This document shows positions 1 through 64,000 of a DNA stretch of 64,000 nucleotides, piece by piece. A program made the translations under genes and the position numbers. Under the pieces are notes generated by a model that searched no databases, was not told the origin of the DNA, and was given only the letters and a program-made list of their open reading frames with translations. The first letter of the stretch is position 1. Each line of letters opens with the position of its first letter. The DNA is from Promethearchaeati archaeon SRVP18_Atabeyarchaeia-1 (GTDB lineage Archaea > Asgardarchaeota > Atabeyarchaeia > Atabeyarchaeales > Atabeyarchaeaceae): contig CP147779.1 in NCBI GenBank assembly GCA_037308085.1, positions 992,001-1,056,000 of the forward strand, given 5' to 3'.

Positions 1-234
1 GTTGCCAAAGAGATGATTGCCCGTACCAAAGCATTCTCGATACTCAGAGGAGCGAGAGGAATAAAGCCCTACGACGTGGACGCGATATCGGAGATGCTCC
101 TCAGACTCTCACAACTTGTCACAGAATTCCCTGAAATAACTGAAGCCGACATCAACCCCGTGTTCGCCTATCCTGCCGGCCAAGGATGCATAGCACTGGA
201 TGTGAAACTGATTGTAAGCGGAAAGAGCTTGTAG
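1..234 (+). CDS. C-terminal end of ADP-forming acetate-CoA ligase (ATP-grasp domain), partial
   Basis: Frame is open from base 1; 'LRGARG..PYDVDAI..LLRLSQLV.EFPEI.EADINP' is the typical ACD beta/ATP-grasp C-terminus. Confidence 0.85.
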   Translation, partial: VAKEMIARTKAFSILRGARGIKPYDVDAISEMLLRLSQLVTEFPEITEADINPVFAYPAGQGCIALDVKLIVSGKSL

Positions 235-638
235 AGTATTCGGACGGAGAAGAGCCCAGTAACCCCAACGCGTGGTTTGCACAACCAGAAACACTTAAAG
301 AGAGAGGAGGTGCAGAATGAAGCAAAATAGAGACGCCACGAGGCTAAGATAGAAGTCAGGAAGCGGACGAACAGTGCCCCATGTGCATCTTGAAATGAAA
401 TCCAGTGAGGTTCTTTGGAGGCTCAGGAACAAGAAAGCCTCTGCCACTTTCGTCGCATACTGTTTTTCATGAGAAATTATCGCTTCCTTTCCTCTGCTGG
501 CCCCCTTTTGGGATATGAGCTGTTTCCCGAAGTTTCGCTTTTTTTCCAGTAGCGATTTTCATTTGTCTTATGATTTCAGCGGTTTTCTCCTCGAAGTCCG
601 AGTAAGTGATCACTTTGATGAGGAGTTCTGAAAGGCAT

Positions 639-1613
639 TTACTCGCATATCTTATATGCGCGATCTGATGTTACTACGTAGATTCCGTAACCGGAATCAA
701 GGTAATCTTCTGCCTTCTTCTTAAGATGGTTCCAGTAATCAGTGCTTTCTAGTCCCGTGACTTCAAGTATCGTATGGCCAAACAGAAAGTCTGGTATGTA
801 CCAGTGCTCCCTGATTTTCAGGTTCTTGTGGAATTCAAAGCACGCACCATGGTTCTCTAATAGTTTCTTGACCCTAAGTTCGAGCATACTGTCTGCCCCT
901 TCTCGTTTCGCTTCTGGTGAACCAAACCCTGTAGATATTCTTCGCTTGAGAGGTCTTACCTCTTCCATGATCTTCCTGTATTTCTTTATGTTGTCTCGTC
1001 GTAGCCTTCCAGCCAGAGTTGGGTAGGCGACCTTGTATTTCTTAGCTATTTGCGTGACTGGTAGTCCCCTCGCAAGTTCAGTCCAGACCGTCTGTAGATC
1101 GACGTTCTTCTTCTCTGCATGTCGATGTTTCTTTGCTACTCTCGTGTAATTCCTTGCGTCATCCCGCCGCAGTCTATTAATCAGTGTTGCATGGCTCACA
1201 TCATATTCTTTAGCGACTCTTGTTAGCGACGTCCCTCCGTAAAGTTCAGTCCAGACTGCCTGCAGGTCTACGATCTTCTTCTCGGCATGTCGTCGAGTCA
1301 TCATTATTCCATCGTATTTCATTGGGTCGTCTCGTCGTAACTTTCTGGCCAAAGTTGCACGATTGATCTTGCGTTTCCTAGCTATTTCTGTGATCGGCAT
1401 CCCATTCTTGAGTTCAGCCCAAGTTGATCTTAGGTCCACAATCTCCTGCGCGTTTCGACGGGTCTTCATTATTTCAGCATATTTCCAGGCATCGTCTTGC
1501 TTCAGCCTATTTACCACAGTTGTATGACTTACGCCGTGCCTGCGAGCGATCGCTATTAGCGAAGTCCCAAGCTCCAGTTCACTCCATATGACCTGCAGAT
1601 CTATCTCCTTCAT
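639..1613 (-). CDS. Tandem HTH-repeat protein with C-terminal PD-(D/E)XK/DUF559-like nuclease domain; probably frameshifted near the C-terminus
   Basis: Four ~56-aa HTH repeats followed by 'S.LE..V..LL...G..F.F......YIPDF.....ILEV.G...YW....KK...Y...GY'; start moved to ATG 1613. Confidence 0.7.
   Translation of the reverse strand: MKEIDLQVIWSELELGTSLIAIARRHGVSHTTVVNRLKQDDAWKYAEIMKTRRNAQEIVDLRSTWAELKNGMPITEIARKRKINRATLARKLRRDDPMKYDGIMMTRRHAEKKIVDLQAVWTELYGGTSLTRVAKEYDVSHATLINRLRRDDARNYTRVAKKHRHAEKKNVDLQTVWTELARGLPVTQIAKKYKVAYPTLAGRLRRDNIKKYRKIMEEVRPLKRRISTGFGSPEAKREGADSMLELRVKKLLENHGACFEFHKNLKIREHWYIPDFLFGHTILEVTGLESTDYWNHLKKKAEDYLDSGYGIYVVTSDRAYKICE
966..1601 (-). repeat. Four intragenic tandem repeats of 55/56/56/~45 codons (DL..W.EL..G..I..IA....V...TL..RLRRDD...Y)
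   Basis: Directly visible in the translation; units 1/3 and 2/4 are most alike. Confidence 0.85.
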
Positions 1614-2125
1614 ATTCCTTCCTTTTCCTACTTCACCTCTTTCTCGCGGCATGTTTCTCCGAATTGTGCTGCACATGCGCATCTGGTTACCCTCGCATCT
1701 TCTTTTGCAGTCGGAGAGTACTTCTCCTCCTTGCTTGGAGGAGGAGACTGATTCACTGATGTGCGCACTTGCTCCTTGAGGAGGTCATCATATGTTTTCT
1801 ATGAGACGATTTTCTCCGATGGCGATAGAGTGATCCTCCGTTTCCCTTGGATCTATTTAGACTCAACCAATCAAGTTCTCGAGCTCCGTCATATACCTTG
1901 ATCATGCTAATTGGTGCAATTTGGCGACTCATGAATTTCTACAATGAATCAGCAGATCACGGCTTAAAAGACTAAGAATAACTAGTAATCAGTCATTTCT
2001 GTAAGTTCAGCCCGGCTCGGCAGGTATGACTTTGAGTGGAAGATCACCTTAAAATATGCAAGGATGATTAATCCCAAGTGTGACAAGGCTAAAGAGACTT
2101 CAAGTTATCACTGAAGGGTTCGTGA

Positions 2126-3214
2126 TTGAATATGGCTAAATCCCTTTACGTAGTTTCGTCCAACGAGTTTTCTGGCAAGACTGCCGTTTGTTTGGGCTTG
2201 GCGCTCAGATTTAAGAAAGCCGGCCTGAAGGTGTCATACTTCAAACCCATAGCGCCCGCAATAAGTACAATAAGGGCGGGTCACCCGCATGATGACGACG
2301 CTCAGCTGATGATCGACACTCTCGGTCTGCCGTATCCTCTCACAACTGCAGTGGCAGGCTTTCTCGAGCGCCGCTACCTCGACAAGGTATCGCCAGAGTA
2401 TAGAGAGAACCTGATGAATAAGATAGACAAATCCTTCAAGGAAGTATCTAAAGACGCGGACGTAGTGATAGTGGAAGGTTGCAGAAGGTTCCGGGACGGA
2501 ATTGCGCTCGGCCTTGACCCCACTAGCCTTGCCAAGAGACTCGGATCTAAAATGCTAATTGTCTGCAAGGGTGGGGAAGACACCGTGGCCGACAAGATCA
2601 TAATCGAGAAAATGGTAACCGACTCGAATGAAGTCGACTTGATGGGGTGCGTTGTCAATAATGTCCCAAGAACGATGATAGAACGCGTTGAGGGGGTAGT
2701 CAGACCAATATTGGAGTCCAAGGGTGTCAATATTCTTGGGGTGATTCCCGAGGAGACTGGACTAACAGCCCCATCAGTAGCAGATATCCAAGCAGCACTT
2801 CAGGGCGAGGTGCTGGCAGGCGAGGAGAACTTCGATAGGATGGTCAGACAGATACTGGTAGGGGCGATGACTCCGAGCTCTGCGCTTAGGTTTTTGAGGA
2901 GCGCGGAGGATAAAGTTGTCGTTACTGGAGGAGACAGGGCCGACATAGCACTACTTGCGCTTGAGACTGATACCTCTCTTCTCGTGCTCACTGGAAACAT
3001 GTATCCCGATGTGCATGTTATCTCTAAGGCTAAAGAGAAGAAAGTGCCGGTGATCCTAGTTCCTGAGGACACATATGCGACTGTAAGCAAGATCGAGTCG
3101 GTTACAGGACGAATAAAGCCAGGTGATCAGAAGAAGATTTCCTTTGCAGAGCAGATTGTCACGAACTTTGTTGACTGGAAGCGCATACTTCAGACGCTCG
3201 GCGTCGAATTATAG
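2126..3214 (+). CDS. Phosphotransacetylase N-terminal-like protein (BioD-like AAA_26 + DRTGG)
   Basis: SGKT P-loop, YFKP, IVEG, 'VGAM', 'VTGGDRADI', 'LTGN' motifs. Confidence 0.85.
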   Translation: MNMAKSLYVVSSNEFSGKTAVCLGLALRFKKAGLKVSYFKPIAPAISTIRAGHPHDDDAQLMIDTLGLPYPLTTAVAGFLERRYLDKVSPEYRENLMNKIDKSFKEVSKDADVVIVEGCRRFRDGIALGLDPTSLAKRLGSKMLIVCKGGEDTVADKIIIEKMVTDSNEVDLMGCVVNNVPRTMIERVEGVVRPILESKGVNILGVIPEETGLTAPSVADIQAALQGEVLAGEENFDRMVRQILVGAMTPSSALRFLRSAEDKVVVTGGDRADIALLALETDTSLLVLTGNMYPDVHVISKAKEKKVPVILVPEDTYATVSKIESVTGRIKPGDQKKISFAEQIVTNFVDWKRILQTLGVEL

Positions 3215-3448
3215 ACATCGGTTTGGATCGGAAAAATGAGTCGCCAATTAAAGAGCCTTGTTCGTTGACTCCTAATTGCTCATGAAGTGATCCGCAGACA
3301 AAATGGAATGTGACCAGGAATATGCTTTAATGCAGCTAGCCTCTGCCTACAAGGCTTGAGCGCAAAATAGAGTCTCAAGTTGAATTGGGCTGAAGAGCTT
3401 CTGCAGACGGATTGGGAATAAGCCCTCACGCAGGGGAGGTAGGATTCC

Positions 3449-4480
3449 TTGGCCGAAGTTGCTGTCTCGATGGAGAACCTAACAAAGAGGTTCGGAGACA
3501 TAGTGGCAGTTGACCATATCAGCCTAGAGATCAAAAAAGGAGAGATCTTCGGTCTCCTTGGACCGAATGGGGCTGGCAAAACTACCACCATAAGGATGCT
3601 CTGTACCCTCCTTGAGCCAACGAGTGGCACGGCGAAGGTTGCCGGGTATGACATAAGAAAACAGCCAGCTGATGTCAGACGCAACATAGGAGTGGTTTCT
3701 GAAGGGGTTGACCTCTACGGCGACCTAACAGCAAGAGAAAACTTGGTGCTCTTGGGTAAACTATTCGGCGTGCCTAAGAAGACGTTAATGAAGAGAATCG
3801 ACGAACTCATTGACTTTATCGGGCTTACCGGCAGGGCCAATGATCTCGTCTCAACGTTCTCGACGGGTATGAGAAAGAAAACTCTTATAGTGGCGTCCCT
3901 GATTCACAACCCTCAGCTTCTTTACTTGGATGAGGTGACGAGTGGGCTTGACCCCCAGACAGCAGTCTCAGTAAGGGAATTGACTCAGAAGCTTCGCGAA
4001 CAAGGAATCACAATAATATGGACAACCCATTACTTGGATGAGCCAGACAAGATATGCGATCGGGTGGGGATCATATATGGGGGAAGAATACTTGCGCTGG
4101 GTACCCCGAGAGAAGTGAAGAACATAGCATCCAGCTCAGCTACGTTAGAGTTCACTCTCAACAGCTCGCCTCCCCGAGAATGCATCGAATACTTCAAGAA
4201 GCTCGAAGGGGTGTTAGCGGTCAACGCAACTGGTAATACCCTGGACTTGACAGTTCATAATCATGAGGCATCCGTATCACGCATCATAGAATGTCTAACC
4301 AACTACAGAATGAAGATCACTGATCTTGCCAAGAAGGAACCCTCCCTTGAGGAGGCATTTCTCAAGTTGATTAGCGATGCCTCGGCTAAGGAATCGGAAG
4401 GCGCAAGAAGCGTAGAATCAGAAGTAGAGCGCCTCCGAAAAGAAATCGCTGAGGCAATAGACAAGATCAAGTCGGAATAA
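3449..4480 (+). CDS. ABC-2 type exporter ATP-binding protein
   Basis: GPNGAGKTT, FSTGM, LYLDE, TTH motifs; DUF4162-like tail. Confidence 0.9.
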   Translation: MAEVAVSMENLTKRFGDIVAVDHISLEIKKGEIFGLLGPNGAGKTTTIRMLCTLLEPTSGTAKVAGYDIRKQPADVRRNIGVVSEGVDLYGDLTARENLVLLGKLFGVPKKTLMKRIDELIDFIGLTGRANDLVSTFSTGMRKKTLIVASLIHNPQLLYLDEVTSGLDPQTAVSVRELTQKLREQGITIIWTTHYLDEPDKICDRVGIIYGGRILALGTPREVKNIASSSATLEFTLNSSPPRECIEYFKKLEGVLAVNATGNTLDLTVHNHEASVSRIIECLTNYRMKITDLAKKEPSLEEAFLKLISDASAKESEGARSVESEVERLRKEIAEAIDKIKSE

Positions 4481-4507
4481 GAGAAGGAAGATTTCGCACT
4501 TCACCAC

Positions 4508-5701
4508 TTGTCGTGTTCACAAGGACAATTATCGGTGAATCTGGTGAGAAGCTTGGGTCGACGCAGGGGATTGAGCACTGTCTACGATATCTCACTGGTG
4601 ACTCGTAAGGAGGTGCGGCAACTCTGGCGTGACAAGGCAAGCCTCACTCTGACATTCATAATACCTGTCGTGATACTGCTTGCATTCGGAGTCACAATCC
4701 CGTCTTCCTCATCGCTCGCCGCAACGAATGTTCCGATAAATACAGTCGTGTGTGATTTCGATAACACCACACTGTCACACGACTTCACGGCGATCATCGG
4801 CAACTCGACGTCGCTCTCACTGACTTTTCTGCAAGACGCCTCTCAGGCGAGATCTGGAGTTGAGTGGGGAACGTATTCAGCCGCCATAATAATCTACCAA
4901 GGATTCGCGGCAAACATCACGCGCCGGCCCTACCCGAGTAATATCAGCGTCACTTTGATAGTCGATGACTCAAAGTCGTACATAGTGGAGATAGTTCAAG
5001 GACAGGTTGCCAATGCGACTCAGATTTTCTTGGACCGAATAGGATTCCAATACGTCTCAACTTTCACACTTACCCAGGATAAGTTGAGCGGAAGGGATCT
5101 CTCATTCCGGTCAACGGCTGCCGCTCCAGTAATGGGCATCGCACTAGTATTCGGCTGTTTTGACGATGCGGCGGGATCCATGGCCCGGGAGCGGGAGCGA
5201 GGAACCTTCAGCCGGCTACTTTTGACGCCAATCAATAGACTCAGCATATTTATGGGAAAGACAATCTCCAGCATGATCCTAACTGTGGTGAGGACATCGC
5301 TTCTTCTTCTCGTCCTATTCTACTACCTCAATGTATCAATATCGGGTAGCCTGCTTCTAGTATTCCTGATAGCTCTCCTTATCGACACGACGACAGTAGC
5401 TCTAGGATTCGCGATCTCCTCTAGAGCGAAGAACACAAGGAGCGTTGTGATAGCCCAGATAGCTATCATGATCCCACTGATCTTTCTTACAGGTGTACTA
5501 AGACCACCAGAAGCCATGCCCGACTATGCGAGAGGGCTCGTCAATGCGATACCCTATACCTATGCAAACGATGCATTCAGGCGTGTAGTCAACTTGGGGC
5601 AGGGAATCCAATTCATATTGGGAGACATGGCGGTGCTCTTGGCAGCGACCATAATACTATTTGCGGTAGCCGCGACAATGATGAAGAGAAGCATAGTATA
5701 G
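4508..5701 (+). CDS. ABC-2 type exporter permease
   Basis: N-terminal TM, extracellular domain, 'ERERGT..RLLLTP', multiple C-terminal TMs. Confidence 0.88.
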   Translation: MSCSQGQLSVNLVRSLGRRRGLSTVYDISLVTRKEVRQLWRDKASLTLTFIIPVVILLAFGVTIPSSSSLAATNVPINTVVCDFDNTTLSHDFTAIIGNSTSLSLTFLQDASQARSGVEWGTYSAAIIIYQGFAANITRRPYPSNISVTLIVDDSKSYIVEIVQGQVANATQIFLDRIGFQYVSTFTLTQDKLSGRDLSFRSTAAAPVMGIALVFGCFDDAAGSMARERERGTFSRLLLTPINRLSIFMGKTISSMILTVVRTSLLLLVLFYYLNVSISGSLLLVFLIALLIDTTTVALGFAISSRAKNTRSVVIAQIAIMIPLIFLTGVLRPPEAMPDYARGLVNAIPYTYANDAFRRVVNLGQGIQFILGDMAVLLAATIILFAVAATMMKRSIV

Positions 5702-5710
5702 GAAAGGAGA

Positions 5711-6475
5711 GTGGCCACTTCCATGGTTAGACTCAGCGGATCCCCCAGAAGCAACAGAAATGCCAAGAGACTGATCTCAGTGTCTACCATGGCAGGCATT
5801 ATCCTAGTCTGCGCCCTCTTAGGTCAATTGCCTACCACCACCCCATCGCAACTAGCTCCTACGTCGAGTCCAGCAGTTGTTCCCATGGGCGGAAACCCAT
5901 ACTGGAACATGGTGGGAACAATGGTTCTTTACAGAAACGGCTCCAAAGCTGGTAACCAGCCGTACTGGGTCGCACAATCTTTCCAAGTGACGAAGCCGGC
6001 ACCAGCATCAGTAATAGCGGGGCTCATAGTGTACGTCTGGTTAGCAAGAGACGTTCCACTGAATCAATCATTTCCGGAAACGGCTGACAATATCACTGTC
6101 CTGCTTGTCAACATTATGAATGGGACTCCAGACATCCCGAACCCAATCAGCAACCAAACGGTCAGCCCAGCAAACATATCGGCTGTAGGTCCGTATCCAC
6201 GAGGTGTAATGCAAACCAACAGTAGCCTCGCTATCCGTCTAAGTTTCTCCGCGCCAAGCCCCCTCGGTTTTGCAGAAGGAGAGTATGCGGTCTTCCTGTA
6301 CCGCAATAACTTGGGCGATAATGATGACTACCACATAGGGTATGCGTACTATTGGGCAGCCTCAAAGCTAGACATCTACTACGGCGGAGGAAGCTGGTCA
6401 CTTGACACAAACGGGACTTGGAGATACTATCCCATCGACATGTGCTTTGCGCTAGCCGAGATCACTGTCCCGTGA
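5711..6475 (+). CDS. Hypothetical secreted/membrane-anchored beta-rich protein
   Basis: Basic N-terminus, hydrophobic segment, T/P/S linker, aromatic-rich domain; starts 9 nt after the permease. Confidence 0.6.
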   Translation: MATSMVRLSGSPRSNRNAKRLISVSTMAGIILVCALLGQLPTTTPSQLAPTSSPAVVPMGGNPYWNMVGTMVLYRNGSKAGNQPYWVAQSFQVTKPAPASVIAGLIVYVWLARDVPLNQSFPETADNITVLLVNIMNGTPDIPNPISNQTVSPANISAVGPYPRGVMQTNSSLAIRLSFSAPSPLGFAEGEYAVFLYRNNLGDNDDYHIGYAYYWAASKLDIYYGGGSWSLDTNGTWRYYPIDMCFALAEITVP

Positions 6476-6658
6476 CTACGATAAGATTAAAAGCGAAGCA
6501 AAACTATTCTTTCCCAAAATACCTTTCGTTCTCAGGGGTTTCCCCTTAATGATATGCTTCTAACTTTTATTGAAGCTCTATGGTTAGAGCAGCGTGGCTT
6601 GCTCAGGGGGTAGCAGGCAACCTGCTTTGTACGGCGATAGAAGCGAGGGCGATCATGG

Positions 6659-8581
6659 TTGTCTGGAACCGATGATGAAGAATATTCCCTAAGGCGCGAG
6701 GTAGGCTGGTTCGGTTCCTTCTCCATGGGTTACGCCGACGTTGGTGCCGACATATACGTAGCCCTCGGATTGGTGGCACTGTACGCCGCTGGCGCAGCCC
6801 CAGTGGCATTCGGCATAGCGTCAATAACCTACATCTGTACGGCAATGGCCTATTCGGAACTCGCCTCGACATACCCGTACTCGGGCGGCGCCCACGTCTA
6901 TGCCATGAAAGCTTCAAACGATTTCGTGGGTTTCATAGCAGGATGGGCGGTAATGCTCGACTATACAATCGACATATCACTTTTCGCGCTGGCGACAGCC
7001 GGATACATCTCTTTCTTCATTCCGGGACTAGGGACCCTGTCAATAGCGATTTCCCTCTTTGGATTCCAAATCAGCATTCCATATGTGGGGTTGCTCGCTT
7101 TCTCGTTAGTGATGTTCCTTCTCGTAATCAATGTCATTGGAATACATGAGTCATCGACGCTAAATGTGGTTCTGGTGTCACTGGATCTCGTTATCGAGTC
7201 AATAGTCCTAATACTGGGTTTCGCGCTCTCATTCAACTCTTCAACTTTTGTTAGTCAGGTAACGACACCTGGAGCAAATGTGAAGTACCCAGAACTGTCA
7301 TATATCTTCGGCCAAGATGTGAGGGCAGAGAACTTCATCTATGGCGTAACGCTTGCTATGTCCAGTTTCATAGGGATCGAATCCATTGCTCAGGCAGCAG
7401 AGGAAACCAAGAAACCCCATAAATGGCTACCGAGAGCAAGCAAGCTCTCAATAGTTTCCGTCATAATATTCGCCGTGGGGCTTTCGACTCTCGCCATGGG
7501 TATGATTCCATGGGGCACTCTCGCTGGAAACAAGCTCAACCCAGTGGCCCTAATTGCAAGTAACATTCCTGTTGTGGGGTTTCTTCTCTCGATCTTAGTA
7601 GGGTTTACTGGAGTGGCAATTTGCTATGCATCAACTAACACCGGAATAATCGGCGTGTCGAGAATTGTCTTCTCCATGGGCCGTTATCAGCTGTTGCCCA
7701 GATGGTTCTACAAAGTACACCCGAGAACGAAGACACCCTACAGAACAATCATCATATTTGGACTAATAGGCGCCTCGATCGCTCTGGTAGGAGAGCTTCA
7801 GTTTGTTGCTGATCTGTACAACTTTGGCGCGCTACTTTCCTACATCATAGTCAACATTTCCTTGATAATCCTTAGAAATAGAGACAAAGAAGCCTACAGG
7901 CCTTGGAAAGTTCCGCTGGGCATAAAGATAAAGATCGGAGGGAGAAGGATGCTACTTCCGATCGTGTCAGTCATCGGAGCAATTAGTTGCACCATAATAT
8001 GGCTCTTAGTCGTGACATATCACCCAGCCGGAAGACTGTTCGGCACGACATGGATTCTCATAGGCATAATCGGATACATAGCCTACAGGAAGCACGTTGG
8101 TCTTCCTGCTTTCAAAGCAACAATGGGCAAGAAAATCCGTCCCGGCGCCTATCTCATGAATGCGCTGGTCTTGATCAGGCTTCCCGAAGACGAGGAGATA
8201 GTTCTCTCGACAATCAAGAAAAACTTGGACCTGCGCCTGTCGATAACTCTCTGCAATTTGGTGGATCCAGACGAGTACGGATTGGTCATGGACAACGTCA
8301 AATCGTATTCAATACTGAGATCGCTTGAAGAGGAGAGCATACTAGAAGTGAAAAGGATGACCAAGAAGCTGAAGAAGATGGGATACAGGTCTCGTGGCAA
8401 GGTTCTAGTCGGCCATGCTGATGATGTGCTGGACAAAGAAGCCCAGTCGGACGATAATGATCTGGTAGTTCTGATCAAGAGAAGGGCTGGGAAAGCAGGA
8501 ATGGAGAAGCACATGACTGAAGCATTCAGCGTCGCATCCAAGTATCCAGGAAAAGTAATGATTATTCGGAGGCAAGACTAA
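6659..8581 (+). CDS. APC family amino acid permease with C-terminal USP-like domain
   Basis: 'GADIY', 'YSELASTYP.SGG', 'GIESIAQAAEE'; ~12 TMs and a soluble C-terminal domain. Confidence 0.88.
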   Translation: MSGTDDEEYSLRREVGWFGSFSMGYADVGADIYVALGLVALYAAGAAPVAFGIASITYICTAMAYSELASTYPYSGGAHVYAMKASNDFVGFIAGWAVMLDYTIDISLFALATAGYISFFIPGLGTLSIAISLFGFQISIPYVGLLAFSLVMFLLVINVIGIHESSTLNVVLVSLDLVIESIVLILGFALSFNSSTFVSQVTTPGANVKYPELSYIFGQDVRAENFIYGVTLAMSSFIGIESIAQAAEETKKPHKWLPRASKLSIVSVIIFAVGLSTLAMGMIPWGTLAGNKLNPVALIASNIPVVGFLLSILVGFTGVAICYASTNTGIIGVSRIVFSMGRYQLLPRWFYKVHPRTKTPYRTIIIFGLIGASIALVGELQFVADLYNFGALLSYIIVNISLIILRNRDKEAYRPWKVPLGIKIKIGGRRMLLPIVSVIGAISCTIIWLLVVTYHPAGRLFGTTWILIGIIGYIAYRKHVGLPAFKATMGKKIRPGAYLMNALVLIRLPEDEEIVLSTIKKNLDLRLSITLCNLVDPDEYGLVMDNVKSYSILRSLEEESILEVKRMTKKLKKMGYRSRGKVLVGHADDVLDKEAQSDDNDLVVLIKRRAGKAGMEKHMTEAFSVASKYPGKVMIIRRQD

Positions 8582-8626
8582 TATCGTTTATAGATCAGAT
8601 AGAACCAATATACACAAAGAAGATTC

Positions 8627-8920
8627 TTGAAGGGGTTGAGACTGCAATTGCCAAAAGGGATCTTGTCTATCATCAACATATTCGTTGAATCTAAGATGCT
8701 TGATAATGTCGTCAAGAGTGTATTGGAACTCCCTGAAGTGACAGACGTCTTCGAGGTCACAGGCGAATACGATGTCGTTGTCTTGGTCAGAACCAAAGAC
8801 ATACTTGAGTTCCGCTCGCTCATTAAGAACAGGATCTTGAAGATACCTGGGATAAGAAGCACCGTTACGGCAGTCGTGTTGTATGCACACAAGATGGGAG
8901 GCCAAATCGTCTCGGAGTGA
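8627..8920 (+). CDS. Lrp/AsnC ligand-binding (RAM) domain protein without HTH
   Basis: 'PEV..VFEVTGEYDVVV.V....I.E....I...I..IPGIRST.T'. Confidence 0.85.
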   Translation: MKGLRLQLPKGILSIINIFVESKMLDNVVKSVLELPEVTDVFEVTGEYDVVVLVRTKDILEFRSLIKNRILKIPGIRSTVTAVVLYAHKMGGQIVSE

Positions 8921-8944
8921 TATGCCTGTTTAGTTGGTGAACTA

Positions 8945-9445
8945 ATGGGCGCAGAAGGTGAGGAAAAACTGGTTGCTGATCAAGGAGATGAGCATGCAAA
9001 CAAGATTCTGATCCCGCTAGGGCCTACATTAGACAAACCTAAGATGGCTGCTGCATTACAGGCGTTGTCATCCTTCAGGAACCCACTTCTCGTGCTATTC
9101 CACGTGATTGAACTTCCAAGTAGAACCGCGCCCTTGGATTCAGCTTATTATGATAGTGAGTTCAAGGAAGCCGAGAAAAAGTACCTGCTTGATGCCACAC
9201 GATGGCTTAAGGATCAAGGGTATCATGTGCAGACCAAGGTTGCTGTCGCTCGGGAGGTCACCGACGGGATCATCGTAGAAGCAAACAACGGCGAATATGT
9301 TGCCGTGCTGCTTCTGAAGAGACGAGCTGAGAAGGGTTTCCTGCGACGGCACAGGAGTGTCAGTGAAAAGGTCTCAAGGTATGTGGAGTGTCTCGTCATA
9401 ACCCAGCTCGTTGGAGAAGCAGAAAAACAGCGGTCTATCCACTAG
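8945..9445 (+). CDS. Universal stress protein
   Basis: 'KILIP', 'LFHVIE', 'SVSEKV' USP fold pattern. Confidence 0.75.
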   Translation: MGAEGEEKLVADQGDEHANKILIPLGPTLDKPKMAAALQALSSFRNPLLVLFHVIELPSRTAPLDSAYYDSEFKEAEKKYLLDATRWLKDQGYHVQTKVAVAREVTDGIIVEANNGEYVAVLLLKRRAEKGFLRRHRSVSEKVSRYVECLVITQLVGEAEKQRSIH

Positions 9446-9449
9446 ACAG

Positions 9450-10433
9450 CTATCGTGGGGGTTGCGTTTTTCCCTCGGTGAGCTGCTCCTTCATCCAAGT
9501 TATGTAGTGCTGGATCCCTCTTCTCGTATCGACTTTGGGTTGCCATCCGGTACGCATTATTCTTGTCGTGTCCAAGAGCATGTCGGTGACATCGCCGAGC
9601 CAGCCAGCTTTTCCGCCCGTATAGGATAGCTCAACACCAGAGATACCGAGTTGTTCAATTACTATATCTGCAATCTCGTTAACTTCGATTTGTTCATTTG
9701 ATCCAATGTTGAAAGCCTCGAACCCCTTTCCATTATGTCTTTCGGCGGCATGCATTGATGCATCAATGCAATCACTTATGTAGAGATATGATTTCTTTTG
9801 TTTGCCGTCACCCAGTATCTCAAGTCTCCTAGGATCTCTCTTCAGTTTCATGAAGAAATCGTAGACGACTCCGTGGTTGGACCTGTCACCGAATATGTTG
9901 GCGTACCGGAGTGACACGCATTTAATCCCGTAGCAGGATGAGTAAGCCATCATATACGTCTCGCAGGCGCTCTTTGATGCGCCGTAGTTACTTATTGGTG
10001 CGATAGGACAGCTTTCCGGCGTAGGCATGACGCTGGCTTGTCCGTAGACTGTGCTTGTCGAGGCAAAAATGAATAATGGTGCTCCTCCTTTTCTGACGCC
10101 CTCCAAGACATTCAAGGTTCCTTTGACGTTGGTTTCGAAATCTTCGAGCGGTTGCGTTAGACTTAGCCTCACGTCAGGTTGCGCGGCGAAATGAAAGACC
10201 GCATCCTTTTCGGAACACAGCTTCGCCACGGTTTTGACGTCTTTCACATCCCCCTTGACAAATCTCAGCCTTTTCCTCTCAATGTGCTGCTTAACGTACT
10301 CCAGGGTCGATGATGACAGGTTATCCAGAATAGTGACTTCATTTTCCTTGCCAATTAGAGCATCAACCAAGTGGCTTCCAATGAAACCGCATCCCCCGGT
10401 AACGAGAACCCTCTTTCCTTCAACCTTCTCCAT
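9450..10433 (-). CDS. NAD-dependent epimerase/dehydratase (UDP-glucose 4-epimerase-like)
   Basis: GGCGFIG, YGASK, 'RYANIFG' extended SDR motifs. Confidence 0.9.
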   Translation of the reverse strand: MEKVEGKRVLVTGGCGFIGSHLVDALIGKENEVTILDNLSSSTLEYVKQHIERKRLRFVKGDVKDVKTVAKLCSEKDAVFHFAAQPDVRLSLTQPLEDFETNVKGTLNVLEGVRKGGAPLFIFASTSTVYGQASVMPTPESCPIAPISNYGASKSACETYMMAYSSCYGIKCVSLRYANIFGDRSNHGVVYDFFMKLKRDPRRLEILGDGKQKKSYLYISDCIDASMHAAERHNGKGFEAFNIGSNEQIEVNEIADIVIEQLGISGVELSYTGGKAGWLGDVTDMLLDTTRIMRTGWQPKVDTRRGIQHYITWMKEQLTEGKTQPPR

Positions 10434-10513
10434 TCTTCCTGCACCAACATCAATCTCTTCTCAGTTTGAGAATTGATGAATCAGGCTATAAACGCTACTG
10501 CTTCAGAATCCGC

Positions 10514-11455
10514 TTACGAATCAAGAGCCATTCTTCTGGAATTCACGAAGTGCCAGAACTCCTCGGTGAGATCGCGGGGAGCCCCACTCTTTGAAGCATC
10601 GACCCTTCTCCGCGCTAGGAACAGTCTTCTGCTTGCGTCCAAGTCGCTAAAGTGAATGGCTTTTACCAGATTATTCTTTGTTGCTTTCGTCGCCGCGATC
10701 GAAGACACTATGCTGATGCCGATCCCCTGTTGCACAGCGCTCGTTATGGCTTCAGTGCTACCAAGTTGCACAACTGTGTTCAGCTGACTCCAACTGAGGC
10801 CAGCTCTGCTCAGCATATTTTCAATTTCTCTGCGCGTGCCTGAGCCTGCCTCCCTGGAGACGAACGGATGCTTCAATACTTCCCTTATACTGATTCTGTT
10901 CCTCGATGCGAGGGCGCTGTCAATTGGGACTATGAGAACAAGCTCCTCTGTTGCGATCTCGGCTATTTCGTATGGCCGTAGATCGTCAACTAGTGTTCCC
11001 ACAGCCGCGAAATCTGCCTCGTTGTCCTTCAATTGGCTCCAAGCTTCGCGACTATCGACGACTTTTACCTCAAAGTTGACACTCGGGCGAATCGCTCTGA
11101 ACTGCTTTATCATAGCTGGAAGCAGGTACTCGCCAGGAATCGTGCTTGCAGCGATCTCTATGGTGTTATCGGCAAAGCCCTTTGCGGTCTCTACTTCTTG
11201 GCGAAGCCTACTCTCAACGGCGAGTATCTCGTATGCCCTTCTCAGAACAAGCTCGCCAGTCGATGTAAGTCTTACACTCTCGGTTCCCCTCTCCAGAAGC
11301 CTTCCTCGGTAGATCCTCTCTAAGGTGGCCACATGCTGACTTATGGCACCTTGAGACAAGCCTACCTTCTTGGCGGCCTTTGAGAAACTCTTTTCCTCGC
11401 AGACGGCAATGAACGAATTATAGAACTCAAGTCTCAAGGACAAGCTATCAGACAT
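10514..11455 (-). CDS. LysR family regulator (selenium-metabolism-associated type)
   Basis: 'SFSKAA..GLSQ.AISQH..LE' HTH; 'ASTIPGEYLLP', 'RE.GSGTR', 'GSTEAI..AV..G.GIS'. Confidence 0.88.
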   Translation of the reverse strand: MSDSLSLRLEFYNSFIAVCEEKSFSKAAKKVGLSQGAISQHVATLERIYRGRLLERGTESVRLTSTGELVLRRAYEILAVESRLRQEVETAKGFADNTIEIAASTIPGEYLLPAMIKQFRAIRPSVNFEVKVVDSREAWSQLKDNEADFAAVGTLVDDLRPYEIAEIATEELVLIVPIDSALASRNRISIREVLKHPFVSREAGSGTRREIENMLSRAGLSWSQLNTVVQLGSTEAITSAVQQGIGISIVSSIAATKATKNNLVKAIHFSDLDASRRLFLARRRVDASKSGAPRDLTEEFWHFVNSRRMALDS

Positions 11456-11514
11456 GCCGGATCAACCTGCGAAATGACAATTTCCCAGAATCGGTCTCTT
11501 CAGTCGTGACTAGC

Positions 11515-11784
11515 CTAGCAGGGCAGATCCGCTTCATCGGCGCTCCGTATTCCCTGACCGGATTTCCTTCTGATGACTATCCTGTAAGTCCCTTTTTCCT
11601 CCTCAACCTTCAGAGTCTCATTTCCGGTTCTCTCGGCAAGTTGCCGTATGTTATCTTTCGACTGTGGAAAGTCACTAAGGACCTCAAGGACTTCGCCTTC
11701 GCTCATCGATTCTAGCTTTCTCTTCGTCAATAGCAGAGGGATTGGACAGATCTTACCTCTGACGTCAAGCGTTTCCCTTTTCAT
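11515..11784 (-). CDS. TusA/SirA family sulfur carrier
   Basis: 'LDVRG.ICPIP' CPxP motif. Confidence 0.88.
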   Translation of the reverse strand: MKRETLDVRGKICPIPLLLTKRKLESMSEGEVLEVLSDFPQSKDNIRQLAERTGNETLKVEEEKGTYRIVIRRKSGQGIRSADEADLPC

Positions 11785-11894
11785 CGATGATGCCCCTAGG
11801 TAGCCCTATTAGCTTACTTCATTAACGCAGCACAAAACCTAATAGAACAAGATTGGCAACTTGGCAATAAATATCTTTGTCTCCATGTCAAAAC

Positions 11895-11916
11895 AGAGAC
11901 AGCGAAAACTGTCTCT
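11895..11916 (-). terminator. Hairpin terminator candidate downstream of the HIT gene
   Basis: Perfect 8-bp inverted repeat agagacag/ctgtctct, followed by GTTTT on the minus strand. Confidence 0.5.
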
Positions 11917-11922
11917 CCTTTT

Positions 11923-12450
11923 TCAACCCTGGTCTTTCTCGAGTAATCCTACGTTATCGAGGAGCCTTTTCAGAGTTTCATCAAGCGCCTCATGAATTAC
12001 TCTTGTCCCTGCTAGCACCTCCATGAAGCCGGTTTCACTTGAGTATCGAGGTACCATGTGCGCATGCAGGTGCGAGACGCTGGCGCCAGCGGCGCGGCCT
12101 TGGTTTATTCCCATGTTAATTCCCTCAGGGGCGTACGTCTTCTCAATTAGAATAGAACTTCTCTTGATTAGCTTGAAAAACGAGGCGAGAGCCGTATCAC
12201 CAAGCTCTGAGAGCTTCTCAACGTGGTTCTTCGGAAAGATGAGCAGATGACCAGGGTTGTACGGGAACCTATTCAGAACAACCATGTTCTCCTTATCATC
12301 GAATACCACTCTAGTTTCGACTTGCTTGTCTCTTCTCGCCATAGCGCACAGCAGACAGTCAACCTTCGGTCTATCAAGTCCTCTGGAATACCTAGCTTTC
12401 TCAGGGACAGATATGTACGATCGAAACCGATTCTCACCCATGAACCTCAC
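11923..12450 (-). CDS. HIT family hydrolase (Fhit/Ap4A hydrolase-like)
   Basis: CxxC, 'LNRFPYNPGH', 'NQG.AAGAS..HLHAH.VPR'. Confidence 0.9.
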   Translation of the reverse strand: MRFMGENRFRSYISVPEKARYSRGLDRPKVDCLLCAMARRDKQVETRVVFDDKENMVVLNRFPYNPGHLLIFPKNHVEKLSELGDTALASFFKLIKRSSILIEKTYAPEGINMGINQGRAAGASVSHLHAHMVPRYSSETGFMEVLAGTRVIHEALDETLKRLLDNVGLLEKDQG

Positions 12451-12538
12451 CAGCTATCAACGGAATAATGAAATATGAATCTCGAATAATAAGTTAACTA
12501 CTGACCCATCATGCTGTCACTTAAGAACGGGTGCCGAC

Positions 12539-12574
12539 GAAAAAGAAGAAAAACTCTCCTCCAAAAAAGGAGGA
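12539..12574 (-). terminator. Terminator of the thermosome operon
   Basis: tcctcc/ggagga hairpin followed by a long T-rich run on the minus strand. Confidence 0.55.
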
Positions 12575-12618
12575 AGGTTTAGGGGTTATCTACTCTAAGC
12601 TGATTTCGGGCGTGTATC

Positions 12619-14286
12619 TCAGAATTCTCCGCCGCCCATTCCACCCATTCCTGGAGGCATTCCTCCGCCAGGACCACCAGGACCGCCGGGCATTCCGCCA
12701 GCCGTTGCCTTTGAAGCTATGACGTCGTCGATTTTGAGGATCATCTCTGCTACTTCTGACGCCGATTTTATCGCTTGCTCTGTGACTCTGAGTGGTTCTA
12801 TGACATTCTCCTTGAGCATATCAGCTGTTTTTCCTGTGAAGACGTTGACGCCGAACCATTTGTTTACGGGTTTCTCGTGCTTTGCTCTGAGATCCACTAG
12901 TATGTCGAGCTGGTCATAGCCACCGTTCTCCGCCAGTGTTTTGGGTATGACCTCCATGGCATCTGCGAAGGCTTCTATTGCAAGCTGCTCTTTTCCTCCA
13001 GCTTCGGCAAACCCCCTCAAGTGTTTGGATATCTCCATCTGAGGCGCTCCGCCGCCTGCTAGTATCTTTCCGTCTTCGATGGCGTCTCTTGTAACGCACA
13101 GAGCGTCATGCATTGAACGTTCTGCTTCGTCAACAACGTGTTCCGTCCCGCCTCTGATGAGGATGGTGACTGCCCGAGGTTCCTTGCACTCCCTGACATA
13201 CGTGAGTTTGTCCTCACCAATTCTGACTTCCTCGACTAGACCCGCTTCTCCAAGCTGGTCTGCGGACAAGTCGTCAAGGTTTGTGACTATTTTTCCGCCA
13301 GTCGCCTTGGCAAGCTTCTCCATGTCAGATTTCTTGGCTCTGCGGATGGCCATAATCTCTGCCTTTGCTAGGTAGTGCTGTGCTAGGTCGTCGATTCCTT
13401 TCTGGCAGATGACTACATTAGCCTCGGTTGCTGCAACCTTGTCGACCATTTCCTTGAGCATCTTTTCCTCTTCATCTAGGAAGGCTTTCATCTGGGACGG
13501 ATCAGTTATTCTGATCTCGGCATCCATCTCTGTTTTCTCGATTTCTAAGGGTGCATCGAGTAGCGCTATTCTTGCATTCTTGATTCTCTTTGGCATTCTC
13601 GCATGGACGACTTCCTTGTCGATAATCATGCCATTTACGAGCTCTGTCTCAAACAGGCTCTTGCCCTGCTTCTTGATTACGTTGATCAGTTCGATGTCGG
13701 CTCTGATCTTGTCTCCACGTTTCTCTGCGATTGCTGAAACAGCATCGACTGCTATTTGTCCGAAGTGTTCCCTTGCACCAGTCACTCCCTTCGTGTTTAG
13801 GGATGTCATGGCTACCTTCTTAAGAGCGTCTTTGTCTTCAGGTTCAATTGGTATAGCGATGCTTTCAATGTACTTGCATGATTCGTCAGCGGCTTTCTTA
13901 TAACCTGAAACTATTGTTATCGGGTGGATGTCCTTATCAAGCAGCTCTTCCGCTTTTCTTAGCAGTTCACCCGCGATAATCACTGCTGTAGTGGTCCCGT
14001 CACCAACTTCATCATCTTGGGTTTTTGCAACCTCAACGATCATCTTTGCCGCTGGATGTTGCACATCTATTTCCTTAAGTATTGTTGCTCCGTCGTTCGT
14101 TAGTGTCACATCTCCAAGGCTGTCGACAAGCATCTTGTCCATTCCACGCGGACCAAGTGAAGTTTTTATTGCCTCTGCTATGACTTTTGCAGCTAGGATG
14201 TTTGAAGACTGGGCATCCCTGCCACGGTTTCTGCTTGTTCCCTCCTTTAGGATCAAGACAGGAGTTCCACCAAGTTGTGCAGACAT
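12619..14286 (-). CDS. ths: Thermosome (group II chaperonin) subunit, GGM-tailed
   Basis: [23 protein letters not shown]; GGM-rich tail. Confidence 0.97.
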
Positions 14287-14319
14287 TCTATATCACACTC
14301 CTAATTCCCTAGTATTGAT

Positions 14320-15969
14320 CTAGTCTTCTTCTCCTCCGGCTCCGCCCGCTGGGGGTTTCCCTGCCCCGCCAGGACCTCTGGTCTTGCCTGACGCTATTAC
14401 ATCGTCTATTCTGAGTATCATCTCTGCAGCTTCAGTTGCTGACTTTAGAGACTGCAATTTGACTCTCAGCGGTTCCAGTACGTTTAGCTCTTCCATGTCA
14501 GCTATCTTGTCTTGTTCTCCCAAGACGTTGACGCCAGCCCATTTTTCGCCCTTGTCGTGTCGTTTCCTGAGCTCACCCATGACTTCTAGCACGTCAAATC
14601 CGGCATTCTCAGCGAGGGTCCTCGGGATTACCTCGGTAGCATTTGCGAAAGCTCTTACGGCCAGTTGTTCTCTCCCTGTAAGCGTGTCGGCGTATTGTCT
14701 GAGTTGCCTTGAAACCTCTATCTCAGGCGCTCCTCCGCCTGGGACCATCTTCCCATCTTCAATGGCGTCTCTCACAACACAGACGGAGTCGTGGAAAGCT
14801 CTTTCAGCTTCGGCAACGATTCTCTCCGTGCCACCTCGAATCAACACGTTTACAGCCTTCGGGGACTTACACCCCTCTATGAAAGTCATCTTGTCGTCTC
14901 CGACCTTACGCTCTTCAACACTCTCAGCGTAGCCCAGATCTTCACTCGTCAAGTCCTCCATTGTGTTAGCGGTCTTTGCCCCTGTTGCCTTAGCGAGTTT
15001 CTCCATGTCAGACTCCTTGATCCTGCGGATCGCGACGATGCCTTCCTTAGCAAGATAGTGCTGCGCTACATCGTCTATTCCTTTCTGGCAGAGAACGACG
15101 TTTGCTCCGACTTCCTTGATCTTGTCGACCATACCTCTCAGTATGTTCGTTTCCTCATCTAGGAATGAGCGCATCTTTGTCGGATCTGTGATGTTTATCT
15201 TTGCTGTAACCTCTGTCTTCTCAACCTCGAGCGGGCAGGTGAGTAGCGCTATTTTGGCGTCCTTGACGAGCTTTGGCATTCCCGGGTGAACAACTTCCTT
15301 GTCCAGTATGATTCCGTTGATTAGTGTAGTCTCTCCGGTCGATCCGCCCTGCTTCTTGTCGACTTTGACGAAGTTTATATCCGCCTTCAGTGTCCCATCG
15401 ACTTTCTCAGTTATCTGCTTCAAGGCTTTTACAGCCAAGTCCGCTAGGAATTCAGCAGATCCTGAGACGACTTTGCTTCTCATCGAGGTTACTGCTATCT
15501 TCTTCAGCCCGTCGACGTCCTCGAAGTCCACTGGCAAAGCGATTTTATCAAGAATCTCGAGGGACTTTGTCAAGCCCTTCCTGTAGCCGTCTAGGACCAC
15601 GGTTGGGTGTATCCCCATGTTCATGAGTTCTTCAGCTTCCCTAAGCAGCGCGGCAGACAATACCACCGCCGATGTGGTTCCATCTCCAACCTCATTGTCG
15701 ACTGATTTGGCAACTTGAACCATCATCTTTGCTGCAGGGTGCTGAACGTCCATCTCTTTCAGTATCGTTGCCCCATCGTTTGTCACTGTTACGTCGCCCA
15801 TTGTATCTACAAGCATCTTGTCCATGCCTTTTGGACCAAGAGATGTCTTAATCATCTCTCCGATGACGCGGGCAGCCATTATGTTGGATCGCTGTGCGTC
15901 TCTTCCCATGCTCCTGTTCGAACCCTCCTTGAGTATGAGAACAGGAGTTCCTTCTCTTGTCTGACTCAT
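14320..15969 (-). CDS. ths: Thermosome (group II chaperonin) subunit
   Basis: [23 protein letters not shown]. Confidence 0.97.
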
Positions 15970-16183
15970 ATGATTCTTTACACCTCTGTATTCACTTATT
16001 CAAACTTAGAACTGAATAGGAACCGAAAACTGTACCTTCGTCCTCTTACTCCGTTATGCATCGAGATAGCGACTAAAACTTCTATATAAATCTTGTGTCA
16101 AGACGGCAAAATTATCAAACCCGGAGATCCTCGGAGAAGGAAGTGCAGCTGCCTTGAGCTGCGGAGAGTTACAGCGTCGCTTT

Positions 16184-16744
16184 CTACTTCGCGCTCTGGG
16201 AAGACAGCTCGGTGGCGATTGCCTCTAGGATGCAGCTCGCAGCCAACTCGAACACGGTTCTATTAGACGATATGTAACTTCCAGTGAGCTGTTTGCTCAG
16301 ATATGAATCTTCGTCGCCAGTCTCGGTGGACTTCGTCTTGATAACTAGGAGGGTATCTGCGGCTTCAGCCATCGGAGAGTCCTCCGAGGTTGTGATGGTG
16401 ACTATCCTTGCCCCAGCCTTCTCCTTAGCAATCTTGGCGGCCTCCAATACCAGAGGAGTCTTTCCCGAGCCCGTTATGGCAATAAAGAGATCTCCCTGCT
16501 CGACAGACGAGGTTATCGTCTCGCCTATCACAAAAACATTGTACGACAGTTCAGCCAGTCGCATCGCCAAAGCCCTGGCGACAAGCCCAGAGGGTCCCTC
16601 TCCCATTACGAATACCTTTCTGTTGTTCTTCTTCGCATCTCGGAGGAGGGTTACTATCTTATTGACCCGTTTTCCTTCAAGAGAGTTGATGGCATCCCTG
16701 ATTTCATTAAGTACGCCTTGCGCCAAGGTGAGAGATCCGTTCAA
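16184..16744 (-). CDS. 6-phospho-3-hexuloisomerase-like SIS domain protein (divergent)
   Basis: 'VFVMGEGPSGLVARALAMRL', 'IGET', 'AITGSGKT', 'VFE'; start set at TTG 16744 behind GTGGTG. Confidence 0.75.
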   Translation of the reverse strand: MNGSLTLAQGVLNEIRDAINSLEGKRVNKIVTLLRDAKKNNRKVFVMGEGPSGLVARALAMRLAELSYNVFVIGETITSSVEQGDLFIAITGSGKTPLVLEAAKIAKEKAGARIVTITTSEDSPMAEAADTLLVIKTKSTETGDEDSYLSKQLTGSYISSNRTVFELAASCILEAIATELSSQSAK

Positions 16745-16979
16745 TGCAGGTTGCACCACACAAGCGTGATAATTTAAGCAGAATGACGTATGAACCTTCG
16801 TCGATGCCAGAGATAGGGGCGAGGTTGGTCTCGATCCATCACACCGCAGACCGATAGGGGTTTCAGATGATATAAGTCTGTCGAATTCAGTTCCTGGAAG
16901 TTGTTCTGCCTTCTTAGGAACCTTAATTAGAACGTAATCGCTCAATGCCATGAGAAATGTATGGAGCTGAAATGCAAAA

Positions 16980-17285
16980 ATGCCAGCTGAACCTGCAAGC
17001 GTGTCTGGGTCAAAAATGGTCAAGGTCGACGAAAAGCAGATTGAACTAGAAGTCCTTTCGGCCATCGAAGCCGAGGCCCATAGACCAGGCGCGATCGCAA
17101 ACATCCTGCGAGGTAAATACGATCGGAACACCATTGTGAAAACACTCGTAGCTCTTGAGAAGGATGGAAAAGCCCAGAGGGAAGGAGCGAAGGCCTGGAT
17201 AGCAAAAGGCAAGGCAGCAAGTAAGGCCAAGGACAGTAAGAAGGAGAAAGAGAAGACCAAGAAGGATCAGCAATCTAGTCCCTGA
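16980..17285 (+). CDS. Small winged-helix protein with Lys-rich tail
   Basis: Helix-turn-helix-wing pattern 'LEVLSAI..RPGAIANIL...DRNTIVKTL..LEKDGK..R....W' plus basic tail. Confidence 0.6.
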   Translation: MPAEPASVSGSKMVKVDEKQIELEVLSAIEAEAHRPGAIANILRGKYDRNTIVKTLVALEKDGKAQREGAKAWIAKGKAASKAKDSKKEKEKTKKDQQSSP

Positions 17286-17335
17286 CGGGTGACCCATCTT
17301 TGTCAGCTGCCTGCTTCTTGCAGAGTCCCTCCTTT

Positions 17336-20300
17336 CTACCATAGTCTCCAGGGCTTGCTTTCCACGTAGCAGTTTAGTGGCTTCAGACCAGATTCGGGTA
17401 TCCTTGAACTGCTCTTTCTACTCGATTGAGCGCTTACGGCCTTGGAAAGTTCTCTCACTAGTTGAAGGTTTGTGAAAACTGGTATATTGAATTCCACGGC
17501 TTTTCTTCGCATGACGTATTCGTCATCTAGCATCGATGCGTATTTGTCCATCGTGGTTGCAGATGCTATGTTAATGATGATGTCCAGTTTGTGTCCAGTA
17601 ATGTACTCCACCACGTTTGGTTTTCTCTCTGGCTCGCTAACCTTGTAGAGGGTTGTCACTTTCACTCCGCTGGACCTCAGTGCATCCGCCGTATGTTCAG
17701 TTGCATAGATCTCGTACCCCGCTCCCTCAAAGGCTTTTACAACTGGCAGCATCTCTTCCTTCAGCTTTCGACCTCCAACGCTTACAAAAAGCTTGCCGCC
17801 ATTGGTAGGTATGAACACCTCGGCGGAACAAAGGCTCATCAGGAGAGTCTCATGTAGATCTTCTCCTATGCAAGCCACTTCGCCGGTGCTCATCATTTCC
17901 ACATTGAGAATAGGGTCCGCGCCGTCTAGCCGCATAAAAGAGAACTGAGGAACCTTCACCCCGAAGTGCGGAGGCGGGGCGAACCTCCGTTGTACATCGA
18001 AGTCAGTCAGCTTCTTGCCCAACATGAATGCTGTAGCAAGGAACGCCAAATTAACGCCGGTAACCTTTGAGACGAAGGGAAGACTTCGAGAAGCACGCAG
18101 ATTGCACTCGATGACGTAGACTTGGCTATCCCGAACCAGGTATTGGACGTTGAAGGGACCACATATTCTCAGTGCTCTGGCGATCTTCTCTGTGTAATCT
18201 TCTATTGTGCTGATGATATGATCCTCCAGAGACGTGGGAGGAATGGTCATCGTCGCATCGCCACTATGTACTCCGGCCGATTCGATATGCTCTATCACGG
18301 CACCTATCAGCACTTCTCTGCCGTCGCAAACAGCATCCACTTCGCATTCTTTGGCGTTTTCTACGAACTTGCTAATTACGACAGGGTGGTCTTCGGAGAC
18401 CTCTGTTGCAAGCCTAAGTACTATCTCCAATTCCTCCTCGTCGAGTGCAACACGCATGGCCGCTCCGGACAAAACGTACGACGGTCTAACAAGCACAGGA
18501 TAACCTATCTCTCGGCAGAACTTCTTTGCGTCCTCCATGTCGGTGAGTCTCATCCATCTTGGTTGCGGAATGCCCAATGAGGTGAGAAGCGTGCTGAACT
18601 TCGACCTGTCCTCAGACCTGTCAATGTCATCTGCTTTCGTCCCAAGCAAATGAACCCCTGATAGTGAGAGTTGAAGTGCGATATTGTTGGGAGTCTGGCC
18701 TCCGACGCTGACTATCACGCCTGTCGGTTTCTCCTTGTCACATATGTCGCTGACCCTCTCGTAACTAAGCTCCTCGAAGTAGAGCTTGTCAGCTATATCA
18801 TAATCAGTCGATACGGTTTCAGGGTTACAGTTTATTATCACAACCTGATCTACTCCAAGCTTCTTTAAAGCCCAAACAGTGTTGACACACGAGTTATCGA
18901 ATTCCACTGAAGAGCCTATTCTGTAGGTTCCTGAACCGATCACTATGATCCTTTTCTCGGCAGAGCAAAATCGCAGGTCGTCCTCAATTCCACCATATGT
19001 CAAGAAGAGATAGCTTGTCTGCGCTTCCCACTCTGCTGCGAGAGTATCGATCTGCCTGACTATGGGAACGATTCCAAGAGATTTTCTGGCTTCCCTGACG
19101 TCACGTTCAGTCATGCCCAGACACCGTGCAACCTGGATGTCAGAGAAGCCAAACTCCTTGGCTCTACGCAAGTAATATGGGAATTTGCCGTCTTGGGATA
19201 ACTGTGTTCGGTCTGTTGACCTGAGTTCCCTCTCCAGCTCGACTATTCCGAGAATCTTGTGAAGAAAGAATTCGTCTATTCCCGTCAACTTATGTATCTT
19301 GTCAATTGTGAAACCTTGCTTTAGCGCTTTCACGATCTTAAAGAGTCGCTCATCCGTGGGATTCGCGAGCGAATATTCAAGGTCGGCTGTGTTCTCTCTT
19401 TCCTCCTCATCGCGATTGCACACGAGCCCCAGCTTCCCGATCTCCAACATCCTTACTCCTTTTTGCAGAGCTTCTTCGAAGCATGTTCCTATGCCCATGA
19501 CTTCCCCGACAGACTTCATTTGGGTTCCTATTTGGCGGTTGGCCTTGGGGAACTTCTTCAAGTCCCATCTCGGGATTTTTACGACGATGTAATCCATCGC
19601 AGGTTCAAAACATGCGGTTGTGACTTTGGTTACCTTGTTCATAAGTTCGGTGAGAGAGTACCCTATAGCCAGCTTTGCGGCTATGAAAGCCAGTGGATAT
19701 CCGGTCGCTTTGGATGCCAGTGCTGAAGATCTCGAGAGTCTGGAATTGATTTCTATAACCCTGTATTCATCTGATGTTGGATTAAGGGCGAACTGGACAT
19801 TGCATTCCCCGATTATGTTGAGAGAGCGAACAACTCTGAAGGCAACGTCTCTTAGCAGTTGGTACTCGTGATCGTTCAGAGTCTGTGATGGAGCCACTAC
19901 TATCGAGTCTCCCGTATGTATTCCCATCGGGTCGAAGTTCTCCATGTTACATACTGCAATGCAATTTCCTGCATTGTCCCTGCAGATCTCATACTCTATT
20001 TCCTTCCAGTGCCCGAGGTACTCCTCAACTAGTATCTTGCGAACCATGCTCTGAGCAAGCCCTCGATTCGCTATGTCCGTGAGCTCTTCCTTGTTTTTCG
20101 CTACCCCCGAACCTCTGCCTCCAAGCGCATAGGCAACACGCACCATTACCGGGTAGCCGATTCCCTCTGCTACATCTATTGCTTCTACTACAGAAGTCGC
20201 TATCTTGCTTCTGGGCACGCTGATGTTCTGTTTGATCATCGCTTCGCGAAATCGCTCCCTGTCATCGGCTGTCTCAATAGATTCAATCGAGATTCCGAGA

Positions 20301-20644
20301 ACGCTGACATTGTACCTCTCGAAGACGCCTTTCTTCGCTGCTTCGTAACCACAGTTAAGCGCCGTCTGACCGCCAAATCCGAGTAGGATTCCATCAGGCC
20401 TTTCACATTCTATGATCTTCTCAACATAGTCCGCTTGGACGGGTACGAGATATACCCTGTCAGCTATTCTCGGATCAGTCTGGATTGTGGCGATATTGGG
20501 GTTGATGAGAACTGTCTCAATTCCCTCCTCTCTTAATGCCTTCAAGGCCTGCGAACCTGAGTAGTCGAACTCTCCCGCTTCGCCGATCTTGATCGACCCG
20601 CTCCCAAGAACCATTACCTTCTTCATATCAAGCATCTTGGGCAT
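17336..20644 (-). CDS. carB: Carbamoyl-phosphate synthase large subunit
   Basis: 'GEAGEFDYSG', duplicated ATP-grasp, 'NCNPETVSTDYD', MGS domain. Confidence 0.97.
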   Translation of the reverse strand: MPKMLDMKKVMVLGSGSIKIGEAGEFDYSGSQALKALREEGIETVLINPNIATIQTDPRIADRVYLVPVQADYVEKIIECERPDGILLGFGGQTALNCGYEAAKKGVFERYNVSVLGISIESIETADDRERFREAMIKQNISVPRSKIATSVVEAIDVAEGIGYPVMVRVAYALGGRGSGVAKNKEELTDIANRGLAQSMVRKILVEEYLGHWKEIEYEICRDNAGNCIAVCNMENFDPMGIHTGDSIVVAPSQTLNDHEYQLLRDVAFRVVRSLNIIGECNVQFALNPTSDEYRVIEINSRLSRSSALASKATGYPLAFIAAKLAIGYSLTELMNKVTKVTTACFEPAMDYIVVKIPRWDLKKFPKANRQIGTQMKSVGEVMGIGTCFEEALQKGVRMLEIGKLGLVCNRDEEERENTADLEYSLANPTDERLFKIVKALKQGFTIDKIHKLTGIDEFFLHKILGIVELERELRSTDRTQLSQDGKFPYYLRRAKEFGFSDIQVARCLGMTERDVREARKSLGIVPIVRQIDTLAAEWEAQTSYLFLTYGGIEDDLRFCSAEKRIIVIGSGTYRIGSSVEFDNSCVNTVWALKKLGVDQVVIINCNPETVSTDYDIADKLYFEELSYERVSDICDKEKPTGVIVSVGGQTPNNIALQLSLSGVHLLGTKADDIDRSEDRSKFSTLLTSLGIPQPRWMRLTDMEDAKKFCREIGYPVLVRPSYVLSGAAMRVALDEEELEIVLRLATEVSEDHPVVISKFVENAKECEVDAVCDGREVLIGAVIEHIESAGVHSGDATMTIPPTSLEDHIISTIEDYTEKIARALRICGPFNVQYLVRDSQVYVIECNLRASRSLPFVSKVTGVNLAFLATAFMLGKKLTDFDVQRRFAPPPHFGVKVPQFSFMRLDGADPILNVEMMSTGEVACIGEDLHETLLMSLCSAEVFIPTNGGKLFVSVGGRKLKEEMLPVVKAFEGAGYEIYATEHTADALRSSGVKVTTLYKVSEPERKPNVVEYITGHKLDIIINIASATTMDKYASMLDDEYVMRRKAVEFNIPVFTNLQLVRELSKAVSAQSSRKSSSRIPESGLKPLNCYVESKPWRLW

Positions 20645-20658
20645 ATTGTCATCCCTCC

Positions 20659-21819
20659 TCAGCTCCTTTTTCTAATCCACTCGGCAAAGATGTCAAAGAG
20701 GAATTCCAGTTCGCTCGGTCCAGGTGTGTGTTCGGGGTGGTGCTGGATAGACATTGCTCTCTTTGATTGATGCTTGACCCCTTCCACCGTTTTGTCATTT
20801 GCATTCAGAAAGGAGATCGTCAACCCTGTCTTTTCAAGAGAAGTAGGGTCGACTGCGAAACCGTGATTCGCGCTTGAAATATAGCATCGCCCAGAAGACA
20901 GATCTATAATCGGAGAGTTCACACTTCTGTGACCAAACTTCAACTTGTATGTGGAGCCACCTAGCGCCAGAGCAAATATCTGGTTACCGAGACATATCGA
21001 GAACATCGGCAGATTTTCGGAAAGAAGTCTCTCCACAGTTTCTATCGTTCTGACGCAAATCTTCGGATCGCCAGGACCGTTGCTGACCATGAAGCCATCA
21101 GGTTTGTACTCAAGGATAGCGTCTGGATCGCTGTCAAAGGGAACCTTAACCACCCTTAAACCTCTCTCAAGCATCTTTCTCAGAATCGAGTTCTTGGCGC
21201 CACAATCTATCAGGGCGACCGTAGGTTTTCCAGCTCCGCCGCCATCACCGTAAATCACCGGTTCCTTGCACGAAACTTCCGCCACTAGATCTGTCCTATT
21301 CGGATCTTCAATGGAGAGAGCTGATTCAGAAACATGCTCAGAGTCTACCTCTCCGCCTTCATCGAAGACCTCTATTCTACCCAGCATTACTCCGCGTGTC
21401 CTTAGCCGTTTGGTCAGCGCTCTGGTATCTATGCCCCATATTCCAGGAATTCCCTCAGAGTTCAACCATGCATCAAGGGTGAGCGCCGATGACCAGTGGC
21501 TTGGCTCTTTGCATTCCTCGTGTACAACTAGACCTCTAACCTTGATCGAGCTGGACTCGAACCATCTAGGGAGACCCCACGAGTCAACCTCCCGGAGAAG
21601 GGGGACGCCATAGTTTCCGATTAATGGGTACGTATATACCAGAATCTGCCCCCAATAGGAGGGATCCGTAAGAGCCTCGTTGTAGCCATACATTGCGGTG
21701 TTGAAGACGACTTCACCCGAGACTCTGTGGAAAGCACCGAAACTGAAACCCTGGAAGACAGTTCCGTCTTCGAGAATGAGGGCAGCCTTTCTGTTCCCAT
21801 GGTGCCCCAATCGATCCAA
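20659..21819 (-). CDS. carA: Carbamoyl-phosphate synthase small subunit
   Basis: 'GEVVFNT', 'TDPSY', 'SNGPGDP', ICLG, HPE. Confidence 0.96.
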   Translation of the reverse strand: MDRLGHHGNRKAALILEDGTVFQGFSFGAFHRVSGEVVFNTAMYGYNEALTDPSYWGQILVYTYPLIGNYGVPLLREVDSWGLPRWFESSSIKVRGLVVHEECKEPSHWSSALTLDAWLNSEGIPGIWGIDTRALTKRLRTRGVMLGRIEVFDEGGEVDSEHVSESALSIEDPNRTDLVAEVSCKEPVIYGDGGGAGKPTVALIDCGAKNSILRKMLERGLRVVKVPFDSDPDAILEYKPDGFMVSNGPGDPKICVRTIETVERLLSENLPMFSICLGNQIFALALGGSTYKLKFGHRSVNSPIIDLSSGRCYISSANHGFAVDPTSLEKTGLTISFLNANDKTVEGVKHQSKRAMSIQHHPEHTPGPSELEFLFDIFAEWIRKRS

Positions 21820-21892
21820 AAATCGCAGCCCTTGAAGTATCGTGCAAATGCCACTTATAAGTATTTTCTTCTTGAAACGGAATTTGGCCCAA

Positions 21893-22231
21893 CTAGTTCT
21901 TGTTCTTCAACGACCTGACAGCCGAGTCCCCCTCAGATTTTGCTTGCTCCCACTGTGACACTATCTTCTGATAAGCGGTCGGGGATGGATCCTTCCTGTA
22001 ATTCGAGAACAGTTCGACTAGCTTAGCTATGTCTCCCAAAAAGGGTAATCTCGAGATTATCATCTGCTCCTTCGAAACATCGACTTCGAGAATGACTGCG
22101 TTCTCCAAGGTCATAGAATCGCCTAGAACCTTTCTAATTGTGAGACACCCGTTCTTCATTGTTGCTTTCACGATGTCTTCAGCTATTCTTTTTGAAGGAT
22201 CATCTTTATCGTATACAGTAAATTCGCACAT
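21893..22231 (-). CDS. CooT family nickel-binding protein with C-terminal helical extension
   Basis: N-terminal 'MCE' with 'EDIV', 'LG' and 'I.EVD' CooT pattern. Confidence 0.65.
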   Translation of the reverse strand: MCEFTVYDKDDPSKRIAEDIVKATMKNGCLTIRKVLGDSMTLENAVILEVDVSKEQMIISRLPFLGDIAKLVELFSNYRKDPSPTAYQKIVSQWEQAKSEGDSAVRSLKNKN

Positions 22232-22272
22232 CTTTGAACAACCTCTTCCAACGGTTTTCCAGAATAGCTCCG

Positions 22273-23880
22273 CTATTCAACTTTCTTACCGCCGTAGAAA
22301 ATCCTCATGGCTTCATTAATGTTTTCCAGTATTTCGTTTGGGGTTAGACTGTCTCCGACTTTGGAGAAAGCAATGTCTCCTGCTTTTCCACAGGCGAATG
22401 CCGCAGCCGCGGCTGCCTCAAAAGGCAATCTGGTCCAAGATAGGAAGGTGGCTGCCATGCCAGAGAGAACATCACCCACCCCTCCTTTTGCCATTCCGGG
22501 GTTTCCCGTGAAATTGACCTTCGACCTGTTCCCGTCGCTGACAACTGCAATCCCGTTAGCTCTCTTCAGGAGAAGCGTGACTCCAAGCTTCTTCGCTTGC
22601 TTCGACACTTTCTCTAGAACTTCTTCGAGTTTATCTGTGGCACTAATCTCGGATCCCGTGAGAATCTTGAATTCTCCTAAGTGTGGCGTAAGAATCGCAT
22701 CTGTGCCGCGCAAAAGCGATTCGTTTCCTACAAGTAACTTCAAGCCATCTGCATCTATTACCGTGGGTGTCTTCCTGCTACCGATTCTCTTCAGAACTTC
22801 GGTAAACCCTTTCCTGGTGTCATCACTTAGTCCCAACCCGGGACCTACCACTACAGTGCTGGCCCATTCAAGTAGTTCATCAATTACCGGAGTGGCTTCA
22901 GGTGATAGCACCTTGCCAGGCAAATCCCTGACTATCAACGTTGGGGAGAAACCTCTTATTACATTTGACACTGATGAAGGAGCCGCTATGATTGCGAGTC
23001 CAGCCCCAGTTCTCAGAGCCGACAAAGCTGAGAAGCAAGGGGCCCCAGAATATTGGCTACTACCCCCGATGACAAGGATCCTTCCATAGTCGCCCTTGTG
23101 TGAGTCTCTGAGCCTAGGCTTGACAACGCGCCTGACGTCTCCAGGTCCAACCACCAGTTCAGCTTCAGGCGGGATGCCGATTCCTTTCACTTTGATCTCA
23201 CCTGTGCACTCGGGGCATGAAGGCAAACCCTTCTTCATTCTATGGAAGACAACTGTCGCGTCGGCGCGGACTGCAACGCCACTCACTTCACCTGTGTCTG
23301 GATTGACGCCTGATGGAATGTCAACCGCCACCTTAAGCGCACCAGAACTGTTTATCAGGGCTATTGCACCCGCAGCTGGCTCCCTAATCTTTCCCTTAAT
23401 CCCCGTTCCAAAGATTGCGTCGATGATAACATCAGACTCTTTTGCGATTGCAGCGATTGAGTCTAGTTCGGACGAGTCTCTCACGACGTGTTTCCTTACA
23501 CTGAATACCATCTTGTCAATAGCCTTATAGTTCTGCGAAGCTTCAGCCGTGTGGATCTCTTGAGGCGAACCCAAGAGTACGAAATCGACAAATGCGCCCA
23601 TGTGCGCCAAGTGCCTCGCGGCGACAGAGCCATCTCCGCCATTATTACCCATCCCAGCGAACACTGCGATCTTCTTGCCTTCAACCTTATCGCCAAGCTT
23701 CGCTGAAACAAAGTCGGCTACCTCTTTGCCCGCGTTTTCCATCAGGCAAAGTGTGGACACCCCGAGATACGCGGTATTCTCGTCGAGGACTGCCACCTCC
23801 TCAGAAGTCATGAGTTCCCCGATACCCCAGTAAGTAGCCTTTGTTGCTGATTTTGAACCAGCGTAACTCTGTCCGGGCAT
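22273..23880 (-). CDS. nnr: Bifunctional NAD(P)H-hydrate epimerase/dehydratase
   Basis: 'LMENAG', 'GNNGGDG', 'DIPSG', 'SHKGDYG', 'DADG', 'TPH.GEF', 'GG.GDVL'. Confidence 0.93.
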   Translation of the reverse strand: MPGQSYAGSKSATKATYWGIGELMTSEEVAVLDENTAYLGVSTLCLMENAGKEVADFVSAKLGDKVEGKKIAVFAGMGNNGGDGSVAARHLAHMGAFVDFVLLGSPQEIHTAEASQNYKAIDKMVFSVRKHVVRDSSELDSIAAIAKESDVIIDAIFGTGIKGKIREPAAGAIALINSSGALKVAVDIPSGVNPDTGEVSGVAVRADATVVFHRMKKGLPSCPECTGEIKVKGIGIPPEAELVVGPGDVRRVVKPRLRDSHKGDYGRILVIGGSSQYSGAPCFSALSALRTGAGLAIIAAPSSVSNVIRGFSPTLIVRDLPGKVLSPEATPVIDELLEWASTVVVGPGLGLSDDTRKGFTEVLKRIGSRKTPTVIDADGLKLLVGNESLLRGTDAILTPHLGEFKILTGSEISATDKLEEVLEKVSKQAKKLGVTLLLKRANGIAVVSDGNRSKVNFTGNPGMAKGGVGDVLSGMAATFLSWTRLPFEAAAAAAFACGKAGDIAFSKVGDSLTPNEILENINEAMRIFYGGKKVE

Positions 23881-23998
23881 TTGAGTACCTCCTGATGATC
23901 TTGATTCCTTTCCATCCGGATGCCAAAACCAGTCGGATAAATGTCGCTAGCAGACTAATAAGGCGCCTAGCTAATATTCTGCTTTTCTATTGGTAACT

Positions 23999-24790
23999 TC
24001 ATCGCGACTTGGCTAGTTCATCCCTGTGAACCATGAAACCAGCGTCCCTATGCTTCACATACACATCCTTGAGGCCTGTTGCCCGAGCTAGCCTCGTCAG
24101 GTCTCCAGAGGTTGGAGCCCTAATTCTTCTCATGTTCTCGTCTCTGGCATGCTCGGGAAGGAATTCCTGTAAGGTGTAGCTTGCGGTCTTCTCTGAAGCT
24201 CTGGCATCATAACCCAGGGATCTCAGAATCTCACCTATTCTCTCGAAATCCCTTTCTCTATCATTCAAGGTTGGAACCACCGTTGTTCTGATGTCCAAGT
24301 AGATTTCGTCGTGCCTCAGCAATTCCTTCAAGGTCATCATTGTGTTGTTAGCGATTTCCCTCCCCCTGCCAGGCAGCCCAACCAGTTTCTCCATGAGATT
24401 TGGATCATCTGGCGGGGCTTTCAGATCCAGGGATATGAGATCAGAATATGGTATCAGCATGATGGTGACCCCATGCAGGAATCCGTTTGTGTCAAACCCG
24501 AATAGTAGTCCCCTTTTCCTGCAATGATTGCTGACTTCCTTAATGAGATCAGGGTACAGTGTGGGCTCTCCGCCGGTGATCTTGACAGCCTCTATTGTGG
24601 AGCTCGCGCTGTCTATGACCCTGAAAACTTCCTCTATTTCCTTACTATCCTCGGGCTTCGCTTCGAGTATTCTCCAATTTTGGCAGAACGGGCAGTTATA
24701 ATTACATCTGGGGGTGAAGATTACTGCTGCAGGTCTCCCGATATAGTCGACTGAGCTTAGGTCAAGTGATCCTGCAACAAGGACTCTCAT
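23999..24790 (-). CDS. nrdG: Anaerobic ribonucleotide reductase activating radical SAM protein
   Basis: CNYNCPFCQN, 'S.VDY.G', GGEPT, DTNG, 'RTTVVP'; start at ATG 24790 behind GGAGG. Confidence 0.82.
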   Translation of the reverse strand: MRVLVAGSLDLSSVDYIGRPAAVIFTPRCNYNCPFCQNWRILEAKPEDSKEIEEVFRVIDSASSTIEAVKITGGEPTLYPDLIKEVSNHCRKRGLLFGFDTNGFLHGVTIMLIPYSDLISLDLKAPPDDPNLMEKLVGLPGRGREIANNTMMTLKELLRHDEIYLDIRTTVVPTLNDRERDFERIGEILRSLGYDARASEKTASYTLQEFLPEHARDENMRRIRAPTSGDLTRLARATGLKDVYVKHRDAGFMVHRDELAKSR

Positions 24791-24961
24791 TTTCTTGCTT
24801 TTCCTCCAACGGAGGATGCTTAACGCGGGGAGTGAAGCAGAGCAAAGAGCTGAGTCAGTTCTCTGCATTGGGGCAACCAGAATCGCCCCTATCTGCGGGC
24901 TTACGTCGTTCATCTAGAGATATGAATACTTACGTGTCTCTTCTACAACGGTCAAATTTGA

Positions 24962-25720
24962 CTAAGTGTAGATAGATGCAGAGCTATTCTTCATATCCTG
25001 TTGCTTCACTCTTTCCGTGTGTGTTGCAAGCACCTGCAGTTGCTTCTGGATAGTCTTGGCTTGCTCTAGAAGCGATTTGACATCCACGGTGACTCCACGA
25101 ACATCACCCAATACCCTGACTATCTCCGCTGCCGCCGCTGGATCTGGCACCTCCTCCAAGGCTTCCACAATCAAACAGAGTCCATTAAGATCCCTCATAA
25201 GGCACTCATTCATTATGGCTCCGGGCATGCCTGCGACGAACCCCGCCTGCAGGCGTGGGATGTCGTGCTCCTTTAGTTCATCCAACACATCTGGTTCGGC
25301 AGCGCCAAAGACAATCGGTTTCTTCTTGTCATCCTTCCTCGGTATTCCTTCAACGCATATCAACTCGGAGGCGTCGTTTTTCTGGGACCACTCGCATATT
25401 GCATAGGCATAGTATGGAAGAGACATGCTTGGTACCGCAACCTCGGATATTACCACGACGAGTTTGCCATCCTTACTTGCATACAGCCTGATTGGAGCCC
25501 TCAAAATTCCACTGTAAAAAGGCGATATCGGAGGCGTGAACGGTGACCTTATTGCCCCGATCAAATCCATATCTAGCGTCTGTACCATATGATGTGTGAC
25601 TATCGTTCCAACGAGTCCTGGTCCAGGAAACCCGACTATGACCATTGGTTTATTGAGCGTGACCTTCTTCGTCTCAACTATTTCAGCGCCACGCGCTGTT
25701 TCCATAGGCAAAACCATCAT
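24962..25720 (-). CDS. PAC2 family proteasome assembly chaperone
   Basis: 'GFPGPGLVG', 'PIRLY', 'PDP.AAA'. Confidence 0.9.
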   Translation of the reverse strand: MMVLPMETARGAEIVETKKVTLNKPMVIVGFPGPGLVGTIVTHHMVQTLDMDLIGAIRSPFTPPISPFYSGILRAPIRLYASKDGKLVVVISEVAVPSMSLPYYAYAICEWSQKNDASELICVEGIPRKDDKKKPIVFGAAEPDVLDELKEHDIPRLQAGFVAGMPGAIMNECLMRDLNGLCLIVEALEEVPDPAAAAEIVRVLGDVRGVTVDVKSLLEQAKTIQKQLQVLATHTERVKQQDMKNSSASIYT

Positions 25721-25917
25721 TAGTGCTGCACACCTTCATTCGTTTTCAGTCATGGATCGATGCTCGACCCATGTGAAGATAAGGATATAATATGTGGCTT
25801 TGCATTTAAAGGTAGAAGCCTCGAGGCGCTCATCAAGCAGCTTCTGCTTGCCAGCGTGATATGATAGATCGACAATGGCGACGGGCTCGTTCTCCGCCGG
25901 AGAGATGTACACAACAG

Positions 25918-26469
25918 TTGGAAGACAATACAATATCACCTTCGGATGAAATCGAAGTCCCGTTTGTTTCTTCTTCAGAGTTGATTACAGCGAAAATGCT
26001 CGAAATAGTTAAACTCAGCGCAAATGATCTTCTCTTCGACCTTGGATCAGGTGATGGCAGAATCGTGATTGCAGGCTGCCAGAACCACGGGGCGAGATGC
26101 ATCGGCATCGAGAGGAAAAGAGCGCTAGTTGAAGAATCAACGAAAAAGATTAGGGAACTCGGTCTATCCCGAAGAGCCGCCATAGTCCTTGGCGATTTTC
26201 ACTCAATTGATCTGGGTAGCGCTGACGTAGTAGTCTCCTATCTTCTAACGCTTGTCAACAAACAGCTTGAATCCAAACTCGATAGGGAGCTCGAACCGAA
26301 GGCTCGGGTAATCAGCCATGATTTCGAATTTCCAGACTGGAAGCCAACTGAATTCGTCGAAGTTAATGAAGGAATGCTTGACCATAAGATCTACCTCTAC
26401 GTCAAAGAGAACGCCGAAGGCTTCAAGAGGAAAACCGGAAAACCGCAACCCAATTGGCGGCCACTGTGA
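25918..26469 (+). CDS. Class I SAM-dependent methyltransferase (archaeal protein-lysine methyltransferase-like)
   Basis: 'VPFV', 'DLGSGDGRIV', 'ADVV..YL', 'RVISHDF..PDW.P'. Confidence 0.8.
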   Translation: MEDNTISPSDEIEVPFVSSSELITAKMLEIVKLSANDLLFDLGSGDGRIVIAGCQNHGARCIGIERKRALVEESTKKIRELGLSRRAAIVLGDFHSIDLGSADVVVSYLLTLVNKQLESKLDRELEPKARVISHDFEFPDWKPTEFVEVNEGMLDHKIYLYVKENAEGFKRKTGKPQPNWRPL

Positions 26470-26496
26470 CCTTGTTCGGAGCTCGTCGGCTACTAG

Positions 26497-28002
26497 TTAG
26501 CCTACTTTACCAAGCAACATACCTTCAACAGTTATTGGCTCCGTCTTCATGGCCAATGCTTGAGCCTCGGACAGTTTCCCTTCACTCTCAGAATAGATCT
26601 CAATTAGCGGGTCGCCCTTCTTGACTATGTAGCCCCTTTTGGCATGGAGCTTGATCCCTGCCCCCTTATCAATAGGTGACCCAGCAGCTCTAGCTATATT
26701 CTTTATTGCATTGTTATCCACGCTCACTACGTAGCCATCAGCAGGTGACAGCAATTTGATCCTATGGGTGCCAATGGGGATATCTTCGGGTTTGACTCGT
26801 GGGTCTCCACCTTGCGCTTCTATTATTTCCCTCATTTTCTGTAGGGCCTTACCGCTTGCGAGTATCTCCTTCGCTCTATCTTGTCCTCGTCCCCTCGGCG
26901 TCGCACCGCTCATCTCAAGGAGTAGACCTGCCAAGGCAGTTGACTTCTCAATTAAGCTCGTGGGTCCGTTTCCGGAAAGAGCTTCAAGCGCCTCCTTAGC
27001 TTCCAAAGCTGGGCCAACTGTGTGCCCAACTGGTTGATCTCCATAGGTTATCCCACACTCAACTTTGACTCCGAACCTCTGCCCCAATTCAACGAACTCG
27101 CGGCCAAGGCTTTGAGCTTGCTCGATGTCATCAACTTTGGTGCCGCGCCCGACGGGGATGTCAAGCGTCAGGAAATCAATGCCGACTGCGAGCTTCTTTG
27201 CCATGATTGAGGCAAGCATTTGGGCTTTCGGGTTGATCTCAAGTGAATACTCGACGCGCATGAACAGATCGTCGGCGGGGGCTAGATTGAGTGACCCACC
27301 CCACACGATTACGCCTTTTGTCTTCTTAGCGATCCCCTTCAACTCGTCAGCCCTGAAGGAGATGGGTGCGAGGACGCCCATAGTGTCCGCCGTACCAGAC
27401 GCAGAAGTTATCGCCTTGCTGCTCGTCTTAGGTATGAGAAGACCGGCTGACGCTACTATCGGAACGATCAGCAAACTGACTTTGTTGCCCGGAACCCCAC
27501 CGATGGAATGCTTATCATAAGCAGGCTCCTCAAAATCAATGGTCTCGCCGCTACCAACTATGGCCTCAGTCAGTGACTTGACCTCATTGATGTCAAATCC
27601 TTCATACTGCTCAGCGAAAAGAAGACCTGCAAGCTCCAAGTCGCTGAGGTTTCCCTCCATGACATCCTTGACTATGGTGTCTATCTCATCCTTCGCCAGC
27701 TTTGCTCCCTTCATCTTTTTCCTGATGAATCCTATTGATTCAGGTGCCACCGTGAGTCCAACTTGAACAGGTTCGCCATCCCCGATACAGAGTTCTGACT
27801 GAACATTCCCATAGATCCCTATTTGACCTAGATCAATGAAGGACTTGGTTATCTCAACTATCGCTGTTATCCTTCTGTTGCTCGTCCTCAGCGTTACGCG
27901 ATCGTACACATTGATCCCTTCCCGATCAGCGTCAGAACTGTTGATGAGGACTTCTCTTTTGTTAGAAACTATGTCCAATAGCTTGGCTCTAAATTGCACC
28001 AT
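26497..28002 (-). CDS. AMP phosphorylase
   Basis: N-terminal double-psi-like domain, 'DKHSIGGVPGN', 'PKTSS.AITS.SGTAD'. Confidence 0.93.
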   Translation of the reverse strand: MVQFRAKLLDIVSNKREVLINSSDADREGINVYDRVTLRTSNRRITAIVEITKSFIDLGQIGIYGNVQSELCIGDGEPVQVGLTVAPESIGFIRKKMKGAKLAKDEIDTIVKDVMEGNLSDLELAGLLFAEQYEGFDINEVKSLTEAIVGSGETIDFEEPAYDKHSIGGVPGNKVSLLIVPIVASAGLLIPKTSSKAITSASGTADTMGVLAPISFRADELKGIAKKTKGVIVWGGSLNLAPADDLFMRVEYSLEINPKAQMLASIMAKKLAVGIDFLTLDIPVGRGTKVDDIEQAQSLGREFVELGQRFGVKVECGITYGDQPVGHTVGPALEAKEALEALSGNGPTSLIEKSTALAGLLLEMSGATPRGRGQDRAKEILASGKALQKMREIIEAQGGDPRVKPEDIPIGTHRIKLLSPADGYVVSVDNNAIKNIARAAGSPIDKGAGIKLHAKRGYIVKKGDPLIEIYSESEGKLSEAQALAMKTEPITVEGMLLGKVG

Positions 28003-28017
28003 CGATCAACTCCTCTT

Positions 28018-28938
28018 TCAACCATCCTTCAACTCCTCGACATACCGCTCGGCCAAGAAAGCTGCAAGCGCCCCGTCGCCGACTGCCGTCGCAACTTGTC
28101 TGAAGGGTTTCGATCGGCAATCGCCGGCAGCGAAGACTCCTCGCATCGAAGTTTCCAGGTTTTCGTTCGTGACTATGAACTTGTTATCATCTTTCCTTAC
28201 ATCAATGAAGTCCGTATTTGGGTTATTCCCAACGTATATGAAGACGCCATCAACGGCAAGTTCCCTGCTCCTGCTACTGTTCAGATCCTTAACGATGACG
28301 CCTTCTAACTTGTCTTGCCCTATGAACTTGTCAACGACCGAGTCCCACAGGAACTCGAACTTGGGATTTGACATCGCCTTTTTCTGAATTATCTTCTCAG
28401 CTCTGAGTTTGGTCCTCCTGTGAACAACATAGATCTTCCTCACGAGCTTGGAAAGGTAAAGAGCCTCTTTGATAGCTGCGTCTCCTCCGCCAACCACACA
28501 TACGTCCTTGTTCTGGAAGAATCGACCGTCACAGGTTGCGCAGTAAGATACGCCTTTTCCAATGAGCTTCTCTTCACCTTCAAGCCCTAGCCTCTTAGCT
28601 TGGGTGCCAGATGCAACTATCACGCTCTTTGCCTTGTAACTTGCGTCTCCAGTCTTTACCAGCTTAGCTTTTCCATTGTTTAGCACCTGCACAACCTCTT
28701 CGTTCACTATGGCTAACCCGAACTTCTTCGCTTGATCCTCCATTAGGCGAGTTAGCTCCACACCGCTTATCTCGGCAAACCCAGGGTAGTTCTCCAGCGT
28801 TTCTGTCAGTGCGATTTGGCCACCCGGGCAGAACTTCTCGATAAGCAGTGTGTTCAGGGCGCCTCTCGCGGCGTAGATGCCTGCCGTTAGACCAGCAGGA
28901 CCTCCGCCAATTATGATCAGATCAACAACTTCCGACAT
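28018..28938 (-). CDS. trxB: Thioredoxin-disulfide reductase
   Basis: GGGPAG, CATCD, GGGDAA, 'HRR..LRA', AAGD. Confidence 0.93.
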   Translation of the reverse strand: MSEVVDLIIIGGGPAGLTAGIYAARGALNTLLIEKFCPGGQIALTETLENYPGFAEISGVELTRLMEDQAKKFGLAIVNEEVVQVLNNGKAKLVKTGDASYKAKSVIVASGTQAKRLGLEGEEKLIGKGVSYCATCDGRFFQNKDVCVVGGGDAAIKEALYLSKLVRKIYVVHRRTKLRAEKIIQKKAMSNPKFEFLWDSVVDKFIGQDKLEGVIVKDLNSSRSRELAVDGVFIYVGNNPNTDFIDVRKDDNKFIVTNENLETSMRGVFAAGDCRSKPFRQVATAVGDGALAAFLAERYVEELKDG

Positions 28939-29178
28939 GACCCACGCAACTCCAAGGTGAGGATTGATTGTCTGCGACAATAATAGTCTTGGCGCAATTA
29001 TCAGTCATAGCAATCATCTTCCTGGTTCCATTGAATTGGCTGACAGCGCTAGGAGCAATAGTGCCGAGGTAAACATGATCCGTTTCAATAAGAGATCGCT
29101 CTTATCAGGTGGCGAGGAGATCAGAAGCGCCAGGCCGCCAACTATTCTCGAACTCTCTGCCAACGTTGATTTGAGGCG

Positions 29179-29724
29179 CTAGCTGCCAACCAGCGTTTCA
29201 TCAGCGCTTTCTGGTAAATTGTCTTTCGAAATGGAGTACTGGTTCATGACGCTTTCCTTAACATAGATTGGGCAACTGGCTCTAACTGCCACGGCGATAC
29301 AATCACTCGGTCTCGCATCAACCTTGGTACTAGCGCCGCTCAATTGAAGCAGAAGTCTTCCGATGTAAATACCGTTAACGACATCAATGATCGCTACACT
29401 GTCAACGCTAGTATTCAGTTCCCTGAGGATAGACACGATCAAGTCGTGTGTGCTGGGTCTCTGCGGTTTTGCCCTGAGGATAGCCATCTCGATTGACGAT
29501 GCCTCAGCTGGCCCTATGAATATGGGAAGAATCCTTCCCTTGTTGTCGCTCAGAACTACAACTGGAGATGGTCCTCCCTTTGTCTGCGCCACATAAACTC
29601 CTGACACTGAGACAGTGACTTTCTCTTCTAGTTCTTCAGACAGGTCTTTCACCTTCAGCGGTTTGCAGCAACTTCCACTTGGCGGTGAACCTCCCCCGGA
29701 TCTTGGTTCACGCATTCCTTCCAA
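29179..29724 (-). CDS. Bifunctional nuclease family protein (DUF151)
   Basis: 'LPIFIG..EA..I', 'RP.THDL', 'DARPSD.IA.A.R'. Confidence 0.9.
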   Translation of the reverse strand: MEGMREPRSGGGSPPSGSCCKPLKVKDLSEELEEKVTVSVSGVYVAQTKGGPSPVVVLSDNKGRILPIFIGPAEASSIEMAILRAKPQRPSTHDLIVSILRELNTSVDSVAIIDVVNGIYIGRLLLQLSGASTKVDARPSDCIAVAVRASCPIYVKESVMNQYSISKDNLPESADETLVGS

Positions 29725-29814
29725 GGAAAAGGCCAGGCTGGAAGTCTATTCGGGTTCAACTGACGAAATCGATTCGTACTTATTTTAATTTTTCTCTCAT
29801 CAAGAAAAGGGAGG

Positions 29815-32106
<2,292 letters not shown>

Positions 32107-32165
32107 TTAATGTTATTCCTTAGGCAGTGGGCTAATAAACCCTGTGAAGAGGCGGCAGAGTAAGT

Positions 32166-33146
32166 ATGCATTCATCCATTCGAAGAGCAGATCGCGAATT
32201 CGACGGGCTGAGAAAAGAGCTAATGGAACTCAAGAGCAAGAAGAACGCCGTCATACTGGCGCACAACTATCAGAGACCTGAGGTGCAGGACGTTGCTGAC
32301 TTTGTGGGTGACTCGTTGGGGTTGTCAATTAGCGCGTCGCAGACCAATTGTGACCTGATACTATTCTGTGGCGTAGATTTCATGGCGGAGACGGCCAAGA
32401 TACTGAATCCAGAGAAGAAGGTCCTGATCCCAGATCAGCGCTCCAAATGCCCAATGGCAATGATGCTGGATGTCGGGACTCTGTTGAAAGCGAAGAGATC
32501 ACATCCAGACGCCGACGTGATAATGTATATCAACACTCATGCAGATGTCAAGGCTGAATCTGATTGCATATGTACCTCCGCGAATGCCCCAGAGATAGTC
32601 AACCACTCAAACAAGGATACAGTCTTATTCGGCCCCGACGTAAACCTCAGCTACTACGTGCAGAAGAGGACATCCAAGAAGATAATCACAGTCCCAGAAC
32701 GCGGGATCTGCCCGACACACCACCAGATCTCACTGGAGGAGGTTCTACTGGCGAAGGAAGAGAACCCCGACGCGATCGTACTCGCTCACCCGGAATGTAT
32801 CCCTCAAATACAAGATAGCGCAGACGTCATCGCAAGTACAGAAGGAATGATCAAATTCGTAAAGAGCTCCGACAAAATCAAGTTTATCATAGCTACAGAA
32901 CTGGGTGTAATTCATCGGCTGGAAAAGGAAAGCCCCGCGAGAATCTTCATACCCGCATCAGAGTACGCCATATGCCCGAACATGAAGATGCACACAATAG
33001 AGAAAATGGTGAATGCACTCAAATCAGAGCAACCTGAGATCCTGCTGGCAAAGACGACGATGGAGAGGGCAAAAGTTCCAGTGGAGAGAATGCTGACGAT
33101 ATCAGCGGCACTTGAAGCCAACAAGCAGAGATCACAGGTGCCATAG
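32166..33146 (+). CDS. nadA: Quinolinate synthase
   Basis: 'ILAHNYQ', 'FCGV.FMAE', 'AHPEC', 'C.NMK'. Confidence 0.96.
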   Translation: MHSSIRRADREFDGLRKELMELKSKKNAVILAHNYQRPEVQDVADFVGDSLGLSISASQTNCDLILFCGVDFMAETAKILNPEKKVLIPDQRSKCPMAMMLDVGTLLKAKRSHPDADVIMYINTHADVKAESDCICTSANAPEIVNHSNKDTVLFGPDVNLSYYVQKRTSKKIITVPERGICPTHHQISLEEVLLAKEENPDAIVLAHPECIPQIQDSADVIASTEGMIKFVKSSDKIKFIIATELGVIHRLEKESPARIFIPASEYAICPNMKMHTIEKMVNALKSEQPEILLAKTTMERAKVPVERMLTISAALEANKQRSQVP

Positions 33147-33190
33147 ATTCTTCCAAGCTAGAAGGTTTCCCAACACAATCCCGAGTTGCG

Positions 33191-33221
33191 AGCCCACAGG
33201 CTTCAGCGACGGGTAACTTAC
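33191..33221 (+). mobile_element. Possible degenerate IS200/IS605-type terminal hairpin remnant
   Basis: AGCCCACAGGCTTCAGCGACGGGTAACTTAC resembles the AGCCC..CTTCAG..GGGTAGTTCAC end motif; no transposase nearby. Confidence 0.3.
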
Positions 33222-33315
33222 TGACGCCGCGTTTTCTGTCAGAATCCCAATAGAGTTATATGCACGCCCTATTTCTATAAATCATCCGTCCTAGATCAAG
33301 GAGGAGAATAGCAGG

Positions 33316-34767
33316 TTGTCCGTTTCCGAGCACGTCAAGAAGATAGATGATGTCCGCTGGGAGATCCCAACGACATACAGAGAAGGTATGCGCGTCCCAG
33401 GGAGACTGATCATGAATGAGAAGGTCATGAAAGCCCTTGACAAGGGCGTGCTAGACCAATGCGCAAACGTGGCCACGTTGCCAGGGATCTACAGGTACTC
33501 AATAGCCCTCCCCGACAGCCACTGGGGCTATGGGTTTTGCATAGGCGGTGTCGCCGCTTTTGACATGAACAGTGGTGTGGTTAGTCCGGGGGGAGTCGGT
33601 TACGACATAAACTGTGGAGTGCGGATACTGACTACTAATCTCGATGAAAAGGATGTGCGACCAAGGATTAAGGCGCTCACGTCATCAGTCTTCGACAACG
33701 TGCCGAGCGGGGTGGGCGCCACTGGGAAAATAAGAATAGAAGCCAACAAGCTCGATGCAGTGCTCGAGGGTGGCGCAAAGTGGGCTGTTCAAAATGGGTA
33801 CGGTTGGGAGGAGGATCTTGAGAGAACAGAGGAAAAAGGGTGCATGGAAGAAGCCGATGCTGACAAGGTGAGTTCTAGGGCAAAGCAAAGAGGAGCGCCA
33901 CAGTTGGGGACTCTTGGAAGCGGGAATCACTATTTGGAGACACAAATCGTCGAAAAGATCTTCGATGAAAAGGCAGCCAAAACAATGGGTGTAACCCATA
34001 TCGGCCAGGTGACTGTCATGATCCACACTGGTTCGAGAGGATGTGGACACCAGATAGCCAGTGACTACATACGTGTGATGGAAGGGGCTGCCGTGAAGTA
34101 CAAGATATCACTTCCCGATAGGCAGTTGGCATGTGCACCAATTAACTCCAAGGAGGGTGCAGACTACCTCGCTGGCATGCGATGTGGTGCCAATTACGCT
34201 TGGGCCAATAGGGAATGCATTACTCATTGGGTTAGGGAATGTTTTCAGAAGGTGTTCGCAATCGATCCCGAAAAACTAGGGCTACATATGGTATACGATG
34301 TCGCGCATAATATCGCCAAACTAGAGAATCATGAGATTGAAGGAAAGAGTGTCAGAGTCTGTGTTCATAGAAAGGGCGCTACTCGAAGTTTCGCACCAGG
34401 GCATCCTGACATACCTTCCATGTACAGCGAAATTGGGCAGCCTGTCCTTGTGGGGGGCAGTATGGGTACGGCCAGCTACATTCTGATTGGAACCCACCTG
34501 GCTATGAAGGAAACGTTCGGATCCACAGTCCATGGTGCAGGAAGGACTATGAGTAGGGCTGGTGCGACGCGCAAGTATTCTCCTAGAGACGTTATGAGGA
34601 GATTGGAGTCCCAGGGAATAGAAGTTCAGGCGGCTTCTATTGGAGAGTTGGCTGAGGAGGCGTCTGAGTCGTATAAGAATGTGGATGATGTCGTTGACTC
34701 GGCTGACAAAGCTGGTATATCCAAGAAAGTCGTTAGGCTTCGGCCTCTATCTGTGATCAAAGGTTGA
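33316..34767 (+). CDS. rtcB: RNA-splicing ligase RtcB
   Basis: 'PDSHWGYGF.IGG', 'GYDINCG', 'GSGNH', 'HTGSRG', 'HRKGAT', 'HGAGR'. Confidence 0.96.
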   Translation: MSVSEHVKKIDDVRWEIPTTYREGMRVPGRLIMNEKVMKALDKGVLDQCANVATLPGIYRYSIALPDSHWGYGFCIGGVAAFDMNSGVVSPGGVGYDINCGVRILTTNLDEKDVRPRIKALTSSVFDNVPSGVGATGKIRIEANKLDAVLEGGAKWAVQNGYGWEEDLERTEEKGCMEEADADKVSSRAKQRGAPQLGTLGSGNHYLETQIVEKIFDEKAAKTMGVTHIGQVTVMIHTGSRGCGHQIASDYIRVMEGAAVKYKISLPDRQLACAPINSKEGADYLAGMRCGANYAWANRECITHWVRECFQKVFAIDPEKLGLHMVYDVAHNIAKLENHEIEGKSVRVCVHRKGATRSFAPGHPDIPSMYSEIGQPVLVGGSMGTASYILIGTHLAMKETFGSTVHGAGRTMSRAGATRKYSPRDVMRRLESQGIEVQAASIGELAEEASESYKNVDDVVDSADKAGISKKVVRLRPLSVIKG

Positions 34768-34863
34768 CAAAAGCTTGCGGTATACTACCTTTTTTCTGAT
34801 GATTCTCTTTGTATTCAGCGGGATGCTAATAGATCCTCCCCTTCTCCTAGGTTCCTCCTATGG

Positions 34864-35142
34864 TCATTTCTTCTTCAGAAATTCCTCTTCCAGCTCTTTA
34901 TCGAATTCTCTGTCTTCTTCTGTGAGCAGTTCGTAGCAGCGTTCTCCGCGTATCTCATCTACGTACGGGAAGCACACTCGTATTTCACCTTTGTCTTCTG
35001 CAAATGAGATTGCTTGCTTTGCTTCTTCTGGTGTTAGACCTTCTTCAATTAGCGATTGCTCCATCTTGTCTGCATTGCAGAACTTGCTTTCCTTCGTATC
35101 AGATACCTGTTTTGCTTCCGATATGAGTTGGTTTTCGCTGAT
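34864..35142 (-). CDS. Small hypothetical protein (winged-helix-like, acidic C-terminus), coupled to the upstream endonuclease gene
   Basis: Called ORF 34864-35064 is open upstream to 35160; ATC at 35142 lies 8 nt after GGGGAG. Confidence 0.55.
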   Translation of the reverse strand: MSENQLISEAKQVSDTKESKFCNADKMEQSLIEEGLTPEEAKQAISFAEDKGEIRVCFPYVDEIRGERCYELLTEEDREFDKELEEEFLKKK

Positions 35143-35147
35143 GGCTA

Positions 35148-36623
35148 TTACTCCCCTTTGCTACTTAGCATTCTCATAAGTGCTTCTTGTTTTCTTCTCT
35201 GTGGAAACCCTATCTCGTTGTAGAACATTCTACTATCCTCTGACGAATTTGTCTGTAGCACCCATCTAAAGCCGTAGCCACCTTCTCTGGTGTATATCTC
35301 CCTTGGGTACTTGTTAGTGTTTATACCGAAATCATCATGGAGCATCGTTTCTTCTGACTCCAAGAGTCGTGGACGCTCGGGCTCCAACGCTTCTCGGATA
35401 TCTCCAGGTAGGGCGCGAAACGCATTTTCCGCTTTTTCCCAGCCACTTGGAAATAGTTTTCTCTGCCATCCTTCGCTAAGTGCATCAACTCGGTTTCTCT
35501 GCTCGTCTGATAGTCTATGAGTTGGGTCTACGACTCTCGACAGTGAAACTAGCCCGAATTTAGGAGAAACTGACCCCTCATCGCCAAAGGCTTGTTTCAG
35601 CCACTCCCGTTTCATCTCCTTTGATCCTTCCCGTATGAATGTAGGTACGTCCGGGTTTTGCACAATGATTTCGCCAGTTATTGCCCCCGATCTCTGTAGT
35701 ACATGTCCTATGACTTCCGTTGATGTGCGGACTTTCGCAACCTCTTCATTGCCGTATTCTTTGTTGCTTATGTTTGCTCTGCCGAATATGTTTTCTAGTG
35801 ATTCTGCGGTTCTGTTTCTTTGTTCTGCGTCATTGTTTGCGTAGCTGAATAGTAGTCTTCCGTCTTGGAATGCAGGGAGTGTCCCATCTGAGAATCTTGC
35901 GGCGTGTATTCGTGCTCCGTCGATGTTGTCCAGTTTGAAGGGTAGATTCGGGTTCTCAATCGCTCTCTTGCCTCCCATTGCCGTGATGTGGCTGTTCGGT
36001 TCATTGAGGTGTCTGTCTATGTATGTCAGGATTGGAATCAGTTTATCAGCCCTCATACCGTCCTGTTGGCCATATAGATGGTCGGATAGGTATGAGACGT
36101 TAATGTGTGTCCCTCTCTCCTCTAATTCTCGACCGAGCACTGCCGCACCTCCTGCTTTGTTTATTGCAGCTTCAAGTAACTCGTGTCTGTAATTCTTGTC
36201 TAGGCATATTTCGGTGTGTGGTGAAAGTGCGTACCATGGTGTCTCGTAGGGTGGGATTGTCATGTTTTCTCTTGGTATATGAAGGAATTCTTCACCTTGT
36301 CTTGCTTTGTATCTGTTGAGTTCCAAATCCCCTATCTTTTCTTGTTCGACTGTTGTGATCTTGTAGTGCTGATTCTTGTGGATTATTGTAAGTCCTTCGT
36401 TCATGTCGAACTTTAGGGTTGTCTTGTCGTCTAGTCTTGCTTCGTCTTTCTCGGGTATTACTCCTTGTCTTGCGAGGAGTTCCGGGTTGCCTCCGACGAA
36501 CGCTTGTGGGTCTTCGCTTAGCTTGAGAGGAACGCGTTTCTCTTCTTCGTGGTCGGCGACGTGCCTTACGCTTGCGCCAGCTTCCTTGTCGTGGTCAAGG
36601 TCTGACCACTCGGTCGGTGCCAT
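35148..36623 (-). CDS. Free-standing LAGLIDADG (DOD) homing-endonuclease-like protein
   Basis: 'ARIHAARFSDGT' and 'WLKQAFGDEGSV' motifs, 'P.FI' block D, 'FYNEIGF..RKQ.AL' block H; no Hint splicing motifs. Confidence 0.75.
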   Translation of the reverse strand: MAPTEWSDLDHDKEAGASVRHVADHEEEKRVPLKLSEDPQAFVGGNPELLARQGVIPEKDEARLDDKTTLKFDMNEGLTIIHKNQHYKITTVEQEKIGDLELNRYKARQGEEFLHIPRENMTIPPYETPWYALSPHTEICLDKNYRHELLEAAINKAGGAAVLGRELEERGTHINVSYLSDHLYGQQDGMRADKLIPILTYIDRHLNEPNSHITAMGGKRAIENPNLPFKLDNIDGARIHAARFSDGTLPAFQDGRLLFSYANNDAEQRNRTAESLENIFGRANISNKEYGNEEVAKVRTSTEVIGHVLQRSGAITGEIIVQNPDVPTFIREGSKEMKREWLKQAFGDEGSVSPKFGLVSLSRVVDPTHRLSDEQRNRVDALSEGWQRKLFPSGWEKAENAFRALPGDIREALEPERPRLLESEETMLHDDFGINTNKYPREIYTREGGYGFRWVLQTNSSEDSRMFYNEIGFPQRRKQEALMRMLSSKGE

Positions 36624-36664
36624 ATGCAAGCCATCTCCATCAGAAGAGCGTTGAAGATTCACGA

Positions 36665-36672
36665 TATTTATA
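36665..36672 (-). promoter_or_regulatory. TATA box of the free-standing endonuclease gene
   Basis: TATAAATA on the minus strand ~40 nt upstream of ATG 36623. Confidence 0.45.
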
Positions 36673-36873
36673 CCCCAAGAAACCAAGATGACATGTGTCG
36701 TCGGGCGAAATCCACATGAGTCATCATGGATTAGGAACCTAGTGATGGAAGTCGTCAGGCGAACATTCAGCTATCTAACAGCACGGCATCAGAAGCGCGC
36801 GCCGCGCAAGAAGGAAAGACCTCACCTAGGAATAGAAGAGTCGAGGAAGAGACTAGGAGAAGACTCGGTAGAG

Positions 36874-39800
36874 TTACCCGAAAAGTGCCTCTCCCCCGAT
36901 TTTGTGCCTGTCCAGAAGTTCTTGCCTCTTGGCGGCGTTCCAGCCGGCAACACCGCCATTCTTGCCGACAGACTGGTAGTAGCCAGTGATCCTCGAGTAC
37001 CACTCCACATTCTCAGAGTTGCAGTTCGGGCAAGAATCCCTTAACCCAGGCGAAGTAATATTGCAGTTCCCACACACCGTCAAATCCTTCGTATACGCGA
37101 AGTACCCGATTTGGGTCTCAGTCGCGATCTTCCTGGTTAACCTCATGAGCGCCTCTGGATCAGGGTTCGATTCTCCGAGCCATATGTGGAACATGTTGCC
37201 ACCTGACATGAGTGCCCAGAAGGGTTGCTCGACTCTAAGCTTCTCAGAGAGGGAGATTCGGGCTGCGACGTTGGCGTGAGTGCCATTTGAGTAATATACT
37301 GGTGCATCTGCTCCGTCGCTCACGGACCTCTCTTCCCAAGCCTTGAGATCACCTTTCACGACGCTCCTGGACTCCTGCGGATGATGAATTAGATCGGCTA
37401 CCGCCATGGACTGGGAGCATGACTCTGCAGGGGTTCTTGCTATCGCCAGTAGCAGACCAGATTCCTCTTCAAGCTCTTTTCTGATCTTCTCCATTTCCAC
37501 AACAGTTCTGAGCGCGAATCTTAGTGAACCGTTGCTTTCGTGTAGTTGCTCTCCGACGTGGAATTGAACCATCTCATTGACGCCAACTAGGCCTATTATG
37601 TAGCGAAGAGTCTTCACGTCCACGAGGGGCGGTAACGCCTTGCCGTCGACCTTTGGCGTCATTGTCATGAAAGGCAGGAGGCCATTCTTGATCTGTTTGT
37701 CTAGTAGTCGCTTCTTGATCTGGAAGGTCTCTATCGACATTCTCATGCTTTTCTCGATCTCATCCCATAACCGCGTATCGTTGCCTTTGGCAATGTAAGC
37801 ATGTTGTGGCATGTTGAGGCTGACAACCTGCACAGCTCCCCAGGAGAAGTGCTTCCCGTCCGTGAAGTTCAGCTTATCCCAGAACTCGGGATCCTCAGTT
37901 GGAGAACTTGCCTGATCGTAGGAGCAACACTGATAGCAGCCTAATCTGACTCCGCCATCTTCTCCTCCACTTCTATAACCTGGTATCTTGTTCTCGAAAT
38001 ACGGGATACCGAACTTGGAGGTTAATTTTGCAGCCAGAAGATAGGACTCATCATATTCAGGGCGCATGAATTCCTTGTCGTAGACAATCTCCATCTTCGG
38101 GAAGAAGAACGGCTTCCCCCACTTATCTCCTTCCATTGCCACCTCACAAAGCGCATTGAAAAACATGTGGGTCTCATCTTCATAGTCGCCATAAACGTCA
38201 TTTAGTAGCTTCCCTCCCTTGACGACGCGTATGTCCCTGAAGATCTTCGGGACTCCAGGGGGCATCTCGATTGAGGCGAATAGCAGCTGACCACCCCGAG
38301 CAACGTAGGCTTGAGTGTGCTCAAAGAAAAGCATCTGTGCGAGTTGCTTGACTCTTTCATAAGGCAATCCTCTCATATAGGGAGCGAAAAAGAGCGTGTA
38401 GTTGTACCATCCTTGTCCACCAGCCCAGTTAGTTTGAGCGGATGCCAAGGCTTTCACCGAGTGAAGGATGGCAACCTCCGCGTGCTTTGCTGGACCCGCA
38501 ACGGAGGTTCTGGCACCCACGCCATCTGGCAGAAGGCCTCCATAAAAGAAGTACCTCAAGTCATGATTCTGGCAGTTATGGACGATAATTCCTTCCGCGT
38601 TTGAAAAGACGTGAGTATCGCTATCAACAGTCAAATCATATACAAACCCACTATAAGGCACTAGCTCCTTTCTTACTATTTTCCGTTCTTCTGCTTCATA
38701 CGGATCGTTACTGGTACGTTCAAAGTCATCGGCTTCTAAATACTCATTCCTACCATCGCCACCTATGAATCTGAATCCTTTATCACGTAATTGTCTCAAG
38801 TAATTGCGCTTTTTCGTTCCTATCAAGAACATCTTCGTCTTGCTTGCTCCTGCCAAATAGGTGTACATGCTTAATGATACGCCGAATCTTCTAAACAGGA
38901 AAACCATTTGATGTGCCAAAACTGGAGAGCTTGTATGATACGCAAAGAAATAGGTTGTGCAAACACCTTTCCGTCTGACTCCTAGTTTCTGTAGTGAACC
39001 ATCACCAGAAAACAAGCCAGACAACAAGCCAATAACGAACTCTTTGTTCGTGCTCAGTAGTATGTCGGGAATTCGCTTATTGATAGCTCCTCTACTAATA
39101 CCAAAGATGTCGTGGAAGAGGTGATAAAGTGGCTTTGATGACACCATGCACTGCGGAGTCGGAGCAGTATGAGTCGTTCTGCATGGCGCCAGATAGATTC
39201 TCTCCATATGCTTGGAAAACCTATGCAAGATGTTTGGATTTGAATTTGTTATTCCCACTCCCTTTTCTTTCACAAAGTGTCCTTCACTAACAAAGAGACC
39301 TACCACTTCTCCAAGCTCCCCTGTAAGGGGGATTATCCGCTGCAGTGTTCTACGACACTTGTAGTAAGAAAAGGTTACGTTCGTGGGAAGGTGTATTCCA
39401 AGCGTTCTGATCGTCCAAAGCGGTATAGTCTTTCTATGTTTCCAGCCATACACCGTTCCTAGAGGCAAATTCAGTTTTCGAGCTATCCCATACCAACTCG
39501 AGACATCTTCTATGTACTTATTTGCTCCTTTCACATACCACTTTCTATCATCTTTTTCAATCAGTTCAAGCAAATCGAGATTTATTATCTCAGACTGCGG
39601 GTTTATTTCTTCCATTATCGATACTTTATCTCCAATCTCTATCAGTTCTGCCGCAACAACCCCCTTCCCTATGACAGGGATTGGATGATCCGGAGTCACT
39701 TTTATTGCATATCCTCCTCTACACCTCAACCGTATCAAGTTGCCATTGAAACTATGTCTATAAACTTTTGTTATTGGCTTGAAGCCTTCCGGAGTCGTGA

Positions 39801-40518
39801 TGCAGACTCTTTCCTTTGGAACGAAAATCTCCCAATTGTCCTTCTCTGATTCTAATGAACATCTATCAACAAGGTTCTCAATTGGACTGACATGCACAAC
39901 GTCACTATTTGTAAATGCTATCATTTCATCTGCCGCAATGCAGAAGGGTCTCGTCGCAAAGTACTCCAAATCGTGAATGTGGATCCTCTTCTTCATGTGG
40001 GCGTCAGCCAGGTAGGGAGGGATGACAGCAAGCAGGTTAGCCTCCTTCGCAGTCCTGTCAGCGACTTTCTTATGAAGAGTCTCTGGGTTGGGCTGGCTGT
40101 TGGCATTCTCCCGCGCCTCAAACCCTCTTCCTTCCATTATCTTTATGTAGTCATAAACCGGCATACCCACTCTCGTGTAGAAATTCCTGTAAATAGCATA
40201 CCTGGGCTCCCGAGTCGCCTTCATGAGCATTTCAGCGCAAATCAGTTCCCTGATAAGTGGACCACTAACAAATGGTAAGCGCTTGATGTGCTTGTACACC
40301 CGGTTAGCTAGTTCTTCCGATTCCTCCCTCTTCAGGGGAGTCAAGTCCGGGTAATGCTCAGTCGCTAGGGCCGTCTCCTTTAGTAAGCTGTCAATAATCT
40401 TCTGTTTATCGAAGAACTCGATTATGCCTCTGTTTGTCCTGACAAGAGGTCTACCGCGCTTGCTGAGCTGAACGCTTTCAACCCAACTTGCAACATAGGG
40501 GTCATTCATCACATCCAT
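36874..40518 (-). CDS. nrdD: Anaerobic (class III) ribonucleoside-triphosphate reductase, intein-containing
   Basis: ATP-cone-like N-terminus, 'IHIHDL', 'TPAES', 'YYSNG', CxxC..CxxC, glycyl-radical 'RITGY'. Confidence 0.95.
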   Translation of the reverse strand: MDVMNDPYVASWVESVQLSKRGRPLVRTNRGIIEFFDKQKIIDSLLKETALATEHYPDLTPLKREESEELANRVYKHIKRLPFVSGPLIRELICAEMLMKATREPRYAIYRNFYTRVGMPVYDYIKIMEGRGFEARENANSQPNPETLHKKVADRTAKEANLLAVIPPYLADAHMKKRIHIHDLEYFATRPFCIAADEMIAFTNSDVVHVSPIENLVDRCSLESEKDNWEIFVPKERVCITTPEGFKPITKVYRHSFNGNLIRLRCRGGYAIKVTPDHPIPVIGKGVVAAELIEIGDKVSIMEEINPQSEIINLDLLELIEKDDRKWYVKGANKYIEDVSSWYGIARKLNLPLGTVYGWKHRKTIPLWTIRTLGIHLPTNVTFSYYKCRRTLQRIIPLTGELGEVVGLFVSEGHFVKEKGVGITNSNPNILHRFSKHMERIYLAPCRTTHTAPTPQCMVSSKPLYHLFHDIFGISRGAINKRIPDILLSTNKEFVIGLLSGLFSGDGSLQKLGVRRKGVCTTYFFAYHTSSPVLAHQMVFLFRRFGVSLSMYTYLAGASKTKMFLIGTKKRNYLRQLRDKGFRFIGGDGRNEYLEADDFERTSNDPYEAEERKIVRKELVPYSGFVYDLTVDSDTHVFSNAEGIIVHNCQNHDLRYFFYGGLLPDGVGARTSVAGPAKHAEVAILHSVKALASAQTNWAGGQGWYNYTLFFAPYMRGLPYERVKQLAQMLFFEHTQAYVARGGQLLFASIEMPPGVPKIFRDIRVVKGGKLLNDVYGDYEDETHMFFNALCEVAMEGDKWGKPFFFPKMEIVYDKEFMRPEYDESYLLAAKLTSKFGIPYFENKIPGYRSGGEDGGVRLGCYQCCSYDQASSPTEDPEFWDKLNFTDGKHFSWGAVQVVSLNMPQHAYIAKGNDTRLWDEIEKSMRMSIETFQIKKRLLDKQIKNGLLPFMTMTPKVDGKALPPLVDVKTLRYIIGLVGVNEMVQFHVGEQLHESNGSLRFALRTVVEMEKIRKELEEESGLLLAIARTPAESCSQSMAVADLIHHPQESRSVVKGDLKAWEERSVSDGADAPVYYSNGTHANVAARISLSEKLRVEQPFWALMSGGNMFHIWLGESNPDPEALMRLTRKIATETQIGYFAYTKDLTVCGNCNITSPGLRDSCPNCNSENVEWYSRITGYYQSVGKNGGVAGWNAAKRQELLDRHKIGGEALFG
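38575..39942 (-). mobile_element. Intein with LAGLIDADG endonuclease (456 aa) in NrdD
   Basis: Begins C193 'CIAADE', block B 'VTPDHPI', 'GLFVSEG' and 'SGLFSGDG', ends 'VYDLTV...IIVHN' followed by Cys+1. Confidence 0.93.
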
Positions 40519-40552
40519 GTCATGCTATCCTCCTCGCGTCATAATATGAAAA

Positions 40553-40819
40553 CTACTTTCCGACAAACCTCGTGATCTGCTCCTTCCTAAGGCTATTACC
40601 TGAGTCAAAGATTTCATTCGCTCTTAGCACATCGTTTCCTTTTACGAGCGCTGGAACGGAATATATATTCAGCATCAAAGCGTCCACTTTGTTGTCCGCA
40701 TCGTCTATACTGGACTCAACGTACTTCACGTCGATGGAATTCAGGTAACTCTTCAATGCTCTGCAACTTGGGCAATTTGTCTCCACAAACATCTTCACAG
40801 ATCTTTCTTTGCTCGCCAA
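40553..40819 (-). CDS. Glutaredoxin/NrdH-like redoxin
   Basis: CPSC and 'SVPAL' motifs; directly upstream of nrdD. Confidence 0.85.
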   Translation of the reverse strand: MASKERSVKMFVETNCPSCRALKSYLNSIDVKYVESSIDDADNKVDALMLNIYSVPALVKGNDVLRANEIFDSGNSLRKEQITRFVGK

Positions 40820-40971
40820 GAGTTGCCTCGCCGTCCACTATCAGTGAATCAACATCCCTGTTCAGGCGGATTCACCCTGGTTGTGCGTTGATACCCTCTA
40901 CTTGGGTGAATTCCTTGGAAGATACCTCTCCCTCGGGTCCCAGAAGACATTTCCTATATTCAGCGCCATGG

Positions 40972-40988
40972 TTATATAAAATTTTCTT
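40972..40988 (-). promoter_or_regulatory. BRE/TATA promoter of the redoxin-nrdD operon
   Basis: aagaaaa-ttttatataa on the minus strand. Confidence 0.6.
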
Positions 40989-41176
40989 GAGTAAATCATC
41001 AACAAAAGCACGGCATCCAAAGCGGAAATTGACACCGAAGTGTCAAGGTAATACTACAGGCTTACCGGCACTTCATGGACTGCAATGACCTGTTCTCCAG
41101 ACGGCTGCCAAATCAAAAAGAGAGAAAACACAAAAGAAGTATGGAGACGCTGGGACGTCAGATTATCGCTTGACAC

Positions 41177-41305
41177 CTACTCCTCTGATTCCTCTTCTTC
41201 CTCATCCTCGAGGTCCTCGTCTTCATCCTCGTCTTCCAAGTCTTCGTCTTCCTCGTCTTCATCCTCGTCTTCTTCGTCCTCGAATTCTTCGTCTTCTTCT
41301 TTCAT
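41177..41305 (-). CDS. Polyacidic microprotein (42 aa, 36 Asp/Glu); not in the ORF track
   Basis: ATG..TAG ORF MKEEDEEFEDEEDEDEDEEDEDLEDEDEDEDLEDEEEEESEE with GGAGG SD upstream (alternative TTG start at 41311). Confidence 0.7.
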   Translation of the reverse strand: MKEEDEEFEDEEDEDEDEEDEDLEDEDEDEDLEDEEEEESEE

Positions 41306-41720
41306 CTCCAAGTGATCCTCCTATCATGCTTATCGTCTATCTGAGGGTGGAAGAGATCTTTTGTTAAGGCAGCTAAGAGTTGTCAACCATGAATTAGATA
41401 TTTTTGTTGCCTCAGTAAATGAGGAATAGGTGAGCTTATGAGGGCGTTTTGAGGATATTTGGATTAGAAAATTAAATTCTGGACCTTGTTGCACTCTTTT
41501 CACCACTTTTGAGCCGAATGGAGGTGGGAATTTTCTTCAATTGCCATTATCTTTGTGCACATGATAGTCGCATACGGAAATCTTCGAATCGATGGTGGCA
41601 ATCTCCAGATCAAGGCTATGCTAACCGGTTCGAAGCTCGGCAAACTACTTATATGCAAGAAATGAGGTTAATAGCGGCAATCAGTTCGCCTTGCAGGAAC
41701 CATCGCCTGGGAGTACCCAG

Positions 41721-42572
41721 ATGACAGCCAATAACTGCTCGTTCTGCTACTTGGCATGCGTGCCTCCAAAGGTCCCGAACGGGATGCCGGTATCAAGCTA
41801 TATGCGAAGCTTGGGCTGTAACGGGTTTAACAGGTTCTTCTGGCGTGTACCCACTACCAGGCTGAGGGCAGTGCTATCAAAGCCTGAACTCGCAAATGCA
41901 ATTGTTTTTAGGCGATCACGGAAGGTAATTGGGCACTCAATAAGCGAGTGCACTGGCACTGTCCGGCTTGGCAGTTTCGTCATAATAGCCTATAGATTGA
42001 ATAAACCCTCAAGGAGGATCAGAAAGGTTATTCAGAGGGCCTTGCAGAGAGCCCCATACTTCAAGCTCTGTCCGTCAGTTTACGCCTTTCCCCAATTGAA
42101 GAGAACAAGCATGACCACGAGTCAGAGCACAATCGGGCGCTCAAGTAAAAGGCAAAGCATCACTACTCCACGTGAGCTTGTAGACATTCTTAACGGATTC
42201 GACGCCAGGGTGTTGAGGCTATCGAGATTGGTTGTGCTAGATCAGGCGATGGAGAGGGAATTGGTCGAGCGTATGGTGTCGACTAGGAAGGCTCAGTGCC
42301 GCAGGTTGACGGAATCGTGCAAAAGCATCGTCTTATCTGCCCATCTGCAGAGAAGTGAGTATTTAGTGACCAGGGCTCTCAGGCTGAAACTCTCGGAGAT
42401 AAAGTACAGGTACCGTGCAGCCCGAGCAGTCCTTAGCTTCTTGAAGAGACAAATGAACATTGATATGAGCGACGAGTTGTTCAGAGCAAGCAGAGCCATA
42501 AGCTCATGTCGTGACGCGCTGAGAAGTGCCGAAGAGATGCAGACTTCGACTCCGGCAGAGACAACCCACTAA
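41721..42572 (+). CDS. Highly basic hypothetical protein with ChrB-N/PaaX-like region
   Basis: 'IIAYRL..PSRRIR..IQRAL......L..SVYAFP' then helical 'ELVERM...RKAQC..L...C'; similarity recalled, not searched. Confidence 0.5.
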   Translation: MTANNCSFCYLACVPPKVPNGMPVSSYMRSLGCNGFNRFFWRVPTTRLRAVLSKPELANAIVFRRSRKVIGHSISECTGTVRLGSFVIIAYRLNKPSRRIRKVIQRALQRAPYFKLCPSVYAFPQLKRTSMTTSQSTIGRSSKRQSITTPRELVDILNGFDARVLRLSRLVVLDQAMERELVERMVSTRKAQCRRLTESCKSIVLSAHLQRSEYLVTRALRLKLSEIKYRYRAARAVLSFLKRQMNIDMSDELFRASRAISSCRDALRSAEEMQTSTPAETTH

Positions 42573-42681
42573 ACAGAAGCACGTTGCACAAATGTGGGCT
42601 ATACAGAAAACGTTAAAAGCGTACTGTGACATTAAGGTGTTCTTACTATTTCACGGTCGTTTGGAGGGCTGGAATCAGACA

Positions 42682-42972
42682 ATGGGAAACCTAGAGTTCT
42701 GCCCGAAATGCGGAAAACTGCTTCTCCCCCAAAAAGAAGGGAGAAAGACGATCCTTAAGTGCAGAACTTGCGGAGCAACGTACCAGCTAAAGGATATCGA
42801 GAGCTACAAGCTGAAGGTAGCTATTCCGCCCACATCGAAGGAGCGACTTGTTGTAGTTGAAGGCGGCGCTAAGAAGAAGACATCAGAGCTAACAGAGGAC
42901 GAGCGGGTCGAGGCGTACCGTCAAGCGCTCGATTACTACCAAGAAGAGGAAGAATCACCGGAAGAAACTTGA
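42682..42972 (+). CDS. TFS/RpoM-like protein, N-terminal zinc ribbon only
   Basis: 'FCPKCG.LL.P......LKCRTCG'; no C-terminal TFIIS ribbon. Confidence 0.75.
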   Translation: MGNLEFCPKCGKLLLPQKEGRKTILKCRTCGATYQLKDIESYKLKVAIPPTSKERLVVVEGGAKKKTSELTEDERVEAYRQALDYYQEEEESPEET

Positions 42973-43041
42973 GCTGGAACATTGAGGAATCCGTTCTCCG
43001 CTAAGCATATGCACCCTTCACGAGTCCGCAGCAAACCTTGT

Positions 43042-44283
43042 TCAATTGTCTTCTTTGGCAGTACTAATCGCCCCAGCCATCTTCATGATCAGAAAGTCGG
43101 GGATGGCCCTGATCAATGATTCCCTATAAGTTCTGCGACCCGACAGTATATCGGCGACTTTTCTGCTTAGCCTGCTTCTGAGTCTAGTGTCTTTCGCGAA
43201 TGCGCCGCTCATGAACCCTCTTTTTAGTGCTATGTTCTGTAGCCACCTGCCCCACTTCATATCACTGCCGATAGCTCTTCGCCAAGCGCCCTCATATTTT
43301 CCCAGGAACCTTGCCGATATATCCCCCATTTCGACAGCCTCTGAGCAAATTCTCCCCGCAATTTCGCCTGCAACCATTGAATAATGCATTCCCTCTCCAG
43401 ATATCGATGAGCAATGCCCAGCTGCATCCCCGACCACCACCAACCCATCGCCGTAGGTTGGCGAAACTAATCCAGATAAGGGGCACAAAGCCGCCTCAAA
43501 CCTCAGTATCTTTCCTCCCGCTAGCTTTCCGCTGGCAACAGGATGCCTTGTCATGACATAATCTAGAAACTTCTTGAGGCTAGTATTCACCTTGGACAAC
43601 AGCGCCCCAACGCCGACGGTCACCGAATTGTCTTTTGGCACTATCCATGCATAACCAAATGGCGATACGTCTCCTCCGTAGTAGAACTCATTCATATCTC
43701 CGATTCTCTTCTCGATCATCTGGTTGTCCATCAGTATCTGATACTGTACGCACTGGCCGAGTTGACTCGGTCTGAAGGGCGGATGAACCACAGTCTTCTT
43801 CACGATAATGGAATTAACTCCATCAGCAGCTATCAGCATCCCCGCCTTGACCCTTTCTATTCCGCCATCTGAGGCTCGTAATTTCAGCTTGTATCCACTC
43901 ACACGGGCTCCTTCATCTGCCCTTGTCACGTCTACGACTCGAATGCCCGTGTCCACGCTTCCGCCTGCTTTCCTCACCCTCTCGACTAGATGCCGTGCAA
44001 GTGTCCCTCTGTCGAAGTTCCAGAAAATCGGGTGAGCGTAGCTCACCTCATCGACTTGGTGGTTAGGCAGGACAACTCTTATTCCCCTGATCTGGCGGCA
44101 GGCAAGTTCTGGGCGTACCTTGAACATTCTCAAGGCAGCATCGCGAAGCATTCCCGCACAGGGCTTCCACTCCCCGGGATTCTCATCCTGGTCAACTACG
44201 TGGACGCTGACACCCCTCTTCGCAAGGGTCTCTGCCGCGACCAAACCAGCCGGTCCTGCACCGACAATAGTGACTGAGGTCAA
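43042..44283 (-). CDS. Geranylgeranyl reductase family flavoprotein
   Basis: GAGPAG, 'KPCAG', 'ADG..S', 'GYAWIVPK', 'VGDAAG...ISGEG'. Confidence 0.88.
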   Translation of the reverse strand: MTSVTIVGAGPAGLVAAETLAKRGVSVHVVDQDENPGEWKPCAGMLRDAALRMFKVRPELACRQIRGIRVVLPNHQVDEVSYAHPIFWNFDRGTLARHLVERVRKAGGSVDTGIRVVDVTRADEGARVSGYKLKLRASDGGIERVKAGMLIAADGVNSIIVKKTVVHPPFRPSQLGQCVQYQILMDNQMIEKRIGDMNEFYYGGDVSPFGYAWIVPKDNSVTVGVGALLSKVNTSLKKFLDYVMTRHPVASGKLAGGKILRFEAALCPLSGLVSPTYGDGLVVVGDAAGHCSSISGEGMHYSMVAGEIAGRICSEAVEMGDISARFLGKYEGAWRRAIGSDMKWGRWLQNIALKRGFMSGAFAKDTRLRSRLSRKVADILSGRRTYRESLIRAIPDFLIMKMAGAISTAKEDN

Positions 44284-44443
44284 GGTTAAACTAGGTCTCC
44301 ACCCAAGCGTTTCCATAAATACTGGCGGTAACTTTTGCGTGGACTCTATATTTACGCCTTGCCCACGCTTCGCTACGACATCCTTTTATCATGGATTGCC
44401 CTAAATTCTAGAAAAAGGAAGTTCCAAAAAGGAGAGTACAAAA

Positions 44444-45064
44444 TTGATCGCGATACCTTACGGTACAGAGATACTCGATCTCATTCCGGTGTTTCTATTG
44501 ATCGCTGGCATTCTCACGATCCTTTACGCTTTTGTTCGCCTAAAGGCACCAGGAAAGACAACAGGTGCCGAGACGCTAATGGGCGCAGTGACTTTCATCA
44601 TAGGCATGGCGCTTCCTGTGGGTGCCGCTCTATGCTTTGTAGACCGTGCATTTGGGATCTTCACAGTTATCCTCCTGCTAATATTGAGTGCTGCGCTCGT
44701 CTTGGGACCGATTTCCAGAATCATCAAGAAGATTCCAACATTAGGCTTAGCCGCGGTGATAGCGTTGATCGCGTCATACGTAATCGCCACATTTGTGACC
44801 GCCCTCATTCCTCAGTCTCTTCAAACCTACCTTGCGGGCTATGGCATCAGCCACTGGCTAATGATTATCCTCTTCATCATAATCCTGGCTCTCTTGTTCA
44901 CAATGCTCATTTTCGCTAAGGGTCTCATACAACTCACTGGCATGGTTCTGGGTGCCTGGCCGATCATGATTGTAATCGGTGCGATATGCGTGATTCAGGG
45001 CGTACTGCTAGCGTTTGGGATGAGCCTATCGCAGGGCTTTGAAGTAATCCTAGTGCCTTGGTAG
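44444..45064 (+). CDS. Hypothetical integral membrane protein
   Basis: About 6 hydrophobic segments. Confidence 0.7.
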   Translation: MIAIPYGTEILDLIPVFLLIAGILTILYAFVRLKAPGKTTGAETLMGAVTFIIGMALPVGAALCFVDRAFGIFTVILLLILSAALVLGPISRIIKKIPTLGLAAVIALIASYVIATFVTALIPQSLQTYLAGYGISHWLMIILFIIILALLFTMLIFAKGLIQLTGMVLGAWPIMIVIGAICVIQGVLLAFGMSLSQGFEVILVPW

Positions 45065-45216
45065 CCATGGGATTTGAGGTACGGAGTAGAACTGGCAAAG
45101 GCAAATATCCCATTCCTATTTTTCGTATATGTGCTGGCGTGTCCTACAAATCCAGCTTGGGATAGCTTTCTTGTGGAGATATCTGGCATGTAAAGGCGAA
45201 CACCGGTCTGAGAGAA

Positions 45217-46047
45217 ATGAGGATCAGAAAAGGAATAGAAATAGTGGAGAATCATCCTGCCCTATTCGTAGAACCCATCGACACGGTTGTAGTTGCAGAT
45301 CTGCATCTTGGGATAGAACGGGAACTGGCAACCACCGGTATCTTCCTTCCTCGCTTTCAGTATCAAGACATCAAGGAGTCTCTCTCATTGATCATCAACA
45401 AGGTCGCCCCCAGGCAGATCATTGTAAACGGGGATCTTAAGCATAGGTTTGGCGGGAGAACCGACCAGGAGTTCAACGAAGTCATCGATTCACTTAGCTT
45501 CCTTACAGAGAACGTGGAGAATGTAATTGTAATCCGCGGGAATCACGACAACTTTGTCAAAGGGTTGTTTGCGCGGTTCCCGAAGACAAGGTTCGTCGAA
45601 AGCGTATACACCGAAGGAGATTTCACCTTCACGCACGGTCATGTCATCCCCCTTGAGATTGGAACGCAGGAATCCAAAGTTATCGTAATAGGTCACGAGC
45701 ATCCCGCAATCGGCCTTAGGGATGACGTCGGCGCGAAAGTGAAGCTGAGAGCGCTGCTTGTAGGTTCAGCTGGACCCAAGAAGGAACTAGTAGTGCTGCC
45801 AGCATATTCGCCGCTAGCTCTTGGGGCAGAAGTGAACATGGTCACATACGACGAGGAGATACTCTCCCCGTTTCTAAAGAGCTATGTGCCCCTGGAAAGC
45901 ATGAGGGCATACGGCATAGATTCACAGTCGGGGATATTCAGTTTCCCAGAGCTAAAGTATTGGCGAGGAACTGAACCGACAACGTATTTAGCTAATGAGC
46001 ACAATCGCGGTGTAGCAAAGAGAAAACGGCGCCACAGATATAGGTGA
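45217..46047 (+). CDS. Calcineurin-like metallophosphoesterase
   Basis: DLH, GD, GNHD, HGH, GHEHP motifs. Confidence 0.9.
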   Translation: MRIRKGIEIVENHPALFVEPIDTVVVADLHLGIERELATTGIFLPRFQYQDIKESLSLIINKVAPRQIIVNGDLKHRFGGRTDQEFNEVIDSLSFLTENVENVIVIRGNHDNFVKGLFARFPKTRFVESVYTEGDFTFTHGHVIPLEIGTQESKVIVIGHEHPAIGLRDDVGAKVKLRALLVGSAGPKKELVVLPAYSPLALGAEVNMVTYDEEILSPFLKSYVPLESMRAYGIDSQSGIFSFPELKYWRGTEPTTYLANEHNRGVAKRKRRHRYR

Positions 46048-46126
46048 AGTGCTCTCACTAGTAAAAAGGCAAAGAGATCAGAGGGCGCCGCTTTGACACA
46101 TAGAGGCGCCAACAGGTAGATTCCCT

Positions 46127-47053
46127 TTGTGGGCGAAAGCATTCTGTCCAGGTCACATAACAGGCTTCTTCGAAATATGTGACCAGCCCACCGACCCCCT
46201 AAAGCGTGGGTCACGGGGTGCCGGCGTATCAATAAACAGAGGTGTAGCCACAGAAGTCATTATCGAAGAGTCGAGTCCCGCGAAGGTGGAGGTAACCATC
46301 AACGGAAAATCCGACCCGGCTCCAGTGACGAATAGCGTAGTCAACCTCATGTCGAGACTACGCCACGACCAGACTAGTCTCCACATTAAGATCAAACATG
46401 AGTCTCTTATCCCAGTAGGATGTGGAATGGGTTCGAGTGGAGCAGGAGCGTGGGGAACAGCCCTATCGCTCAATAATTTGCTCAAGCTGAGTCTGACCCA
46501 GGACCGGGTTGGGCAGATAGCACACAGGGCTGAAGTTGAGAATAGAACAGGGCTGGGAACGGTCATCGCCCAGCAGCGAGGAGGGATCGAAATAAGACCA
46601 ACCCCAGGAGCTCCAGGAGTCGGGCATGTCGACCAGATCCCTTTTCACCCGGACCTGCGGGTAGTCTGTAGCTCGATGGGCGCAATCTCAACGAAATCAA
46701 TGCTCACCGACCCCGCAATAAGAGCAAGCATAAACAAGTACGGTGGAAAACTAGTGAAGCAAATATGCAACAGTGCCTCCCCGGAAACGCTAATGAAGTT
46801 ATCAAGAGAATTCTCGCAACGAACGAGGCTACAATCAAGGAGAGTTGATGATGGTCTAGAGATGCTAGATGAAAAAGGTTTTCACGACTGTAGCATGGCG
46901 TTGTTTGGGGATACGATTTTCTCTATTGCGTGGGAGGATGAAGCAGAGAGTATTGTTAGAGTCCTCAAAGACTGGAACAAGGTGGGTGAGACGTTCTCTA
47001 CGGCAATAGACATGATTGGCGCAAGACTCATGGGATGTGAGAAAGATGGCTAA
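46127..47053 (+). CDS. Pantoate kinase (GHMP family)
   Basis: 'AF.PGHITGFF', 'GSRGAG', 'P.GCG.GSSGA', 'AH.AEV..RTGLGTV'. Confidence 0.92.
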   Translation: MWAKAFCPGHITGFFEICDQPTDPLKRGSRGAGVSINRGVATEVIIEESSPAKVEVTINGKSDPAPVTNSVVNLMSRLRHDQTSLHIKIKHESLIPVGCGMGSSGAGAWGTALSLNNLLKLSLTQDRVGQIAHRAEVENRTGLGTVIAQQRGGIEIRPTPGAPGVGHVDQIPFHPDLRVVCSSMGAISTKSMLTDPAIRASINKYGGKLVKQICNSASPETLMKLSREFSQRTRLQSRRVDDGLEMLDEKGFHDCSMALFGDTIFSIAWEDEAESIVRVLKDWNKVGETFSTAIDMIGARLMGCEKDG

Positions 47054-47831
47054 TATCCCGGAAACGCATCCAAGAGCCGCTTCTCTGAAGGTCCGAGAGC
47101 TGCTAATCGAGGGCTTCAAGGAAGGATACGTTGCGATGGCAGGGTTGATTGCCCATGGTCGCGGGGAAGCATTCGACTACCTCCTGGGAGAGGAAACGCC
47201 GCCGCCAGCCCTCATTGCCACGAAGGCAGCGGCTGCGGCTCTTTTGCTGGCAGAACGCCCCGTCATCAGCGTAAACGGAAACCTTGCCGCCTTGGCCCCC
47301 AAGGAAACAGTCGAGTTGGCGAAGCTTACTAATTCAAGGATAGAAGTCAACTTATTCTACAGGACAAAGGAACGGGAGAGGGGAATCGAAAGAGTCCTGA
47401 GAAATGCAGGCGCCACCGAAGTACTGGGCGTGGGTGACTCTGCAAGCGCGACAATACCTGAGCTTTTCAGCGAAAGAAGAAGGGTAGATCCCAGCGGCAT
47501 ACTGGTTGCCGACACAGTTCTAGTTTTGATGGAGGATGGGGATCGAACGGAAGCCCTTCGCAAAATGGGGAAGAAAGTGATTGCAATAGATCTGAATCCA
47601 CTCAGCCGGACATCGCGGGCTGCAAACATCACGATCGTAGACAACGCCGTGAGGGCAATGCCCAATTTAATGATCGAATCGAGAAAAGCAAAGAAGCAAG
47701 ACAGGTCAACCTTGTACGGACAAATCAAAGAATTTAATAATGAAAGGAACCTATTAGACTGCCTTAACCAGATCTGGAGAAGAATCTCAAGGTTGAAGAA
47801 AGAAGGGCTTGCCATGGACTATGACCTGTAG
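47046..47831 (+). CDS. Phosphopantothenate synthetase (4-phosphopantoate-beta-alanine ligase)
   Basis: 'IP..HPR..SL..RE', 'GLIAHGRGEAFDYL', 'EDGDRTEAL', 'IDLNPLSRT'. Confidence 0.94.
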   Translation: MANIPETHPRAASLKVRELLIEGFKEGYVAMAGLIAHGRGEAFDYLLGEETPPPALIATKAAAAALLLAERPVISVNGNLAALAPKETVELAKLTNSRIEVNLFYRTKERERGIERVLRNAGATEVLGVGDSASATIPELFSERRRVDPSGILVADTVLVLMEDGDRTEALRKMGKKVIAIDLNPLSRTSRAANITIVDNAVRAMPNLMIESRKAKKQDRSTLYGQIKEFNNERNLLDCLNQIWRRISRLKKEGLAMDYDL

Positions 47832-47928
47832 CCCTGATCGATTTTGCCGATAAAACTCCCAACTGCAATTCCGAGCATTTATGGAGGAGGCAATTGCTTC
47901 TGGGTTTCCAAGAGGTGTTAGAAAACCG

Positions 47929-49242
47929 TTGAAGAGATCCCCACAAGAACAGAAGAATGTACTTCAGGTTGCCCTAGACTTCGAGAACATGCATCGAGCT
48001 CTACAAGTCGCATCTGAGGCTGTAAAGGGAGGCGCCGATTGGCTCGAAGCGGGGACGCCTCTCATCAAGAGCGAAGGTCTAAACTGTGTTCGAGAACTGA
48101 GGAAGAGATTTCCCGACAAGTTGATTGTCGCCGACATGAAGACAATGGACACAGGTCGATTCGAAGTAGAAATAGCAGCTAAAGCGGGGGCCCAAGTAGT
48201 AATCATATTGGCTACCGCGGATGATAGTACCATCAAAGAAGCCGTAGAGGCTGGTCGGAACTACGGCGCGCAAATAATGGCTGACCTGATCAATGTAAGC
48301 GATATGGTTTCCAGGGCTGTGGAACTCGAGAAGATTGGCGTTGACTACATTTGCATTCACATCGGAATAGATCAGCAGATGAGAGGCATGAAAGCGGAGG
48401 ACATAATCAAGAAGGTTGCCGAAGTAGTCCGCACACCCATAGCCGCAGCAGGCGGAGTAAACTCGGAGAATGTACCAACTCTGGTGGAAGCTGGCGCCCA
48501 AATAGTAATCGTCGGAGGCGCAATCACGAAAGCCGAGAACGCGGAAGAGGCTACCAGGGCGCTGAAGAAAGCGCTAGTCACTAGGACGGCGATCGCGACC
48601 AAACTCTATAAGAAATATGGCGAAGAAGACATATTCAAAGTCTTTAGAATGTGCTCAACTCCGAACATTTCCGATGCCATGCACAGAAGGGGAGAAATGA
48701 AGGGAATACTCCCAGTGTCAGCTAACTGCAAAATGGTCGGAAGGGCCTTGACAGTTCGCACATACCCTGGCGATTGGGCAAAGCCGGTCGAAAGCATTGA
48801 CATAGGCGCAGAGGGAGATGTAATAGTGATTGAAGCAGGTGGGCAAGGCCCCGCCGTTTGGGGAGAGCTGGCAACGTGGAGCTGCAGAACTCAAGGCATC
48901 GAGGGTGTCGTGATAGATGGCGCCATAAGGGATGTCGAGGATATCCGCGAAATGGGATTTCCAGCATTCTCTCGTCTGGTAAGCCCCACTGCGGGTGAAC
49001 CGAAAGGCTTCGGGGAAATTAATGTCGAGATAACCTGTGGAGACATCAAGGTGAGACCCGGTGACTACATAATCGGCGACGATAACGGGGTCGTAGTCGT
49101 ACCCAAGGAGTCAGCCGTAGAGGTAGCGAACCGATCAATCGACGTGAGAGAGAAAGAGAACAGAGTGCGAGAAGAGATAAAAAGAGGGAGTACTCTATCC
49201 AAAGTCCAGAAGCTCAAGCAGTGGGAGAAAGTCATTGGCTAA
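47929..49242 (+). CDS. hxlA: 3-hexulose-6-phosphate synthase fused to RraA/HMG-aldolase-like domain
   Basis: HPS: 'LQVALD', 'EAGTPLIK.EG', 'DMKTMD', 'HIGID', 'VGGAIT'; RraA: 'STPNISDAM', 'WGE-x20-RD', 'PGD.I.GD..GVVVVP'. Confidence 0.9.
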   Translation: MKRSPQEQKNVLQVALDFENMHRALQVASEAVKGGADWLEAGTPLIKSEGLNCVRELRKRFPDKLIVADMKTMDTGRFEVEIAAKAGAQVVIILATADDSTIKEAVEAGRNYGAQIMADLINVSDMVSRAVELEKIGVDYICIHIGIDQQMRGMKAEDIIKKVAEVVRTPIAAAGGVNSENVPTLVEAGAQIVIVGGAITKAENAEEATRALKKALVTRTAIATKLYKKYGEEDIFKVFRMCSTPNISDAMHRRGEMKGILPVSANCKMVGRALTVRTYPGDWAKPVESIDIGAEGDVIVIEAGGQGPAVWGELATWSCRTQGIEGVVIDGAIRDVEDIREMGFPAFSRLVSPTAGEPKGFGEINVEITCGDIKVRPGDYIIGDDNGVVVVPKESAVEVANRSIDVREKENRVREEIKRGSTLSKVQKLKQWEKVIG

Positions 49243-49318
49243 GCTTCGATTAGGCTGTTTACCTTGTTTTCTTCATGGACCTGTGGTTATGCGATCCGGG
49301 TGACTTGGTGACGTATCC

Positions 49319-50248
49319 TTGCGATTGATAGTTCTTGGGGCCGGAGCCATTGGTAGCCTCTTAGGGGGTCTATTATCGGAAGTCGGACTGGACGTCACGC
49401 TAGTTGGGAGACAAGCTCACACGAAAGCCATTAGGTCGCGGGGGCTGCACATAAGTGGAGTTGTTGGAAGCAAGACTATCAGAATTGAGTCAGAAGCAAG
49501 CGCCTCTGCAATCAAGGGCAAAGCAGACATGATTCTATGCACCGTGAAAGCCTACGATACTGAGCAGGCGGCCACTGACGCAAAGACGCTGATGGGCAAG
49601 GATTCCATATTTCTATGTATGCAGAACGGGCTCGGTGTTGAGAATGAGGCGGCCAAAGTGCTCGGCGAAGCAAATGTAACAAGGGGAGTGACCAACACTG
49701 GTGCGCTTCTTGTTAAACCAGGTTACATTGAATGCACTGGAGTAGGCGACACAATCGTCGGCTGTCCAAATGAGGACTGGAAACCCAAGATCAGCGGATT
49801 AGTCGAAGCTTTAAACTCCGCAGGACTCCCAGCCATGCTCACAAGGAACATATCGAATGCTGTTTGGACAAAGGTACTCGTAAACGTCGGAATAAATGCA
49901 ATCGGAGCTATAACTCGTCTAAAGAATGGAGACCTCCTTTCGAATCCCTACTTGAAGGATCTCATGAGATCAGCTGTCACCGAAGCTCTAGCAGTATCGG
50001 AAAAGGCTGGATTGAACCTCAAGAAAGAAGACATTGTCGAGAAGACCTTCAAAATCGCTGAGGCAACGGCAGCTAACAAGAACTCGATGCTACAAGATGC
50101 TGAGAAAGGCAAGAGAACGGAGATCGACTTTATTAACGGAGCAGTCGCTAGAATCGGTAAAAGTATAGGTATCCCAACTCCGATCAATGACACGCTTACT
50201 GCCCTGGTCAAGGGCGCGGAATCACGTGCTCTTCGGAACGAAACATGA
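49319..50248 (+). CDS. panE: Ketopantoate (2-dehydropantoate) reductase
   Basis: GAGAIG, 'VKAY', 'QNG', 'W.K...N..IN', 'SMLQD...GKRTEID.ING'. Confidence 0.93.
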   Translation: MRLIVLGAGAIGSLLGGLLSEVGLDVTLVGRQAHTKAIRSRGLHISGVVGSKTIRIESEASASAIKGKADMILCTVKAYDTEQAATDAKTLMGKDSIFLCMQNGLGVENEAAKVLGEANVTRGVTNTGALLVKPGYIECTGVGDTIVGCPNEDWKPKISGLVEALNSAGLPAMLTRNISNAVWTKVLVNVGINAIGAITRLKNGDLLSNPYLKDLMRSAVTEALAVSEKAGLNLKKEDIVEKTFKIAEATAANKNSMLQDAEKGKRTEIDFINGAVARIGKSIGIPTPINDTLTALVKGAESRALRNET

Positions 50249-50278
50249 ACGACAGGAAGCTCACAGGAGAAATGATCA

Positions 50279-51445
50279 TTGGAAGAACAAGGGATTCCTG
50301 CTAACAAGATACTGCAAGAACTTGAGGAACGCACCAAGAACGACTATACCCATGACTCAGGCAGGATACTCGGATCGATGATATCGAAACCGCACAGATT
50401 CGCCTCCGAAGTGTACATAAAATACCTTGAAAAGAACTTAGGTGACCCAGGTCTATGCCCTGGAGTTGCGGAGATAGAGAAAGAGGCAATAGGGCTCATC
50501 GGGTCGCTACTTCACCATCCAAACGCATCAGGTAATATCGTGACGGGGGGCACCGAAGCCAACCTGATTGCGATGGCCGTTGCCCGGAACATGAGAGAAG
50601 ATACCAGAAGACCGACAATCATAATGCCGAGGTCGGCCCACGTATCCTTTGACAAAGCCGCAAGCCTACTGTGCCTTCACAAGATCAAGGTGGGTCTGAA
50701 TAGGTCCTTTCAAATGAATGTGGATGAACTCAAAAGATCCATCACCGGCGACACCGTGGCAATCGTCGCTGTCGCGGGAACGACGGTCTTAGGGGTTGTC
50801 GACCCCATCGAAGAAATATCTGAAATAGCCGAGGACAAGGGTATATTCATGCATGTAGACGCGGCATTCGGAGGCTTTGTCCTACCATTTCTAAGAGAGC
50901 TTGGATACGACACGCCAGACTTTGATTTCAGACTCAAAGGAGTCTCCTCAATGACGATAGACCCGCACAAAATGGGATTTTGCCCAATCCCAGCGGGAGG
51001 AATACTTTTCAGAAAGCGCAGCTACATCAAGTATAATGGCGTCAAAGTCCCCTACTTGGCGGGCGGAATCGCAACCCAAGGAACAATAGTAGGAACGCGA
51101 AGCGGAGCTTCAGCATGCGCTGTCTGGGCACTTCTGAAGCACCTAGGCCGCCAGGGATTCATGGATGCGGTCAAACACTGCATGGAGCTTACGAATTACC
51201 TTGTTGATAGAATCAAGAACTTGAAAGGTGTTCAGCTCACAACCCAACCCACCCTGAACATGATTGGGATCAAGTCAAACCAATATTCCATCAAGTCAAT
51301 CTGGAAGAGGCTCAGGGAAAGAAAGTGGGCGGTAGGTGGGCTCAAGGAGTCACTACGCATAGTGATCCTGCCACACATTGAACGCGAACACGTAGACGCC
51401 TTCCTAAACGATCTGCAAGCGATCCTGGAAGAGTTGAGGAGCTAA
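50279..51445 (+). CDS. mfnA: PLP-dependent aspartate/tyrosine decarboxylase (MfnA family; likely beta-alanine source)
   Basis: 'ILGSM...PH', 'NLGDPGL', GGTEAN, 'HVDAAFGG', DPHK. Confidence 0.92.
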   Translation: MEEQGIPANKILQELEERTKNDYTHDSGRILGSMISKPHRFASEVYIKYLEKNLGDPGLCPGVAEIEKEAIGLIGSLLHHPNASGNIVTGGTEANLIAMAVARNMREDTRRPTIIMPRSAHVSFDKAASLLCLHKIKVGLNRSFQMNVDELKRSITGDTVAIVAVAGTTVLGVVDPIEEISEIAEDKGIFMHVDAAFGGFVLPFLRELGYDTPDFDFRLKGVSSMTIDPHKMGFCPIPAGGILFRKRSYIKYNGVKVPYLAGGIATQGTIVGTRSGASACAVWALLKHLGRQGFMDAVKHCMELTNYLVDRIKNLKGVQLTTQPTLNMIGIKSNQYSIKSIWKRLRERKWAVGGLKESLRIVILPHIEREHVDAFLNDLQAILEELRS

Positions 51446-51503
51446 AGCTTTACCGTAATATTCAATTCGCTTCCTCTCCCCGGCAGATTCAAATTCTTGA
51501 TCC

Positions 51504-52172
51504 TCAGAGGAACATTCTCGAGGATTTAGCCGCAAGTTCGATGTGTTTGCGACCTTCGTTTATAACTGGATTCATGTGACCCGGGAAAAGGTGCTTCACT
51601 TCAAGACCTGAAAGCATTTCTATCGATTTTACCAAAGCATCTGGATCTCCGGTTGGGAAGTCGACCCTGCCAAAACTCCCATCGGCAAAAACCGTGTCAC
51701 CGGAAAAAAGCATACCTTTTTCCTCGTCGAAAAGGCAGATGCTTCCAGCAGTGTGACCTGGAGTATTTATGACCTTCAGCCTATTCTCGCCGATCTCTAG
51801 GGTCTCTCCATCCTTGAGTTTGACATCAACTTTCGTCGGGGGATAAGTCATGCCCATCAATGTAGAGAGGATTACTGATCCCCTGCCAGTCTCGATGTAG
51901 GGGGCCTCCAACTCGTAGACAAGCACCTGCGGAGATAGATCCTTCACGATTCTTGGTAGCCCGCCCGAGTGGTCAATATGTACATGGGTGAGAACAACTT
52001 TCCGGATAGCCTCTTTCCGGAGACCCAAAGACTCGACGTAGCGATAGATATCCGATACGGACAGCCCAGTTCCAGTATCAATCAAGGTGACGCTGTTCCT
52101 GTCTCTTAGAACATAGATATTTCCGTCAAACCCGCTCCCCTGAATCAAGTGCACATTTCCTAGCAACTGCAT
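51504..52172 (-). CDS. MBL-fold metallo-hydrolase (glyoxalase II-like)
   Basis: THVHIDH, PGH, SGD, PGH. Confidence 0.9.
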   Translation of the reverse strand: MQLLGNVHLIQGSGFDGNIYVLRDRNSVTLIDTGTGLSVSDIYRYVESLGLRKEAIRKVVLTHVHIDHSGGLPRIVKDLSPQVLVYELEAPYIETGRGSVILSTLMGMTYPPTKVDVKLKDGETLEIGENRLKVINTPGHTAGSICLFDEEKGMLFSGDTVFADGSFGRVDFPTGDPDALVKSIEMLSGLEVKHLFPGHMNPVINEGRKHIELAAKSSRMFL

Positions 52173-52332
52173 ATAGCCAAGCCCCAAACCATCCTATTCT
52201 TGCGATTGTCTCAATAATAGCGGGAAATCTAGCTAGGAGCGAGAGGAGTTGACAGATATATTAATTTAGGTGGCGAACATAAAAAACTACAGAACACGTT
52301 ATCTAGATACTGTTGCCCGGAGTGAATTTGTG

Positions 52333-52665
52333 ATGCCGAAAAATGAACCCTTTGTTGAGGAAGTGGAGCGAAAGCTCGCCAAACTCAAAGACTCCGCTAA
52401 TGCGGAGGGCGTCTTCATTATCTCAAAGGAAGGTCTTCCTATTGTGAGCGTTGGTCCTCAGGGTGAAGAGGCCCTTGAAGTTATTGGGCCAATCTCATCC
52501 ACGCTTGTCCAAGTGCTAAATGAGAAGAGGAGGAAGCTGTTCTGCTACTTCTTGGGTGGCGGAGTTTTGCTGGCAGCTACGGCGGACGATAGGGGAAAAC
52601 TGAAGAAGATCGAGAAATGGGCTTCAAAGAATTCCAAGGAGATCTATGAGAAATTCCTGAAGTAG
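52333..52665 (+). CDS. Roadblock/LC7-like small protein
   Basis: 'L..LK...AEGVFIISKEGLPIVS' alpha-beta-beta Roadblock signature. Confidence 0.55.
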   Translation: MPKNEPFVEEVERKLAKLKDSANAEGVFIISKEGLPIVSVGPQGEEALEVIGPISSTLVQVLNEKRRKLFCYFLGGGVLLAATADDRGKLKKIEKWASKNSKEIYEKFLK

Positions 52666-52709
52666 CGGAGTAACCTGAAGGAGCCGGTTGTCCTAGGGGA
52701 AGACGAAAA

Positions 52710-53099
52710 GTGAGTAATTCAAAAGGAATAGAGGACGTTATAGAAGCCCCACTTGAGACAATTCGCAATGCGGTGAAGGAAGTCTTGGGCGGGAACCCAA
52801 AGGAGCAGAAGCTGAAGGACGGCTCAACGGTCTTCACGAAAGACGTATCGGAATGCCCTCCCCAGATCAAGATCATACCGGCAGAGGACGGCAAGTTCCG
52901 CATAATATCAACATCCCTATGCAATGTCAAGGACTGCGACTACTGGCAGCGGTGCGCACAGCTTGACAGCAGCAACATGCAGGAACTGAAGGAAGCAGTT
53001 GCTAAGCTTCAAGGCAAAGTGCTTCCACGCGCAGAGAAGAAGTGGAGCATAGGCGAAGGCAAGAGCAGACACGTGGTCGATGACGCGCTGCATAGATGA
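52710..53099 (+). CDS. Hypothetical protein with Cys cluster
   Basis: Clean ORF; C..C-x4-C-x5-C. Confidence 0.55.
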   Translation: MSNSKGIEDVIEAPLETIRNAVKEVLGGNPKEQKLKDGSTVFTKDVSECPPQIKIIPAEDGKFRIISTSLCNVKDCDYWQRCAQLDSSNMQELKEAVAKLQGKVLPRAEKKWSIGEGKSRHVVDDALHR

Positions 53100-53258
53100 A
53101 CTCGCAGAACCGGCAAACAAGGACACAACCTCGTTCATGGAGTGATGTGAGTGGGTCTGATCTTCTAAACTACTTTTGCCGCAAGTAATGAAGAACGGAA
53201 CACCAATGTAAGCCGCTGGCCCGCTCGCGCAAGCTAGGTTCTGGTGAGTCTGAGAATT

Positions 53259-54230
53259 CTACTGGCGTGGCAATTTGAGAACCTGGTCGAAAGTTGCCTC
53301 ATATCTTTCCCGTACTTCCTTTGTAGTGAAGGTGTGATCCTGTGGTCCATCTCCTTCCACGACAAACGACCCGACGATCGCCCCGACTTTTGCCGAGTCT
53401 TCGAGAGAGAGCGAATTGAGCAGCCCCCACATCAAGCCAGCACGGTAACCATCTCCGGCTCCTGTTGGATCCCTGAAAACTTTCGGCTTTGCCACCGGTA
53501 TGTGTTTCGCGTAGCCCTCTCCAAGTATTGTTGACCCCTTCGCGCCCTCGGTGACAATTATGTTGGGCACCTTTTTCACGAGCTCTTCGACTGAAAGATT
53601 CAGCTTCCTCTTGACAAGTTCAATTTCATGGGTGTTGGCTATGAGCAACTTTGAGTTCGGAATTATCTTCATGAGCTGCTCCGGCGTGAATCCCGGGGTG
53701 ACTTGCCCAGGGTCGAATATGAATGGTATCTTCAACTTGCCGAGCTCGCGCGAGTAGTTGACGAATGCATCTACCGGATTGGGGGCTATTATAGCAATCT
53801 TGACCCTGTCGATAACATTTCCAACTGATTCTTTGATCGAGATCTTACCTGCGTGTTTGAGTGCTCCGGGGTGAAATACTGTGAGCTGGTTGTTTGCCGC
53901 GTCACTTACTATGTAGGCGGCGGCGGTGTGCTCCTCAGGGTGCCCAACGAGTTTCAGATCAACCCCAACTTTCCTCAAGTGCTCGTCATACTTCATTGCG
54001 ACAAAGTCGTCTCCAGTGGATGAGACAGCGATTGCCTTCACTCCCAGAAGGGCGAGGTTATATGATATGTTTCCGGCGGTTCCGCCGAATCTGACTCTCA
54101 GACTACTAACATTGAACGACCCAGTTAGGTTCTGATCAGCGTCAGGGAGTATGACGTCCTTGAACTTGCCATCAAACTTCATTATGTAGTCAAAAGCGAT
54201 GGAACCTAGGACAAGCGCTGTATTCTCCAA
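53259..54230 (-). CDS. PfkB family nucleoside/carbohydrate kinase
   Basis: 'GSIAFDYI', 'GGTAGN', 'FDPGQ', 'DPTGAGDG.RAG'. Confidence 0.9.
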   Translation of the reverse strand: MENTALVLGSIAFDYIMKFDGKFKDVILPDADQNLTGSFNVSSLRVRFGGTAGNISYNLALLGVKAIAVSSTGDDFVAMKYDEHLRKVGVDLKLVGHPEEHTAAAYIVSDAANNQLTVFHPGALKHAGKISIKESVGNVIDRVKIAIIAPNPVDAFVNYSRELGKLKIPFIFDPGQVTPGFTPEQLMKIIPNSKLLIANTHEIELVKRKLNLSVEELVKKVPNIIVTEGAKGSTILGEGYAKHIPVAKPKVFRDPTGAGDGYRAGLMWGLLNSLSLEDSAKVGAIVGSFVVEGDGPQDHTFTTKEVRERYEATFDQVLKLPRQ

Positions 54231-54286
54231 AAGCCATCACCTGCCTCAATCAATCACAAAAAAGCCAACTATGCACGATGTGCAGC

Positions 54287-54994
54287 TTACTCCTCTTCTG
54301 CCGCTTCTTTTCTCTCTACCTGCCTTATGACCGAAAACATCTCCGACAGCTTACCAATCTCGAACTTTGGTATGCAATCGGACGTAGATGGCTCTTCCGT
54401 CCGAGCCTCCCCTCTTCTTATTCTTACTGATACTACCTCGGCCTCATTGGCTGTTTTGATCTCCTTCTGCAGTCTTGCACCTACGAAGATAGTTTCTGCA
54501 GCTTCGACATTCATGGACTCAAATGCATCTTGGAAATTCTTGAGAACTAGCTTGTCGCCGTCATTTACAACGACGTAGTGGAATAGGTGCTGAAGGCCAA
54601 GCCTTACGAGCTTCTCCCACTCCTTCACGGGTCTACCGTAAGAGATCACGCCAATGCTGTATCTTCTGTCGCGGAGCGCAAGTAAGGTTGGAATAGTCTC
54701 GGGAAAAGGTTTCAGGAACGCGGACTTCGTGTCATGGTATGCGGTGATTGCTGCGGCTACGACCCTATCAGTCCTTTTTACTCCCAGTTTCTGAAGAGTA
54801 AGGTCGAAATGCCTATCAAAATCCTCCCCATGTTCAGATACAACGGACTTCAAGGCGTTGAAGGTACTCTCAAAGTCCAACGGGATCCCTGCTTCTAGCA
54901 TCGCCCTAACAGCGTTGATCCTTGCCATATAGACCTGCATTGAGGCGTCGTACAAGGTATCACCGAGTCCGAACAACACACATTTGATTTTCAA
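54287..54994 (-). CDS. HAD-superfamily homologue with degenerate catalytic motifs
   Basis: Resembles archaeal TIGR02253-type HADs, but DxD reads GxG and GD reads GA. Confidence 0.75.
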   Translation of the reverse strand: MKIKCVLFGLGDTLYDASMQVYMARINAVRAMLEAGIPLDFESTFNALKSVVSEHGEDFDRHFDLTLQKLGVKRTDRVVAAAITAYHDTKSAFLKPFPETIPTLLALRDRRYSIGVISYGRPVKEWEKLVRLGLQHLFHYVVVNDGDKLVLKNFQDAFESMNVEAAETIFVGARLQKEIKTANEAEVVSVRIRRGEARTEEPSTSDCIPKFEIGKLSEMFSVIRQVERKEAAEEE

Positions 54995-54996
54995 AT

Positions 54997-56109
54997 CTAG
55001 GATGTCACCACTTTCTTCAGTTTTACAGGTTTATCAGGATCAAGACCCTTGTTAACCGCAAGATGGAACGCGAGGAGTTGAATGGGCACGATGTAGGTTA
55101 TCGGAGTAAATATTTCTTCAATCTCTGCCCGACTCCTAATGCACTCGAATAGGTGTGCACCAAATCCTTCATCGCCCTCGGAGCATGTGACTCCAATCAA
55201 GCGGGCACCGAGCTTCTCGAAGTTCATAATGCTGGCGAGGGATTCCTCTTGGGTCCCTCCGCGGGACATAAACACAATGATCGGGGTCCCTTCGCTAATC
55301 AACTGCATCGGTCCATGTATGAACTCCCTTGTGGCAAACCCCTCCGCGAAAACCTCGGCGGCTTCCTTCAGCTTTAACGCCCCCTCCAGTGCCGTGGCAT
55401 AGTTTGGTCCGCTACCCAACATGAAGATAAACTTGCTTGACGCCAACTTATCAGCCAATCTAATAATTGGGGATTCAGAGAGAGTGAGCGCTTCTTCGAC
55501 ATAATGAGGAACTTCATTTATGGTTCTCTTCAACCGAGAAATGGACGCGTTGTCCAAAGCTTCATGCTTCTCGGTATAAGCAAGCGCGATTGTGAACATA
55601 GCTGCAAGCTCAGAAGTATAAGTCTTAGTAGCGGTTACAGCCTTCTCCTCGCCCGCATACGTATGCACAGTGGAATGCGCCAGCCTCGTGAGAGAACTCC
55701 CAGGAGTATTGGTTATCGCTACTACCGTTGAGCCATTTTCGCGCGCGGCAGTAGCCGCACTCAAGACATCCGCGCTCTCACCCGACTGAGACACAGCGAA
55801 AACCATAGACCTCTTGCCCGGCGAGCGCGGAACCCAGTACCTGAACTCAGATGAGGGAATAACTGACATGAACGTCTTCGTTATGGATGCCATTGCATAT
55901 TGACCGGCAAGACCGGCGTGATAGCTTGTGCCGCTTCCAGTAATATAGATCAAGTCGAAGTTCTTGAGGGGATAGAGCTCAACGAACTCCCTAGCTTCTG
56001 GAGCACTCTTTTGTAGAGTCCTCATGATTGCCTCCGGCTGCTCATGTATCTCTTTGAGCATGTCGTAAGAGTACTCCACTTTCCTACTCATGACTGAGGA
56101 CCCATCCAC
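54997..56109 (-). CDS. Double-SIS domain protein (GlmS isomerase-like; glucosamine-6-phosphate deaminase-like)
   Basis: 'M.KEI.EQP', GSGTS, SQSGE, 'ATKTY', 'EGALKLKE', 'PD.P..L.K.V'; no glutaminase domain. Confidence 0.88.
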   Translation of the reverse strand: MDGSSVMSRKVEYSYDMLKEIHEQPEAIMRTLQKSAPEAREFVELYPLKNFDLIYITGSGTSYHAGLAGQYAMASITKTFMSVIPSSEFRYWVPRSPGKRSMVFAVSQSGESADVLSAATAARENGSTVVAITNTPGSSLTRLAHSTVHTYAGEEKAVTATKTYTSELAAMFTIALAYTEKHEALDNASISRLKRTINEVPHYVEEALTLSESPIIRLADKLASSKFIFMLGSGPNYATALEGALKLKEAAEVFAEGFATREFIHGPMQLISEGTPIIVFMSRGGTQEESLASIMNFEKLGARLIGVTCSEGDEGFGAHLFECIRSRAEIEEIFTPITYIVPIQLLAFHLAVNKGLDPDKPVKLKKVVTS

Positions 56110-56336
56110 TCTTCAGATAGCCAAACCAAATAAGCACTGATCGGGCAGTTCTAGGTTAGATAGAGGTGAAAGCACATCATCCAGCTTCCGTAGAGTAGAT
56201 CGACCGGGCGACATATTAACCATATGGGTGGTGTGTTGATCTTCGTAGGTTGGTGAGAGCCACTTTTTGGTTGATGCCTTCGATTCCTCTTCTATTCTCG
56301 CGCCGCGGCTCCACATCTTGAGTCGCCTCGGCTGAG

Positions 56337-56534
56337 TCAAGCCACCTGTAGTTCTTGGTTGCAGGGTGGGCGTGGCTCTCGGCGCTCTCCGCCGCACATG
56401 AATGCTTGACCTTTCAAGAAAGGCTCCACAATTGTTCGCCGGAGTTCCTCTTTCGCCAAGTTCAGTTCGAGGGCATCGCGGTCGAGTCTGCTTTTCTTCG
56501 TCACTCGAACGTGATAATATTGCATTTCAATCAT
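56337..56534 (-). pseudogene. Truncated gene fragment resembling the N-terminus of TIR-like nucleotide-binding proteins
   Basis: 'YYHVRVT.KS...D.LELNL..EEL...IVEPF.KG..F..GG' then abrupt loss of similarity; based on recalled family pattern. Confidence 0.35.
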
Positions 56535-56768
56535 TTGCTACTATTAGCGCGCTGCACAAAAACCTATCGGGGATGTGTTCGCCAGAAACGATTTGATCTT
56601 CAAGCCTTTCGGAGGGTGTTGTCGGTTATTGTGCAAGCATGATGAAGATCACTGTTGAAGTCAGGTTTCCAAGAGACTTATCCAAGGTAAGTATATTAGT
56701 TGAGTTGATGGATATGGGGTCAGAGAGTACGCGGATCCGTTGGCCATGTAGGGAGTGGATTTGGGGCG

Positions 56769-57515
56769 ATGCAGAGAAGTAAGCCCTTCCCGAATTCCAG
56801 AGATGATCTTGCATCTAGCCCAGGGCAGCGCAGCGGACAGCGCTTCTTGGTTTTTGGTGCTCACCCTGATGACGAGGTCGTGGGTGTGGGTGGGACCATC
56901 GCTAAACTCGCTAAGACGGGGAATGAGGTATTCGTGGTCATCTTCACCAAGGGTGAGGAGGGCTATGCTGACAGAGAACTCAAAGACACGATTTCTGTGT
57001 TGCGCGAGAAGGAGATCGAGCGGGTCCGCGGGATTCTAGGAGTAAAGAAGTACGAGCTGATGGGGCGGCCAGATATGGGTCTCAAAAATGACAAGGAGAC
57101 ATTCAAGGAAACGATTCGGATGATCAGAAAATTCAGACCGGACGCTGTATTCACCCATCATAGAATTGACAGACACCGGGATCACAGGGCGGCGTCGAAG
57201 CTTGTGTCCGAGGCGTTTTGGCAGGCTGGGGAGGCCGTTGCAGTGGATCTTGGGAGCCCATGGAGGTCTAGGGCCCTTTACTATTTCGAGGAGGTTCATC
57301 CTTTCAGGTTTCCTTCGCACATAGTCGATATAAGTGAAACGTTTGATGCAAAGATCAGTGCCATGAAAACCTATACATCACAGCTTCCCGTCGTTCCCTT
57401 CATCCTTAGCGGAATAGAGGGGCAAGCAATTGCGAGGGGATCGGCCATCGGGGCGAAATACGGTGAAGCCTTCCTAAGATCCAACGCGACACCGAGAAGA
57501 GAACTCGAGTTCTGA
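56769..57515 (+). CDS. PIG-L family de-N-acetylase
   Basis: AHPDDE, 'R..E', 'H.DH', 'VDIS', 'YGEAF'. Confidence 0.9.
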   Translation: MQRSKPFPNSRDDLASSPGQRSGQRFLVFGAHPDDEVVGVGGTIAKLAKTGNEVFVVIFTKGEEGYADRELKDTISVLREKEIERVRGILGVKKYELMGRPDMGLKNDKETFKETIRMIRKFRPDAVFTHHRIDRHRDHRAASKLVSEAFWQAGEAVAVDLGSPWRSRALYYFEEVHPFRFPSHIVDISETFDAKISAMKTYTSQLPVVPFILSGIEGQAIARGSAIGAKYGEAFLRSNATPRRELEF

Positions 57516-57597
57516 TCACTGCGGCTCATACACGGACTGAAGCGAATAAGGCGTAAGCATAACAGCCAGACATGGCACCTATAGGGGAGTAGCACCA

Positions 57598-58074
57598 ATG
57601 GAAAGCCCAAGGAACAGCCAGTTCGCTGAAGAATACAAGAAGTGGCAGAGAAGTAACATAGAGAATATCGTATCGATGCTTCGTTCAATAGGAAACCTCT
57701 ATGGGGAAGGCGTGTTCAAAGTGGCTTCAGCAGCCTATTCGTCCCTGATGCGCCAAAGGTGGAAGCAGATCGCAGAAGTGACCAATGATAGAAGCATTGA
57801 AGGACTCTTTCGGAAACTCTGGGACGAGTCCAGAGACTTGATATCATTCGAAGTCTCCAACAGGAGTCCTGATTCAATCTCATTGAATGTCAAATCCTGT
57901 TTCTGGGCCAATGAGTTCAAGAGGCTTCATGCCGTCGACATCGGCTACGAGCTGTGCTGCATGACTGACTTCTACATAGTTGAAGTCTTCAACTCAGAGA
58001 TAACTTACAGGCGGACTAAGACATTGATGAAGGGCGACGACCATTGCGATCATCAATACTCGATGTACGGGTAG
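57598..58074 (+). CDS. L-2-amino-thiazoline-4-carboxylate hydrolase-like (V4R-type) protein
   Basis: 'C.WA', 'GY..CC..D', 'RT.TLM.G...CD'. Confidence 0.75.
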   Translation: MESPRNSQFAEEYKKWQRSNIENIVSMLRSIGNLYGEGVFKVASAAYSSLMRQRWKQIAEVTNDRSIEGLFRKLWDESRDLISFEVSNRSPDSISLNVKSCFWANEFKRLHAVDIGYELCCMTDFYIVEVFNSEITYRRTKTLMKGDDHCDHQYSMYG

Positions 58075-58218
58075 ATCTACCCGCTGTGGGCAGACTATAC
58101 CTGTATCCGCAGATAGTTGCCAGGGTCTGTTTCCTATTCAATCTTCATCATGAGAATGAGACATGATATTTAGACGAGTTGTTGGCCGATCAGCGTGTCG
58201 TAGGAGGTCTCTGTCTGT

Positions 58219-59193
58219 ATGCAGGAGCTGAGATGGAATCCGATACTTAAGGAATGGATAATTGTTGCGTCGGGCAGAAAGGATAGACCAATCGAAGACC
58301 TGGGCGAGATGAAGTGTCCATTCTGTTCAGGTTCAAGGGAGGTCGATGGCAAATGGGAAGCTCTCAGCCTGCAAAACAAATTTCCTTCGCTTGTAATGGA
58401 TCCCCCTAAGACATCCTCTAAGTCGCACTGGCTTTACAAAGTGGAGCCGGCGTACGGAGCATGCGAAGTCATTTTGGAGACCAAGGATCACACAGGCGAT
58501 CTGGGCGATCTCCCCGTTGAGAGAATAAAGCAGGTAGTCGATCTTTTCGCTGAGAGGTTTACCGCCCTAGGTTCCAAAGACGGAATAAGATACGTCTTCG
58601 AGTTCAGAAACAAAGGGAAGGAGATAGGGGTCAGTCTTCATCACCCTCACTCCCAACTCTATGCATTACCATTCATACCACCAATAATAGAGAAAGAGCT
58701 GGAAACCAGCAAAGAGTACATGGAGGAGAAAGGCGAATGCCTATTCTGTAGGGTCGTAAGAGAGGAGAGGACCGATGGAAGTCGAGTAATATGCGAAAAC
58801 GAGCACGCCATATGTTTCCTGCCCTTCTACGCCAAGTGGCCATACGAGACACATGTCTATCCAAAGCGGCATGTACAGTGCCTTCCTGACATGACAGACA
58901 GTGAGAGACTAGGTTTCGCTGCTGTTCTGAAACAGATTATCACTACGTACAACAATCTCTTTGGCTTCCCGCTCCCCTACATCATGGTCATCCACCAGAG
59001 ACCGACCGACAAGGAGTATAAGCACTATCACATGCACGTGGAATTCTACCCACCAAATAGGAGTAAAGACAAACTCAAGTTTACGGCTGGTATCGAAAGA
59101 GGCGCCGGGACATACACGATGGACTATGAACCGGAGCAGAAAGCCTCAGAACTTAGGGCGGTCTACAGACGGATCTTCGATTCAAACCACTAG
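58219..59193 (+). CDS. galT: Galactose-1-phosphate uridylyltransferase
   Basis: 'ELRWNP', CPFC, 'NKFP', 'G.S..HPHSQ'. Confidence 0.9.
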   Translation: MQELRWNPILKEWIIVASGRKDRPIEDLGEMKCPFCSGSREVDGKWEALSLQNKFPSLVMDPPKTSSKSHWLYKVEPAYGACEVILETKDHTGDLGDLPVERIKQVVDLFAERFTALGSKDGIRYVFEFRNKGKEIGVSLHHPHSQLYALPFIPPIIEKELETSKEYMEEKGECLFCRVVREERTDGSRVICENEHAICFLPFYAKWPYETHVYPKRHVQCLPDMTDSERLGFAAVLKQIITTYNNLFGFPLPYIMVIHQRPTDKEYKHYHMHVEFYPPNRSKDKLKFTAGIERGAGTYTMDYEPEQKASELRAVYRRIFDSNH

Positions 59194-59245
59194 TGGCGTG
59201 TAGGGTAGATGATCTGGGCTAGTTGCTAGTCCAGTAGCGCGGATT

Positions 59246-59875
59246 CTAAAACCACAGTGCAGGAGCAGCTGGATAGAACAAGAGGTAAACGATAAACGTG
59301 ACAAGCACTGCTGCAACGGCTCCGCCGACGACCTGCGAGAGACTGTGCGCCTTAAGTCTCAGCCTAGCCCACGCGACGGGCAGAAGCAACAAGTACAGCA
59401 GCGCGGCGATCCATCCGAAGACGTAGGTAAGGCCCGTAACTGGTCCAGCAATACCGGTTGTATGGACACTGATCTTCCAAAAGAAGCTCACTAAAGCCAC
59501 CGAAGACGTGACGCAGACATAAGCGATTGAAAGAACCATGAGTGACAGCGATTGTAGGAAGAAGAAGAACACCACTCCAAGCGAGTACCCCAAGATAGCC
59601 ATCCCAAAAAGCTTTGGCCGCATACTTCTGTCTGAGACGTCTATGTCTACGACGCCCTTCGATGCATAATAGAGAACGGGCGCAATCGGGAGAACGCTCA
59701 GGAATAGTGTACCAAGAAGCACACTCGGCAATACTAGTAGAATGGGTCCCAAACCTATTGGCGACATGGCGGAGAAGACCACAACCGCCAAGAAAGCCAG
59801 AACTGGCGCCGACAAAGCAAGAGAAATCCTCTTTGCAAGCTTCTCGTAAGATTCGCCCATGGGTCCTTGGATCAT
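59246..59875 (-). CDS. PAP2-like membrane protein
   Basis: 'WKISVH', 'WAR..L.AHS..QV..G'. Confidence 0.7.
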   Translation of the reverse strand: MIQGPMGESYEKLAKRISLALSAPVLAFLAVVVFSAMSPIGLGPILLVLPSVLLGTLFLSVLPIAPVLYYASKGVVDIDVSDRSMRPKLFGMAILGYSLGVVFFFFLQSLSLMVLSIAYVCVTSSVALVSFFWKISVHTTGIAGPVTGLTYVFGWIAALLYLLLLPVAWARLRLKAHSLSQVVGGAVAAVLVTFIVYLLFYPAAPALWF

Positions 59876-60066
59876 CTTCCCTAGGTTATTCGCATAGACC
59901 AGGCCGCGAGTAATGCAAATTGTCTAAATCCTTTCTGCCTAATAAAAGATACTTACCCAAGAAGACGGTGAAGATATCAAAAATCAATTATATAGGTACT
60001 CGCATCTCAAGAAAGATCGGGAGAATTGGATTACGAATCTTCGACGCCTAGAGAGGTGTCCAGCTC

Positions 60067-60525
60067 TTGCGGAGCCGCAAGTTATCAGGGACGAGGATAG
60101 TAATAAGACCACTCAGAATCAGCGACTACCAAAACATGATAGAATGTTGGAACAAGTCAGAGTTGCCTATCAAGATCAAGGGACGGGAAAGCAAGGCGTC
60201 AATGGAAAAGGAGATGCAGAACGAAGGGGCGCTATTCATCGGCGCATTTGACGGAGAGGAACTCGTGGGCCTGGTTATCGCGAACTTTGACGGCCGCAGA
60301 GGCTGGATCAACCGTCTTGCAGTCCTTCCAAAGCACAGAAAGCACGGCTTCGCAACGGAACTAATCACAGAAGCAGAGGCATTTCTGAGGGGCAAAGGAG
60401 CCACAGTAATATCTGCGCTGGTATCCCGACCAAATACCCCTTCAAGAAGACTGTTCGAGAAGAACGGCTACAAGAATGAAGAGGACATCCTCTATTACGC
60501 CAAAAGAGAGAGTCCCGAAGCATAA
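60067..60525 (+). CDS. GNAT family N-acetyltransferase
   Basis: 'DGRRGWINRLAV.P.HRK.G.A', 'N..S..LFEK.GY'. Confidence 0.9.
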   Translation: MRSRKLSGTRIVIRPLRISDYQNMIECWNKSELPIKIKGRESKASMEKEMQNEGALFIGAFDGEELVGLVIANFDGRRGWINRLAVLPKHRKHGFATELITEAEAFLRGKGATVISALVSRPNTPSRRLFEKNGYKNEEDILYYAKRESPEA

Positions 60526-60570
60526 GAGAGAAGCGCACAGAAAATCAATCTCGATAACTGAAACAGGCCG

Positions 60571-61245
60571 TTGATAAACATGTCGTCAAAGGTCGCAAGC
60601 GAGATCAAGATAGTGGCATTTGATTTCGACGGAGTGCTATTCGATGGCGAAAGCGCCGCAGCTGAAATAGGAGAAAAGTTTGGCCTAGGGAAGCAGATTC
60701 GTCAAGCACTATTCGAGCTTCTAACATGGAGCATAACCCTTCGAGAGGCAATACTGAAGTGCGGTGCTTATTGGAGAGGCATTAAGGTTGACGAAGTTGC
60801 CAAAGTAACGGGGAATCTGCACCTTCGGTTAGGCGCAGCAGAAACTGTCAAGGAGCTCAAAGCACGCTCCTACAAGCTCGCACTCATCTCCAGTGGTCTG
60901 AGCCAAGTTTCCCATGATATCATCAAGAGGAATCTTGGATTAGACTACGCGTTTGGGAACGAAGCGGAAATAGAGAATGGAGTATTCACTGGCAGGCTAG
61001 TAGGTCCCCCTGTGGACGCCAACCGCAAAGCCGAGATACTAAAGTCAATTGCCAAATCTGAGGGCGTAACGACGAAGAGCTGCGCCGTCATCGGGAATGA
61101 CCCGAATGACATTCCCATGATGCTTCTAGGAGGGCTAACAATAGGCATCAACCCTCACCCAGCTGTAGCGAGAATATCAAAAATAGTCTTGCAGAAGACA
61201 AATGATCTCAGAGAGATACTCCTCTACTTTACGCGTCCACTGTAA
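60571..61245 (+). CDS. HAD hydrolase, phosphoserine phosphatase-like
   Basis: DFDGV, SSG, K, 'GND.ND'. Confidence 0.8.
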   Translation: MINMSSKVASEIKIVAFDFDGVLFDGESAAAEIGEKFGLGKQIRQALFELLTWSITLREAILKCGAYWRGIKVDEVAKVTGNLHLRLGAAETVKELKARSYKLALISSGLSQVSHDIIKRNLGLDYAFGNEAEIENGVFTGRLVGPPVDANRKAEILKSIAKSEGVTTKSCAVIGNDPNDIPMMLLGGLTIGINPHPAVARISKIVLQKTNDLREILLYFTRPL

Positions 61246-61290
61246 GATAAACGCCAGTCTCCGAATAGCTGACATCCGGGGAAGCAGGTC

Positions 61291-62541
61291 TCAAGTTTCG
61301 AGCCAACTCGTGATCTTCTTCTGCCCTCTGAAGATTTCAAGGATCTTGCTCTTTCGTGTCCATATCTCAAGCGGCGAACTCAACCTTCGCCTCAAGTGAT
61401 AAAGTGCGCCCTCAAGACTATTGAATCTAGTCGGCTTGTTTTTCAATGCCTCGCGAAGTATCTCTCGAAATCGAAAGACTCCAAGGGGGAGCCAGTCCTG
61501 CTTGACCTCCAAGAACGCTATCACAGCCGCTTGTCTCCTGATTTGTTTCAAGTATTCCAGGGCAGGAAGTCTAGCGGCATAGTATGCTCCACCAATATTG
61601 CTCGCGTATGTTCTTCTGCCTTGGAAGAGCTCGTGGTCGGAGGCAGGCTCGGGATTTGGACCAACAAGCCAGCATTCCAAGGCCTCGAACATCCAGGCGC
61701 TTGGAAGAAACAAGGCTTGAACATTATTGTGAAGAGCCTCATGTCCAAAGAGCATGAAATCATTCGCCCAAGCAAACCTTGTGACATCTTCGTGGAGCTT
61801 CCTTCCCAGAATGTCGTCAGTGGCGGTTATACTCCATTCAGTTGGCACGAGTCTCCTCCTCTTCTTCGTTCCAAGCAGTCCTATTGAGAGTAAACGAGTG
61901 ATCTGCCTCTGTGGAATCAAGGCATTATAGAGCTCAACCATTCCTGACGTGGCTTTCAAATCAGTGTCGCTGACAATAGCATCAACTCTATTTGGCACAG
62001 CAGGATTCTCAGCCAGCTTGAGCTTGTCCATCATCGCTGAGGGACCGATGGGGATCTCGCGCGGTGAGAAAACTATTTCTAGGCTGGGCTTCTTCGAGAA
62101 CGATGCTTCTGTCTCTGTTGGGCGAGAAGCCATAACGATCTCCTGAACTGTCTGGAGCATGCGGTCTGGGTTTTGGGCTGACGTTACTTTCACGCTGGTT
62201 TTTCCTCTGATCAAGGTGAAGCGATAGCGCAGAAGATCCTCGATCTTCTTGTCGAGCCACATTTCTGGGGAATCCATGATGGCAGTCTTTTCTCCCAAGA
62301 TCGGAGGAATCAGAGGTCCGGCTAGAACCTTCGGGTAGTTCCACGTTCCCACGAACACACCCGGCGGAGAGGAACCGTGGATTGCATCCTTCAGAATAGG
62401 ATCGAGTTCCACGATAGACTTGGCCTTCACCAAGATAGGGCATATCGACTTGCCGCATAGCCTTCTGAATCCCCTGCATTGGGCGCATCTGCTGACGTGG
62501 TGGGCTTCTTGGCCATAATTCGAAAGCCTAAGCTGAGACAT
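61291..62541 (-). CDS. nreA: Nre family DNA repair protein
   Basis: 'C..CRG...LCG...CP', 'GSSPP.VFVG', 'LVPT.WSITA.D', C-terminal PIP-like QKKITSW. Confidence 0.9.
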   Translation of the reverse strand: MSQLRLSNYGQEAHHVSRCAQCRGFRRLCGKSICPILVKAKSIVELDPILKDAIHGSSPPGVFVGTWNYPKVLAGPLIPPILGEKTAIMDSPEMWLDKKIEDLLRYRFTLIRGKTSVKVTSAQNPDRMLQTVQEIVMASRPTETEASFSKKPSLEIVFSPREIPIGPSAMMDKLKLAENPAVPNRVDAIVSDTDLKATSGMVELYNALIPQRQITRLLSIGLLGTKKRRRLVPTEWSITATDDILGRKLHEDVTRFAWANDFMLFGHEALHNNVQALFLPSAWMFEALECWLVGPNPEPASDHELFQGRRTYASNIGGAYYAARLPALEYLKQIRRQAAVIAFLEVKQDWLPLGVFRFREILREALKNKPTRFNSLEGALYHLRRRLSSPLEIWTRKSKILEIFRGQKKITSWLET

Positions 62542-62667
62542 GTTTGAGCCTCTAGGGTTAACTTAGCACCGAACCCTAAATATATTCCATCTGGAGCTTA
62601 GGTTTCTCCGAAACCATGTGCGCAGAGGAGGAAATAGAGAACGGCATCAGTTGGGCGATTTCAGGTT

Positions 62668-63123
62668 ATGGCGACTCTTCAAGCTGCCAGAGCTTTTGCA
62701 CTCGGGCTCGAAGAGCCACGGGCTAAGAGTTGGGGTCTGAATCGCGCGATCTTCTACGCCGCCGCCAAGCGGGGATTCAAGGCTAAGCCTCCAGCTGAAG
62801 GATCCTTGGGTGAAATCAAGAAGAGGCCAATAGAAGAAAGTGCTGATACTTTCCATCTAGGCAGCGAGATGGCGTACAAGGTTCAGGGAAAAGATGGCAA
62901 GGCGAATTTCACGATAGGAGGAAAGGTTCAGACAGAGAGTGAGTTTCAAAGACAAATCGAATCTCGCTTTGGTGGGAAGTTCGATGAAGCGTGGAAGGAA
63001 GCGCTTGAACTGGTTAAGGAGTTTGACCGTGAAATCCTCTTATCTCAAAAGGATTTCTTCGACCTTGTGTACAAGCCAAAAAGAGATGAACTATCTGCAA
63101 AATGGACAGAGGGACTTAAATAA
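62668..63123 (+). CDS. Conserved archaeal hypothetical protein
   Basis: Clean ORF with protein-like composition; function not recognised. Confidence 0.6.
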   Translation: MATLQAARAFALGLEEPRAKSWGLNRAIFYAAAKRGFKAKPPAEGSLGEIKKRPIEESADTFHLGSEMAYKVQGKDGKANFTIGGKVQTESEFQRQIESRFGGKFDEAWKEALELVKEFDREILLSQKDFFDLVYKPKRDELSAKWTEGLK

Positions 63124-63138
63124 CGACTGAAACGATCA

Positions 63139-64000
63139 ATGCACAACAACTCTCCTATTCCGCTAGTCACACACGAGCTTTGGAAAAGGAGGTTTCCGTA
63201 TTTGGGAGACAAGGATCACGCTTCCTTCGACAGCCTCGATGCGGTTGGACCGATAACTGGTTACTCGCGAAGTTGCGTAAGTACTCATCTGTACCTTGAG
63301 AATTACAAGCTCCTGCTTGATGCTGGCCCCCTCACATGTTACACGCCTAGCTCCTCTAATGCCACCACCATATTGGTAACTCATCTTCACCATGACCACT
63401 GGACAGGACTAATAAGTCTGCTGGGCTTGAAGAAGTGCAGAGACTGCTTTGATCCTGTTCACGTGTATGCGCCAAGAGGCTCGATCTGGTTTCTGAAGTC
63501 GATGCTGATGGAGCTTGAGCGTAGGCGTGTACTAAGTATAATGCTCACTCCTGACCCAGACTCACAACAAATCATCAAAAACAGGATTCCAGTGGTTCTA
63601 CATGAGCTGGAGGGAAACCAGCATACAGAAGCCAGTGATCGGCTAATGATGGACACATTTAGTTCGTCCCATCACTGTGAAGGGGTAGGCTTCAAGTTAA
63701 GCATAAGAGGAGAAAGTAGCAAAGCCTGGACGCGACTTCTGACCTATACTGGTGATACCAGTATCGCAGCGGTAGACGAAGATGCGCTCTCATCGCCAGT
63801 GCTGATAACCGAGTGCACCTACTTGGAATCCGACAAGACACAGAAAGCGTTGGAGCGGGGGCACATGTCGCTAGATAACATAGTCGACATCGAATCAGGG
63901 TTCAAGGGGCAAAAGCTTCTTCTGATGCATTTCAAAGACAGCTACAAGAAAAAAGAGATACACGAAGCAATAGAATCACGAGAGTTCATGCGAGTAAAAC
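63139..64000 (+). CDS. MBL-fold nuclease, RNase Z (TM-type)-like; partial, runs off the window
   Basis: Translated manually: 'LLLDAG', THLHHDH, 'YTGDT', 'ITECTYL', 'GHM', 'LMHF'; no stop before base 64000. Confidence 0.8.
   Translation, partial: MHNNSPIPLVTHELWKRRFPYLGDKDHASFDSLDAVGPITGYSRSCVSTHLYLENYKLLLDAGPLTCYTPSSSNATTILVTHLHHDHWTGLISLLGLKKCRDCFDPVHVYAPRGSIWFLKSMLMELERRRVLSIMLTPDPDSQQIIKNRIPVVLHELEGNQHTEASDRLMMDTFSSSHHCEGVGFKLSIRGESSKAWTRLLTYTGDTSIAAVDEDALSSPVLITECTYLESDKTQKALERGHMSLDNIVDIESGFKGQKLLLMHFKDSYKKKEIHEAIESREFMRVK

Follow-up and report, generated by a model that had tools for sequence, protein, structure and literature searches.

The formation of ketopantoate is the first committed step toward pantothenate and coenzyme A (CoA). 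In the classical enzyme PanB (ketopantoate hydroxymethyltransferase, KPHMT, or 3-methyl-2-oxobutanoate hydroxymethyltransferase; EC 2.1.2.11, PF02548), metal-assisted enolization of a 2-oxo acid is followed by addition to a C1 unit at the formaldehyde level, with 5,10-methylene-tetrahydrofolate as the donor. To our knowledge, the lack of PanB in methanogens and many other archaea has been recognized ever since the archaeal pathway was first reconstructed by comparison, and we know of no enzyme that has been identified for this step in them. Three groups of described proteins are relevant to the candidate presented here. The bifunctional archaeal RuMP enzymes Fae-HPS (NF009833) and HPS-PHI (NF041755) join HPS (3-hexulose-6-phosphate synthase) to an enzyme for an adjacent intermediate, and in Fae-HPS the partner domain uses up the released formaldehyde. 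Members of NF005442/PRK07028, named [quoted passage not shown] include the Methanospirillum hungatei protein Mhun0647 ("HPS-MenG"), which showed an HPS activity of 0.21 umol/min/mg, against 6.05 umol/min/mg for Fae-HPS, and whose second domain was termed "unknown" (PMC5241800). Lastly, two metal-dependent 2-oxo-acid aldolases, YfaU and KPHMT, catalyze the addition of 2-oxo acids to free formaldehyde (PMC10127515). A role in pantoate synthesis for the HPS-RraA fusion family was not found in the searchable literature.

The 64,000-nucleotide stretch of an Atabeyarchaeia genome analyzed here (the window) carries five tightly spaced genes on the + strand at positions 46127-51445, and profile matches bear out the identities given in the preliminary description. 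Pantoate kinase (PoK; 46127..47053), a protein of the GHMP-kinase fold with the N domain PF00288, matches the pantoate kinase models NF041122 (E 7e-50, with a score below the lineage-specific cut-off of that model) and NF040725 (E 4e-41). Its longest open reading frame overlaps by 38 nt that of phosphopantothenate synthetase (PPS, 4-phosphopantoate--beta-alanine ligase; 47016..47831; PF02006, 234 bits; NF010324, 349 bits, cut-off 227). After gaps of 49, 76, and 30 nt, respectively, follow a 453-residue HPS-RraA fusion (47881..49242), the ketopantoate (2-dehydropantoate) reductase PanE (49319..50248; TIGR00745, 270 bits, cut-off 141; PF02558 and PF08546), which we propose to be the consumer of the fusion's product, and an MfnA-type PLP decarboxylase (50279..51445; TIGR03812, 474 bits, cut-off 299). 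MfnA is the likely source of beta-alanine for PPS through aspartate decarboxylation, by analogy with what we take to be the role of the M. jannaschii enzyme. Apart from the PanB step, the pathway is complete.

The fusion is a full-length member of NF005442 (643.3 bits, cut-off 593; model positions 3-428 of 430, spanning both PF00215 and PF03737), it is the only RraA-domain gene of the genome, and an AlphaFold2 model built from 45 orthologues reached a pLDDT of 88.7. The N-terminal domain (about residues 25-235; 47953..48585, + strand) is an OMPDC-type TIM barrel that scores above the cut-off of the HPS model TIGR03128 (219.7 bits, cut-off 200) and carries the motif D85-x-K87-x-x-D90. It matches the HPS part of 9LJ9 (phmmer E 3e-65) and 3AJX (E 4e-41; Foldseek TM 0.91) and superposes on 3F4W (TM 0.93), and its residues D33, E56, K63, D85, K87, D90, H160, and D164 are invariant among the 45 orthologues. 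These similarities suggest that the domain frees formaldehyde from hexulose-6-phosphate, and the low HPS activity of the M. hungatei orthologue fits a low-flux role in cofactor synthesis.

The C-terminal domain (about residues 244-440; 48610..49200, + strand; PF03737, 161.8 bits) has the fold and the catalytic residues of RraA-like class II, metal-dependent 2-oxo-acid aldolases, and its closest solved relative is the HMG/CHA aldolase LigK/PcmE (3NOJ; E 4e-22, Foldseek TM 0.80). The acidic-x20-R-D-x2-D motif noticed earlier from the sequence is real: W327-G328-E329 is followed, after 20 residues, by I349-R350-D351-V352-E353-D354, and E329, R350, and D351 are invariant in the 45 archaeal and bacterial orthologues, which share 53-85% identity. 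R350/D351 correspond to R123/D124 of 3NOJ and E329 to D102, a conservative replacement of the acidic residue that positions the waters of the metal (3NOJ numbers were counted off the printed alignment). The fusion differs from LigK/PcmE in its low identity (~22-30%), in a score far under the LigK/PcmE 4-carboxy-4-hydroxy-2-oxoadipate aldolase cut-off (TIGR02798, 108 versus 304.5 bits), which makes it a relative and not an orthologue, in the attached HPS domain, and in its proposed substrates, with ketoisovalerate acting as the nucleophile and formaldehyde as the electrophile. The protein shows no match to the PanB family; only OMPdecase-type and RraA-like families match it. Characterized RraA-type aldolases enolize pyruvate or oxaloacetate, and C3 of ketoisovalerate is tertiary, a point that counts against a PanB-like function.

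The absence of PanB first noted for the window extends to the whole one-contig genome of 2,808,651 bp (96.9% complete), in which PF02548 had no match; the same search found PanB in 11 of 14 control genomes. Neither M. jannaschii nor M. acetivorans, both among the controls, gave a match, in agreement with the earlier statement on methanogens. PHI is encoded elsewhere in the genome (170 bits, cut-off 160), and two IlvD genes for ketoisovalerate supply are present. FolD was not found in this genome and a separate Fae-HPS is present (NF009833, 587 bits), which together point to C1 chemistry of the methanopterin type rather than the folate type. The Fae-HPS probably carries the bulk of the pentose flux, so that the fusion is best regarded as an additional HPS with a dedicated role rather than as the connection to pentose synthesis drawn in the preliminary description.

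When the fusion and PanB were profiled across about 450 other genomes, as had been suggested, the two proved nearly mutually exclusive in Asgard archaea and Thermoplasmatota. Among 301 Asgard genomes, 3 have both, 30 only the fusion, 241 only PanB, and 27 neither, so that PanB is missing in 30/33 genomes with the fusion versus 27/268 without it; for 121 Thermoplasmatota the numbers are 1, 91, 23, and 6, and PanB is missing in 91/92 versus 6/29 (in both samples the counts exceed the number of evolutionary events, since the genomes are related and not independent). Since 294 of the 301 Asgard genomes show an HPS-like match, the exclusion is specific to the RraA-fused form. In bacteria, one actinomycetotal order of 30 genomes has PanC in all 30, PanB in none, and the fusion in 27. 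Another five genomes that carry the fusion, drawn from four lineages, encode PanC or PPS but lack PanB. Four genomes hold the fusion together with an apparently intact PanB, in one case (G150) side by side in one operon, which indicates that strict replacement is not universal, and the 27 Asgard and 6 Thermoplasmatota genomes with neither enzyme imply that another route or auxotrophy also exists.

Gene order points in the same direction. Of the 32 other Asgard loci, 25 have PanE, PoK, PPS, or MfnA adjoining the fusion, and loci with the labels Bathyarchaeia, Hecatellales, Nezhaarchaeales, Nitrososphaerota, and Methanofastidiosia have such neighbors as well. The order PoK-PPS-fusion-PanE of the window recurs in G012, G219, G268, L004 (labelled Bathyarchaeia), and L039 (labelled Hecatellales), while in fusion-less Asgard archaea PanB sits in the equivalent CoA clusters (PoK-PPS-PanB-PanE in G029, PanE-PoK-PPS-PanB in G217). 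Within two Asgard genera, the same collinear slot holds the fusion or PanB depending on the species. In genus g47, G192 and G261 carry the fusion at position X of MfnA-DUF2100-DZR-Ras/ZnR-[X]-RagA-IlvE, where G126 and G240 carry PanB, as does G120, in which the DUF2100 and RagA genes are missing; in genus g10, X of Ras/ZnR-[X]-IlvE is occupied by the fusion in G291 but by PanB in G281, G258, G279, and G189. A class IV (branched-chain) aminotransferase, an enzyme that interconverts valine and ketoisovalerate, adjoins the fusion in 7 Asgard loci. The preliminary description had named a canonical panB elsewhere, combined with a lack of linkage to pan genes, as grounds for abandoning a replacement, and we found neither.

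Outside Asgard archaea, Methanofastidiosia, and the Thermoproteota-type lineages (Bathyarchaeia, Hecatellales, Nezhaarchaeales, and Nitrososphaerota), the fusion usually has no pan neighbors. In 28 Thermoplasmatota loci, the fusion has as its conserved partner a DUF362/4Fe-4S gene that is translationally coupled; in 16 mostly bacterial loci the partner is YjbQ, and Planctomycetota have YjbQ-fusion-FolD operons. These partners are not pan genes, which counts against a function in place of PanB.

Our results lead us to propose, with a probability of roughly three in four, that the HPS-RraA fusion is a nonhomologous functional replacement of PanB, as the preliminary description had surmised. The support is comparative and structural, with near-exclusion, the shared slot, and linkage to pan genes at its center, and every test that we ran favors it. 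In the proposed sequence of reactions, PHI would turn fructose-6-phosphate into D-arabino-3-hexulose-6-phosphate, and the HPS domain would split this into ribulose-5-phosphate and formaldehyde. 2-Ketoisovalerate, bound through its 2-oxo-acid group by R350, D351, and E329 of the Mg2+-dependent aldolase domain, would be enolized at C3, and its enolate would attack the formaldehyde to give ketopantoate, which PanE, PoK, and PPS would then convert to 4'-phosphopantothenate using beta-alanine from MfnA. Such a candidate ketopantoate synthase would share with PanB the product, the 2-oxo acid substrate, and the mode of catalysis, although the two have no kinship in sequence or fold (the fusion combines a TIM barrel with the swivelling beta/beta/alpha fold of RraA), and it would take its C1 unit as free or channelled formaldehyde. 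The hydroxymethyl carbon of pantoate would then come from a sugar phosphate and not from methylene-tetrahydrofolate. We think it likely that the hydroxymethyl group for CoA is donated by hexulose-6-phosphate, itself made from fructose-6-phosphate, independently of folate and methanopterin, possibly by channelling within a hexameric fusion. As in Fae-HPS, although with an aldolase in place of Fae or PHI, the partner domain would dispose of the formaldehyde that its HPS releases.

Alternatively, the fusion may be a formaldehyde enzyme of the RuMP type. Its aldolase domain would then act on pyruvate, the usual nucleophile in the RraA family, and capture the formaldehyde from HPS as 4-hydroxy-2-oxobutanoate, whether to detoxify it or to supply homoserine-type metabolism, while ketopantoate would come from another enzyme. 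That 3NOJ, its closest solved relative, is a pyruvate aldolase would fit, as would the homoserine dehydrogenase gene divergent from the fusion in six loci labelled Actinomycetota, the aldehyde:ferredoxin oxidoreductase gene upstream of it in six Thermoplasmatota loci, and the many loci that lack pan neighbors. We nevertheless consider this unlikely, because it explains neither the near-exclusion with PanB and the PanB-less bacterial order, nor the same-slot swap, nor the placement within PoK-PPS-x-PanE operons, and it would leave all such genomes without a source of ketopantoate.

It is less probable still that the fusion merely supplies C1 units, its formaldehyde reacting with tetrahydrofolate or methanopterin and its RraA domain acting as a scaffold or regulator, while another enzyme, perhaps a promiscuous one, forms the C-C bond of ketopantoate. 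A methylene-folate product would still need PanB, yet of the 125 Asgard and Thermoplasmatota genomes that carry the fusion, taken together, 121 have none; the genome of the window lacks FolD, and the invariance of the 2-oxo-acid- and metal-binding residues across archaea and bacteria argues for catalysis, even though the planctomycetotal operons, a nearby FolD in five Thermoplasmatota loci, and the PanB adjoining the fusion in G150 would suit a C1 supplier. As for the idea that the C-terminal domain is a genuine RraA that inhibits RNase E, only the family name ("ribonuclease regulator"; NF005442, PF03737) speaks for it, and we give it hardly any credence: the equivalog models for the RNase E regulator are missed by far (NF006875, 60 bits versus 136; TIGR02998, 35 versus 241), the domain lies nearest to the branch of aldolases with 3NOJ and 3K4I, and we know of no RNase E in archaea.

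If the fusion does replace PanB, it would fill the long-standing gap at this step in methanogens, most sampled Thermoplasmatota, part of the Asgard archaea, Thermoproteota-type lineages (for example, Bathyarchaeia and Nezhaarchaeales), and several anaerobic bacterial phyla, and the archaeal pathway to CoA would be complete. It would also introduce hexulose phosphate as a new C1 source in place of a pterin-bound methylene group, and give engineered pantothenate production an enzyme that does not depend on folate. A widespread family misleadingly named after ribonuclease regulation, with its "unknown" MenG-like domain, would gain a real function, and metabolic reconstructions would no longer count these organisms, Asgard archaea among them, as pantothenate auxotrophs.

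Five genes on the + strand of the window encode pantoate kinase (PoK; 46127-47053, found by ORF listing and profile searches), phosphopantothenate synthetase (PPS; 47016-47831; PF02006, 234 bits), the 453-aa HPS-RraA fusion (47881-49242), ketopantoate reductase (PanE; 49319-50248; TIGR00745, 270 bits) and MfnA (50279-51445; TIGR03812, 474 bits), all co-oriented as the preliminary description had claimed. Over its whole length, the fusion fits NF005442, [quoted passage not shown] (643 bits against a cut-off of 593). Ketopantoate hydroxymethyltransferase (PanB), reported there as missing from the window, is missing from the whole genome: PF02548 had no match in the single contig of 2,808,651 bp (96.9% complete), and the same search was positive in 11 of 14 control genomes. 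ORF, profile and whole-genome searches thus confirm a CoA operon that carries the fusion and lacks PanB. We infer, with a probability of roughly 75%, that the fusion replaces PanB, making ketopantoate from ketoisovalerate and formaldehyde released by its HPS domain, and this is the best-supported explanation. The operon is flanked upstream by a co-oriented metallophosphoesterase gene and downstream by a convergent MBL-fold hydrolase gene. The former, which is SbcD-related (45217-46047, +; TIGR00024, 147 bits), precedes the PoK gene by 80 nt, shares its strand and might belong to the same transcript; farther upstream is a gene of the geranylgeranyl reductase family (43042-44316, -).

The distribution of the two enzymes is consistent with replacement. 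Among 301 Asgard genomes at least 80% complete, 30 had only the fusion, 241 only PanB, 3 both and 27 neither, and the corresponding numbers for 121 Thermoplasmatota genomes were 91, 23, 1 and 6, although related genomes are not independent and such counts overstate the number of events. An HPS-like match of some kind was present in 294 of the 301 Asgard genomes, so the exclusion is specific to the RraA-fused form and does not concern RuMP enzymes generally. In the order containing genome G304, all 30 genomes had PanC, none had PanB and 27 had the fusion; in the tree, the fusion of this order is almost the same as the one from Ca. Solincola (Geothermincolaceae). Another five genomes with the fusion (two Thermoplasmata, one Nezhaarchaeales, one Actinomycetota and one Planctomycetaceae) all lacked PanB and all had PPS or PanC. 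Among the named controls, M. acetivorans had the fusion above the cut-off and no PanB, and M. jannaschii a standalone RraA-like gene and likewise no PanB. Even allowing for relatedness, the exclusion is seen in at least eight Asgard families, again in another archaeal phylum, and in a bacterial order.

Within genera, fusion and PanB alternate in the same chromosomal slot, and we give this swap the greatest weight, since lifestyle and cofactor usage are thereby controlled for. In Asgard genus g47, a shared locus reads MfnA-DUF2100-DZR-Ras/Zn-ribbon GTPase-slot-RagA-like GTPase-IlvE, and the flanking proteins share 55 to 84% identity with their counterparts in G192, which carries the fusion; the slot holds the fusion in G192 and G261 and PanB in G126 and G240, as well as in G120, which is without the DUF2100 and RagA genes. 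Genus g10 shows the swap between the Ras/Zn-ribbon gene and IlvE: G291 has the fusion there, and G281, G258, G279 and G189 have PanB. Genus g54 looks like an intermediate state: G150 carries PoK-fusion-PanB-PanE (L113:2652-9285) with PPS and MfnA adjacent and an intact PanB (365 bits), G272 has PoK-fusion-PanE with PanB elsewhere, and G252 has PoK-fusion-PanE and no PanB. The arrangement in G150 appears to capture a displacement under way, or else a conditional redundancy, its congeners having lost PanB from this operon position. PanB also stands in the CoA clusters of fusion-less Asgard families, as PoK-PPS-PanB-PanE in G029 and PanE-PoK-PPS-PanB in G217, and it adjoins PoK, PPS or MfnA in G004, G026 and G290, indicating that the fusion of the window occupies the place of PanB. 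In Asgard family f9, small GTPase genes of eukaryote-like type stand on either side of the alternating slot (L116:3945-5732 and L116:7539-8480, both -; also loci L109, L111 and L133-L138), one for a 596-aa Ras/Roc-family protein with a terminal zinc ribbon and the other for a RagA/Gtr1-like GTPase.

Linkage of the fusion to pan genes is likewise conserved, as the preliminary description would lead one to expect. PanE, PoK, PPS or MfnA lies within about 5 kb of the fusion in 25 of 32 other Asgard-sample loci; PanE belongs to the 4-kb neighbour cluster in 14 of the 32, almost always directly downstream of the fusion. A class IV aminotransferase of the branched-chain type, which interconverts valine and ketoisovalerate, adjoins the fusion in seven Asgard loci. 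Outside Asgard, the full PoK-PPS-fusion-PanE operon is found in a Bathyarchaeia-labelled locus (L004) and a Hecatellales-labelled one (L039), PoK-PPS-fusion in Methanofastidiosia (L057), and fusion-PanE in Nezhaarchaeales and Nitrososphaerota (L002, L003 and L005). This linkage is not universal, and beyond the Asgard, Thermoproteota-type and Methanofastidiosia lineages the neighbours are usually non-pan genes. In 28 Thermoplasmatota loci, a downstream gene for a DUF362 protein into which a 4Fe-4S dicluster is inserted (PF04015 and PF00037; for example L065:1637-2638, +; L033:7269-8270; L054:7281-8276) overlaps the fusion 3' end by about 18 nt and is a conserved, translationally coupled partner; it might, speculatively, encode an alternative ferredoxin-linked ketopantoate reductase. 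G301, whose fusion locus (L014) is outside these 28, had no PanE match. A YjbQ/UPF0047 gene lies upstream of the fusion in 16 mostly bacterial loci, its end being the exact fusion start in Firestonebacteria, Planctomycetota, Omnitrophota and Clostridia, and the distance is about 4 kb or less in Desantisbacteria (L079) and three Actinomycetota loci. FolD continues this operon in Pirellulales and Phycisphaerae (Planctomycetota loci L044:4332-7406, L048:5561-8728 and L059:1679-4354) and is unusually long, about 450 aa, in L044 and L048; a 2-oxoacid:ferredoxin oxidoreductase is encoded upstream of the fusion in Firestonebacteria.

For the structure of the fusion, which is probably a hexamer, we used a confident AlphaFold2 model based on an alignment of 45 orthologues (pLDDT 88.7, pTM 0.78) in place of a single-sequence model, which was dropped at pLDDT 36.8. 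The N-terminal half of the model overlays known structures of HPS (3AJX, TM 0.91; 3F4W, TM 0.93), and its C-terminal half the HMG/CHA aldolase 3NOJ (TM 0.80) and the uncharacterised 3K4I. In sequence, too, the HPS domain resembles an archaeal HPS-PHI structure in its HPS portion (E 3e-65), and it retains D85-x-K87-x-x-D90 and other invariant barrel residues in the 45 sequences, which come from Asgard archaea, Thermoplasmatota, Thermoproteota-type lineages and at least six bacterial phyla and are 53 to 85% identical to the window protein. Aligned with 3NOJ, catalytic Arg123 corresponds to R350, metal-binding Asp124 to D351 and Asp102 to E329; all three residues are invariant in 45 of 45 fusions, suggesting a single function throughout. 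The equivalog models for RraA, the regulator of RNase E, and for LigK gave scores far below their cut-offs, and on these scores we reject an RNase-regulator reading. YfaU and KPHMT (PanB itself), both metal-dependent 2-oxo-acid aldolases, add 2-oxo acids to free formaldehyde (PMC10127515), so that the proposed step would be ordinary class II aldolase chemistry, with ketoisovalerate as the candidate substrate. In the searchable literature, with subscription journals outside its coverage, we found no paper tying the fusion to pantoate.

The PanB-replacement reading has its weaknesses, namely the non-pan neighbours and the genomes with both enzymes (4) or neither (33) in the Asgard and Thermoplasmatota samples. 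No RraA domain was found in the neither-enzyme genomes Odin-like G001, G010, G435 and G436; in G426, also with neither, two partial RraA matches lie side by side, apparently through a frameshift. The fusion could instead trap formaldehyde on pyruvate, which we consider unlikely, or serve purely in C1 supply with a non-catalytic RraA domain, which appears more doubtful still; both leave the PanB exclusion and the same-slot swap unexplained. That the pattern merely reflects folate-free lifestyles is weakened by FolD beside the fusion in Planctomycetota and Thermoplasmatota loci and by the swaps within genera. Standalone RraA-like genes give a split form no support, having no pan neighbours in the Asgard genomes G020 and G031 (neither PanB nor fusion) or in the PanB-bearing genome G146. 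Long frames (587 to 908 aa) considered as Rosetta-stone fusions to a pan enzyme proved to be stop-free upstream stretches in high-GC genomes, and no further pan domain was recognisable in them.

When 45 fusions were placed in a maximum-likelihood tree, the bacterial members (Firestonebacteria, Desantisbacteria, Omnitrophota, Planctomycetota, Clostridia, Actinomycetota and a deltaproteobacterium) all fell into one clade (support 100/99), which suggests that the gene crossed between the domains once, in either direction as the tree is midpoint-rooted only, and then dispersed among anaerobic bacterial phyla. Three well-supported Asgard groups (f8 with f18; f26, f28 and f29; f9 with f21) unite with weak support (81/76) in a clade that largely tracks host families, and family f1, to which the window belongs, branches separately at an unresolved position. 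The closest public relative of the fusion is from an Asgard ("Promethearchaeati") MAG (85% identity), and the public runs listed as containing this DNA are freshwater-sediment and wetland metagenomes, with no RNA run among those listed.

The proposed inputs of the fusion are available in its own genome, which encodes PHI above cut-off (G000:C1:671634-672206, outside the window) and two IlvD proteins for ketoisovalerate. A second PHI-like SIS-domain match (16172-16720, -; TIGR03127, 131 bits) falls below the cut-off of 160 and contains one TAG within the matched stretch. The RraA domain of the fusion is the sole one in the genome. A methanogen-type Fae-HPS is encoded outside the window (G000:C1:439282-440466, L117:3283-4467; NF009833, 587 bits), just downstream of the gene for a type I GAPDH, making the operon HPS a second, extra one; together with our failure to find FolD in this genome, it suggests methanopterin-type formaldehyde handling. 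Kono et al. (PMC5241800) measured an HPS activity of 0.21 umol/min/mg for the M. hungatei "HPS-MenG" fusion, about 30-fold below Fae-HPS. Such weak activity suits a low-flux cofactor pathway. The bulk of the pentose is probably supplied by Fae-HPS, which would capture the formaldehyde on a methanopterin-type carrier.
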